Assembly: GCA_038496445.1 (NCBI GenBank)
Contig: JALMLS010000397.1
Location: 248,001-312,000 of the forward strand
Direction of reading: 5' to 3'
DNA length: 64,000 nt
From: Trichosphaerium sp. ATCC 40318
Lineage: Eukaryota; Protista; Tubulinea
Shown: in pieces, positions 1-64,000 of the stretch
Layout of the letters: each line of letters starts with the position of its first letter
How positions within the stretch are numbered: position 1 is the first letter of the stretch
Position numbers and translations under genes: made by a program
The notes under the pieces: generated by a model
What the model saw: only the letters and a program-made list of their open reading frames with translations
Databases searched by the model: none
Told to the model about the DNA's origin: nothing

Positions 1-1073
1 ACCCGTTAGTGTTAATTTTTTGTTTAAAGGACTTTACAGTAGCTTCATCGCCCTTCAACAACGTTTCAAGGTCTAGAAAAGGTAACCTCGCCATTTATTC
101 GTTATAGCGTTGATATCAAGTTCTAATTCGTTATTTTGAGGTGAAGCTTAAGCCACCTTTCAATGAAAGCGTTTTAGTCATTTACAAAGACCTTGCTGCG
201 TTTTACATTGTCTTTCTTTCGTAGGCTGTCCATTTTAGTAGGCATAACTCGCTTCTCATGTACGTAGAAAAACCTTTTGAACTAGTTTTTCCGAGTAGCT
301 TTGAACAACTAAATTATTTTCTTCAAAACCTCTGAAATTTCCGACTCCCATACACTGTTTTTCGAAGCTGATGGTCGGTCCAGACTGTTGTAACTCCCTG
401 AAGAACTGAAAAGCATAAAATGGAAAGACCTTACGAAATTAACTCTGCTAGAAGTAATTATAGAGAATACTGTAACACTATCATGGCTTGTGTTATCTTT
501 AACTTGCTACTACTACAAATGGTATAGGCTTCTCCGCATTCCTATTTATGACAGCTCTGAGGCAGTCACATTGCGCTTTTCAAAATAGCTTGGGAGTAAG
601 TAACACGTGGAACGAGCTACAGCTATTTAAAAACTCATTTATTTTGCTTGTTTCAACACATGCTGTACGTTTCAGCCATCACATTCACCACAGAGATATG
701 CTAACAGGTGATGATTGGGAAGGTAAAGCAGCACACATGACATGGATTAGAGCAATATTTTATGGACCTACACTATTTTAATATCCACTACATTGCGCTA
801 AAGAAGTCAAAAGATAAGTTCATTGTTTTTAGTGAGAAATCTTTCCTGGCGTTGTTTCACTTGTCACGTGGTTAAAAACAAGTACATGTGCAAAGTAAAA
901 ACGCTATAAAACACTGTTACTTCTTGTCTACGAATGCACTAAAAGGGTTACCTAGAAATGTTATTTGAAATGTCATACGACATTTTCTTTCCAAAGCTTA
1001 ACTTGAACTTAACCTTTTTTTGAAGTACATTTCGTTGGTTTGTAAACCATTGTTCTATGTTAAAACGGTTCAT

Positions 1074-4000
1074 ATGATGAAGCATACCTCAATTTCCTAC
1101 GATAAAGAGCCGAATACTTCGTCTAAACCCAAAAGTCGTGAAAACGTTGTAAAAGAGTTCTCCGATGGTACGAGCGACGCTTTCCACAGTTTAGCGCTTG
1201 TAAAAATTTGTGTAAAAACTGTTTAAATCAAAACCATTTCAAAGTCAGCTAAAACGCCTTTATAGTTGCTGTTGTCGCGTCAAAAAACGACAACGCAGCG
1301 ATTTGTAGTATCGCACGCTTGCCGCGTGGGACAATAGTCAAAAGTCCTGATGGCACATTCGCAATGACACTTGGTACGTTTAGAATGACCGCTATGACAT
1401 GTACTTACCCTGTTCGCTTCCCAGATCACACGGTGTTGGAAGGACACAGATTTTGCATTAAACGTGTTCCAAAAGGTACAACCCTACAACATTGTTGGTG
1501 TAATTGTTTAAGGTGAGTGCGTGTATTCTTGGGATCTTCCGTTTGGTAGAGCGACACGGGACATTGAGCCTGGTACGTCTTTTTCTTCTTCTTTTGCGTA
1601 GAGGTTTGGTCAAATGCCACGTGAACAGCTCCCAACTCAAGTATAACTCACCGGAACATTGTGCAAGGTTTACCTCGAGGAATACCGCATAATTTCGCGT
1701 GTATTATCTAGGAAGGCGTTGAGAAATAGTGTGGTAGCGTTTACAGCGGCAGTTGACTGAACTGGAGTTTCGTTTTAGTATTGCGCACGTGATAAAAGGT
1801 GTTGATTTTTTTTTTGTAATAGGTAATTATTTGTGTAATCAAGGGCTTCTTGATGCCTTATCCACACGCTCAAGCGTTGACTACGAACTTCCCAAAGAGC
1901 CTAACTTCGAGAATGAAATTTTACCACATGTACGTTTTTAATTCGCCACAGCAGATACTCACTCGTATATTTAGGGAGATATCAATGAGGAAAAATTCCA
2001 AATTGGACAGCCATTAGAGCGTTACCCTACACCAGGCACTTTTAAAGGAATACAGGTGCGTCAAAGTTGTTTTAAACTGTTTTGTTTCTTTTTTTTGAAA
2101 TATTTGTCAGAGGTCTGAAGCAAGAGGCATAGCAACACGTAATTATATTGTTGTCATCGGTATGACCTCAGTGACTGCTCCTTTGGTGAAGTCCAGTACG
2201 TGTATAATTTACTTTGTTCGTTTTTTTTGGAAAGTCAAGTTATTAATCACGTGACCTTTTTAGTTGAGTACAACTTCAAAGTGAAACGAAATTTACTTGA
2301 AAATTTCCCAAATATTGATGGCGTCGTTGCTATCGCACACACTGAAGGAGGCAACAATGCAGTTAATAATGAAGAACTGGTTATACGTACGGACATAGTA
2401 ATTTTTTTGGGGTACAACCTATATTTTCTAATTCCAGTTCTTAGGCACTTTATCCGGCTTTATAGGTATACACAATCATCATAAAACTGTTGATGTAGTA
2501 TCCTCATTAATAATATTGTAGTGCACCCGAATATTGCAGCGCTATTGATAGTGGACGCTTGCAGCGAAGAGGAAGCAAAAAATCCTTCAAATGTTATTAC
2601 TTATGAAGCGATTAAAGGCTATTGTGAAACTAAATACCCAAACGCTATAAAGTTTGGCGATACAGAAGGATCATATCCAAACACTCTATTAAGAATGTCA
2701 GGAAACTTTAAATCGGACAGAAAGAGCGCCATAGCTACTATAAAAGGGTGGAGAGAAAAAGCTAATAATGTAACAAGAACAGATGTACCTTTATCGAAAC
2801 TCTCAGTTGCTTTACAATGTGGTGGATCAGATGCTTTTTCTGGTATATCAGGAAATCCAGTTGCTGGATGGGCAGGACGAGAACTCATAAAGGTATGCTG
2901 CAGTGTCAAAAACAGTCAATCTAGTGTTAGTAAATTAATTTTTGAAGAATGGAGGATCAGCTGTTCTTGCTGAAACAGATGAACTTATTGGCGCTGAATC
3001 GTATATTATACGCGAAGCATCATCTTTGAATCAAGCAAAGAAGTTTTTATCTACTGTAGATAACTTTAAGGCATGTTCATTTGCGAAATCGAAGGTTCCT
3101 TATTAATAATTTGTATTTAGCGTTGGGCTGCATTACATTCTCATTCAGCTGAAGGTTTGTGTCAACGAATTCTTGTCTAGTCTAGCTTTAATTACTTAAT
3201 AGGAAACCCATCTGGCGGTAACAAGTACCGTGGGTTATATAATATTGTCCTTAAATCCTTGGGCGCTTCCATGAAGAAACCAAAAGATGTTCCTTTAGAT
3301 TATGTTATTTCATATGGTGAGAAAACTAAGGATTCTGGTTACTACTTTATGGATAGGTTCGTTTTTCTTTCAGTTTGGCGATTTTACTGCCACGCGATTA
3401 ACCTTGCTTAGTCCTGGTAACGATCCTGAAAGTATAGCAGGGCAAGTAGCGACTGGTTGTCAAGTTATTTACTTTGTAACTGGAAATGGATCAGTAACAA
3501 ACTTCCCTTTCGTTCCTACTGTTAAAGTACGCCATATCCATTTATTTCGCGTACTCTAACAATATCGTAAGGTAGTAACAACAAGTGGAAGATACAATTT
3601 ATTATCTAACGATATGGACTTTAATGCTGGGAAGCATATGGTACGTTTTTTGTATCTTGATTTTTTCTCATCTAGAGTTTTTGTAGACTGAAAATTTGAC
3701 AATTGCTGAACTTGGTAAACAATTATTTGACCTTACAACACGCGTTTGCTCTGGTATGTTGTCATAGCTAGCAATAAAAACTTGTGAAGTGGTATCGTAA
3801 TTGGAGATTAGGTACAAAGGTCAAAGGAGAACTTGCTCGACATTCGCAAGTTCAACTGTGGAGAAATTGGATGCAAACTCCCGCTCAGTCTTTCGAAGAT
3901 GACAATCCTAACCTAGAAAGTAAGAAACATAAAGCAAGTAGTTCTATCGATAACACTAACTTGTTTGAAAGGTGAAAGCATTAATATGAGAAGTACTTCA

Positions 4001-5578
4001 AGTGAAGATGCCAAACGAACCTTCATGGCTCTGAAAAGCAAGGATGGAAGGTACATTCGCCCTTTGATTTGCCTTTTGCAATAATCTCACTTTGTACCTG
4101 GCAGGTATACTATGAGACAAGTCGGCTTGGTTCTGCCTACATCTCTATGTTCAAGTGAAGTTGCAAGGTACTAAGATATCTTTTCGTCTTTCTGCGTCTC
4201 ATCTTATTAATATAGACAAATCACATTTGCTTTGAATATGAAGTTTAAGGAACAACTACAAAACTCTGGCATATCTAAATTTGTAGCTTTACCTCATACA
4301 GAAGGTTGCGGATCTAGTTCTGGTTCGAACGAGGTAGTTTGTTCTCAAAAGATAGTAGTATTTATTTTGTTTAGACTTACTACAAAAATACGATATTGGG
4401 TCACTTAGCGTCTCCAGCAGTAAAACAAACAATGTTCTTGGAGCATGGATGTGAAAAAACTCATAATGATGAGATGAGGCAACATATTGATGGCCTAAAC
4501 ACGGTCTTAAAGCACAAGGTAAACGATTTATTCACCCCTACTTTTTGTTTGACATATCTGTTTTAGATTGACATTAGTGACTGTGTGTTCCACAGTTTAC
4601 AACTAGACGGTGGTTATAAAAATATCGTAAATCTTTCTGATAGTTGGTACATATTCATCTATTGTACTACATAGTCTTATGAACAAAAGGGCTACAAAGT
4701 GCTTAGAGGCAACTTCGATGGAAAGAGAAGAAGTTGGATTACAACATTTAAAAATTGCGCTCATTACGTTCCCTGGAGACACAGTTTCTACAGAAGGTAC
4801 ATAACACCTATATCTAATGGTTTTATTGATCTTTAATTCATAGTCTCGTCTTGCCTTGCACGTGTTTGTTCAACAATAACAGGCAAGTAACACATGTGAT
4901 TTTTTTATTGTTGTAACTTTTTTGTGTTCAGATCAAGGTGGCCTTGTTGTATCTCCTGCTAATTCTCCTCATGTAAGACATAATATTTTCCTCGGCCAAG
5001 TAGTGGATGCTGTTAAGAACACAGTTCTCGAACCAACAATAGCTTATGGGAAAATCCCAAGCACGAATGGTTTCCATCTTATGGATTGTCCAGGTTCAGG
5101 CGATTGGGTATACAACATGTGCCTTTTATCACTTCTTAAACTTTTGATTAGGTAGAGCTTGTATCAGGTCTAGGAGCTACTGGATGTGAGTTGATGATAG
5201 CAATCGTTGATAATGCAAAAGCTGCTAAAACGCTTCAAGTAAGGAAGAACCAACCGTTTCTTTCAATGTACTTGTCACCTTTACTAATGTTTTCGTTAAA
5301 GTCGAATCCTCTGGTTCCTTTGCTACGTGTTACTACCGAATATGCTCAAGTGAATACTCCTCAAAAAAGCGCTTTCAGTGTATGTATCACAGTATGTTTT
5401 ATATAAGCTAAGAAATGACGTATAGGATTTTGATTTGGCTCTTTCAGTCGATGACTCCACATGGCATACACAACTCTTAGATAAGATTATTGAAACAGCT
5501 TCAGGGAAATATATACCAAAGCAAGACGAAAATTGGAACTTCCAGATAACAAGGGGAAGTACAGGCGTATCAATGTAA
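1074..5578 (+). CDS. Long-form UxaA/GarD-family sugar-acid (altronate/galactarate-type) dehydratase: SAF domain plus duplicated dehydratase module; ~25 introns
   Basis: Spliced reading gives SAF-like HTVLEGHRF...[102 protein letters not shown], then a second copy ([18 protein letters not shown]), ending [13 protein letters not shown] at 5578. The start codon is uncertain. Confidence 0.88.
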
Positions 5579-5901
5579 AATTAACCAAAAAAATTTGGAT
5601 AAATAGATAGACACAATCTTCAGCACTGTGCTGCTGAAATTTGAGACAAATAAAAAAATTACAAGTAAATCTGGTCAATCACAATCAATGCAGCGTAAAA
5701 AGTGTACCTCAATGGCAACACTAAAAAACCCACTTGAGATTGTTGGCGTGTAAGATTCTATTAACAATGTGCTTTATTTTCTTCAATTACAAATCCACAT
5801 AGAATTTGAAACAGAGCGAATCTTGTTATCAACATAGCGTAGTTTAAAAAACCTAATGTTGTGTCACATGCTTGTTTTTTGTAAATTGACAAGATGGTCT
5901 T

Positions 5902-6875
5902 TTATTCTTGTTGTTTGTTTATGAACTCAATAGCTTTGTTGAAAATATCATCCGCTGATAATGTGCCATCAAAAATCTGTATACCAGGAATATCTTCAAT
6001 ATGAGCATTGTGAACTAAGTACTCTGGCCAGACGTATTTTTCTAAAAGCAAAGGTTAGCAATCATTGCTACTTTTTGCTCACTTACCAAAGTATTGATCA
6101 AATAATTCTTTGTTTTTTCTTGTCTTTCTGTTTAATCGTCTTGTGTAAGAAACATCCTTTGCTACTCTAAAATATATTAACATAAGCTTGGCGTGTGTTG
6201 GATAATCATAAAGAAAGGTTGGCGTGGTGGTGCATAAGATCAATTGTAATGTACTTTAAAAATATTTTCTTGTCTAATAATTCAACCAATTCTGGACCAG
6301 AATAAAGTAAGAATCCTTCAACCAGTATAGCTTTGGGTGGGTTAGGCTGTGTTGCCCAATATTCAATGGTCTCTTTTAATATTGATATAGCTTTACTGTA
6401 GTTTATACCTAGCAAGGGCATCAACAAATAAAAAAACCCAAAGAAAACAACTTTGATCTTACCACTCGGCAACTCCATATTCTTTAATGTCCTTGACAAC
6501 CCTTTCTACTTTGTTAAACTGAGGTGATGGGAATTACAAACTCTATGTACCGGTTGTTTCTGGTGAGTTAGCGGTAGCAAAACACGAGTCTAAGTGAATG
6601 ATTTTGTCAGGGATTTCCTTCGGTTTTTTCTTTTTTCGACGTTTGATTTGTTTACGACTGAGTCCTTCATACGTCTCTGGAGGATTTGGTTCTTTTTTAA
6701 CGTGTTTTAATCGTTCAATGCGATAATGGCGCTCCAACGATTTAGCCAGCGTAGACTTACCTAGAATAAGGGTAGGCAGCTGTTAATAGTGAACTAAAGC
6801 CAGAAAAATAATACCAGAGCCACTAGGACCTCCAATACCAATGACTAGTAGATTATGTTGTAGATCTTGACTCAT
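5902..6875 (-). CDS. Nicotinamide riboside kinase-like P-loop kinase (uridine kinase/NRK family)
   Basis: VIGIGGPSGSG|KSTLAKSL Walker A split by an intron, AILVEGFLLY, YF|EKYVWPEYL (NRK-like); Lys-rich insert RKQIKRRKKKKPKE. Confidence 0.75.
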
Positions 6876-7395
6876 TGACCACTGTATTGGAACTTATGGA
6901 AACGTTCAATTTTGAGTTAAATTTCATTGAATTTAGCCACAACGACACGTCATTTGTTGTCAAAGTTCTACGCTATAAATGTAATCAATGCTCTTGCAAC
7001 ACATCGTTGAGCCACGTGACTTATAAAGTTTATGACGAAGTTGACAAGCTTTACTAATGCTTTGTTGTAATTACACGAATTTATCCGTGGCAGTGCAACC
7101 CATAATTGTAAAATTACTGGGTCATTTGAAGCTACTGTATAGGCATCTGGATAGCGTCAAAAGACATACTCCGAGAAGCTGCAATTTCGTACAGGAACTT
7201 GTACTTGATTGTGACATTGTACCTAATGATGCTGACTTGCAAGCACGTTCTGCAGCCGTTGGAGTATTCAAGCACATCGTAAAATGTAAAGAGGGCAAAA
7301 ACAGAACGAAATTCAAGCTCCGTAGGCCTTGCCAAAGGAACTAAGATGCGGTCAATACTGTTCTTTTCTGTTGCTAATTGTGAACTTCTACTGCA

Positions 7396-10300
7396 ATGGC
7401 GGCCGCTCGAGCCTTGAAGTTAGTGGTAGTGGGCGATGATGTTGAAAAAATAAAAACAAAACTACTTATTTCGTACACAACTGCCAAGTTTCCGTTTGAA
7501 TACGTACCAACGGTATTTGACAACTACAGCGGTGCGTATTTGATGTGTTTTCGGGTCTTTCTTGTTGTTTATTGAGTAACGGCGTAGCAAATATCAAATT
7601 TGAGGGTGAAACAATATGCCTGGGGCTATGGGATACAGTACGGAGCTATTCGTAAAAAAACGCCTGACCACTTTCTTTTTAAGCAAGGACAAGAAGGATA
7701 CGATAGACTTAGACCACTCACCTATCCAGTACATTCTAAAAGTACTTTTGTTTCGCTAATTAATTTTTATTTCAGCAAACGGACGTTTTTATTCTGATCT
7801 TTTCTATTGGCTCTCCTTCTAGCTTTCACAATATTTTAAGCAAGGTACGTTTTTATCTGCTGCTCAAAACTTGAGACCAACTACCAAAAACCAACATGTG
7901 CTCTCATCACAATTTACTACATTAAACACGTGCGAAAGCAATTACTCCTACAACCTTAGTTCTTCTAACTTGAAGTAGTGGCATCCGGAAGTTACTCACC
8001 ACGCGCCTGGTATTCCATATTTGCTTGTTGGTGGTCAACTAGAATTTAGAGATGACCCTGATAAGATTGAAGAGTTAAAAGCTAAGGGACAAGCGCCAAT
8101 AACTTATGACCAAGGTGGGTTTGTTTTTTCAACTATTCATATTAAACTTTTGATAAGGTCTTCAAATGGCGAATGATATTGGCGCCTTTAATTACATGGA
8201 GTGTTCAGCAAGATCTAGAATTAATTTAAATGAGGTATTCGAGGCTTGTGTAGGAAAAGTAGTGCATGCAGCGAGCGATGGTAAGTTTTTCGAACATTAG
8301 TTTAAAACAACATTCCCACAGTTTCTTGACGTACTGATCTCAAGATATTCATGCCTTCACAATAGCAGGGCTCTTTCAATATTTTCAAATTAAAATAACA
8401 CCTTTTGTTAGGTAATAAAAAAAAGAAGCGGAAAAAACTGAAAGGAACTGAAGTTAATTATATTGAAAACTTTTCTACAATTGCACCAACCATACCTTTC
8501 CAACGTGGTAAATTTCCAGCTGTAAAAATACTCATACTAGGACATGGTGGATCAGGTACACCCAATAGAGAAATGCTTCATTAGTTTATTGTTCTATTAG
8601 GTAAAACGACATTGCTTGACAAAATCGCAGTGCGGAAATCCAAGGGTGTAACACAATCGACCATATCACTTAACACGCGGGCTTTGAAACTAGTAAATAA
8701 TGTATCAAGTATTGCTTATGACTTTGGAGGGCAAATGGAGTATCTTACAAGCCACAAGTTCTTCTTTTCTGACAAGCACTCAATTTATATAATAATGGTA
8801 CGATTCTCCCTTTATTTAAATTCCTATGATTATTCCCGTCCTTGCGAGGCTTGACTTTAGAACGCTCCCTTATGGCTTGTAATTACTTACACACTTTGAT
8901 ATTAGGTTGATGTTTCCACAGACTTAGAGACTCAAAAGGAGCATGTACTTCATTGGCTTCAGGTTCTTGATACCAACGGTTTGTTGCGCCACGAAAAAAC
9001 AAGAAGTATAATTGTTGTGGGAAACAAACTCGACCTTGTCGAGGATCCAGACACTGCTATAAATGGCATAGTGGAAAATATTCAGAAACAGATTGACGAG
9101 GCTTTACAACTTCCAACAGCAGCTTCAATTACGTTTGGCAAGGATATGATTATGTCAGCACTGTCCAGTACGTCTTATTTACAACTTTCGTGTTTTTTCC
9201 TTTTGCTTGAAAAATCACAAGTGATGTCTGAAACTAGTGTTAAAGAATACTTCTTTCACATTCGATACATACCATCGCAAGAGCGGCTGTTATGTTTGTA
9301 GATCTCATTACTAATTTAGCTCAATTTTAGATACCTGCGTTGATAGATTCAAAGCTGCCTTGTCTACAAGTATTAAGTCTATCAAATCAACTTATCCTGA
9401 GCAACCACTTCTATGGCGTGCTATAGATTATCTACTGACTGAGTCTAAATTATTCTCTAAGAAGTCACAGACATTGTTTACAATGTACGTTTCAAAAAAA
9501 AACAAAAAAAAAACTGTCCATCTGAGAAATGCTCAAGCTGTTCTTTTTACTTTCTACATCTTGCTTTTTCATACATCTGATTTACTGGTTGGCTTAGAGA
9601 CGCTCTTCAACAATTCTTGGCTAAGAAATGTACAGACTCTGAGAGTCTATTGATAGACTCTGGCTTGAAAAGAGAGTATATAGGACACTACAAACGAGAG
9701 TTTCTTTGTAAAGATGGTGACGATAAACCTCAGCCCGAAAAGTCTAAAGCGCAGCTAGCATATGCAATTTCACATCTACATCGTGTAGGAAAAGTCATGT
9801 ATGATAGTGTACGAATGAGCTATAACACCTTTTCTCAAATAATCTTTTCTGTTTAAATAGAAAACAAAATCAGTTTGTTTGAATCCCAACACAATTGCTC
9901 GTGTCATTGCAAGTTTCATTGGTCCAGAGCAGCATATAGCACGATTGAACGGAAATATCAAGAGCTTGAAGACTTATCGAACGGCAATTATAAGTGATTC
10001 TGTGGCCATTGATAAAATCAAGGCTATTCCGGAGCTCAGTAAAATTACTGATCAGGAATGTGTGACTTTACTGTCTTTTATGGAACAAATCAATGTATGT
10101 TGCAAGTTGAATGAAGCAGAAGCCGTACGTTGACAAGAGTTATTGAGAAAATACAAAAAAGAAAGAACTAATGAGAAAAAAAAAAGGAACAATATGGTCA
10201 GCAAGGTTACTTGTTTTATAGCTTAAGACCAGAATCTGATATGATGTATATGCCACCACCTACAAACGACGATCATAATGAGACATTTATCAGTGACACT

Positions 10301-13129
10301 AGAGATGACAATGTCATTATGAAAGTACAACACACGACAAAAGGTGCAATTGAGATTTTTTTGCAAAATTACTTACAGCTACTAGGCGTAAAAGATATGC
10401 TTGGAGAGGAGATTTATGAAGAAGGTGCAATAATGATACGTTGAAAGTACTTATGTTTAATAGAGGGCAAAGAAACGTTAACATATCATTGCCTATCAGA
10501 GAAAGAGGGTATTAAACAAGTAATTGTTCCGTTTGCTGATCGTGATGATATTATTTTCCACAAAACCGTCAGAGTGCTTGCATTCAGTCTAAGTACACGC
10601 AAAGGAGCTATTACTTCTGATACGTTTAATGAACTTCAGGGGAGGCTTAGAAGTACGTGATTGTGGTCAACAATGAGCCAGGGTTCTTTTATTAACGTTT
10701 TGAATAGGATTCAAAGATGGTAGATATAAGTTGTTTATGAACTCTATGGTTCTTAAAGATCCTGATGGTAATGTAATATGCTTGTACTATAAGAATGGAA
10801 CGATAACTGTCGTTGTTCGTGGACTTGCTCCAAAGATGTGGAAGGTAAATACACGCTGACCTTGTATCTTTGTCTCACGTGTTTTAATTGTTGTAGAGTA
10901 ACCTTACAGCAGAACTCAACAAATTTGGCCTTAAGAGTTATCCTATATGTCCTTGTAGTGCTCAAATGGGTCAAGTAGTGAAATTAACTCAAGATGAAAT
11001 CAACAACGGTAGAAAGTGTACCTTTACCGGCCTCCAAATTAGCCGTGAAGAAATAGTTAATGGATTTCCTTGGCAGCGTAGCATTTCTGGCAATCCACTT
11101 TGGAGCACTGTCAGGTACAGCCACCCCTTGCTGAATAGCGTGTCTAATAAGTTCAAGATCTTCTATGATGGAAAAACGAACAGGGGAGCATGAGCACCTA
11201 TGGAAAAGGCAGGGAAACCTTCAATACACTGAGCTAACTATGAACGAAACATTTCAAGTACGAGCTCTTTTTTTTTTGTTTAGCAAGTTTCTCAGTTAAT
11301 GTACTTAGGACCGTAAAGAAGAATATCTTAGGATTCGTGATATGTTTTATACTTTTGTTGGAAAAGACAACACATCCTTGTTTGAGATGGAAAAGGCCAC
11401 AGTATTCCACAGCCCAGCAGTAGAAGAGAGGTTTAGCGGATTTTATTCTAAACTAGTACAACGAATGTTGAGGTCAGATAGCTCTCTTGCACGTGCACCA
11501 TCTGTCGTTACCAGTGAGTAAACTCAAGCATAATATACACAATAATGTTAACAGTATTCCTTAGAAGTACATCAAGATAAAGCACAGACGGAAAAGCAAC
11601 AGTGGCAGCAATGGTGATAGCCAATTTTTTTTCTCTATTAATTGTGTACTTAGGGTTTTGTCTCATTTGGAGAAATACTCTATGCGTGTATCAGGAAATG
11701 AACATATTAATCTGATCGCAGGATTCCATGGTACTTCTGAGGTACTAGATTCAACTTACAGAACGGAGTTTGTGTAACATTTCGGGTTAGGAAGTCAGCT
11801 TTAAAATCGCTGAAAACAATTTCTTGGAACCAGCGGATAAAGAACGGATGGGTATCAAGGTAACAGACCCTGGATACTTTGGTAATGGCATATACTTCAC
11901 TCAGTACCCTACATATGGTAATAAACATGAGAGACTCTTCTTTGCCCTAACAACAAGTTTAGGTTCGTTGTATGCTGAGACAAGAGAAACAGATAGCTTG
12001 CAGTGTATGGTTATTTCTTGGATTATGATGGGCACGTGTTATTTTAATGTACTATTTACTAATGTTTGTACCTTATTAGGTAAGCCTTATCCTGTCACAG
12101 AAGCACCTAATCCAAAAGATCCAAACACACTTCTTGGGAAGGGATTAGTTGTACGCTGGGTTTTTGTACTCTCGTTCTCAAGAAACTCATTTATCTCTAA
12201 GGATGGATATGACTCTCACTATGTTGTTGTAAAAAGTATGGATTCACGAGGTTTTGTACAGTGGCCTTGTCAACCTCATGAAGATCCGAATGCAGATGAG
12301 ATTGTCGTTTTCTCTAAAGACCAGGTACAGTAACACTGAAATTGCTCACTTAATAAAACCCTTCTAGATTCTCCCTCGATACCTTGTTTACTACAAGCGT
12401 GTTAATACAAATGTTGGTGAGAGTAACTCTGGATTGGTATTTACTCAAATGAAAGAGAAGAATTTAGAATGGCGTGATGCGGATAAGCTTGTTCTTTGGG
12501 TAGACAGTAACTTATCAGAGCAGAACAAAGTTTTGAAAAAGTCTATTGAATTGGCTAAAGGAAACATCAAAGTACTTGTCGTTGTCTTTGGTGTATTTGT
12601 GATGAGTGATGGTTAATGGGTTTGTTTAGGTTATTATTATGACTTCTTCTGTTGAGCTAAAAACTTGGCTTGAGAACGCTGCTAAGCATTTGAAAGGAAG
12701 AAACTTTATCATCATAACAAATAGATATAGAAAAACAGATGGTGGAGAAAAAGCAGCTAATAACCTTATTAAGTACGTTTGTTTAACATACATAGAGTTC
12801 ATTACATACTTATTTTATATCTTGCTGCCTATCATAGAGCAAAAGATCAACACTTTTATTTTTTTTTTTGCCTGTTTTGGCCTACAAACACAAACCTTGT
12901 ACCTCGTGGCCTGGTTCAGTGAAATTCAGCGCCTTGATTATATTTTTTAACGGTTTTTGTTAGGATGGTGCACAGTCAAAAAGAATGGAAATCTATTCCT
13001 ATTATTGTGTTTTGTGGTAATACAAAAGCAGCCAAAAATCTTGAAAAATCAAAATGTACAAAAGTTACAGATAAAGCAACTGATGTTTTATCATGGTGTA
13101 CCACTCTAAAAAAGAAACCATTTAAATAA
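7396..13129 (+). CDS. Multidomain Roco protein: degenerate Rac/Rho domain + Roc + COR + PARP-like ADP-ribosyltransferase + receiver-like C-terminal domain
   Basis: Hand-spliced frame: [22 protein letters not shown]|[15 protein letters not shown] (Rho); ILGHGGSG|[27 protein letters not shown] (Roc); [20 protein letters not shown] (COR-like); [37 protein letters not shown] (ART); [25 protein letters not shown] (receiver-like). Confidence 0.85.
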
Positions 13130-13373
13130 ATAATTTTGGAGAAAAAGAACAAGTATTATACACGTACTACTCAATTAACGTTTTAGACACTATGAAAGTG
13201 AAAAACATACGATACGAATATAACATATGATTGGCTTTTTTTACTGTAGATGTACTATACGGTTGTAGTACTTTAAGGAGTAAAAAATCTTCAATACTAT
13301 ATCCAAAGGAAGCAACACAAGAACAGACGATCTTATGAATTTGAAGAACTACTAGCTTAATGACATGTAAATA

Positions 13374-14779
13374 TTAATTATGTTCTATTGTACGCCTTTT
13401 AGATAGTCCATTTCTTATTATGGTATCAAAACAATCAGCAACTAGAGAAAAGGAATCAGCGATGACAAGAGAGAAACAAATTCACAAAAAATGGACTCTT
13501 TGCTTTGTCCACAATGTATGACATTATTACACTAACCTCCTTGTCCAGTAATAGCTGATACCTCAAAATATTTGCATTTATGAAGCAACGCACATTGTTT
13601 TGCTTCTTTGTCAAGAACCTGAGTAAAGATTTTCAGTTCAGATTTTTTTCTTGGTTTTCAAAACAAAAAAGAGTTGTCGTCTTATTGTTACAGACTGTGA
13701 ATCAGCTAAACATGTATTTTAACAACGTACTTTCCTACTACCACGCTTATCGGACTTGTTGCCAACAAGATAGATAGGTCTTTTTGTAGCCATACCAAGA
13801 AGTAGTTTTACATATTCAAAGCTCTCAGTGGAAGTTATGTCAAACACAAACATTGTTCCTATACTTAATAGATCTAAATCATCATTCTAAAAAAATAGGA
13901 CTATCAGTCTAAATTCTTACTTCGTTAAAAAGACTACGTGTGAATATTCAAGTAAAGAAACTTGAACAACTTTTTTGTTAAGTTCCATCTCGAGGTTTAT
14001 TGTCTTAACGAACATTAAGTGAACGCTGAGTAGCCTTGAAAATTTACCTTTCTGAATGCTCTACCTTCTTTATAGTTTAGTACAATCTTATCCTCTACAA
14101 AGTAGTGACACAAGCTAGTTTTGCCTATGAAAAACCGATTAATAACTGCAAATGAAACGTATATTTTTGTTATTCTTTCGGCTGCTCTTTTCACTCCTCT
14201 TGAGTTTTTACAATGACGCATGGCATTGAAATTTTAATGATAAAATTCTTGCTTACCACAACCATCTAATCCAACTATATGTATGCGCACTGACACTTCA
14301 TGTAATTCTCTACAGAACGGTAAAAATACAGTTGTGTTCTTATTTTTTTTTGTTTTTTAGCCTGGTAACAATTCCGTACATATTGAATATCCGTTTATAC
14401 CATTTATCATACTCTTTCCATAAAACAAAAACACCTGGAGATATCTCAAAAGTGCGATACAAAGACTGCCCTTCAAATCCATGATCAGACTTAAAAGAGA
14501 GCTCTCCACCTTCCATTTTTATTTGCTTCATTTTATCACGTGGTATTCCATAAATAACGTTCTAAGCAATTATTTTAGAATCTCCATAGCCTATACATTA
14601 ACTGGTCGTACCTCAGTAATGATGTCATAGAATGTTATTTGCTTTGGAGTTACCTTGACACGCATTGTAACGTAATCTCGCTTAAAATAGTCGACAACCA
14701 TTGAAACTACGTTTCTATAAGATACAAACAAATTCCAACGCACCCAGAGTTGTATTAGGCTGTTCTGTAGTAAATCCAT
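13374..14779 (-). CDS. Divergent Ras-superfamily small GTPase with a ~130-aa N-terminal extension
   Basis: IVGLDGCG|KTSL P-loop, MFVFDITSTESF, IYLVGNKSD (G4), YFEVSAITG (G5); no DxxG and no CAAX seen. Confidence 0.7.
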
Positions 14780-15340
14780 CTAGTTTGCCTTCATGTTTAT
14801 TAACTCTTACAAGAAAGTCTCCACTGCAGAGAATAGCATTGTGGCATGCGATGAGAAGCTTTTTAAACCAGTTAAACTGAAATTTATCAAATCAAAACGT
14901 CAAACGAACTAACGCGAAGAGCAGGTGTGTGTATGATTGTAACGTGCCATCTTGAACAGACACGTTGAAGAACGGCCAACTGTAATGGCTCTAACAACTC
15001 TAGGATACCCACAAGTAATTCTTGGGGTAAAACCTCCATTGTCGCTTTTGTTTAGACCGTTGCTGACCACTTTTGACTTGTTACGCTACTGTTGATTGTG
15101 GCCACAACGCAATACAGTCCGGTGTACACACTCTAACGAAAGGCTTTCAATTGTCAACGTAAAAAGCCGGAAATGGCGATTTTGCTGTCAAAAAAAGTAA
15201 AAGACTTTTTTAAAGAAAACTCGACCATTTTCAAACAGGCTTTTTCTCGCTACATCATACCATAGTCACACTTGGTTCTCCTATAAGTAAAGGACTTGCA
15301 GTGGCAGAAATTACGTGGATATCGGCACTCACTTCAAACC

Positions 15341-17514
15341 TTAAGCAGAATTTATTTTCGTATACAAAAATATAAGTGACGCCAAAAGTGTGACACAAAC
15401 AAGTCTTTCTGAAGCCGATGATGATGTTGTTGGAGGTGTTGTTGTTATTATTGATATTGGTGTTGTAGTTGGTATTGTAGGTATAAAAGGTGGAGAAGGT
15501 GTAGGCACTAAAACAACCTGTCAAAATTATCATAAAAAGATGAAAAGTCAAAAGTGTACTTGGGTTTGGTGTTGCTGTTGGTTCTAATGTAGGCGCTTTC
15601 CTATCAGATACTGAAATTGTATTTGTATTAGGTTTATAGTGCATTTATGTATCAAAAAGAGACGTACTGCATGTTCCATTAGTATAGCAAGGAGACATTG
15701 TTTCTCTTTTCAAACATGGTATGAGAGACATATTACATCTATCACAATCCAATTGATTACAAGAAAGATCGCTATCTTGATATTAGCTCTATCCCTTTCA
15801 TGTACAATAACAACAAAAAGACTCAAATACTAAAATTGAATCGCACCATTGAAGAATTTCGCTGTATCCTTCAAACGTGTTTTCATCGGGACAAATATTT
15901 ATAAAGTTATTTGATACAACCCTAAATAAGATATAAAGAGAACAGCCAGTTGTATATATTGCAATTGGAAACTAAATATATGATAAAAAAAGCAACACGT
16001 GGTGCTTTACAAACAATTTTCTGTTTGTTCAAACTTTTTCTGACTGTCAGCAACGTACAAGTTTGTTAGACGTATGTTTACTTCAGGAATTCTACCGTGT
16101 ATGAAGTTACTGCTTATGTTCCTATGTCATTATTTTGTAAGTTAGTTTCTAACGCGTAAGGATGAACAAATATACTTACAATATCCTAATTTCGCCGTCG
16201 AATAACTGCTTTGGGATGGTCCCTGTCAATTGGTTTTCCTGCAAGTACCTACAATAAATAAGCAAATGCCATTTGCCTAGCGACATACAATTGATGTAGA
16301 GCTGGATAAGTTGCTGGGGGTATTGTACCAGATATTCTGTTTTTCTTAAAATGCCTGTACAACAAAAATAAAGGTTAACTGGTGTTTTAAAAGCACGTGA
16401 CGTACATTCGTTCCAAGTGGGGACTCTCCGAGTAAGATAAAGGAATTGTGCCACTTATTTTATTATTTTCTACTGCCCTTTATTACCTTTGAGTACACAA
16501 CAGATCAAGGGACTAACGTACAGAATTTGCATATTTTTGCTGAAAGATGCAGGCAATGTTGTGAAAAAGTTAAAACCACCCAAACTATCATTGGCAGTGA
16601 GTTTGAAATTATATCTGTTAGTGCTTACAAGGTACGTAAATTCTCAGCTTTTTCTAACGCTTGAAGGGAACCAGATAAAGCATTGTGACTTACATACCTA
16701 AAGTAAAACAATAATCTTTTAAAAAATTCTCATGATGCTAAACAAGATAACGTACAATATAACCAACATTGGTGATACTGCCTTCAACGGTCCGTAAAAC
16801 ATATTGTTATTAAGGTATAAAACTAAAAGTGTTGAGGATGTGCCAACAAAATCAGGCAAATATCCAGTAAGGAAATTATATTCCAGCAGCCTATTTTCTT
16901 GCTTAGCAAAAAACACATTAATCAGTCTATTTTCGTACAGTTGCTTAATAGTAGGTGAAATAGTATCTGGTAATGTTCCAGAAATGCTTGTGTTCCTTAT
17001 GAGTATTTTTGATAAAGGTGCGTTAAGCAGTGTTTGCGGAATTGTTCCATAAATCCCTTGCTGGTCATGTATTGTACTGAAAAGGGTAAGTAAAAAATGT
17101 ACTCTTGATACCTTTCACACGTACAACGAAGTAAAGTTAGAGTCAATCTGATCAAATATGTCTGGAATGGTACCATGAAGTTGATTTGGATATGCAAACG
17201 AGCTACTTGTTGTAAGGAACGTATCAAGCGGAATTGAAAGTACAATTTGGTGACAACACTCCCTGAGCACTCTATGAGTCGGCCTAGTGGGGAAGGATAT
17301 TGGAAACCACCACACCAAGAATCTACATCAGTGGTATTTGCCTGGGCAGGCCAGCCAGAAAAGCTTGCTAGAATAGAGTGTTGGCAAGACAAACGAAAAT
17401 GTTCATACCAGCAAACTGTCTCAAGAAGTTTACATATTTTGGAGATAGTTTGGTTTGTACTGAACTAATCGAGCTTGTAACAATCAAAAACAGAAGCAAG
17501 AGTATTGGATTCAT
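15341..17514 (-). CDS. Secreted LRR cell-surface protein with Pro/Thr stalk and probable GPI signal
   Basis: Signal peptide MNPILLLLFLIVTSSISS; plant-type LRRs (NQLHGTIPD, IYGTIPQ, NFLTGYLPD, NQLTGTIPK); PT-rich stalk; tail SSSASERLVCVTLLASLIFLYTKINSA*. Confidence 0.78.
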
Positions 17515-17527
17515 TGCGACAAGTGTT

Positions 17528-17763
17528 ATGTAATATAATAATACTGTTACTTTGTAACACATACTCACTGAATAGCCTTTGGTCCTCACGTTACGATAAA
17601 AAGTGTATTTGATGAATAGCCTTTGAAGTTAAGAGGCTATTTGATGTAACATAATAATGCAGTTGTACTTTGTCAACACATACTCACTGAATAGCCTTTG
17701 GCAACTCACGTTTTATGATAAAAAACTGTATTTAGTGAATAGCCTTTGAGGTTGAGAGGCTAG
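17528..17763. repeat. Diverged ~116-bp tandem duplication with four exact TGAATAGCCTTTG motifs directly upstream of the LRR gene
   Basis: Units 17528-17643 and 17644-17763 align; motif at 17569, 17613, 17688, 17736. Confidence 0.9.
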
Positions 17764-17897
17764 CCATAGGAGCGGTTTTAACATACATTCTGTAACAATA
17801 ACATGGCAAGCATCCCTTTTGAGATAGTCACAGAACATGATTCTAAGTTGTTCAATTTCTTCAGCGATAACACTTACAGGCGTTTGTTGTACTTTAT

Positions 17898-20800
17898 TTA
17901 CAAGACATCGTTGTGATAGCTATTACTAGCAGGTCGTATACGCGTTTTACGAAGTGTCCAAGGCATGCACGCGTGCCTCATACAAGGTATATAAATTATA
18001 CCAAAAATAATGAGTACAAAAACCTACTCGCAGAAGTTACGAAAGAAATAGGAAAAAGAAGTATTGTTACGCACAACAAGTAGAATTCCTAGTACTACTC
18101 CAATAATGATGGGTAATGTATTGCCATCTTTGCATTCATCAGTAGGAATTGTAAGCACATCCAACCTACAAACAACAATGAATACAAAAAGCCGGTAGAG
18201 CCAGGTTCCTTTGTTTTGAAAAAAACGCACTTTGTGCTGTCCACTTCTTGTAGTGTATCAACGCAATCATCACTTATCACCTCTACGCTTCCATTTATAC
18301 AAGATGATTGAATCACAGTGAACCTCATCTCAGAAGATTGATCAACTCCTGTGACATCAACAATAAAAGTACTGTTTGGATGAATAAATAGACAGCCTTC
18401 CAAAAAAAAAAATGAGATCATGTTTGTCAGTTGTTTTACTTGCTCGCACCTGTTACTTCTAAAGTGCCTCCATCCTGTACGATTACTTTAACGTCCCCAA
18501 AGTTATTAAAGTCTCCATTAATGACTACAGGTGTTGTGATGACAATAGTGATTGGATTGATCACGTCTGTATCAATAACACAAGGAGATATACTATCATC
18601 ACACTGCAGACAACTTGTATTACCGCAAGTCACTACAATAACCTTAGTACAAATTTAACCTACGTTGTAATAGTCCGTACATGTATCGTCTACTACAGGC
18701 GCCTGTGGAGCTGAGAACGGAGACTGGGTGGGAAAAAGTGTTGGCGACAAAACTGGCGATGTTGGCTCTTCTGAAGGCGATTCTGTAGGTGCTTCTGAAG
18801 GTGACGTTGTTGGAAATCCAGGAGGAGGTATAAATATTCCACAGGCCAAGTAAGAACCAATGAAGGGATGTGAATATTCGACAGTTTCTAAACAGTCCGT
18901 CTTTGGATGTTATTACAAATTTATTTGATGTACCATTTCCACAACATGTATTTGAATTACAATCAAAGCATTGTAAGGGCACTATTTTACAAAATTAGTT
19001 AGTAATAAAGAACTTCTTACTAACAAAAACCACTTCAAAGCCTTGCGAAAGGAGATAGATAGAAATTTATACATTAAAACTAATTGTTATAGCAATTAAT
19101 AATAAAGTGCCACGACTTTATGATCACGTGTAAACAAAAGTGCTTTAGGTTGGGGTGTACCTACTGGCTCGCATGATGGTTGCACTGTGGATGCATTGCC
19201 ACATATATGGTTGTTATCTTCAGCAATAAAAAATCCAGAATTTTCACAATCAACGTTACTGTCTGTCACTAAATTAAGATTTTGCGTTAGTTCAAACAAC
19301 CAAAAAAAAATGATAATTCTTGTTGTTACCTATGTCTATCCTTGATATTTGTACAGTATTCCTGTTATTATCACAAATAAATTAAAGACTGCTTTGTGTA
19401 TATAAATGCAGTAGGCGTACGATAAGGTCACGTTAGCATTGTTTGCGTAAATGGTTTGTCCAAATACCCCAATACTAGCAACAAAAAAGTTAGTGGAATT
19501 GTACCACGATCTCCTTTCTAAAAGTTAACCTACTTTCTTACTTACGTATTACACTCATTTAGATTAAATGCACATGATGTTAATAGTAAATTAGACTTTG
19601 TACTTATTCCACAACCTTTATACTCTTAATTTCAGAAAAAAACCAGAAAAATAGTTTAAAATGTTTTTTTATTGTACCTGTTCCCGAAAACCTCCTTGAA
19701 TCCATAGGAGTATTTATAGAATTTCTCACAAACGCTGTGTTCTCAATAAAAGCATAGTTAACACCAATCCCTATATTCAACGCTCCACCAAAAGCAGACA
19801 CTTGTAGGTAGCATTAAATTTCTGTCAAAAAGATATTTGTTTCTTTACCTGTTTCCATAGAGATGTTCATTGAGTTTAATGTGTTATTTTCAAATAAACA
19901 TGCGTTCATTGTAAACTAAAAGAAGCTCAACTGTTTAATCCAATGTGATTGTTAGGTAGCTAGTTTTTAACTTGTTCGTACATTAGCAACATTTTCAATA
20001 TCTAGACCACCTCCTAAACAGAGTCAAGATTACAAACAACCAAAAAAACAACAATATATTCTGGGGTTTTTGGCTTACCTATCATAGTTTCTAGGTTGTC
20101 TGTGTGTATGCTATTACGTATAATTTTGGTCGTAGTTATATCTACAACATCTGCTCGACTAATGTACATACCACCACCACTAAGCACTTCACCATCAACA
20201 TCTCTAACCAACATGTTGTCCGAAATAACCACATCCAAAATAAACACGTTCACACTAATTACAACACTTGTAAGAGAATACAATAGATAAAATGCCAGTA
20301 CCAAGAGTCTATCGTAATTGCACCATGAGCAAAACTACTAGTGGATAAAGAAGTCACATCCCTTATAGTTGTGTCGCTAGCGTCAAAAGGTTATACTTGG
20401 ATTAGGTTTTTTTTTTAACTAGCGCACGTGACACGAAGCGTTGATGCGCCTGCTATGACCAAAGGCCCACAAGAAGAGAAAATAACGCCGTTAATAGATA
20501 ATTCATAATTAGATGCGTTAATTCGCACTGTAGTATTACAAGTAACCTCTACACCGAATCGTGCTACGTTAAACAAAGTGTAAACCGGAGAAAGCAAAAA
20601 CATCAAAAAAAACGCACAAGCTTTGATAAAAGTATTGTTTGAAAGATCTACGGTACTGTTGGCAAACCACGTGTGATTAAAGTCTCCAAGGGTGATGTTA
20701 TTGTATCCTTCTAGAATATAACAGGCTATATCACCACCACAGTCGTCCATTGGGTCCGTGGTAACTAAAGCACGCCGATTAGATAACATTACAAATTTGG

Positions 20801-20920
20801 TTCAAGGTGCGGTTGTTTATCACGTGTACCATTTTGAGCATTCGATAGCGTAAAGAACGCGATCAAAGCGCATAGGAGATAAATCGCTTGTATTTGTTGT
20901 TTCTGCGTAGATTCCGCCAT
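17898..20920 (-). CDS. Type I membrane protein: parallel beta-helix (Pmp/pectin-lyase-like GG repeats), Cys-rich segment, Pro/Thr/Ser stalk, TM, short tail
   Basis: First exon MAESTQKQQIQAIYLLCALIAFFTLSNA (signal, absent from ORF track); SGGGMYI, GGLDI, FGGALNI with FxxN repeats; PTTSPSEAPTESPSEEPT; TM LPIIIGVVLGILLV|VFVLIIFGIIYI. Confidence 0.72.
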
Positions 20921-21019
20921 CTATTCAAGTATTTAGAGATAACTGACCGCCCTGTGATGAAGGGTCTTGAATTTCTGGACAATAACGCAATATGAGTACA
21001 CAACTGTTTTCTATGAACT

Positions 21020-21284
21020 AGAGAAGGAAGAATTCTTGAATATCCAAATGCTATACAGAGGTCGGTATGTGCTTTGTGGTAAGAACTAGGGGAAATTACT
21101 TTGTGCTGCTCTAACATATGGCTTAAAAGAAAAAGGAATAAGCACAATATTACGAATCTTGAAGGATTGAAAGCATTGGCTTATGTGTACACGATTAAGT
21201 TATGAAATTGCAGGAATAATATTACGTACTACGGAATCAAGGCATTGGCTGGTGTACACGATTAAAGTATCAAAATGTGACACC
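21020..21284 (+). pseudogene. Relic of the F-box/LRR (GxKALAGVH) family
   Basis: One frame reads ILEYPNAIQRSVCALW*ELG...ITNLEGLKALAYVYTIKL*NCRNNITYYGIKALAGVHD*, matching the repeats of the genes at 37375 and 49269, with internal stops. Confidence 0.75.
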
Positions 21285-21566
21285 ACGTCGTAGCAATAGC
21301 CTACGTATGATTTTACCCTTAAATGAGCATCAATTGTATGGTATACTCACAGCGGGGTTCAAAATGCAAGGCATTCATGTATCGTTTCGTAAAAACATCC
21401 TCTTTATAGTTGAAAACACGTGACCTTTTACGGTGTTTTGTATAATTTTATTGGTATCTTTGTACAACGGGAAAAATTGTAATAGAGGAAAGGGCATGGT
21501 AAAAACCAAACCTTTTTGTGTTGGGTTTTTTCTTTTTTTTTTGGTTTTAGTTTCTCTTTCTCTCTC

Positions 21567-24500
21567 TTATAACATATCTGCCATTTTCATTTGTGTCTCT
21601 AGAAGACGTTCACTTACAGAAGCAAGAGCTTGTTCAAGTGATGCACGATCCTTTTGAGACTCTGCTAACTCTTGTTCTAGCTTTTCGTAATTTTTTAGTT
21701 TTTTGATTATTTCATCTGTTAATATTTTTGTTTCATTGTTTTCTATTCTCAAAAGTTGAGTTTTCTGGTGCTCTAGTAACTCTAATGACTCCTCTACTTG
21801 CGCAATATTTTGTGATAATTGTGGTGAAGACTTTTTATCGTATAGAGTTGATAAAGAAGAGTGTACACGCATCATTACTGCTGCATTTGTGGTATTCGAA
21901 ATCTAAGAAAAAATCAGGAGAAAAAAAATTCTCTACAGCACAGACAGTTTGATAATTTTGGGTATGATTCATAGATTTTATCATTTAAGTATAGTTGTAT
22001 TAAAATAGAATAATATTGAAGGAAAACAGACGATATATCGAACGAAAACAATAAAACACAAAAAGTATTCTCTTTTTTTTTCGGATTTTTTGGGTGTACC
22101 TTTGGAACGTAAATACGCTTGCTATCGAACATAACAGTCTTTGATGACTTTTTCTTCGTTTCAACAAGACCAATACGTATCAATTGTGTACCAATATCTG
22201 TACCTTCAGAACGTTGTGCAAGTTTCTTTACATCCTTAATATAAGTAACAATATCCTTGCCTTAAAGAATCAATGAGAATTTTGCTATTGAAGTCTCCAA
22301 TGGTTGTCAGACGTACCAAAAAAGCTTATACAGTTATCATCAGATTTTAATTGTGGTACTTTAACTTTGAGTGTCTTAAACAATGTGTCTAATTCAGCAC
22401 GTCTTAATTTACCAACCTAAACGTAAAATAAGAACCAAGCTACTTGAAAAAAAATATTGTTCTGAAGAAGACTGTGCGCACTGATGGCGCTCAAGCCTCG
22501 TTTTTCACTCTTATATAGAAACACCATGTTGGCAGTATTATCACCAAAATTATGAGTTGTTGAGTCTTCGCTTCAACCAAAGAACAACAAAACTTTTCGA
22601 TAAAATGATTTCGTACCCTCATTTCATAGATACCATCTTCTGCAAATGTTTTACCCTTGAGCGTTCTGAAGAATCCTACATCAACCAACCTTTGACCAAG
22701 TCCTTCTGCCATAGTTCTTGTAGGTAGATTCAAGCTTTCTACCATCCAACGCATAGCTTCAGTACCTTGATAACGTTTTTAGTACAAACCACAAACAGTA
22801 TTTAAAAAAATAAGAGCCTCTTTACCTGCTATAGCATGTTCAACTGTACGTGATGCTCCATTCTTGCCCTTCAAGTTTACAACAGTTTTATGAATTGTTG
22901 TATCAAATTTCATGCGCAAGACAATGTCATAGCACTAAGTAAGTGTGAGTAAAAATAAAAACTTTAGCTAAAATTAAGGATGGCGTACATGATGAGACTC
23001 TAGGTCATAAAAAGGTAGAGAAGCGTCTGATTGAACTTTAGCAGCCTTGGCTACCTTTGCAATCTTGGCACGCTCTGATTTAATTGTATCTAACACACTC
23101 TTTACTGTAGCAACTTTAACCTAAAGCAGAAAATCGATTAGACATTTGACACTCACTTTCTAGATGTGGTGTACCTCTAGACCTTCAATGAGCGCCTTTG
23201 TGCTTCTTGATACGTCATGTGAGCGCGCATCATGTAAGGTAACATCTTGTTGTAGTTGCTTAGCATCAGCTTCTTTTGTATCCCTTGGAGATTCTGGTTT
23301 TTCTTCTTTGGCATTCGCCTTTCGCTCTTTCCACTTGCTTCTTCTGTCTTGTACTGTACCAAGAACCTTTGATGCAAGTCCCTTTACCAATGATCCTATA
23401 GAATCTGAATTGCTTGAGGAAACAAACAGTTGAGGGGCAGGTTCTGTGCTCCTAGAGTAAAAAGTTAAAAAAAGTAAAATCTTGAATTCAATTGAGCCAA
23501 ACATACACATGGAACTCTGGAGCATTCCACTCCTCTGGAGTACGTCTTTTGCGTATCATCTTCAATAGCAGACCAAAAGGAGGTGCTACAGGCTCATCTT
23601 TTTGTTGTCTACCCATTATTTTTTCAAACTGTAACGAAGCAGTATCCTAGGAGAAAACTGTTAGTTTTTGTTTTTTACTCACATAAACAGTTCTACTCAC
23701 AATACTCTTTTTTCCTAGCCCACACAAAACACCTTGCATTTATTTTGCTATAAACACTAGCGTTTCAAGGTTGGGGAACAAAAGAATATCATGTGAACTC
23801 AAAATGGTTTGAACCACGTACTGTTTCTTCTTCAGTAGTTCTATTGACTTGGATTTTCTCAACAGAGAATGGTTTTATTACTTCACCATCATCATCTCTT
23901 CCACCAATAGATAGACCAAGAAGCTGTATTGTTCCTGTACTTGGAGATCCTCCAAACGCAATATCTATTCAAACAAAATTAGCAAAACAAAAAAACTTGA
24001 ACTCATGCGCAACGTTACCTTTGAGTAGTGTGATTATATGTTTGTGGTCTTGTTCATCAGTAAGCTTTCCACCGAATTCAGATAGTTGGTTCACCATAGC
24101 ACTATTCTTGAGCTTCATGAGCATACCAACTTGTCCGGAACCATAGTTCTTTGCCCATCCATGAAGACTGTAAATATGACGTAGATCAACAAGTATATTT
24201 AGTTTTCTCATTGCTCCGTCCACTTTAGCATTTGCTCCTTGCTTGTTTTGAAGCATATCACAACGAAGTTGGAAGAACATCTTATCCTCTAGGTCACCTA
24301 GACGATGTACAGATACTAGAGAGTGTTCTTCTTTATCACGTAAGTGTAACTAAAGCATATCACGTCAGCTTGCTCTTGAAAGGTGTTATTTTTCCGTACT
24401 TGATAGTCTTCTATACATCCAAGAAGTAGACCACTTCCATTACTCATTTCATGGCCTTCAATGATCGCATGACATCCAGAAACTGTTATATCTGCAAGTT

Positions 24501-27500
24501 TAAGCTCTTTTCCTTCTTCTTTGTGTAATAGACATTGATGTATACGTTTAACACTGCATAGAATAAAGTATCTAACCAGTAACACGTCAGTAGGAAAAAA
24601 TAACAGTGAAGATTGTTTTTTGTACGAACCTATCTCTTTTTTCTTCTTTTGTTTGTTTTTTGTCGTCTTTTCTCTTTCCTGACGTCAAGACACGTTTTAT
24701 AAAAGGTAGCTTCTCTAGTATTGTATCTAGTACATTTTGTGGTAATGGTCTGTACAGGTGTTGATCAACAAAGTCAAAAAGGACGCTGTAGCTTATTGAG
24801 AGTTAAAGAAAAAAATAAGTAATAAGTTGTAAGGATTCAAACTTTGTGGATACTATTCAGCTTGGTTTGTTTGAACTATATCATCTATAATAACTGAAGC
24901 AAAGCTACAAGGCACATTCTTATCCTCCTACAAATCAATTAAGAGTCAATTCACATGACTGAAAGATAAGAGGGAAAAAACAAGGCAAGAAAAATAAACA
25001 TCTATGAACAACGTACAGGTTCCTCAACAAAGTGTTGATAGTATCCATTAATGCCTTTAACAAAAAGTAATGGCATTGCTCTAACAGACTTTGGAGTAGG
25101 TAATAACTCAACACCTACGCTCTCGACGGTTGCCTTGAACGAAACGTTAGACGAAAGTTAAATAAGAGAAAAAAATCATACAAGGTACTGTCTTGTATCC
25201 TGTGGTGTCTTGCTTGGTAATCCTTTGGCACCATAGGTGGCGTAGTAATCTATTATTAAATAAAATTAACTAAAAGTGATGGAAACAGAAAGTACGAGTA
25301 CCACTATCGTTCACAAGTTGAGTCTTTTTGATAGTATCCGGGAAAGATGCCGGTTTAATATCGCCAACATTTTTGATACATACTAGAACCCAAGCGTTAA
25401 TAATTAAGTGACATGATGATCAGTATAAAAACGTACATTCACGCATAACAAATGATACAGTTGGTGAAGGCTTATCTTTGTCTGGAGATGTCAAATTAGC
25501 AAAAACACCTTTGACCTAAACAAGCAATTAATATAAGCTTCGTTGATATAAACTGCTCACCGATAGATCAAGAGCAGGTGCTCGGTCTATTCCATCGTCT
25601 TCTGTGTCTTTGTCTTGCTCTGGAGCAGGAGAAGCGGTGCTTGGTAGTGCTTTTGGAGTATATACGCCTTCACTTGGTGGTTCTGACTTTTCACCTTTCA
25701 AGGATATTCCTTGAAGAGCTCTTGAGAATATAGTCAATGCTGTCTCAACGATATCTCGCTCTACATTAACCTAATAACGCCATAAGTACACTAAGAGACA
25801 CTGTGATAAATAGACATACCACAACAAAGCCAGCACGTGTTGCGAGTTCAAAAAGAGGTTTTAAAGGTGTAGCAGGATCTGGTCTTATTAATTTTGCTAA
25901 AAGTAAGAAAACAGGTGATAAGTCTTGCTCTGGTTCTAGTGGGTGAGATTTTTCTTCCAAGAAAGGTAAAGATAATTCAATTGGGTTGTCACCACTAGTA
26001 ATACGTTAATCAGGATGAGAATACGTTAATTTGTTTATCATACGCTGTTCTAGGGTCGTTGAGAGTCATGTATACGAGTTTATTGTCCTTTGAAGTGAGT
26101 GCGTTCCTATAATTTTCTTAATTGTTTGAGAAGAAATTTTGACGTACGAAATTGTAAAGGTGCCAAGTTTTAGTTGGATAATTGTTTCATTACTTGGTTT
26201 TTCTATTGGTTTTATGATAGATACTGATACATTAGATGCACCAAACTCTATTGCACCTAGATTCTCTTCTTCTATTTTTACTACTACACGAGAAAGAAGT
26301 ACATTGAGAATAATGTCACATTGATTCAAAACAGCGTTCTACAACAATAAAAAGTCAGAAAACAAGGTTTGGATTCAAAGTCGTACTGTTGGAACGTCAG
26401 GTTTACGTTTTGGTTCAGGAATATCTGGCCTACTTGCTAAGTAATAAAATCCTCGAAGGCATGACACTTTGAGTTACATTAGTGGTCACCAAGCTGAAGA
26501 AAAAAAAAAAAGAAAAAAGAATTCCAAATATACGATACTCGAGACTACTCTATTGAGGTTGGTTACGTACATAACATGCCAAGAGTTTTGACATTAAGTT
26601 CTATTTGACATAAACTAGCATTCAACGAAAGTTGAATAGCCAATATTTCAGCAAGAGAGCGTCGTTTCTGCATAATCTAAAGGAAAGAAAAAATAATTAA
26701 TCACCTTGAATTAATTGGGAACATAAATTACGGTTTTGAGGACATACGTTCGCAGTTATAGGTACATCCTTCAATAACATTACTGCTTTTTCTTCTTTTT
26801 CATGCTGAGATTTTATAGATAGCGACATATTCATCGATAAAACTCGGAAATTCCAAACAAAGTCTTTATCTGTTCTTGAAAATTCTCTAGTGTCGTTCAT
26901 AGATACTTCTTTCCAGTATTCATCTGTTGTAACAATATGAACATCACGAAGATCAAATATAAGCTCAGGAGGAGTCCTATAAGCCATTAGATGACTTTCT
27001 TTACGCGATATTTTATTAAAAACGTACCAAGCGCCTACAGATTCTGTTTTAAACTGACCAAGTGTGCGTTGATGAACGCAAACGTGTTTAATCTTTATTT
27101 CAATGCCATCTATAATTTTATCTATAAAGTTATGTCTTTTTCTATCACCACGCTCTTCTGATGCAATATCAGATGTACTAGTACGATTATAAGTAAAATT
27201 GTAAATGTACTGATTTTCGCTACGCGAAAGGAAAAAAAAAAACCACAAAGGCGTAAACATACTCAATAGGCTCAAAGCTATCCATTTTTTGAGTGTCAAA
27301 CTTGACAGGTTCCCCAATTTCGAGTTCTAGCTTGTCTATGGATATAACCATTGCCTGTTGCGCGTCAGTTAATGGTGTATAATTAGTAATAGAGTACCTG
27401 AGACTTTATGCTGGTGAAGGGAACCTGGAAACAACTCGTTAAATACTGTTAAAGGAAGAGCTACACTACGGGTAGTATTGTATAACTGTGTAGAGCGTTT

Positions 27501-27924
27501 GGGGCAACTCCGCGTTACAAATGGGGCTCAAATTTGTAACCCGTTTGGAAAATCGTGTGGTATAGACGTACCTTCATACTAAGGCCGTATACGAAACCAT
27601 TGGTTATACGTAAAAATGGTAAAGCAGAAGTGAGGTAATACTCGAAAGGAAGCGGATTTAGCTCTATAAATGATTAGTATACGCCACATGCTTTGTTTTG
27701 TGCCTATTTTCTCAATTACGCTTTCGCCCTTGAAGAATTTTAAATCGAACTTGGTCTCATTTCCTGAGTAGCCTAGCGCGTATGAGAACAGTACTAGTGG
27801 TACAGACATTGCGATTGGTTTCCGGAACCGGTACAAAATTACTGAACTACCTCCTTTGCGCCCACGTACCTAATAGGAAGTGCTCGAGGTATTTCCCCAA
27901 GAATTTAGTGACAAGGTAGTCCAT
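21567..27924 (-). CDS. Chorein_N (VPS13/BLTP3-UHRF1BP1-like) bridge-like lipid transfer protein with DEP domain and C-terminal coiled coil
   Basis: MDYLVTKFLGKYLEHFLL|GYSGNETKFDLKFFKGESVIEKI|ELNP, FIDKIIDGIEIKIKHV (Chorein_N); AIAG|TEAMRWMVESLNLPTRTMAEGLGQRLVDVGFF..KTFAEDGIYEM (DEP); heptad-rich tail. Confidence 0.75.
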
Positions 27925-28094
27925 CAGAGGCTATATTGCTTTTGTTGCTTCTAAGGGAACACGTAACAACTCGCACGCAGAATCTGAGGATAGTTGACTA
28001 TTAATAATAGCCAGATTTTTACAGTTCGTATGATTTCATGTACCCACGTAAAGCGTTGGTACTAGTAAGTTACCAATTCGTGAAGCGACACAAA

Positions 28095-28669
28095 ATGGTG
28101 CACAATGTAAGTGTAGGCGGATCTGCCAAAAACCGAAGTTGACTAAGCCACTGATAAAGTCTGCAACTGCAAAACAAAGGCAATAAAGCTAAGAGCAAGT
28201 TCGTTGAAGCTATAAATCTGTACAGTGAGGGCACATTAGTTTGGGTAACATGCGCGTTGCTAAAGAATGAGTTAAATAAGATGACAGCAATGAAATTTTG
28301 TACAAAAACCGTTCTGCGGCGTATACCCACGCTAATAAATACGACGAAGCACTTGCGGAGGCAGAAAAAGCAATTTCAGCTAAACCACAATGGTTTAACG
28401 GCTATTATCGCAGAGGCACGCAACTACAAAGCACTTGGAGTATAAAAACGTAACTATAATCGAATCTGTCTCAAAAAACATCTAGGTTTCGTTTTGATGT
28501 AAAATACAACGCTACAATAGAACAATTCAAGCTCTGTGCATCAAAAGACGCTTCAAACAAGGCAACACAAGACATGATATATGATCACGTGTCCTTGCCT
28601 CCAAAAGATGTACCACATTTTTTTCGTTATGTCACTAAAATGACACTTGACAACTTTGATAAAATCTAA
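28095..28669 (+). CDS. Short STI1-type TPR protein, possibly degenerate
   Basis: QNKGNKA..FVEAINLYSE, LYKNRSAAYTHANKYDEALAEAEKAISAKPQWFNGYYRRG; the first repeat looks shortened and 3' splicing is ambiguous. Confidence 0.55.
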
Positions 28670-29226
28670 AGTAAGTACTGTTGCACAATAGCCTTAGGTT
28701 TTCAATAATATAAATATATGGAGAAAGAATGATTTGTTATGTGATCTGATAGCTTTCATCGCTTCTCCGTTTAACAAGAAGTGATAAAACTGTACGCAGC
28801 GCTATTTCTACGCGTGTAGACTCAATAGGGGCACTATTGTAGTACATTCTTTTGCCATTCGAAAATGTGTTTGTATAGCAGTTCTAGCCTATGCACCGCA
28901 TTCTCTAGTACGTTAACCGCCATAGTCGTTTTTAAACAAGCTTGCACGTATCCGTTTGTACTAGTTTTCACTGTGCATTCATGTCGTTTAAACCATTCTC
29001 TGACCGTTCCCAACTAATACAAATAATAAAAGTTGTCAAAAGGTTAGTATATAAGTGTACAGTCTCAGTACAAAGCGCTGTTGTGCGTTAAAACCGCTTA
29101 CAATAATAATATCGGACTATTCACTTAAAATAGCGTTTCAACGCTAAAACATGCCGTATTCACTTTATCTACTAGCTGTTCGCTCGTATTCTATGTTATT
29201 TCACATAAAATTACGAGATTTGAGCG

Positions 29227-30675
29227 ATGAGTTCCGCTTTTGGACTTTTTGGTTCTTTTTTTGTCCACAAATCGCAACTTACACAACACTCAAAGCATGT
29301 CACGCAACACCTTTGTTTGGCTCTACTTTGCTTCATAGCAATTGCTTCCGCTGCCCTCGTAGTTGAGGTACGTTTCATATCGATGTAGAAGCACTTTAAA
29401 CGCAACAACGTTTACGTTGGTGATGCTTAGGCGCTAATGCAACTAAAAAAAAAAAACTTGTTTTTATTCCTTTAGCGAATTTGGATTAAAGAAAGCCTTT
29501 TTCTGGCTTTTCGGTCGTTAATTGTTGTATGTAGACTATTGAATGGCCTAAAGATAACGCTTGCGCAAGCGAAGAAGACGATGCTATTAAAGTCGTTCAA
29601 TCGAAAGAATATGAATTCAACTGGTGTTATTCTATTGCTGATATGCCTTCTCCTTTGACGTTCTTTTATAACCAAGGAGGAAATGAAAAAAGATTTCAAT
29701 CATTCAGATACGTTGACTGTCTATCCACTCCGAGAGATAAAGCAATTCTAAGAGGATACACTGGTAAACATTGTGAGTCTCACACTTACATACCTAATGT
29801 TGAAATACCGCTAAGTTGCGGCTTTTCTCTATATCCATATGGTGTTAGAACGACTTGCAATGATACAAATCATAACCCTGTACGCGGAAGATTAACACAA
29901 AAAGCTTGTTTTTTCGATCAATTTTCTTGTGGACACTTTACTTACATAGTTTTAGAGTCGATTTACCTATTTCAAGTCTGACAGGGCAGTTATCGAATCG
30001 TTCAGCGATAATGATAAATGCTCAGGTGACGCATCTCTTGTTCTTGAGGAGCCATCTGAAGCAGCAAGTAACTTTACTTGTCACACGGTATGTTCATCAT
30101 TGTATTCTTTTTTGTCCTTTTATTGTTATGCTTATGTACTAAATCGTGTGCTTTAGGGCTCTTTTAACTTCAATGATCCATCTGTTCTAGAATCTTACCC
30201 ACTGAGTACTTGTCTCGAAACTACCACCGGCTACTATAAAACAACATACTCTACTCGGTTTTTGTGCTTAGAAAGATTAACAGGCATTCCTATTAAACCT
30301 ATTGTTCCTGCTGCTCCTGTTGCTCCCATTGCTCCTATTGCACCACAAACAACTGTACCACCTACAACTGACGCACCAACACAGTGGATTACACCAACTG
30401 AAATACCTGGTGCTCCTACTGATGGTAGAGGCGGAAGCGTTGTAAATTCACCAACAGAAGCTCCAGAAGATGAAGGCACTGGTAAGTAACATTTAATTTT
30501 ACCCAGAAATTGGAAACAATTTTTGTTCTGACTTTTTTTGTTCGCAACAGATTTGTTGACATACATTGCTATCGGTGTTGGTGCTTTTGCTTTAATTCTT
30601 GCTATCGTTGCTTTGATTCTTGTATTTGTTCGTGGAGGCAGTAGCAGTGCTGACTCTTACACTCGTGCTAGTTAA
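29227..30675 (+). CDS. Type I membrane protein with Cys-containing ectodomain and Pro/Thr stalk
   Basis: Hydrophobic LCLALLCFIAIASAA; stalk PAAPVAPIAPIAPQTTVPPTTDAPT; TM LLTYIAIGVGAFALILAIVALILVFV; tail RGGSSSADSYTRAS*. The start is uncertain. Confidence 0.7.
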
Positions 30676-31242
30676 ATAATACAACGTAAGACACAAGTTT
30701 TTGACCAACAAAAAAATTGTATATCCTGTTGTGTAACAAGGTGTTGTAACTTACAATACTAATAAATGGGGTAAATTACAATAACCACTGTATTACTGGC
30801 AAGCTTAAGACTCCAAAAGAGACAACAAACAGACTTCATCCGCACAAGCAGCCCTTAATTTGTAGCACTTTTTAGCTCACAATTGAACTTAACGAAATAG
30901 TAACCCCTCGTTGTACAGTACGTCTTGACATTGAGCAATCGAAGAAGATTTTTATGATACATATCGTAATTCTATCAAAGAAAATGTTAATGCTATTCAT
31001 CAACTGCTTAGAGAAAAATTCTCTATATGGTCTGTGCCTACCAAGGCCCGTATACCTTTGTATGTTATGTTGTTGCACTGGAAGATGTGTACAAACTGGT
31101 CTTTATTATGGTTTTTTTTCAGGTTCCCGAAACTGATGTTTATTGTTCACGTTTCTTTAATGCTCCTGCACAGCACCCACTCCATAACAGAGTACAAACC
31201 TATTTGCTACCATAAAATCTGGATTCGCTTCTTGATTGGCCT

Positions 31243-31845
31243 TCAAAAGTCTTCCTTGTCCTTCTCGTAGTTTATCATTGCTAGCGCTGTAAGAGAGCTA
31301 CCTGCTGCAACAGTAGATAACATTAAGATCTACATGTATCAAAAGGGTATCAGAACAGGAGACCTTCAGTTACTTTTTGGCGTACACTTAATTTATTCGC
31401 TGCGAATTGCCCTTTAAATAGCAGTTTACTCAAATAGAAGTAACGCCAAGTCGACACGCCGAGCAATAATTGCCCACAACCTGTTGTATTGTTAAATAAA
31501 CGCCTGGCGAGTACAATGTGCTATCAATTACGCACAAACAAGGAAGTAGGGAGCTATTTCGTCAAAAGCGTTTAAATAACTGTTCAAAAGGTGTCTGGGT
31601 TGCTTTTTAGCCGTTTTAGAAGTTATAGCCATGACATCTTGGGTACGAGCAGCTACTGTGCGTTTGTATTCGCTCAGGCCCACACCAAGCCCGAAAATAA
31701 CAAAGCTAGTGCGAACCCACGCTAAGTACGTTCTTTCAAGCGCAAGTTGGTCCCTAGCTGTCGATCCAGTATTCTTTACTTCAACTTCTGGCCCACACCT
31801 CCGAGCAGCTTTAACCACCGCATTTAACGTTATTCTACGCCACAT
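31243..31845 (-). CDS. DUF202 (YidH-like) membrane protein
   Basis: NTGSTARDQLALERTYLAWVRTSFVIFGLGV; Arg-rich N-terminus may be a mitochondrial targeting peptide. Confidence 0.85.
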
Positions 31846-31946
31846 TTTATGAGGCTAACTTAACAATATCACTTTAAGCAATTACCTAAACTCAACAACA
31901 ACTGCCGGACAAACAATTTATTCCGTTGCGAAGATAACACCTTGGT

Positions 31947-34900
31947 TTACTTTTTATTAGGACAGGCACAGTTTGCATCAACACGTTTAGAACTGGATTG
32001 GTTTCCAGTGGAACGATGTTTTCCTAGTACCCACAAGAGGTGGCTAACCAATGCAGTCCAACCAGATTGGTGCCTAGTAGGTGTCAAAATTTTGACACAT
32101 TGTTTTAAGAAAAAAGTAGGAAGAACTAGAATTCTTATTTGATTGAAAAAGTTGGGCTTACTCTGCTCCTAAACCACGTCCAGTATCTCCATGGAAGTGC
32201 TCATAGTAGTTTACGAGGTAGTCCCAGTGTTTCTTGTTGAATACTTCAGGGTCATTCAGGTGACAAGGGCGTAAGCCGTTAAGTTCCTTTGACGGCAAAA
32301 ATGAGGCTACAGCACGCTCACAAATGAGATCCTATTGTATAAATTATTACTAAATTGTTTTTTATGAAATCAAATAATACGCACAGCAATGTGGGCGAGG
32401 TTCTTTTGTTCTCCAGAACCTGTTGGGAATTCCATTGTAAATTCTTCGCCAAAAAACCTTTTTGACTTTGTTAGAACACACTGACGTAAACAATTGTAAT
32501 TTTGTACTTATTATAACGTCTTATAGCGGTTACTACAAGACTCATCACCGGGAACCATATTGGTCCACGCCAGTTTGAGTTACCACCAAACATAGAGCTA
32601 TCAGACTCTCCTAATAATTTTTGAGGTTTATTTTTCTTCAAGGGGATGCGAAAATATGCTCGCGTACCTGGTGTATATTTGAGAGTATACGTTTTACCAT
32701 CGTCCAATGTCAATGACTATTGAATAATAAATAAGATTCGAAAAACGCAGTTGAAGAGGAAGCATAGTATACGCACAAAAGGTTCATCTTTGTATTTCCT
32801 CGAAATAGATCTTATGCCATACTTAGATAAGAATTCATTCTCATCGAATAGGTATCCCTACACATAAAAAATAAAGTTAGACCATGTGTCAATATTTCAA
32901 GCAACGAGTGAGATCTGGCAAAAGCAACAAATAGAAAAAGTAGAAAAACACGCACGAAAACGCTCTTGATCTTGTCTTGTGAAGTTACGGCCACCAAGTA
33001 TTTACCCTTTTCACTTCCAGGAGCCTCAGGTAAGAAAGTGATATGCTGACTTACGTCTATAAAAAATAGTTAGATTCAGAAAGAAGTAACCACGAAAAGT
33101 TTAAGTTGTTTTGTTGATTGTTTGTTTTCAGCAACAAAAAACGCACCAGGACGATACTTCATGAACCATTTCATGCGCTTAGCGAATCCAGGTAGCTTTT
33201 CAAGAGTGGTAGTCTTAATTATATTGACAGCACACAACGGTATCAATCCAACCATTGAACGAATTCTAAGTGGTATCTTCTTTCCAGCAGCCTTCAATTG
33301 ATCATAGTAGAATCCATCAACTTTATCCTGAGGACGAGCAGTTAACAAAACTGTGTCATGAACAAGGTTGAAAAACAAGATAATACATACCCAAAGACCA
33401 GTACCACCAACTGTATTCATCGCATCGATGATTTGAACTGAGTTAAGTTAGTCAACAAAACTGAACAATTTTTTTGAAAAAAAAGTTCTATTCGAGTACC
33501 AAAGTGTTCAAAGAACTTTGAAGCAATATCTTCCATAGCTGGAATATGTAATGCTAGTTCCAAAGCAATATTAAGCATGTTCGAGCAAAAGAAAGCCATC
33601 CAAGCGGTACCTAAACGAAACTGTTAAAAAGCCGATTATTGGAATCTCAAAGTAATATTATTGTGTACCATCAGCTTGCTCCAAGTTCTTCATTTTTGAG
33701 CGATCAAAAATTGAAATATTATCCAATCCTAGAAGAAAATTAATAATTAATTTCAAGTTTGTGTAATCTCGCCTGTGTGGCAGAACCTTTTTGGACAAAA
33801 AAAAACAAGTACACGAAAATGCATCATGTGCTTTTGAGTGTGTAAGTTTTTTACTACGCACCCAAGAATCCTCCTGAGAATATATTGTTTCCTTCTGCGT
33901 CCTTGCGGTTAACCCACCAAGTGAAATTCAACATGAGTTTAGTAAAGCATCTCATCAAAAAGTCATGATCATTTGCTCCAGTCATTTGGTAAACCTTCCA
34001 GCAAGCCTATAACATATCATCAGTACTTTAAACACTTATGAGATATAAAATCTATGCGTACCCAAGCGTGAACAGGAGGGTTTACATCAGAAAGATTAAA
34101 TTCATACGCTGGCATAGCACCGTTAGGGTGCATGTACCATTCACGTAAAAATAAGATGAGTTGTGCTTTAGCAAAGAAAGGATCAACGTGAGCAAAAGGA
34201 ATCATATGGAATGCTAAATCCCAAACGGCATACCAAGGGTATCTATTGATAAGATTAATTTAACACTGGATTCATAGTTACAAACAAAAGAGAAATCAGA
34301 AAAAAAAATCCAAGAAAAAACGCACTCCCACTTGTCTGGCATAGATACAATATCGCGATTGTATAAATGCTTCCAATCAACGTTTCTACCTTGATAACGC
34401 GAATCAGGTGGCTTTGGCTGGTTTTCATCACCCTTAGGAAAAGTTAGTTTCGTGTAGAAAGCTAGTGAGTTTTCTTCGTACCTCAAGCCAATCTTTTACA
34501 ATGTAGTGAAAGAATTGTTTACTCCATAACAGAGAAGCAAACGATTGTCTGCTTACGTTCTTTTCTTCATCAGACAGATTGCTTGGGATGATTTTATCAT
34601 AAAACTCATTGCCCTCTTTGACACGCAAATCCCAAAATTTATCAAAGTTTTCTGAACAAAAACTGGTTTTAGAACACCAAAGTCTTCTTTTACAATTTCT
34701 CGAGTTTATCCGTACCAAAGGCGTCTGATTCAGGTAATGTTTCGGAACCTTTCATTGCGAGCCTGAATTTGTATTCCTTTGAACCACCAGCCTTGATAAC
34801 ATCGTTATAGTATGGTGAACATTTTGTTCCGTATTGTTTTGGATTGACTTTATCTTTTTGTCCATTTACCTATCCTCTGATTAATAAAATGATTTTATCT

Positions 34901-36409
34901 ATTGTAGTTCATACCACATAGTCATGGAATCCATCTTTAGTGTATCTACCATAGTTTTCACCATTGTATAGTTTCTTAAAGTTGGTCTCATTCTCAGTAA
35001 AAAGCCATTCTTTTGGTTTTTCTTCAGCGTAGAAGAAAAAATCTTCAAGTGCTTCATGTGTGCCTTCCACAACGCCATCTGTAATACAGTAAGTCAAAAT
35101 GTACTAACATACTTAAAAGGTTTGATAGAACTAAAAAAAAACTACGTAGTAAACTGTGAAATGAATACAACAGCAACACGTGTTGTTCGGAAAAAAGCTT
35201 TCAAAAAAAAAAAGTATCAGTCAATCGAACCTTCGAAGTACAATCTTGGCTTAGTCCAACAAGCTTCGTGTTTACATCCCCATACCCAAGTGTTTCTAAA
35301 GTATACGTCAGAGATGTCTCAATTGCCGAAAAATCATAGTGACATTGTCTTGTTTACCTGTACCACAAAGTAGGCAAGAAATGAATTGGTTTATCTTCAG
35401 GTCCACGATTATGAATTGTAACCTTAATCAAAAGATCGTTATCATCTGCTTTGGCATATTCTGCAAATATATCAAAGTAACGGTCTTCAGCGAATACACC
35501 TTTCAAAAGATATGTGAGAAGGAAAACAAGAAATTTTTGTTTGGTTTACCTGTATCAGTGACTTCGTATTCTGGGTCTAATCTTGATCTACGTGCATTCT
35601 CATTAACAAGATCAGCGTAAGGAAACTCTGCTTGAGGGTATTTATATAGACCCTTCATGTATGAATGTGTAGGTGTTGAATCTAGGTACCACCATTTCTA
35701 CGAAAATTAATTAACAAATAGAACAAGGTTACAGGCCCTTCTCTGTTTAGAAAAGCACAATAGCACTATTTATAGCGCCTCTATGGGGTTTTATATAGAT
35801 ATAAATCACCCAAAGAGATGAGTCGTTTTATAAATTAGATTGTGGTTTTTTCTGAAAGCTACATACGTCTTTTGGGTCTTCTCCGTGGTTACCCTCTGGG
35901 CCTGTGAGACCAAACATACGTTCCTACATACACGTTTTAGAAAAAGTCTTAAAAACACTCGTGCACAAGCGTCAAAATGTAAAAGGCACCTTTAAAATAG
36001 GATCTTTCTCGTTCCAAACCGATAATGCGAAACAAAGCCTGCATTGGCGATCAGTTATACCTAAAAGTGATCAATTGTTAGTTATCATCACTTAACGGCA
36101 ACGCTATGGCGGTATCGAACGTATTTGTTGCTGCTACGACGTTTTCTTTATCCGACGTTAACGTACCGAGCATTCCGTCCTCTCCCCATCTATACGCGCG
36201 GCTCCGCGAGTGTTCGTGGGGGAAACTATCCCACGAATTACCATCGGCGCTGTAGTCCTCTCTAACGGTCGACCACTGCCTCTCAGACAAGTACGGACCT
36301 ACAACAATGTTATTGTTGAATCATTAAACTGCCTACCCCATCGTTTCCAATTTTTTGACCTTTCTTCGCTCTCTTGAAGACGAATTTCCTCTTGAGTTAG
36401 CTCTGCCAT
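31947..36409 (-). CDS. GH63-like glycoside hydrolase (MGH1/YMR196W-like)
   Basis: NWKRWG|[37 protein letters not shown]|[57 protein letters not shown]|HQSGWTALV. Confidence 0.93.
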
Positions 36410-37374
36410 GGTTTGCTCAAAGTGAGTGAATTAGCGACTGTATTAAGTTCAGATACAACTTATCACATTTCTCCGTATGTCTTGATATTAACAGTTCTTA
36501 AATAACATCTTCTAGTTACGTTTTGTAACAGAAAGGCACTTTCAGAGTTTTGTTATTAAACAAAGATATTTTTTTCGGTTCTTGTGGACAAAATTGGGTT
36601 TGTCTTTTATTCATTGTTTAACATCATAAACAGAAACTCTACCGGATAAAGTATTGGCCGGATTCCGTTCTGTTTTCAAAATTGACGACTTTTTGGGTAA
36701 ATATTATTCCGTATTCACGCTTCCTTGACGTTGGTTACATAGATTACGTGGAATTTAATTGAACTACCTCGTTGCCTTTATTTTACACTCATCACTTGTT
36801 TTATTTCTAAATTATGGTTAAGAATCTTTCAAGAAACAAAACAAGGAGCTGGAGCATTAGTTCTTGTTTTTTTTTTAATTGAAAGATAGGTGCTTAAGCC
36901 CAAACTTAAACTGCGTTGATAGAAATATAAAGCTTGTTTAAATGTGGTGTTGATTTATTAAAATTCATCACTTGTTTGTTCTAGTCTCCTTTGCGAAATG
37001 TAGTGCAAACCCAGTGGTAATCGTACTTGGCTTCACTTATACGTGCACGAAACAATCAGCGCCAATTGGGTAGCACAAAAAAACAAGTCAAGTTGCTATT
37101 ACATGCAGTGTCGGGATTCCAGCAAAACTATTACACATTAGCAAAATTGTTGCCTTAACTAAGCACCATACTCTCTAGAAGCTAGTTTGGTTAAGCGTTG
37201 GCAAAATAATTACGGAATGGGTAATTTGTACAAACGACTGGGTTTTACTTTTGCAACTTCAAAGTATTCAACTCTTTTGTAACAAGCAGTCACTATTCAA
37301 TCAAACTGGTTGTTAAATTTTTTTTATTGTTAGTTCTTAACTGGTGTGATGCTTGTACTGAATATACTCTTTTC

Positions 37375-38601
37375 TTACATATACACTGTTGTACCTTTTA
37401 AAGCGTTTGCACCTTCTTTTGTTACTAAAGTATGAAAGGCGTAAAGATATGTTGCCCCCAGTTCTTTAATGCCTTCATCAGTTACTGAAGTTTTACTGAG
37501 GTCAATAGTATGAACTCCGGCAAGTGCTTTAACACCTTCATCAGTTACTGAGGTGTAACTGAGGTGAATAGTATGAACTCCAGCAAGTGCTTTAATACCT
37601 TCATCTGTAACTGGAGTGTTATTGAGGATAATAGTATGAACTCCGGCAAGTGCTTTAATACCTTCATCTGTTATATTCTTGCATTCAGACAGGTCTATCT
37701 CATAAACACCATTTAGTGCTGTAATGCCTTCATCAGTTACTGAAGTTTTATTAAGGATAATGGTATGAACTCCAGCAAGTGCCTTAATACCTTCATCTGT
37801 CACATTCTTGCAATGATAAAGATGTATCTCATGTACGCCCTTGAGTGCTTTTATGCCTTCATCAGTTACTGAAGTGCTACTGAGGTGAATAGTATGAACT
37901 CCAGCAAGTGCTTTGACACCTTTATCTGTTATGTTCTTACATAAATAAAGGCTTATGTCATGAACGCCTTTGAGTGATTTAATGCCTTCATCAGTTACTG
38001 AAGTTCTATCAAGGGAAATAGTATGAATTCCGGCAAGCGCTTTAACACCTTCATCAGTTACTGAGGTGTAATTGAGGATAACGGTATGAACTCCAGCAAG
38101 TGCTTTAACGCCTTCATCAGTAACTGAAGTGAAACTGAGGCGAATAGCATGAACTCCAGCAAGTGCTATGACACCTTTATCTGTTATGTTCTTACATGAA
38201 TAAAGACTTATGTCATGAACGCCTTTAAGTGCTTTAATGCCTTCATCAGTTACTGAAGTTCTATCAAGGGAAATAGTATGAACTCCGGCAAGTGCTTTGA
38301 CACCTTCGTCTGATACTGATGTGTCTAAAAGATAAAGCGTGTGAACACCAGCAAACTGTTTCATGATGCTGTTTTCAAAACCTAGTCCTCTAAGGGTGAT
38401 TTTTGTGTTTTTCAGAGTACCAGCGTGTTTTAATGCTGATTTTGCTTGAGTTAGCGTTCTAATCGTAATAGCATGGTATCCAATAATATCATGAATAATA
38501 GAAGCAAAGAAACGACAGGTTTGACAAGCTGCAAATCGCGATTTGGTTGTTTTACGCAAGATGTACGCTACTATTTCTGTGGGAAGGCGCAATAAATTCA
38601 T
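37375..38601 (-). CDS. Intronless F-box/LRR protein (21-22-aa repeats)
   Basis: F-box LLRLPTEIVAYILR...CQTCRFF; ~15 repeats of VTDEGIKALAGVHTIxLxx; single 408-aa ORF. Confidence 0.9.
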   Translation of the reverse strand: MNLLRLPTEIVAYILRKTTKSRFAACQTCRFFASIIHDIIGYHAITIRTLTQAKSALKHAGTLKNTKITLRGLGFENSIMKQFAGVHTLYLLDTSVSDEGVKALAGVHTISLDRTSVTDEGIKALKGVHDISLYSCKNITDKGVIALAGVHAIRLSFTSVTDEGVKALAGVHTVILNYTSVTDEGVKALAGIHTISLDRTSVTDEGIKSLKGVHDISLYLCKNITDKGVKALAGVHTIHLSSTSVTDEGIKALKGVHEIHLYHCKNVTDEGIKALAGVHTIILNKTSVTDEGITALNGVYEIDLSECKNITDEGIKALAGVHTIILNNTPVTDEGIKALAGVHTIHLSYTSVTDEGVKALAGVHTIDLSKTSVTDEGIKELGATYLYAFHTLVTKEGANALKGTTVYM

Positions 38602-38854
38602 GTCTACTCTTAGGGGATATCTAGTAAATGTTACTCCGCTGAGTCAATATTTTTCTCTACCGTCACAAAAAACGTAAGAAAATTGGTACAACTTGTAAGG
38701 TTCTTTGGAGGAACAACAACAGTTGATAGTAAGTTACAAGCTGTTTATTAAGCACAAATTCAAGTTTGTCTTGTGATACATCTGGCACAACTTAGTTGTA
38801 AAAACTACATGCGGATTATTTATTTAGAATATTTCTTGTATACATACAACCACA

Positions 38855-39959
38855 TTACTGATCGGTCACAAATGCGTGTGGATTTATATTCTTTTTCAAG
38901 AAGGTAGTAAGCGTACTCTTGTACACTTGAGGGTATGTTCGAAAATGGTTAACATGATTAGAATCTTCGAAACATATATGACTCACATCTATCTCATATT
39001 CGACTTCTTGGTAGTTATGAAACTTCTGAACATGTTTCCAGTCAACAATAGCGTCTTTTTTTGAGTACAAGTAGAGTTGTGGACATCCAATCATTGCAAG
39101 CTGAAAAGAAACAAGTAAGTATCAAAAAAAAAAAAAAAACACGTGTTCAAACAAACTTGGTTGATAGCTACGTACAATTGTATTAAACTTCTCAAATAAG
39201 TGATTTTCATAGTGTGAGATCCATCGTAGACTTTGTAATGGTACAAGGCGTATAATAAGAGAAAGAAGGGAGCGAGTCGCAGACAGTATTTTAAATATCA
39301 GTGACACAACTAAACGTGTGTACCAAGGCATGCCCTCACTAAACGCTCTGATGGCCTCATTTATTGTACCACTTATAGGTGCACTGTCAATAGTGATGGC
39401 TTTTATTCTCTTAAAGAACGCTACAAGGCGCTAAAAAAAGCATCAACAAAAGTCTGTTTTGGATTTTTTTTTGCTGAAATAAAATACCTTATCACGTTCT
39501 TTCTCCTGCCACATGTTCTTGAGTTGAAGCATACCAGCCCCAGAAAAGATGTGTACTATACAGATTAGAGTTTGAAAGCGCCAATAGTACTCTTTAAAAG
39601 GAATTCTGTTTAAACAAACATACAAGCTATAGGAGCATTAGGTTGCGCTTCCATTTGCGCGAAAACACGCTGTTTTAAGTCGTTAAGTAGCGGTGTGTTC
39701 CCATACGCCTTAAACTACGATAAAACTTGTTAGATTGCTTTCATACGCGTAGAATATCCATTACATGTGATGATTCGGTGACATAACCAGCTTGTTGGTA
39801 AAACTCATTATACCGCCTCAAATACCGTGGTTTACTACAGGAGAAGCGTGTTAGGTATATACCTCAACTAGTTGAACTTGTTGAATGCATGTGCTACCTT
39901 CTAAGCCAACCAAGAATTACTGCAATCTTTGCTCCGTCTGCGTTCGGTGTGCTACTCAT
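38855..39959 (-). CDS. TMEM53/DUF829 alpha/beta-hydrolase-fold protein
   Basis: VILGW, PRYLRRYNEFY, HIFSGAG, IDSAP, PQLYLYSKKDAIV, FEDSNHVNHFRTYP. Confidence 0.85.
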
Positions 39960-40796
39960 TCCAAAAGGCTTTTATGATGTAAATAGTTTGCCCGATTGTG
40001 ACTTTCCATGACTTGTAGAAATTTCATGCCAATTTTAGTGAGGTGCAACACAAGCTCTTAATATATTATTTGAAGTACCTCTGCAAGAGTATATTCATAT
40101 TTATTCTTCTAGCAACATCATTAAGTTTGGCATGAAGTTGTGCTTTGTAATGCAATATGTGAGGTAATATTAAGCTGTGTGCAGACGAGACGAAAGCGCT
40201 TTGTTTCAACATGAATTCATTTTGATTTTTTTGTCAAGAGCGAAACGTGGCTTCGCAAACAATAGCCTTCGCAAAAAATAAATAACTTATTAATACACTT
40301 GAGATGCATACATCATGCACCGTCTTTTTTACTCGCATGTTCAAAACTAGCTACTTGCAGTATTTCGCGTAGTTCACATGCGGACCATCTCTCTTTATTT
40401 ATCCGAACAAAATTTTTTGAATATGTGTATCTCCGTGTTTTGCTATTCATAGAATGTTGTACCTACGACATTTTGACCAAATAGCTTCATCGTAATCTCG
40501 TAAAATGTGCATCCAAAAACCTTAATTTTCTGACTGTTAGGGGAACATAAAATAATGATTATTATAACGACATAACGACATAACTACCACTTGGTCTGAA
40601 TTTAAACCTACGAGTAATACAAGATACAAAAAATGACACAATATCACGTGATAAATCGCATCTTGATTGCGCACAAAACTGTTTCTCACACAACGTGCCG
40701 CACACACACACTGCTGCGCAAATACTACAAAAATAACAGCGAAGAGCACAACCTCTTCTGTTTTAAACCAATCAAGCGCGTCTGTATTTAGAAGAT

Positions 40797-41101
40797 ATGG
40801 CAGAGAAAAGTCCTGAAGTGCCTAAAAGCCATAAAACTGCTACGGAGTTTCGTCACTACCAAAGGGAGGAACATGACCATATTCCGTAACTACATTTTTT
40901 TTCTTTTTTTTTTGCCTAATTTTTCAAAGGAGACAAAGAGAAGGCAATGTACTCTCTCCTGAACAGGTTCGCGTATAAGAGTTTTACTGTATGTATCTAA
41001 ATATATGATAGTATCGGCGTGGTATCATGGCATACAATGCTGCTCAATATTGGATACAAGAACATCGTGTCACACAACAACAAAACGAATCAAATGAATA
41101 A
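40797..41101 (+). CDS. Small three-exon hypothetical protein (~71 aa)
   Basis: Two GT-AG introns join MAEKSPEVPKSHKTATEFRHYQREEHDHIP|RQREGNVLSPEQ|YRRGIMAYNAAQYWIQEHRVTQQQNESNE*. Confidence 0.55.
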
Positions 41102-41130
41102 AAAAAAAAGTTTATTTCAAACAAAATGGT

Positions 41131-42274
41131 TTACTTTTTCCTGAACCCTCCAATTACAAACGCAGCAACGGTCATTGGAAACCCTTCTTCTATTATCCAG
41201 TCGCTTTTTTCAAATACGCAACCGGTAGTAGCTGGTCTTAGAACATTACCTTCCTTGACAAAACCATCGGAAGAAGAAAGAAGATAGAACGTAGTATCAG
41301 TTACGAATACCTTGCGATTAGAGATCTCATTTCGAATCTGACCCTTCTCAAGCTTAACCCCGCCATCCGTCTTGTATCTATCCTTGATAAAGGAACCTTC
41401 AAGCGAGTACTGAGGAGTATCTCTCGCTTCCAGGATGCCGCAAAAGAAATTCTTTCCTCCTTTGTTGAAGTAGACGAATCCGTCAGTGTTACCGCCAGAA
41501 CGGCGATACAGCTTAACTCCTTTCAAAGCCTTCGATCTAGCAGAAGCATCCGCACGTTGTTTCTTAACCATGTCGGCAGGACTGATTGTCTTGTACTTCT
41601 CAAGCATACCAATGACGTTTTTTAATTCTTCGACGCCTGATTGGTCGTCGAAGTTAAGTGAGAAAGTGCCGACTGCTAGCGGTTCTTTCGCGTTCTCGGA
41701 GGTAAAAGTCATCTCAACAGGTACTACACCTGTTTTACCACATTCTAGGATACCTTTACAAAAAGCCAAGTTCTTTTGCGCATTCTCGTATTGATTTTGA
41801 AGAAAAATCATGTCTGAGATTATTTCTAGGACTACCTAACATGTGTGTAAGTAATGTAACATACTAGAAGAAAAAAAGAAGATGACATTTCGTGATAGTG
41901 AGTTCTTTTTTGACAAAGTAAGACTGCATTAAATTAACTTCAGTGAAAAGTTGTAAAAATTCTTAGCAATACCCGTTAAAGGTTAAAACGATTGTAAGCT
42001 AGTTTTGGGAACTTTTTCTGTATCTACTACGCACCACAGGTGATTCTGCGTCATTTCCAGCGTCAAATCTGTTGATTAACACCAAATCGTCGCCAACACG
42101 CGCTTCAAGTCGTATTTCTTTGTCAGTGGTGAGAGTATTGAGCGGTCCTTTCAAAAAGGCAATCGCGAATATTGGTCCACCGAGTGTAAACGTATGAATA
42201 CCGTCTGCCTCTCCAGGCTTGAAAGCGCTACTGTCTGGACCGAAAAACATTCTTCCTAACCATTCTTGTGCCAT
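41131..42274 (-). CDS. Two-exon hypothetical protein (~315 aa), beta-rich
   Basis: ORFs 41999-42274 and 41131-41811 join in frame through a GTGCGT...TTAG intron (SPV|VVLEIISDM). Confidence 0.7.
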
Positions 42275-43063
42275 TTTTGTAGTATAGTACTTTTTGTAGA
42301 GTATAGGTGGTGTTGTTCGTTGTAGATCACTGTAAAGTTATTGATTACCAGAGTTTAGTAACATCGGGCTAAGGTTAAGTCTGGAAAGGCAAAAATGGAA
42401 AGTTCATTTGTACCATTAAAATTTTTTTCATGATTTTTTTTCTGTGTTCATGCCGAGCAATTGTGTTTGCACAAACTATTGCGAATATAGTAAGTACTAT
42501 ATTTATACCGCTGTATTGTACCTCTGAACTCGATCAATCGAAAGATTTGCTTTCATCGTCCAACTAACATCAAAAAATCCATAAAATAGAAAAGATTTTG
42601 TTTATTTTGGTAGGCGGCTCTGTTAGGCGAAACCGGTGCGAAGAGTACTTTTAAGTTGTTAGGGTGACCGCAGTGATACGTTTGACGCGTATCAAGCTGT
42701 GGATTTACGTCAGTAGGCGTACCTTTTTAATTTCTTTTGGATTAACGTTATCAGTGTTAAACTCAGATCCCTTAATGGCAAACAGCAGGATTACCAAAAG
42801 CAATGTTCGCAATGTTCACACAAAAAAACTCCAACAAGTTTTAAGGTTATTCTGTTCTAGTTTCCTCAGTAACACGCTCCGTTACGCACATCGGTTTGTA
42901 TTTTCCATATTCTAAATCTACACGCGTTTGAATAAAATCCTGCCTCCTTCCAAATCGCTGTGATTGTGTTTGCTCGTGTAAGTTTTGTTCGTGTTTTTGC
43001 CAAGTCACATGACGCTATCAAAAAAGAACAAGCGCTAGTACGTGAATGAAAATCTTACAAATC

Positions 43064-45092
43064 ATGCGTATGGTATTAATGTACGTTCGATAAGCACTTG
43101 CTAAACTAACAAACAAACCTTCTTTAAGAATTGTAATATCGGCCTATTTTGCGCATTGCTTCGCTGCTGACGCGTCTATGACTCTACCACAGGAGACACA
43201 GGGCCAAACTATAAATTATAGTTTGCTTGGTAATGACAGCTTTTTGGGTTATCATGAGCACGTGACGCTTATCGTTTTTGTGTCGGGCCGTTTTTTTCTA
43301 ATAGTTATGGTAAGGTCGACCTTTTCTTATGACGAGAATATAATTAAGGGCCTCCTTGGCAATGAAAAGTCATTTAGAATAGATGAGATGTATATACAAC
43401 CAAGTGAAACGTTAGAGAGCTTCAATATTTCATATCTGGAGGTAGCATTTAACTCGTTTATTCTGTACCTACTCAACTTATTGTAAGATTTACGCTGGGT
43501 ACAGTATTCTTGGTGGTGGGCAACAACAACCGCCTATAGCTAGTAAGTGTTTTAATATGTAAATGTCAATGTGCACTAACCGACTAAGATGAGACTTTAT
43601 TGTTCAAAGGTCGATTTGAGGGGAAAGGCGCAGAAAGTGGCGAGTGGGTGCCTTTTGGTACGTCTATAATATCGTTTTATGAGGCGTAATTTTATTCAGG
43701 TTTATCGAACTCTTTTGAGTACAATGTCGATGTTGACAAAGAGCTAATATTTAAGCTTCGTCGTTGTGGTGGCACCACTGGATGGAATGCAGGTGTTCGT
43801 TCTTATACTACGCATTTTGGTGACGCGCATATGATAATGTGCTCAGGCGACACATGTGAAAATGATTGCGTTAAGAGTGGTTCATGTACCTGTGGCCTTC
43901 ACTTATTACAAGCCCCACTGATCAAACTTGAAACTTTGGCAGAAAGAAATCTCACGTGCGACTATTTCACATCAAGTTGTACGTGTTCAGTTGGTCTAAC
44001 AACAATAAGTACTTTGTCTTTTTTTAATTATTCTTGTCACAGCGTTTGACACCCCTATTAAGAACCCTTTGCAACCTTATTCCCAGATATGCGCTCTATG
44101 TCAATTAGCTAACTACACCTCATTCAATATTCCCAATTCTATACTTGGTCAATCTGTTCACTCTAGAGAAATTGAAATCCAATATGATTCAAACTCTTGT
44201 GCGTACTCTTGTAGTTTGGTTTTTTTGCTCAATCTAGTTAGTTGCTTTTTGCACGTCACTACCGCTTGTCGAACAAGACGAGATAACACTTGAAATTGAT
44301 GCATTTGTACGTAATCGAAAGTTCGCTTTAAACCAATCGTTTCCATACATTGCAAACGAAACAAATATCACCTTTTGTACGTATTCCCTTTTGGTCACTC
44401 TCGTTCTTACTTTGGTAGCTTGTGAGCACTACGAATGTATAAATGGAACTGTTGTGATACGGAGTAATGTTACAGTACATAATGTCTCGATACAAGCACC
44501 TATTTTATTAATAGAAAACTTTACTGTTCTATCAAGTAGGCGATAATTTGTCCGCTTCATATTCTTAACTCTCGTAGGTCTGTCACTCTCAGAAGGTATC
44601 TCCGTTGAAGTGAATGGATGCATAACAGTAAATGGAACTGTATCAATAGAACCAAACAGTCAACGTCTCCGAAACGAGACAAGTATTCATTTTGGATGCG
44701 AAAATGTACTGTTAAAGAATCTCTTTTTTTTTTCTCACTTTTTTTTCAACTAGGGACTCCTTGATGCTGTGAAAGCAAGTGCAGCAAGTTTAGGACAGAT
44801 TGACTGTGTGTCTGAAAGAGTAATAACTCATATGAAACAAGATCACGGAAACGCAGAGCTTCTTTTCGGCATGCCTAGGGAGATCTCATGTTTAGACGCG
44901 AAAACTGTTGTAATCACTTGGATTTTGCCTTCAGTTTGCGCAGTTATCATTGTCGTCGTTGTAACAACGGCGCTTATTTTGTGGCGTGCGAAAAAGAAAG
45001 TGTCGTCTATGCAGTTACGAGTGAACGCAGACAATAAACTCTGCGCGAAAATAAGTGCTGTTGAGCTGACACCAAGTCATCTTGGCTTGTAA
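43064..45092 (+). CDS. Cys-rich type I membrane protein
   Basis: Hydrophobic N-terminus, Cys clusters (CENDCVKSGSCTC), TM WILPSVCAVIIVVVVTTALILW followed by RAKKK. Confidence 0.68.
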
Positions 45093-45328
45093 TGCTGTAA
45101 TAATAACTTTTTCTGTAAAACCGCTGTTTTCATAGTATACTACTGACTGTCAGCAATTCTAGACTTACATATCTCCGCTACTACAGAAATTACCCGCTAA
45201 TTGTTGTGAATAGGCTGAGAATTAGTCGCAAAACAAATCTAGTACGTCTGTGGTCTTGAACTGACAGTTCATTCTCACCTGTTCACTCTTAAACAGCCAG
45301 ATATCACTAACAAACCACTTTTTACAAC

Positions 45329-47445
<2,117 letters not shown>

Positions 47446-47764
47446 ATGATTGAATAATTATTACACTTAAATGTTCAAATAAAACACTTGTGTTCCTTAT
47501 TTCTTTCACAAAGGGACTTTTCTATTGCGAAAGAATTTGTAACACTGCTAGTTGCAGTTGACCTGAAATAACCTATTTCAATTTAGCGTTAAGCTACTTT
47601 GCAAAAGGTAATTTGCAATTAGTAGCGAGCACGTGACTTTCTGCTACTACCATCACACAAAGTACTTCACAGGGATAAATCAATAAGCTAGCTTGTATAC
47701 TCTAGTGGGGTTACCTGCTCACAAAACTAGCTTTAGTACTAACATAAAATAGCGTTATTTCAGG

Positions 47765-47965
47765 TCAAAGGCCAACTACAATTAATTCAATCACAACAAC
47801 AAGAGCGTAGCAAAAAGTGCCATGTGTAACGCAAACAAGTCTTGCTGAAGTTGATGTTGCAATGTTGTTGATGTTGTTGATGCTGGTATTGGTATCGGTA
47901 TTGTTGGTGGTGGTGCAGTGGTTGGATTAAAAGGTACAAAAGCCGGAAGGTGCAGGGCTCTCAAC
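47765..47965 (-). pseudogene. Orphan terminal-exon relic homologous to the 3' end of the LRR-GPI gene at 15341-15510
   Basis: acaaacaagtctttctgaagccgatg (15395) vs gcaaacaagtcttgctgaagttgatg (47831); peptide SASERLVCVT vs STSARLVCVT; the stalk and tail lie in different frames. Confidence 0.7.
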
Positions 47966-48148
47966 GAAAAATTTTCAGTGGAGTACAACCATGTTTATAT
48001 GACACATACGGTGAAAACAAAGCCTTAGTTTGGCCCGCTTACATTATGTGAAAATATTTTAATGCACCCAAGCGCTAATTTTGGGAATCAAAACCGTACA
48101 AAATAGGAATTAAGAAGACTACCCAAATTCAAAATACACAAAAACAAA

Positions 48149-48838
48149 ATGAGCGTTGTAGCACTGCTGGCATGTTGTATATTATTAATGGTTGTTGCCA
48201 CAGATGCCCGTAAGTCTAAATTGCAAGCACAATTGTTTAATCGATGTAATAGAAAGCATGCGCTATGGACAGTTGATGGTTGATGTTAATACCACCTCGC
48301 TAGTTGCCTTTGGTGGTGGCAAGTTTGACGGTTCTCGCCGCGTATTTAATGATGTATGGCTTATACGCAAGGGTATGATACTAAACTTGCGTTAAAGACA
48401 TGCTGATGAGGCTAGCTACCCTAGAATGGGTCAAAATATTCGAAGGAGGAACAAACAGTGATGGTAACAACCCTGCTTTCCCACCTGGTACCAATTAGAT
48501 TTAATTATGTTGTTTTAACGCCTAACATCAATTCTTTAGGACGAGCGTTCCATACGGGTGAAATGAGAGACAGTGATACACTTATGATAACAGGAGGCAC
48601 AAATATAGTGAGGAGCAAGGGCTGGGGTAGTTGCACGTTTTCAGATGTTTGGAGTTTTAGTATAGGTAATTGCAACCTAACTTCTTTACTACGTTAACAC
48701 CTTATAGTCAACCGTAATTGGTCTATTAATACACAAAATGGCAACTCTAAACACCACTGCTCGCCAGCAAGCATACTAGTAGCACCTAGCTTTTTATTAT
48801 TGTTACTTATGTCTTGTTGGGCGTTATGGCTCTCCTAG
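48149..48838 (+). CDS. Small secreted protein with two Kelch repeats and a GPI-like tail
   Basis: Signal MSVVALLACCILLMVVATDA; RYGQ..LVAFGG..VFNDVW..LEW; PPG|RAFHT..LMITGG..FSDVWSF..NW; tail SILVAPSFLLLLLMSCWALWLS*. Confidence 0.72.
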
Positions 48839-49268
48839 ACTCACACCAAGAACTGCTTGTCTCCAAAATGAATCTCAATAAATACTCTTCATTGATTTAC
48901 AAGTTAGCATTTTCAATTTCTACAAATGGAAACCTTCTGTGGTAACTCATTTGGTTACCGATGCTCCTGATGACATTACAGCTTTTTTTTGCAGTCCTAA
49001 TCATTGTTTAATGGTTGTTAGAAACGATAATGTCAGCCTTAACGTACTTATAAACTGTAAACATAAGCTGTTTATTCCTGGTCAGATGAACTACCACGTT
49101 TGACTTTACTTAAAACTAGCTTACAAATCACGTGGTATTTTGTGCTGAGCTCACGTCAATAAAACGGGAGATATAGCAGCATTCGGGCACTATTACTCTA
49201 GTAACCTTGTGTAGCTTGGAACCTTGCATAGATCACTTTGAACTACAGAATTTGTATTTACGGTAAAA

Positions 49269-50756
49269 ATGAACCAAGACACTCCATATTTTGATGCTGT
49301 TCCTGTTGAGATAATCGTACTTATACTGATGTACGTTGACAAAACAATACACTCAGTAGTACGAACATCGAAGCTTTTAGCCCAAATAGTTAAACTTTAC
49401 AACATTGGCTATCAACACAGAAGAGTAATAAGAATATATTCGAAGAAAACACTCAAGAAAGCGTTTAAAACAGTACCTCAACTATTTACAACATGTGAGA
49501 TTTCTATAGAATATAATATAAAGCAAAAAGAAATGAAGAAATACCTTCACAAAGTAAAGTATTTATCATTTTTTGGATATTTCTGTCAAACGACATATTG
49601 TACTTTGGATTTTTCTGTCTTAAAGAACATTCATAGTTTTGATAATAGGTATTGTTCCATTGTCCTTCAAGCTCATAATATTGATCAATTATCTGGGGTA
49701 CATACCATAAGACTACGTTGTGGTACAGTATCACGAAGATGTATGAAATTATTAGCAGGCGCTCACACCGTTGACTTACTTGGAAACTTGAGCGTCAGCA
49801 GTAAAGAGGTCAAGGAACTAAAAGGGGTTCACAAGATCAACCTTGCTGAAACAAATGTTACTGATGAAGGAATAAAGGCGTTGGCTGGAGTTCATACAAT
49901 TGATATTTCTTCAACAACGGTTACTGATGAAGGAGTGAAGGCATTGGCTGGTGTTCATTCAATTATCCTGTCGCGTACAAAAGTTACTGATGAAGGAGTG
50001 AAAGCGTTGGCTGGAGTTCATTCAATTATTCTGTCGCGCACAAAAGTTACTGATGAAGGAGTAAAAGCATTAGCTGGAGTTCACACTATAGTATTACAAG
50101 AGTGTTTTGAAGTTACAAATGTGGGTATTGCATCTTTGGCTGGAGTACATACAATCGATCTTACGTATACCAAGGTGAACGACACAGGATTAAAAGCATT
50201 GGCTGGAGTTCACACAATTTGTTTATCTCATACGCAGGTTTCAGATGAGGGTGTAAAAGCGTTAGTTGGAGTGAAGTGTATAAGTTTAGAGGCATGTGAA
50301 AAAATAACAAACGACAGTGTAAAAATGTTGAAAGGAGTACACACCATTAACCTCACTAGAACAAACGTTGGTGATAAAGGAGTGAAAGCATTGGCAGGTG
50401 TTCATACAATTAACTTGACTAGAACTAGAATAACGGATGCCTCACTGAAAGCTTTAGCTGGTGTTTATAATATCACACTGAACCATTGCTACGCTATCAC
50501 AAATGCTGGTATTAAAGCACTTGCAGGAGTACACACAATTCATCTAGTTACAACTGCTGTAACAGATAAAGCACTGAAATCTCTGGGTGGTGTGCACACT
50601 ATAAACCTTACCTGTACATCTGTCACTGATAAAGGTATTAAGCAGTTAGGACGTGTCAATACTATTTATCTCAACCAAACTTGTGTTACACCTAAAGGTA
50701 TCAAATCAATGGCAAGTTCATTTAAGCATTTAGTGTACACGCCAGACAGGCGCTAA
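49269..50756 (+). CDS. Intronless F-box/LRR protein, paralog of 37375-38601
   Basis: F-box FDAVPVEIIVLILMY...VRTSKLL; ~16 LAGVHTIxLxxTxVTDxGVKA repeats; single 495-aa ORF. Confidence 0.9.
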   Translation: MNQDTPYFDAVPVEIIVLILMYVDKTIHSVVRTSKLLAQIVKLYNIGYQHRRVIRIYSKKTLKKAFKTVPQLFTTCEISIEYNIKQKEMKKYLHKVKYLSFFGYFCQTTYCTLDFSVLKNIHSFDNRYCSIVLQAHNIDQLSGVHTIRLRCGTVSRRCMKLLAGAHTVDLLGNLSVSSKEVKELKGVHKINLAETNVTDEGIKALAGVHTIDISSTTVTDEGVKALAGVHSIILSRTKVTDEGVKALAGVHSIILSRTKVTDEGVKALAGVHTIVLQECFEVTNVGIASLAGVHTIDLTYTKVNDTGLKALAGVHTICLSHTQVSDEGVKALVGVKCISLEACEKITNDSVKMLKGVHTINLTRTNVGDKGVKALAGVHTINLTRTRITDASLKALAGVYNITLNHCYAITNAGIKALAGVHTIHLVTTAVTDKALKSLGGVHTINLTCTSVTDKGIKQLGRVNTIYLNQTCVTPKGIKSMASSFKHLVYTPDRR

Positions 50757-50856
50757 ATAAAATAGTACAAACCTTTTCAAGACTGATCTGTAGCAGCATT
50801 AACTTCAAAAGAAGAAAATTATGTCACTTGTTCCTTTAAAACAAAAAGCAAGAATT

Positions 50857-51729
50857 TTATTTTTTGTCTATTTCTACACCTGCTACATAAGTCCGCTTAT
50901 CCATTAATACACCTTGATCCGTCCACCAAAAACATTCTCCTTTCAATTGGTCTTTGACATAATTTGATAGCTGCGTTAATATACCTTCACTGTTCCAAAC
51001 TTTACACTCTCCTTCTCGTTTACCATTTGAATAATGACCTTCTACTGTTTTGTTACCTTTAACATCCCACTGAGTGAACTTTCCTTCTTGCTCATTGCTT
51101 ACATAATAAAACACTTCTTTCAATTCCCCCGTACGGTGCCACTCCTCATACTTTCCTTCAGCCTTACCATTAACATGACTAAGTTGGCACTTAAGTTGAC
51201 CATTGTTGTACCAATACCTACAAACTCCGTGTTGTACTCCATTGACATAGTACCGTTGTTGCTTTATTTTACGATTGGTATGATACCATATGCTCTCTCC
51301 ATGTTTCTTATCATTGACATAATGAAGAAGCTCATAACACAACTTTCCAGTACGGACATATTTTTTGTTTTTTCCTTCCAACTTATTTCTGTAATAGTTA
51401 CGCTCTTCAAGTACTACATAGTATTTCCCGAACCAATTTGAACTTTCTAGTATTTTTAGCCATTTCCCTTGTTTGTTTAGATCAACATCAAATCTAGAAC
51501 TACCAATAGCGGCCTCTTTTGATAGTAGAGGCCATTTTATATATATTTCTGGGTCTAGGTCGGTTATATCAAGTTGGAGCTCTCCAGGAAGGCTAAATAG
51601 ATGGCAGACGCCTGTTTCTGAAGTATTGTTCTACAAAGTTCTATTATTAACAGTGTGCTACACTTAACGCGTCGTTGATACCTTGGTCGCCTTCTTTATA
51701 TGTAACGCATGTAAAAGTTTGCCCAACAT
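50857..51729 (-). CDS. F-box-like + MORN-variant (MORN_2/YwqK-like) repeat protein, two exons
   Basis: The frame stays open upstream of the called ORF to an acceptor at 51631; the 51-nt intron 51631-51681 joins MLGKLLHALHIKKATK|NNTSETGVCHLFSLPGELQLDITDLDPEIYIKWPLLSKE; repeats YVNGVQHGVCRYWYNNGQL. Confidence 0.75.
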
Positions 51730-52755
51730 GTCTATTATTGGGTATAGAACTGGGCCAAGGTACTTGTTTGCGCGTAGTAATAAATTGCTGTGAGTTTTCG
51801 CCTACCTTAACACGTCAATGATATTAAGGTTGTCCAAACTACAAAATAAATAACTTGTGCACGGTATTTGAAATAAAATTGTTTCCGCTCATCTATAGTA
51901 TCTTGGGCGTAAACGGCAGTGTTAACGAACGGGTTACAAATTATTTATTTATTCTTAAAAGTTATTGCACATTCTTACATTGTTTAACAACCGCGGTGGT
52001 GTGATCGTACTTTCAAATTATCTCCAGGAACACGCTCAATTGCAAACATGATATGCTCTTTATCATACTGATATAAGACGTAGCAAGCCTTCTCATTAGA
52101 ATTCAGTGTCAACTGCTTCTTTGTCTACCCTTTTCTTATAGAGCCTTGTGTAGAGGTGGTCGCGTTCCAGTCCCGGCTAAGGATTCAGCAACAAAATCTA
52201 TACTCGGCTTAACCGTTTAACAATGTGATTTTGTTGGTGTTGTACCAGGGAACCACATACTTTTTTGAATTTCTACATGCTCTCAACGGCTTTGAAATTC
52301 GTTTGTGTTCGATGCATGGTCCAAAGCCTAGTCTCAAGCAAAAAAATGTGTTTGAGTATTCCCTTATTTTTCTTAGCCGTTTAGCGACCACTCTAGGATA
52401 AATTCACCATATTTAGTTTGATTTATTGAACTTTCGTGATTGTTGTTATGCTACGGCAAATATCCCTGGCTATGTTTTCTACCATTTGGGGTAGTACTAT
52501 TTGAACGAAAAGGTGAATGCCAATGTTTCCTTTAAGTCGCTTTAAGTGATACGTCTTGCACCCTCCAGATGGTTAAGCAAAGAGACGATTCATGTGAGAT
52601 AAATAGCACCTCCAGCTACACAACAAAATTAGCTCCAACAACCATGTAGGCATCATTTTCTTAGAGCGCATATTAACAGAAAATTATACTTGTTTTACGA
52701 TTGATTGTCCACCGTTGACTTGTGTTTCGTTTTAGGAGTTACAAACTGTTAAAAA

Positions 52756-53469
52756 ATGGCTGCAGTAAAGCACAGTGATAAATTTATAATTTCTCTTGCT
52801 GGTTCATTTAATCCAATACATATTGGACATGTAGAGGCACTATGTAAAGCTAAGAAGGCAATTGAAGACGTTTTTGGTATTGGGAGCGTAATTCAAGGCT
52901 ATTTAGCCGCAGCACCTGATAATTATGTATCTGGTAAACTAGAAGATGAGGCTATGCATTCAAAACATAGATTAGCGCTTATAGATATAATGACGCAAAG
53001 ATTCGAATGGATTAAACCATGTGCGAAAACATATTTTAATGCAAAATCTTGCCTTGAATCAAATCGAAAGAACATACATGGACATCATGGGAACAACCTT
53101 AAAATGGTTGTAGTTACCGGAGGCGATAGGTCTAATCTATCTAAAGCGAAGAAACAACGTGATATGTATCACGTGATGATTGCAAGGAAGGGAGATACAC
53201 AAAGAATACAGGAAGAATTTAGTCAGTTTGAGTCATCTCTTGGTGGACGTACAATGAGTAAGAAAGAGAAGAATAGAATTATATTTGTACAAGAAGAAGT
53301 ATCAGATGTTTCATCAACAAAGATAAGAAAGATATTAGCAACTGTGCTTTTGATTCAAAATGAAGAAAAAAAGAAGAAAAAGTTGGGTGATTTGATTGCC
53401 AAAGGATGGCTCACTAGTGAGGCTGTAGATTATATCATACATAACGAGAAAAGTTTGTACATGAAATAA
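52756..53469 (+). CDS. Intronless HIGH-motif nucleotidyltransferase (NMNAT/NadD-like cytidylyltransferase family)
   Basis: GSFNPIHIGH, HRLAL, VTGGD, DVSSTKIR. Confidence 0.85.
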   Translation: MAAVKHSDKFIISLAGSFNPIHIGHVEALCKAKKAIEDVFGIGSVIQGYLAAAPDNYVSGKLEDEAMHSKHRLALIDIMTQRFEWIKPCAKTYFNAKSCLESNRKNIHGHHGNNLKMVVVTGGDRSNLSKAKKQRDMYHVMIARKGDTQRIQEEFSQFESSLGGRTMSKKEKNRIIFVQEEVSDVSSTKIRKILATVLLIQNEEKKKKKLGDLIAKGWLTSEAVDYIIHNEKSLYMK

Positions 53470-53800
53470 ATGTTGTTGAAATTCTAGAGCACAAGAGCTT
53501 TAGCAAGTTTACCATCTGTTCCAAAACGCAAACACTTACAATTTATCATTACAATAAAGAAGAAAATTCAACAGATTAGAGTCGAAGAAATTATGGTAAC
53601 GTAATACTGACAATAAGCCTCGGTTTTGTGCTTGGTATTTCAAGAATAAACAAGCGAATATTATTTTTTTTACTTTTGTTTTGTACACACCATTTACAAT
53701 ATCTTAATAGTAACGCCACTTGGAACAAAATACATACGTTCAAAAAAGAGCGTAACAAGTGCAAATACTTTCTCACAAAGAAAAAAGTAGCATTACTGAA

Positions 53801-57423
<3,623 letters not shown>

Positions 57424-57619
57424 GATGTTAACTTTGTTGAGGGTTTTGTTTTGGCACTTCAGGCTTTTGCTGAAGCTGTTTTTTCGTGAATTTTTTTGAA
57501 GGCAAAGTTGCCGCAATTTCTAAAAGTCAATTTTTATCTTTGGACGTTACAAACTAGCTGATTCTCAAACAGCTTGAATGTATTGGAGCCACAAGTGCTG
57601 TGCCTGAATAACGATTTAA

Positions 57620-60600
57620 ATGGTACAATTATTAAATAGAATACCTTCGAAGAAATATGGCATTTGTTAATTCCAATTTACATTTGAGTGTTTCCAATCG
57701 ATTTTTATACGTCTAATTACGCGTTAACGCTATTCCTTACGTTATTTCAGGATTTTAGCGATTTAAATTGTGGGGATGCGCTTTCGGCCATCGAAAACTT
57801 CGAAACGAACCAATCAACGGGTTCTATGGGCTTCGTGAACCGTTCTGGTAATACATACGAACCGCCAAAACAGAAAAAGCCTCTGGCACCTCGAAATAAT
57901 ACATCTAACGCACGGAACGCTCCTCAGCAACGTATAAATTTAAAAAGGTACCTACACATCGTACTATTGTGAAATTCCCAAACCTTCCATAAAATACCAT
58001 CAACTTATGTGCGTACAATAGCCCAGTAACGCCTCAACGTCAAAAAAACAGTGGACAGGCGTCAGGTTTTGTGATAAGTCCAAAAAACTTTGTAATAGCA
58101 AAAACAGCAAACACTCAATCAAGAAAACACTTTGGGCAACGCAGGGGCGCAGGGTTAATTAAAACAGAGCCTTCGAATGCCAGTAGACTGTCACCGATGC
58201 AACGCCTTAGAAATCATCAGGCACGTGACCACAAAATCAATCATTTTGTTGAGCAACAAAGGCTCCTATTTCGCTTGGTTCCAGGTATTTTGTTTATGGT
58301 TCATTTAGAAAACTGTAATGAAAGCTGAGCATGCTGCGTTCCCAGATGATTCTGTATGTGATGTAGACACAACACGAAGAGCATCTCAACCTTTATCAAG
58401 TCCAACAAAGTCATTTCGTTCTGAGTATAACAATACAAACCCACAACGTCAAAAGCGTGACGGCTTTGATTTACAAGGTCGTGGGTATACAGGTAGATTC
58501 GCTTACGAAAATACAACGAAACCAGAGCCTACAAGTAATAGTTATACAAAGAAAAGGTACTAATAGTGACTTTTTTGAAGATATGCTGAATGAACTAGAC
58601 GTGGTATGCCTGATCCACACCCATTCCCTTCAGTTATAGAAAGTGAAGATGATATAGAAGCACTCTATGATCAGATGGCGCTCTGTGATTTGATTTATCC
58701 GAGTACGCCAACATGATTTGACAACCGAAGTAAAAGTAACCTAATTTAAAGCTAATCTCGAAATTCGTGATTATCAACAGACCATTGTTCAAGATTGTAT
58801 TTATCATAATACCCTTGTGGTCATACCTACAGGATTGGGTAAAACATTTATTGCTGGTGTTGTTATGTTAAACTACTATCGATGGTTTCCAGAAGGTAGG
58901 AGAGGAGAAGTTTGAACTAATTTTGGTTTTGTTTAATAGTTTGTAGCGAAACTGATTTTTATGGCACCAACCAAGCCTCTTGCACGTCAGCAGTGTGAAT
59001 CCGTTTATAAAATCGCTGGGTTAATAGAAGAAAAGGATATGATTGTTATGGATGGTAGTGTTGCACCTGATAAGCGTGCACGTTATTGGAGGGAGAAACG
59101 TGTTTTTTTCATTACACCTCAAATTCTAAAGAATGACATTGGAAAAAGTACGTTGCTCGATTTGTTATTTTTGGATGTCTGTTAATTAATTTGATTTAGA
59201 TAACTGCTCAGTAGTCGGACAGATTAGATTGCTTGTTTTTGACGAAGCACATCGTGCACAGAAGGCATATGCTTATTGTGATGTTTTGAAAGAAGTTGCT
59301 GCTGTTACAAGACATTTTCGTGTTGTAGCGCTTACGGCTACGCCTGGATGCACGTGATAATAGTAATATTAGTCATACTCATTTATTTTAGCTGATATGA
59401 ATGCAATACAAAGGGTTATCTCAAATTTATTAATTTCAAAACTATGTGTGCGACAAGAAGGCGCAATAGATGTCAAGGTATAAAAAAGTTTACTTCAGTT
59501 TTTTCCAACTGTAAAAAAGTCTTTTGCGTTCCATGCCTGGTACTGACGTTTTTTCTTTGCTTTAGGAATATATTAAAAAGAAGCTTATAGAGACTGTGCG
59601 TGTAGAACTGACAGATGAAATGACACGTGTCAGGAGGTGTTTCTATAAGATATTCTCACCTTCTGTAAATTTTTTGGCTGATCAAGGCGTATTCTATAAA
59701 CGAGACTGTGATTCGTATGTGGTTACGTAATCACTTCGAGAATATTAAATATTGTTTAGGGTCAGTAGAGGGGCTGTATTTATGGCACAAAAAAAGTTTA
59801 GAAGTAATCCTCCTCATGCAATGGATACATCAACGATATATCAAATTTCTGCTCAGTTTGGCTGTACGTTTTTTTCTTGTTTTTTTTTTGTTTTTCTGAC
59901 CTTTGTTTGTTTTATGTTAGTGTGTATGTCTTTAGCTATTGCAAAGGAAACATTAGAGAAACAGGGATTGCGACCTTTTCAGAGTTTCTTGGAGCGTTTC
60001 CGTAAAAAGGAAGAAACAAGTAAAGTTTCTTCTCTTCGTAAGCAGATTGTGCGGTATGGTTGCTGTTTTCTACGCGACTTAGATTCTGTTGTGCTAAGAA
60101 ATCTTTAGAACTGAAGAATGGAGAGAATTGGTTGAGCTCGTTGACGAAATGGCTTCTGTTTCACTAGGACATCCAAAGTTAAAGAAAGTTGAAGAAATTG
60201 TTAAACAGCATTTTCGTGATCACCAAGATACACGTGTTATGATCTTTACAGAAATACGCGATAGTGTTGCACAGATTGTAGAGCTACTAGATCCATATAA
60301 GGTATGATAGTACAAGGCATACTATCTTATTAATACTTAAAAAATAGCCAAATATTGTTTGTCGACCTTTTGTCGGTCAAGCAGGACAAATCTCAAAGAA
60401 AAGAAAGAAAGCGGATGGGAAAAGTGTAGCTGGATTAACTGGAATGACACAAGAGGAGCAAAAGCAAATAATAAAGGTAACCTCAAGATTATTTTCACGT
60501 GTTTTGAATGATAACCAAACAAAAATTCTCAAACAAAACTCTGACCTTTGGGAAACTTCATGCATTCTTATTTCGCTTGGATAATTTTTTCTTGATACTT

Positions 60601-63600
60601 CTTATTTAACCTTTTATTTTGTAGCAATTCCGGTCTGGTGAGGTGAATGTACTTGTTGCAACATCTATTGGTGAAGAAGGTATGGATATTGGTGAAGTTG
60701 ATTTGATTATATGCTTCGATATACAGCAATCTCCTATTCGTTCTATACAACGTGCTGGAAGAACAGGAAGAAAACGTGACGGAAGGTACGTTATCATCGA
60801 ATTTGGAGAATGGAACAAAAACGACTTTTCCAACATTTGTTTTGTTGTTTGACTAGTTGATTTGGCCTTGGCCTTTTGGCTTTTTTTTCTTTGTTTTGGG
60901 GCGGTTTGTATTTGTTGGGTTTTTTTCATGCTTGGGTTGATTTGATTTTCTTTTTAGGTGCGTATTGTTATGTACAAAAGGAGAAGAACAAAGGCTTTTA
61001 AAAAAATGTGCTAAGGATAAAACTTCTCTGTTTAAAATGATGGGAAAGGCTGATGAGAAGTTTTACTTGTATACAAAACAAGCTAGAATGCTTCCAGCTC
61101 ATGCTGAACCACAACTTGTTGAGACAAAGTTTGAAGAGACAGATTTTAATGGTGCTCAACCCACACCTAAAAAAAAGAAAACGAAGAGAAAAACAACATC
61201 CCCTGTACAACCCCAAGTCACAAAACAATCCGCACCTCAGTCGAGTATGTGTATTGCATGGTTTGATTCTTCGTTGTTAATAATAACACGTCTTCTTTCA
61301 GGTCAGGGTGTACTGGCTCTTGCACCTACGTATAGCTTTTCATCAGCAGATAGAAAAATTAACAATAGTATGAAGACATTGTTGAAATGCTCAAAAAGTA
61401 CTTTGAATAGGCCAACGCCTACCTTTAAATGCTCCCATGGCGCTCTATCAAATACATTAATATCTATCGTAAGCCAAGTAAGAAAAGACGACGTAGATAT
61501 GGACGATGAGGTAGCTATTTTTAAATGTCACGTGATTATTAACGAGTTTTGTTTTTAGGAACTTGAAGTAAAAATAGCTCCTAAATTTTCGTCTTCCAAA
61601 CCAAAGGTGAAGAGGGCTCTTGCGTATAATTACGATGATGAAGAAGATGTTATGATGACAGAGTTTGATGAAGAGCGTGCTCTTTTGGAAAATAAATACG
61701 GTCAGAGGCCATCAAAGTCTCCGAAGAGTAAACCTATTTTCAATGATCTTTTGTCAGATTCTGACGAAGATTTTGAAATGTTACAACCTGTTCTAAAGAA
61801 ACCTATTGTAAAGAAAGCAGCACCTATTAAAGCAAAAAAGACGAAACCAAAACCAAAGAAGAGCAAACCAAAACCAAAACCTAAACCTGTCATAGACGTA
61901 CGACTTTTTTTGTGTTCGTAAAGGCTGACAAGTTTCCGTTCCAGGACGATGAGATGGATTTCGAGATGTCACCAGTTAAACGTGATGCACCTTTATCATC
62001 ACGTAAACGACAGTCTTTTGAACATAACGACATGACTTCTTCAGCTTTTGATGAGTCTATAGATGCTATGGAACCACAAATAGATGAAGAGTTTGGTAAT
62101 GCTATTTCTAATACGAAAATTACAATCATTTAAAATTAAGCAAGAGCTTACTAACTCAACTGATTTTAGCGTTTCCTCCTCTTGAATTTGGTGATGCAGA
62201 TGCTAGTCTGGATTTCCCAGAGGGTGATGTTATGGATTTTGATATCGACAACCAAGTAGCAAGCACACCTGCAAAGATGGTACCCAGCAAAAAAACTTGA
62301 TGCCAAACTGACCAATCAATAGAAAAGTCCGCAAAAAACAGATGGTGGTTCGCCTAAGACACCAGAGTCTGATACGTAAGTTTTTACGACATACTATGTG
62401 TTCTAAAAACGTACCTAGGAATAAGTCTCTATCTATGCAGTCGCCATTTAAAGTCAACTTTTCACCAACTCCCAAGAAAAAATTTAACCGATTACGTCGT
62501 GGAACACAACCTCAAGAACCAAGCACCCCTAGTTCAAGCGAATCTAAAAATTCACAACCTGTGAACATTAATATCACATTCTCACCAACGCCTAAGAAGA
62601 AATTAAGCCGTCTTCGTCGTGGATCACAAAATAATACAGTCATTGATGTGACAAGCTCTCAAGAGTCATCTATTGACGACTCAGTATGGTCAAACGCTAA
62701 AGGCCGAGGTGGACAAAATTTTATTGATGATGAGTGCAAGTACGTTAATATTAATCTCATTTTATTGAAATCACGTGGGAGCTTAGCTTATTGTTATTTT
62801 TAGCGTATCTAAAGGAGGTGATTCAAGTGATGATTTTGAAGGTTGGGGAGAGGCTTCTCAGGCGACTAGAGACTTTGTTGTGGATGACAGCCCTATTAGA
62901 TCTAATCATGCTATGTACTATCAGTCATTAAGTTCACAACAACCTGTACGTCCTGCTGGATTTGGCACACCAAAAAGACATGCAAACAGAAATCGTTATA
63001 GAATGGACAAAGTACCCATTCGATCTCCTGGTACGCCCACCCCAACTACAAAATTCTTTATTACTAGCAATAAGGCTAAGTCATCATTTTTTAGTCCCTG
63101 ATACACAAGTACCACCACAAGATGATTCATTACTTGAAGACCTTGTACTTGATGATTTTGCAGATTTTGAGGTATGGGTTTTTTTCATTTGCCTGGGTTT
63201 TCTTTTCTAACATCGCATAGCTCGCACATGAAACACAAGGGCGAATAGCAAATAGTCAATCTCAAAAAGGGTCTCCTCTAAAGTCACCTTCGCCAAAGCC
63301 TCGGTTTAGTCCAAGGAAGTTCATTGCCCCAAAAGTAGCAACACAAAGACCTAAAAAATCACCTATTAAAAAACAAGCCATACCAAAAACACCCAAACAA
63401 TCAACGCCAACCAAAAAAGCATTGTTTGATACTGTAAATTTACCAAAACCTGGTATTGGGAGTCAATCACAAGGCACTAAGAGTAAGCCACAAGACAATA
63501 TTCAACAGAATACAAATGGTGAAGATCCATACGTGCGTATACTGCTGCTCTTCCTAATGTACTTATTTACATTCTGTAGGCTTGGATACTTGCTAAGTTT

Positions 63601-64000
63601 AAGCCTTGTCCTATTATGGGTCATGCGAATAGACCTGCTCCTCCTTTGAGAGGTACGTTTGTTTATTGTTCTTTCTTTTTTCTGACTTTTTTTGTTCAGG
63701 CAAAAAACCATTACCTGATGGATCTCCTACTAGTTTAGAAGGGCAATCTATACTTGTTACTGGTGTATTAGATTCTTTAGATAGAAAGGAGTGCGAAAAG
63801 CTAATAATAAAACATGGAGGAAAGGTTTCTAGGTCAGTTTGTAAAAAAACAACCTGTGTTGTCTTTGGTAATTTCTACGGTCGTTCCAAGCTTGAAAAGG
63901 TCAAGACTGGGTATGTCAAGTATTTATGTTTATACCATTGCGTCATCTAATGTTCTTTGTTAGAGGTATCAAAGCTGTTGATGAAGACATGCTGTTTGCT
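57620..64000 (+). CDS. FANCM: FANCM/Mph1-family DEAH helicase with C-terminal RFC1-type BRCT domain (runs off window end)
   Basis: [76 protein letters not shown]; acidic FIDDEC..AMYYQSL motif; [39 protein letters not shown]. Confidence 0.9.

What the first reader, a model, noticed from the sequence alone, without database searches (positions are those of the whole stretch)
7396..13129. Rac-Roc-COR-ART-receiver fusion: candidate new Roco class with an ADP-ribosyltransferase output
One hand-spliced frame (roughly 1300 aa by estimate) carries two GTPase folds in tandem, a COR-like region, a PARP/ARTD catalytic domain with a complete triad (GFHGT, GIYF, DEIVVF) and a receiver-like Rossmannoid tail. 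The Roco proteins I know (LRRK2, DAPK1, Dictyostelium Rocos) use LRR sensors and mostly kinase outputs. Here a Rho domain sits at the sensor position and an ART replaces the kinase. Inference: a sensor-switch-executioner protein for cell-autonomous defence or death signalling.
Basis: partly seen in the sequence, partly recalled or inferred. Interest (0 to 1): 0.92.

Follow-up and report, generated by a model that had tools for sequence, protein, structure and literature searches.

The report
Roco GTPase with ADP-ribosyltransferase output
An expressed 28-exon gene, probably from an amoeba, encodes a 1,286-residue protein that joins a nucleotide-dead Rac-like domain and a Roc-COR GTPase switch to a PARP-type ADP-ribosyltransferase and a receiver-like domain without a phospho-acceptor; it belongs to a Roco subfamily, not described in the papers I could search, that carries an ADP-ribosyltransferase where other Rocos carry a kinase.

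Summary
7396-13129 (+) splices into one open frame. RNA contigs corrected the hand-splice to 28 exons and 1,286 aa. One 2,873-nt RNA contig joins the second half of Roc, COR, the ART and the tail.

Domain order:
- Rac-like pseudo-GTPase: 60-67% identical to Rac1/2 in two exons. P-loop and NKxD are destroyed; the switch regions and Rho insert are intact.
- Polybasic linker.
- Roc with intact G1/G3/G4 motifs.
- COR.
- PARP-fold ART with H982-Y1021-E1108.
- CheY-fold tail (Z 13) with Asn at the phospho-acceptor position.

No kinase domain is present.

It is not unique. A small family of Roc-COR-ART-REC proteins exists as unnamed predictions in Mastigamoeba, Trichosphaerium and metagenomic eukaryotes. 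Their N-terminal modules are LRR, ankyrin or pseudo-Rho. The scan's own unverified notes list at least nine similar genes elsewhere in this genome. I found no paper describing the architecture.

Most likely mechanism (inferred): a GTP-switched ADP-ribosyltransferase with an N-terminal input module. A role in defence or cell death, and the Rac domain acting as a decoy, remain untested. The scan has found this before on other DNA of the same genome.

Verdict: real, a new variant of the Roco kind, interest about 0.68.

The parts
7396..13129 (+). Whole coding region, 28 exons, 1,286 codons plus TAA
   Evidence: Exons 7396-7531, 7588-7637, 7684-7728, 7776-7844, 7979-8114, 8158-8280, 8412-8555, 8601-8797, 8906-9167, 9331-9484, 9598-9808, 9861-10124, 10202-10343, 10386-10424, 10464-10652, 10708-10844, 10897-11114, 11158-11257, 11309-11513, 11565-11613, 11654-11741, 11791-11917, 11963-12031, 12080-12150, 12202-12324, 12368-12571, 12630-12772, 12964-13129. 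Introns are 39-191 nt. All are GT-AG except one GC-AG.
7396..8279 (+). Rac-like pseudo-GTPase domain (aa 1-186, exons 1-6)
   Evidence: Exons 1 and 5 hit Rac1/Rac2/Cdc42 best, at E about 1e-11 for 45 aa each, including the Rho insert. Pfam Ras E 3e-4 on exon 1 alone.
7429..7458 (+). Destroyed P-loop ([10 protein letters not shown] where Rac has VGDGAVGKT; one residue inserted, both glycines lost)
   Evidence: Residue alignment to Rac1 and Cdc42. The exon is covered by RNA contigs with no differences.
8027..8047 (+). Destroyed G4 motif (VGGQLEF where Rac has VGTKLDL)
   Evidence: Alignment to Rac2. RNA contig X4 record 10 covers 7979-8111.
8280..8443 (+). Polybasic linker [11 protein letters not shown] (aa 187-197), spanning the 131-nt intron 8281-8411
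   Evidence: Translation of model 2. It lies where Rac carries its polybasic tail; no CAAX box follows.
8519..9353 (+). Roc GTPase domain (aa 223-395) with G1 GHGGSGKT, G3 DFGGQ and G4 GNKLD
   Evidence: Pfam Roc E 1e-4 on exon 8 alone. The family profile A2, built without window sequence, matches aa 223-420 at 5e-36. The same profile hits M. barkeri Roco2 and LRRK2 Roc at 1e-19.
9354..10938 (+). COR region (aa 396-780)
   Evidence: Profile A2 positions 255-387 match aa 494-615 at 1.5e-27. A2 aligns to LRRK2 1333-1609, which is Roc plus COR-A. Pfam COR-A scores 32.5 bits in P0037 and COR-B 16 bits in P0023, both below cut-off.
10939..11034 (+). Remnant of a family-conserved Cys/His motif (CPxC...C..GH in relatives; here CPC...C..GL)
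   Evidence: Compared by eye with P0008, P0034, P0065, P0066 and P0037. The exon is covered by RNA.
11345..12439 (+). PARP-type ADP-ribosyltransferase domain (aa 885-1140): H982 at 11727-11729, Y1021 at 11893-11895, Y1032 at 11971-11973, E1108 at 12298-12300
   Evidence: Family profile A1 matches aa 947-1281 at 1e-121. A1 hits PARP4 at 1.8e-8, also PARP2 and PARP12, with H, Y and E aligned. The AF2 model of relative P0001 (51% identical) matches PARP1/2/4 ART domains by Foldseek at probability 1.00. Y and E are invariant in 36 family sequences.
12479..13114 (+). Receiver-like (CheY-fold) pseudo-receiver domain (aa 1154-1282): D1162/S1163 after strand 1, N1215 (12720-12722) at the phospho-acceptor position, C1249, T1267/D1268
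   Evidence: AF2 model of the P0001 tail has pLDDT 93 and pTM 0.88. All top Foldseek hits are receiver domains. VIA-align gives Z 13.3 and rmsd 2.0-2.1 A over about 110 residues. No Pfam Response_reg hit. The residue register was inferred from the predicted strands.

Best explanation
One expressed gene encodes a kinase-less Roco protein with this domain order: nucleotide-dead Rac-like domain, polybasic linker, Roc GTPase, COR, PARP-type ADP-ribosyltransferase (H-Y-E), receiver-fold domain without a phospho-acceptor.

Shown here: the transcript, the domain order, the motif states, and membership in a conserved Roc-COR-ART-REC family whose other members carry LRR or ankyrin repeats in front of Roc.

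Inferred from what is established for Roco proteins (LRRK2, Dictyostelium Roco4, C. tepidum Roco): Roc binds and hydrolyses GTP, COR mediates dimerisation, and the nucleotide state sets the conformation that releases or restrains the C-terminal enzyme. Here that enzyme would transfer ADP-ribose from NAD+ to protein targets, or consume NAD+.

The Rac-like domain cannot cycle nucleotides but keeps the Rac switch surfaces. It most likely acts as the input or protein-binding module. The pseudo-receiver most likely acts as a regulatory or dimerisation module for the ART.
For: Single transcript. Rac-like domain and its broken G1/G4 motifs. Roc-COR. ART fold and aligned H-Y-E. Receiver fold. No kinase hit in the window exons or in any relative scanned. 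Family with the same domain order: P0008, P0034 (Mastigamoeba balamuthi), P0066, P0023 and P0037, plus loci L002-L013, L017-L021 and L026. LRR or ankyrin repeats upstream of Roc in L006, L013, L021, L002 and L003. This matches the general Roco layout of repeats, then Roc-COR, then an enzyme.
Against: No biochemical evidence exists. ART activity, GTP binding and coupling between them are all inferred. Window exons scanned singly fall below Pfam cut-offs (Roc 22.9 of 27 bits, PARP 13.9 of 26.7, Ras 20.8 of 21.6), so domain calls rest on family profiles and a 51%-identical proxy model. COR-B is only weakly supported. Exons 2-4 have no RNA cover, and the 8280|8412 junction is inferred from depth bins, not listed. 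All RNA contigs stop at 13106-13113, before the stop codon. The Cys/His motif conserved in relatives is degenerate here.
Confidence: 0.55

Rival explanations
1. This reading is a special case of the main one: an NLR-like innate immune receptor with an integrated decoy. The Rac mimic is bait for bacterial or viral factors that bind or modify Rho-family switch regions. Modification or binding of the bait releases the Roc-COR switch, and the ART then depletes NAD+ or ADP-ribosylates targets to stop the intruder or kill the cell.
For: The nucleotide pocket is destroyed, yet switch I, switch II, the Rho insert and the polybasic tract stay 60-67% identical to Rac. The equivalent domain in relatives has decayed to a weak RhoA match (E 5e-4 and 0.08). 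N-terminal modules vary across the family (LRR, Ank, pseudo-Rho). Several paralogues occur in one metagenome sample and, according to unverified scan notes, in this genome. ROCOs have been proposed as immune receptors in brown algae (PMC11378527), and Roc-COR occurs with TIR and Death domains in molluscs (PMC9334734).
Against: There are no infection, expression or cell-death data. The pseudo-Rho domain is shared by distant family members (P0008 and L003; P0034 aligns from its C-terminal part), unlike a recently integrated decoy. No test of diversifying selection was possible. Dictyostelium Rocos act in chemotaxis, cytokinesis and development, not immunity.
Confidence: 0.15
2. A housekeeping signalling enzyme of the Rac/cytoskeleton pathway. 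The nucleotide-free Rac mimic tethers the protein to Rac GEFs, effectors or membranes. It could also serve as a pseudo-substrate for the ART, which modifies Rho-pathway or cytoskeletal proteins under Roc control.
For: Nucleotide-free Rho mutants bind GEFs tightly (established knowledge). The polybasic tract resembles Rac's membrane and nuclear targeting signal. Dictyostelium Roco proteins carry RhoGEF/RhoGAP domains and regulate chemotaxis and cytokinesis (PMC11378527 introduction, PMC6337361). The gene is steadily expressed in ordinary RNA runs.
Against: No partner or substrate is known. LRR- and Ank-bearing relatives lack an obvious Rac link. No CAAX box is present for lipidation.
Confidence: 0.17
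3. A scaffold with an inactive ART. The PARP-like domain binds NAD+ or ADP-ribose, or only proteins, and the protein signals by assembly rather than catalysis.
For: Some family members have lost the His (R in the 13-member P0048 cluster, T in P0002, W in P0037). The tail and the Rac-like domain are both pseudo-enzymes. Human PARP13 is an inactive PARP (established knowledge).
Against: This copy keeps H, Y, Y and E. Tyr and Glu are invariant in all 36 family sequences compared, which argues for selection on catalysis.
Confidence: 0.1
4. Two neighbouring genes (a Rac-like gene and a Roc-COR-ART gene) wrongly joined, or a pseudogene.
For: The 8280|8412 joint is not in the printed joint table. Exons 2-4 have no RNA cover. 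Contigs break at exon ends 7531 and 7979.
Against: Depth bins fit a contig spanning exons 5-6-7 and do not fit an unspliced one. The frame stays open over 28 exons. P0008 and L003 carry the same Rho-like domain fused in the same ORF as Roc. There is no stop codon or CAAX box after the Rac-like part.
Confidence: 0.03

Closest known systems
Roco family (LRRK2/LRRK1, Dictyostelium Roco4 and GbpC, C. tepidum and M. barkeri Roco)
   Same: Roc G domain followed directly by COR. A catalytic output domain lies C-terminal of COR. Relatives have LRR or ankyrin repeats N-terminal of Roc. The best PDB sequence matches are M. barkeri Roco2 and LRRK2 Roc-COR-A.
   Different: No kinase: the output is a PARP-type ART plus a pseudo-receiver. 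This copy has a Rac-like pseudo-GTPase instead of LRRs, and no WD40. Roc G3 has Gln (DFGGQ), unlike the Arg I recall at that position in LRRK2.
PARP/ARTD catalytic domains (PARP4, PARP2, PARP1, PARP12)
   Same: ART fold, with the H-Y-E triad and the second NAD-stacking Tyr aligned.
   Different: No WGR, BRCT, zinc-finger, macro, WWE or vault-related domains. About 16-22% identity to PARP structures. An insert of about 30 residues precedes the His strand. The domain is fused to a GTPase switch. Only 55 representatives were found among 1.84 billion proteins.
Rac/Cdc42 and atypical or pseudo Rho domains (RhoBTB/RacA, p190RhoGAP pseudo-GTPase domains)
   Same: Rho fold with insert helix, Rac-like switch I and II, a polybasic tract, and an N-terminal position in a multidomain protein, as in RhoBTB.
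   Different: The P-loop has a one-residue insertion and lacks both glycines. TKxD is replaced by GQLE. There is no CAAX box. The domain is fused to Roc-COR.
Response-regulator receiver domains and pseudo-receivers (CheY, RR468, PorX REC, FrzS)
   Same: (beta-alpha)5 CheY fold at Z 12-13 and rmsd about 2 A. An acidic residue follows strand 1.
   Different: Asn is at the phospho-acceptor position, Cys replaces Thr/Ser after strand 4, and there is no Lys after strand 5. Pfam Response_reg does not detect it. It sits C-terminal of an ART.
NLR / STAND receptors with integrated decoys, and AP-GTPase conflict systems (PMC7159879, PMC8195603)
   Same: A three-part logic of variable N-terminal module, NTP switch and enzymatic effector. 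The family is multi-copy.
   Different: The switch is Roc-COR, not NB-ARC or NACHT. No death-fold or TIR domain is present. The immune role is untested.

Membership tests
Roco | Roc G domain with intact G1, G3 and G4 | tested here: met
   GHGGSGKT, DFGGQ and GNKLD are read directly. Pfam Roc 22.9 bits on exon 8 alone. Profile A2 matches at 5e-36. A2 against LRRK2 and MbRoco2 gives 1e-19.
Roco | COR domain directly after Roc | tested here: met
   A2 aligns through LRRK2 COR-A (1333-1609), and the window matches A2 positions 255-387 at 1.5e-27. Pfam COR-A and COR-B hits in relatives are below cut-off, so the COR-B part is only weakly supported.
Roco (LRRK-type) | Protein kinase domain after COR | tested here: not met
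   No kinase family hit in window exons or in any relative. A PARP domain occupies that position.
PARP/ARTD | ART fold of the PARP type | tested here: met
   AF2 model of P0001 (51% identical to aa 959-1275) against PARP1/2/4, Foldseek probability 1.00. Pfam PARP is above cut-off in P0008, P0066, P0065, P0017 and P0001. The window exon alone scores 13.9 bits.
PARP/ARTD | H-Y-E catalytic triad | tested here: met
   H982, Y1021 and E1108 align with the PARP4 triad through profile A1.
PARP/ARTD | NAD+-dependent ADP-ribosyl transfer | not testable with these tools
   Needs an enzyme assay.
Rho-family GTPase | Rho insert and Rho-type switch regions | tested here: met
   Alignments to Rac1/Rac2/Cdc42, E about 1e-11 per 45-aa exon.
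Rho-family GTPase | P-loop GxxxxGK[ST] and [NT]KxD guanine-specificity motif | tested here: not met
   The motifs read GDDVEKIKT and GQLE, so this is a pseudo-GTPase.
Rho-family GTPase | C-terminal CAAX prenylation box | tested here: not met
   The domain continues into the linker and Roc.
Response-regulator receiver | CheY-like (beta-alpha)5 fold | tested here: met
   (Z 13.3).
Response-regulator receiver | Phospho-acceptor Asp after strand 3, with Thr/Ser and Lys partners | tested here: not met
   The family motif is RI(I/V)(T/S)N, N1215 here. Cys follows strand 4 and Thr/Asp follows strand 5. The register was inferred from predicted strands, not from a residue-level structural alignment.
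NLR-like immune receptor with integrated decoy | Variable sensor modules among paralogues, response to pathogens, effector-triggered death | tested here: inconclusive
   N-terminal modules do vary among relatives (LRR, Ank, pseudo-Rho). Nothing bears on pathogens or cell death.

The most novel reading that the evidence does not exclude
Amoebae carry a family of Roco-based innate immune receptors whose effector is a PARP-type ADP-ribosyltransferase. In this member, a nucleotide-dead but surface-faithful Rac mimic is an integrated decoy. It would detect pathogen factors that target Rho GTPases and trigger GTP-switched NAD+ consumption or ADP-ribosylation.
Probability: 0.13. Interest if true: 0.9.

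Novelty: new variant of a known kind. Interest (0 to 1): 0.68.

Why it matters
Roco proteins are studied mostly because of LRRK2, and how Roc-COR controls an attached enzyme is still debated. A natural family with the same switch attached to a different enzyme gives an independent system for studying that coupling. It would also be a PARP-type enzyme placed under a G-domain switch; neither of the two PARP surveys I checked mentions a GTPase fusion (PMC2964712, PMC4245714). The variable N-terminal modules (LRR, ankyrin, pseudo-Rho, and MORN according to scan notes) and the multi-copy state make the family a candidate receptor system in amoebae. The well-preserved but nucleotide-dead Rac surface is a concrete, testable bait hypothesis.

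Tried and rejected
- Exon-by-exon Pfam scans gave only sub-threshold hits. A spliced protein has no reference, so the whole protein could not be given to the Pfam, structure or database tools. I used family profiles and relatives instead.
- The first hand-splice was wrong at five places and was replaced.
- The in-frame read-through piece 11791-12324 gave no Pfam hit.
- The search for homologous proteins with P0008 and P0001 returned only 3 hits each.
- The window's own full-length protein was not recovered from the collections, although a neighbouring ORF of the window is present.
- A scan of prokaryotic genomes with A1 failed for lack of a conserved stretch, so prokaryotic presence is untested.
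- The sequence search of the tail against PDB gave only repeat artefacts (alphaRep). Only fold comparison identified it.
- Atlas feature searches gave leads only.
- The organism was not identified. 'Probably amoebozoan' rests only on the closest named relatives, Trichosphaerium and Mastigamoeba.
- Rejected: a second paralogue in this window (none); a kinase output; a working tandem of two GTPases.


Full report
**Gene model.** The window is AT-rich eukaryotic DNA (GC about 0.37) with dense short introns. From ATG 7396, a GT-AG chain can be spliced into one open frame ending at TAA 13127-13129.

RNA-derived contigs from four public runs, at 99% identity or more, were laid on 7300-13250.
- They confirm junctions 8555|8601, 8797|8906 (a 12-nt loose end matching 8906 onward), 9167|9331, 9808|9861, 10424|10464, 10652|10708, 10844|10897, 11114|11158, 11257|11309, 11741|11791, 12150|12202, 12324|12368, 12571|12630 and 12772|12964.
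- They reveal four introns I had missed (10344-10385, 11514-11564, 11614-11653, 11918-11962) and a GC-AG intron at 12032-12079.

The corrected model has 28 exons and 1,286 codons. Its spliced length from 8993 to 13129 is 2,874 nt, against the 2,873-nt contig X1 record 2. That single contig therefore runs from mid-Roc through COR, the ART and the tail.

**The link from the Rac-like part to Roc (8280|8412).** This joint is not in the printed table, but X4 record 10 implies it. The record is 302 nt at depth 6.4, and its positions 170-302 lie on 7979-8111.
- Spliced exons 5-6-7 predict bin depths of 4.57 and 1.38.
- An unspliced course predicts 5.02 and 0.93.
- The observed values are 4.53 and 1.41.

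Exons 2-4 have no RNA cover. The tool drops human-like contigs silently, and this stretch encodes the nearly Rac-identical switch II, so the gap says little. These exons are perfectly colinear with Rac.

**N-terminal domain.** Exons 1 and 5 (45 aa each) hit Rac1, Rac2 and Cdc42 at about 1e-11, with roughly 67% and 60% identity by my count. The matches include the Rho insert.
- The P-loop reads GDDVEKIKT where Rac has GDGAVGKT: one residue is inserted and both glycines are lost.
- The TKLD motif reads GQLE.
- Switch I (YVPTVFDNY), switch II ([17 protein letters not shown]) and a polybasic tract (NKKKKRKK) are kept.
- There is no CAAX box.

This is a Rac-derived pseudo-GTPase. That it cannot bind nucleotide is an inference from the motifs.

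**Roc-COR.** The G1 (GHGGSGKT), G3 (DFGGQ) and G4 (GNKLD) motifs are intact. A profile built only from relatives (A2) matches aa 223-420 at 5e-36 and aa 494-615 at 1.5e-27. In the PDB, the same profile hits M. barkeri Roco2 and LRRK2 residues 1333-1609 (Roc plus COR-A) at about 1e-19, ahead of the Rab proteins. Pfam COR-A and COR-B hits in relatives are sub-threshold.

**ART.** A search of 1.84 billion representatives with the ART exons returned only 55 proteins. Many carry Pfam PARP above the cut-off.
- Profile A1 matches the window protein at aa 947-1281 with E 1e-121.
- A1 hits PARP4 (1.8e-8), PARP2 and PARP12, with His, Tyr and Glu aligned.
- An AF2 model of the closest relative, P0001 (Trichosphaerium, 51% identical over aa 959-1275; pLDDT 82), matches PARP1, PARP2 and PARP4 ART domains.
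- Y1021 and E1108 are invariant in 36 family sequences. H982 is His in 20 of them, Arg in 12 (sequences of the P0048 cluster), and Thr or Trp once each.

**Tail.** The family-conserved tail has the pattern LWVD...S..E...WL...RIITNR.R..DG...A...P...C. Modelled alone it gives pLDDT 93 and pTM 0.88. It is a CheY-type receiver fold:
- every top Foldseek hit is a receiver domain;
- VIA-align gives Z up to 13.3 and rmsd about 2 A over about 110 residues.

By strand register, the phospho-acceptor position is Asn (N1215). The Thr/Ser position is Cys, and no Lys follows strand 5. Pfam does not see Response_reg. It is therefore a pseudo-receiver.

**The family.** Full-length or near full-length relatives have the same order and no kinase: P0008 (1,131 aa), P0034 (Mastigamoeba balamuthi, 1,065 aa, aligned to aa 133-1284), P0066, P0023 and P0037 (with PDZ inserts).

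A metagenome scan gave 23 loci. Most show Roc-COR, then ART, then the receiver-like domain, on one strand, and several distinct loci come from one sample.

The modules upstream of Roc vary:
- LRRs in L006, L013 and L021;
- ankyrin repeats in L002 and L003;
- a decayed Rho-like domain before Roc in P0008's contig and in L003, matching RhoA 77-165 at E 5e-4 and about 0.08;
- in L021, LRRs that abut Roc directly.

The pseudo-Rho is therefore a subfamily feature. This copy is far more Rac-like than the others.

The scan's own notes, which are unverified, list at least nine further genes of this kind on other pieces of this genome, some with MORN repeats.

**Literature.** Searches for Roco or Roc-COR together with PARP or ART found no description of this architecture. 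Neither of two surveys of PARP evolution mentions a GTPase fusion. ROCOs as candidate immune receptors, and Roc-COR with TIR or Death domains, have been described. Absence from the searchable library does not prove novelty.

**Mechanism.** The anatomy is shown. The inferred working is a Roco-style GTP switch governing an ADP-ribosyltransferase. The N-terminal module would be the input, and the pseudo-receiver would be a regulatory or dimerising module.

Three questions cannot be decided here: whether the system serves defence, whether the Rac mimic is a decoy, and whether it instead ties into Rac signalling. I rate the decoy/immune reading at about 0.13-0.15.

**Verdict.** The finding is real and expressed. 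It is a new variant of the Roco kind and a member of a small uncharacterised family rather than a one-off.

Noticed in passing
window 13106-13129: All three long RNA contigs end at 13106, 13112 and 13113, at an A-run, 14-21 nt before the predicted stop codon, and no run covers anything beyond. The true 3' end and stop are unresolved. The cause could be an assembly break at the homopolymer or very early polyadenylation.
   Followed up: partly
window 11791-12330: Three ART-region introns (45, 48 and 51 nt) are in frame and free of stop codons, so the raw ORF reads straight through them. One of them, 12032-12079, is a GC-AG intron. Nine of the 27 introns have lengths divisible by three.
   Followed up: yes
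window 7057-7430: An RNA contig (X3 record 7) runs unspliced from about 7115 to 7430. A 95-codon ORF (7057-7344) lies upstream, in the same frame as the start codon but closed by a stop. It is either a long 5' UTR with an upstream ORF or the overlapping 3' end of the upstream gene. X3 also lacks one base at 7334.
   Followed up: no
window 13400-14300 (-): A Ras-family small GTPase gene lies tail-to-tail with this gene. The exon at 13719-13853 scores Pfam Ras E 6e-5.
   Followed up: partly
window 7498-7529: In run X4, another transcript shares these 32 nt of exon 1 (the switch I coding region) and then diverges on both sides. It is presumably a genuine Rac paralogue of the same organism.
   Followed up: no
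window 10939-11034: The motif CPxC...C..GH, conserved between COR and the ART in relatives (possibly a zinc ribbon), is degenerate here: CPC, and Leu where the relatives have His.
   Followed up: partly
window 37375-38601 (-), 49269-50756 (+), 50857-51381 (-), 52756-53469 (+): Other genes in the window: an intronless F-box/LRR_6 ORF and a second intronless LRR_6 ORF without an F-box hit, a MORN-repeat ORF, and a cytidylyltransferase-like ORF. The last is stored in the protein collection as the window's own protein. No second Roc-COR-ART gene is in the window.
   Followed up: partly
L026:821-3649; L012/L013: One metagenomic relative has two receiver-like domains in tandem after the ART. Others have an insert of about 160 residues between the ART and the receiver-like domain.
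   Followed up: no
Atlas clusters: By shape, the receiver-like tail resembles a 146-aa rotifer protein cluster (TM 0.74) and regions of rotifer proteins carrying the arginine-ART family PF01129. This could mean a wider association between ARTs and a receiver-like domain. It is a lead only.
   Followed up: no
window 9434: Run X2 (a different organism label) reads G where the window has A. X2 contigs are 95-99% identical in part, which suggests a related strain or species carrying the same gene.
   Followed up: no

Follow-up and report, generated by a model that had tools for sequence, protein, structure and literature searches.

A Rac-derived domain with altered nucleotide-binding motifs and conserved switch regions heads a Roc-COR-ART gene of Trichosphaerium sp.

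Results

Gene structure and expression

The window analysed here is the whole 64,000-nucleotide stretch (positions 248,001-312,000) of contig JALMLS010000397.1 from Trichosphaerium sp. ATCC 40318; it is eukaryotic DNA of ~37% G+C with short GT-AG introns. A plus-strand gene starts at position 7396 and extends to about 13129. Its first six exons, all of them with AG/GT borders, encode a Rac-like domain, with products of 45, (A)+16, 15, 23, 45 and (G)+40 residues, respectively. Exon 1 (7396..7531) carries the start codon, β1, a remodelled P-loop (GDDVEKIKT), α1 and switch I; exon 2 (7588..7637) encodes the β2-β3 hairpin and ends in LGLWDT, keeping Trp56, Asp57 and Thr58; exon 3 (7684..7728) covers switch II, in which Gly60 and Gln61 are kept and Ala59, Asp63 and Ser71 are replaced by Gln, Gly and Thr. 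β4 and the start of α3 follow in exon 4 (7776..7844; 23 residues), β5 with a degenerate G4 (LLVGGQLE, for LVGTKLD in Rac) and then the 13-residue Rho insert helix in exon 5 (7979..8114), and β6, the G5 motif (ECSA) and the C-terminal helix in exon 6 (8158..8280).

The spliced model was searched exon by exon, so that Pfam Ras scores refer to single exons only: 20.8 bits for exon 1 (E 3e-4) and 21.7 bits for exon 6 (E 1.6e-4), where the cut-off is 21.6. Taken together, the exon alignments give 60% identity to the host's canonical Rac1 (locus L003). The Ras matches in exons 1 and 6 and the identity to Rac1 together indicate that the resemblance reflects homology to Rac and is not due to chance.

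Downstream of this domain, exon 7 (8412..8555) encodes a polybasic linker, whose run KKKKRKK stands where Rac has its polybasic tail (the CAAX box being absent), followed by the first strand and the start of the P-loop of a Roc domain. The Roc Walker A motif is intact, with GHGGSG in exon 7 and KT supplied by exon 8 from 8601, as are the motifs DFGGQ and VGNKLD. The rest of the gene (8601..13129, plus strand) encodes Roc, a COR-like region, a PARP-type ADP-ribosyltransferase (ART) with the motif set FHGTSE / GNGIYF / ADEIVVF, and a receiver-like C-terminal domain. The Pfam Roc model matched one exon at 18 bits, short of its cut-off of 27, and single-exon searches of the COR, ART and receiver-like segments found no Pfam family; the names COR-like, ART and receiver-like rest on motifs and on paralog alignment.

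Public RNA-type spliced contigs aligned to 5,901 bases of the window. Fifteen listed joints run through the COR, ART and receiver-like parts, 14 of them with GT..AG ends. Towards the 5' end, one spliced contig stops exactly at 7531 and another begins exactly at 7979, its depth pattern being what a contig continuing across exon 6 to the linker exon would give; a separate contig connects 8553 to 8599, into Roc. Because these joints and ends fit the gene model, we conclude that one expressed transcript encodes both the Rac-like domain and the Roc protein.

G motifs of the Rac-like domain

The initial annotation had described a Rac-like head with an altered P-loop and G4 and near-canonical switches, and all four motifs that it quoted were recovered where it had placed them. 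The nine-residue G1 segment departs from the Walker A pattern GxxxxGK[ST]: relative to host Rac1 it has a one-residue insertion, Asp in place of Gly12 and Ile at the Gly15 position, with acidic residues occupying positions 12 and 14 and Lys16-Thr17 kept. G4 reads GQLE where host Rac1 has TKLD, outside the [NT]KxD pattern. Elsewhere the domain follows Rac closely. Thr35 of G2 is present, G3 conforms to DxxG(Q) as DTQGQE, and all phosphate and Mg ligands are retained (Lys16, Thr17, Thr35, Asp57, Gly60 and Gln61). Tyr32, Asn39 and Trp56 are likewise kept relative to host Rac1, G5 is present as ECSAR, and the Rho insert helix aligns without gaps to that of Rac. There is no C-terminal CAAX box: host Rac1 ends in CALL, and the present domain is internal, with Roc coming next.

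A family of Rac-derived domains with the same pocket change

Searches of the host's own 70-Mb assembly with exons 1, 5 and 6 and the last exon of the gene recovered ten or more domains of Rac origin that have this enlarged P-loop and an xQxE G4, as well as some 25 ordinary Rho genes. Members of the family have in common a P-loop signature (G-x-D-x-x-x-[IV]-K-x-x-L-L), a G4 signature (VG[AGSC][QRE]xE) and the family-specific residues Glu118, Ala146, Phe152 and Cys172 (Rac1 numbering), of which the last two lie in exon 6 of the window gene.

The family, putatively specific to this organism or its lineage, occurs in several architectures. One member (L043) stands alone, with about 205 residues, no CAAX box and identical exon phases; in another (L004) the domain is directly followed by a receiver-like domain; in L013 and in the tandem pair L023/L062 it precedes repeats and a SAM-like tail, L013 containing an in-frame stop. 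The Roc-COR-ART-receiver architecture is found in the window gene and in five others (L058, L059 and its near-duplicate L064, L060 and its near-duplicate L061), whose bodies are 50-75% identical to that of the window gene. In L058-L060 the helix of the Rac-like domain lies within about 12 residues of Roc β1; the linker of the window copy, polybasic run included, is about 45 residues long. In more distant Roc-COR paralogs (about 30% identity; C13, C443 and C590), MORN repeats lie 1.8-2.4 kb upstream, in the same orientation. These arrangements indicate that the N-terminal position in an expanded Roc-COR-ART family is variable, being held by the Rac-like domain in some genes and by MORN repeats in others. 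The presence of the same pocket change in stand-alone and non-Roco members likewise indicates that this change is old, and that the founder of the family already had the remodelled pocket.

Relatives in other organisms were sought by a profile search of a representative set, using exon 5 from four family members. This gave 3,881 matches; among the 150 listed, which were saturated by canonical Rho, nearly all were canonical TKxD Rho proteins or exon fragments, and no family member from another species was recognisable; so saturated a listing does not bear on whether such members exist. A word search with a 65-aa frame around exon 5, covering proteins of 36-114 aa and hence silent on longer relatives, yielded no candidate sharing three words. 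Only one listed match contains VGAQLEL (P0102, contig L063); as its flanking exons are canonical and the family residues are missing, it was rejected as a relative.

Conservation across paralogs

Nine distinct domains were aligned exon by exon with host Rac1 (L003) as the ruler. Positions kept in at least eight of the nine copies comprise Gly10, Lys16 (both invariant), the core strands, Arg68, Tyr72, Trp97-Pro99-Glu100, Glu118 of the variant G4 (8/9) and the G5 region, which on alignment grounds is a pattern of fold maintenance plus the P-loop lysine. The site-wise comparison of homologs that had been proposed as a check on a toxin-bait role for the switches went against that role at the level of the family. 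In the eight copies other than that of the window, the switches are less conserved than the remainder of the domain: pairwise identities average 0.11 in switch I, 0.31 in switch II and 0.40 in the rest (permutation p < 1e-4). Among the four same-architecture copies, switch I averages 0.03, versus 0.41 for the rest. Switch I of the same-architecture paralogs is unalignable and their switch II reads xESDPxRxxxYP. Thr17, Thr35 and Gly60 are freely lost among the other family members, and Thr35, Gly60 and Gln61 are all absent in L058-L060 (three to five same-architecture paralogs). Displaying Rac switches is therefore not the generic role of the domain, and only the window copy could serve it; by the same token, since these paralogs persist without Rac-like switches, docking through the switches is not the general function of the family.

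The near-duplicate pairs gave one further comparison. The Rac-like domains of L060 and L061 differ by 4 non-synonymous and 1 synonymous changes, versus 10 non-synonymous and 25 synonymous ones in the remainder (p = 0.043), a contrast that is suggestive only; L059 and L064 differ by too few changes for a dN/dS comparison to be informative.

The window copy as an exception

Compared with Rac1, the window copy is identical at 29 of 36 switch positions (81%) and at 68 of 123 positions elsewhere (55%; Fisher p = 0.0045). In intact Rho paralogs encoded in the same genome, identity is 44-62% outside and 63-94% within the switches; the pocket-altered window copy thus keeps its switches to the same degree as functional GTPases. 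The switch residues named in the initial annotation as targets of bacterial toxins (Tyr32, Thr35, Asn39 and Gln61) are indeed all four present, and among the nine copies they occur together in this one only. Of the wider proposal that a dead pocket with kept switches amounts to toxin bait, the degenerate G1 and G4 and the selected switches stand; the bait role itself is without support.

Recent gene conversion from a canonical Rac was considered as a source of the Rac-like switches and rejected: a DNA search gave no conversion tract, and among the Rac genes compared, the switch-coding DNA is identical at best at 30/42 and 34/45 positions (71-76%). At such identities the synonymous sites are saturated, and since the switches are nevertheless kept, they must have been under purifying selection.

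The window copy is also the slowest-evolving family member in every region, and is the only one to retain the ART histidine, so part of the switch retention may reflect this general slowness. Its identity is 60% with Rac1 but just 52% with the family member nearest to it. The similarity is split by exon, 1-4 being nearer to Rac and 5-6 nearer to the family, and an old mosaic origin is conceivable.

Discussion

A candidate docking module for a Rac-binding partner

[quoted passage not shown] GEFs bind nucleotide-free Rac most tightly. The laboratory mutant Rac1 G15A, which binds neither GDP nor GTP, has a high affinity for GEFs (PMC3408411). By analogy with that mutant, the changes in G1 and G4 suggest that the present domain would hold no guanine nucleotide. 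It would then act as a permanently empty Rac look-alike, whose kept switches I and II, Trp56, insert helix and polybasic tail could dock a protein that recognises Rac. As judged from textbook GTPase biochemistry, the candidate partner would be a Rac exchange factor; among possible partners a GEF is the most plausible because GEFs favour nucleotide-free Rac and because GTP could never release the domain. Candidate DH domains exist in this genome, one example being a RhoGEF exon about 19 kb upstream. Contact with the partner would in turn place or regulate the Roc-COR GTP switch and the PARP-type ADP-ribosyltransferase.

Alternatively, the domain might be an intramolecular partner of Roc, packing on it or mediating dimerisation and so tuning its GTP cycle, much as pseudoGTPase domains act within p190RhoGAP, with Rac-like switches as an inherited detail. 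We consider this unlikely, though several features of the family speak for it: the spacing of about 12 residues to Roc β1 in L058-L060 suggests a fixed tandem, the domain is kept in all six close Roc-COR-ART paralogs despite loss of the switches, and it is the fold core that is conserved. It sits less well with the long polybasic linker of the window copy and with the occurrence of the same domain type alone and in Roc-less proteins, and it leaves the retention of the switches in the window copy unexplained. Rather unlikely, in our estimate, is a nucleotide-dependent switch with an unusual pocket, perhaps of relaxed base specificity, in which the switches would be conserved because the domain still switches. 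In its favour, the full set of phosphate and Mg ligands and the ECSA motif of G5 are kept, and a variant G4 that is itself conserved, with Glu118 in 8/9 copies, does not look like random decay. However, the insertion puts Ile at the Gly15 position and acidic residues stand at 12 and 14, whereas the G15A change alone abolishes nucleotide binding by Rac1 (PMC3408411), and other members lose Thr17, Thr35 and Gly60 freely. Were the domain an inert relic of Rac, decaying and functionless, the in-frame stop in L013 and the suggestive pattern of changes in the L060/L061 domain would fit; with a reading frame intact over six exons of an expressed gene, strong conservation of amino acids despite saturated synonymous sites and persistence of the family in at least four architectures, this reading is scarcely credible for the window copy.

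The reading from which the initial annotation set out, an integrated decoy, would have a bacterial effector bind or modify the Rac-like switches and so set off the Roc-COR switch and the ART. Points in favour of a decoy are the complete set of toxin-target residues on switches kept by selection, the place of the domain at the variable N-terminus of the expanded Roc-COR-ART proteins, and its 60% identity to the host's own Rac1, a kind of protein that effectors target. Against these stand the age of the pocket change, which stand-alone and non-Roco proteins have in common with the window gene and which was therefore not born of decoy integration, and the sister genes of the same architecture that lack every toxin-target residue. 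Moreover, a role of the protein as an immune receptor is hypothetical, its architecture being what argues for one, and our literature searches found no integrated decoy of Rho type or of any other small GTPase. We therefore regard a decoy as quite improbable. A variant that fits the anatomy better would have the pocket-dead Rac irreversibly trap GEF-mimicking effectors, GTP being unable to release them. Extended in this way, the protein would be a natural 'GEF trap' sensor that captures Rac GEFs, GEF-mimicking bacterial effectors among them, and turns on Roc-COR and the ART, in effect an effector-triggered amoeba immune receptor with an integrated small-GTPase decoy; we offer this as a long shot.

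Relation to known systems

A close parallel to the proposed Rac mimic is Rac1 G15A, which is used in the laboratory for pulling down active GEFs: both have a Rac fold with intact switches, a destroyed Gly15 position and a P-loop that is unfit, or here predicted to be unfit, for nucleotide. The window domain differs in being natural, in combining a one-residue insertion with a changed G4 and in being fused to Roc-COR-ART, and GEF binding is here a prediction. Atypical Rho GTPases such as RhoBTB, Rnd and RhoH are not known to depart from a P-loop of canonical length and [NT]KxD, and mostly bind GTP. Their likeness to the window domain lies in a Rho-type fold with abnormal (here, predicted) cycling and, for some such as RhoBTB, in an N-terminal place within a larger protein; the window domain differs in having both G1 and G4 altered. 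PseudoGTPase folds with degenerate G motifs also serve as interaction or regulatory modules in other multidomain proteins, as in the pG1 and pG2 domains of p190RhoGAP (PMC5593906) and in AAGAB (PMC12490416). Those domains, however, have diverged beyond assignment to a family, whereas the window domain retains 60% identity to Rac1 along with the two switches.

Work on pseudoGTPases is recent, and in most known cases divergence has obscured what the domain once was. Here, a recognisable Rac appears to have had its pocket remodelled once and then to have spread into several architectures within one genome, with one copy still showing the partner-binding surfaces. The family may thus amount to a natural experiment on the use of a putatively nucleotide-free Rho domain.

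Plant NLR integrated decoys and the guarding of Rho GTPases by pyrin offer a looser likeness. In both, a defence protein is set off through the molecule that a pathogen attacks in its host, by way either of a duplicate of it or of its state, and a variable sensor slot beside an NTPase switch is similar to what is seen here. In contrast to them, an immune role of the present protein is hypothetical, the same-architecture paralogs have no bait surface, and the loss of the pocket is older than the fusion. Should the partner prove to be a pathogen effector, the domain would be the first case outside plants of an integrated small-GTPase decoy.

With Roco proteins, among them LRRK2 and Dictyostelium GbpC and other Dictyostelium Roco proteins, the window gene appears to have in common a Roc G-domain followed by a COR-like region. 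Our literature searches found no fusion of a Rho-type G-domain to a Roco protein, and neither a Rho-type G-domain nor an ADP-ribosyltransferase output occurs in any Roco protein listed by a review of the family (PMC6320773). The partner of the Rac-like domain would offer a concrete way into the question of what addresses or triggers a Roco protein whose output is ADP-ribosyltransferase activity. RhoGEF or RhoGAP domains tie several Roco proteins to Rho signalling (PMC6320773).

Sequence divergence and ART motifs in the Roc-COR-ART-receiver genes

Between the near-duplicate paralogs L060 (contig C403) and L061 (contig C111), which share the architecture of the window gene, we counted four non-synonymous substitutions and one synonymous substitution in the pseudo-Rac exons versus 10 and 25, respectively, in the remainder of the gene (p = 0.043, Fisher test, on small numbers). 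The synonymous divergence (dS) of this pair was likewise uneven, at 0.009 versus 0.058, and also rests on small numbers.

The PARP-type histidine of the ART domain (GFHGTSEV, window positions 11653–11739) was retained in the window copy alone, whereas the four same-architecture paralogs (L058, L059, L060, and L061) carried either AFSGTSEV or GFNGTSEV at this motif. Given the loss of the histidine from the motif, the ART domain of these paralogs may therefore be altered or inactive.

Pseudo-Rac genes of other architectures and a neighbouring RhoGEF-like exon

A short gene on the minus strand (L004, G000:C70:202100-205234) encodes a pseudo-Rac domain fused directly to a receiver-like domain, with Roc, COR, and ART all absent. 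This layout suggests a deletion derivative or, possibly, a regulator of the large proteins. Another paralog, L013 (G000:C1:392533-395667, minus strand), has a TAA in frame within exon 5 (locus positions ~1570–1566, VGAQLE*IDNPET) and, judged from this stop codon, is therefore probably a pseudogene. Two further genes, L023 and L062, lie in tandem on the minus strand of G000:C3 (740–750 kb) and are 84% identical over their pseudo-Rac part. In both genes, VSRQSWY.KPSSIDH.KVQFDADE-type repeats come after the pseudo-Rac domain (L062 having been read over its pseudo-Rac part), and L023 terminates, as does L013, in a SAM-like C-terminal stretch (DWV.VLKSAGFD...).

On the same strand as the window gene and ~19 kb upstream of it, an exon of locus L065 (4914–5318; G000:C37, ~235.9 kb) matched RhoGEF (PF00621) weakly, at 21.9 bits and under the cut-off. 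This putative RhoGEF is a possible candidate partner, although nearness proves nothing.

Rho-type domains in another sample and in other organisms

A 1159-base Logan contig from another sample (SRR24541088, L063) contains a Rac-like exon (567–782) with the G4 motif VGAQLEL. The exons on either side are canonical and the contig lacks the pseudo-Rac family residues; its G4 is probably an independent change. Among the matches listed (150 of 3,881), three proteins from other organisms (P0001, P0002, and P0003) had three or four Rho-type G-domains in tandem, some with a degenerate G4 (TNSD, SQID).

Introns of the window gene

The spliced joint at window positions 12030–12079 has GG..TA ends, probably an alignment offset; the other 14 listed joints are GT..AG. 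Between exons 4 and 5, the intronic stretch 7817–7932 is a dispersed repeat, with 78% identity to G000:C37:177428-177530 on the opposite strand.
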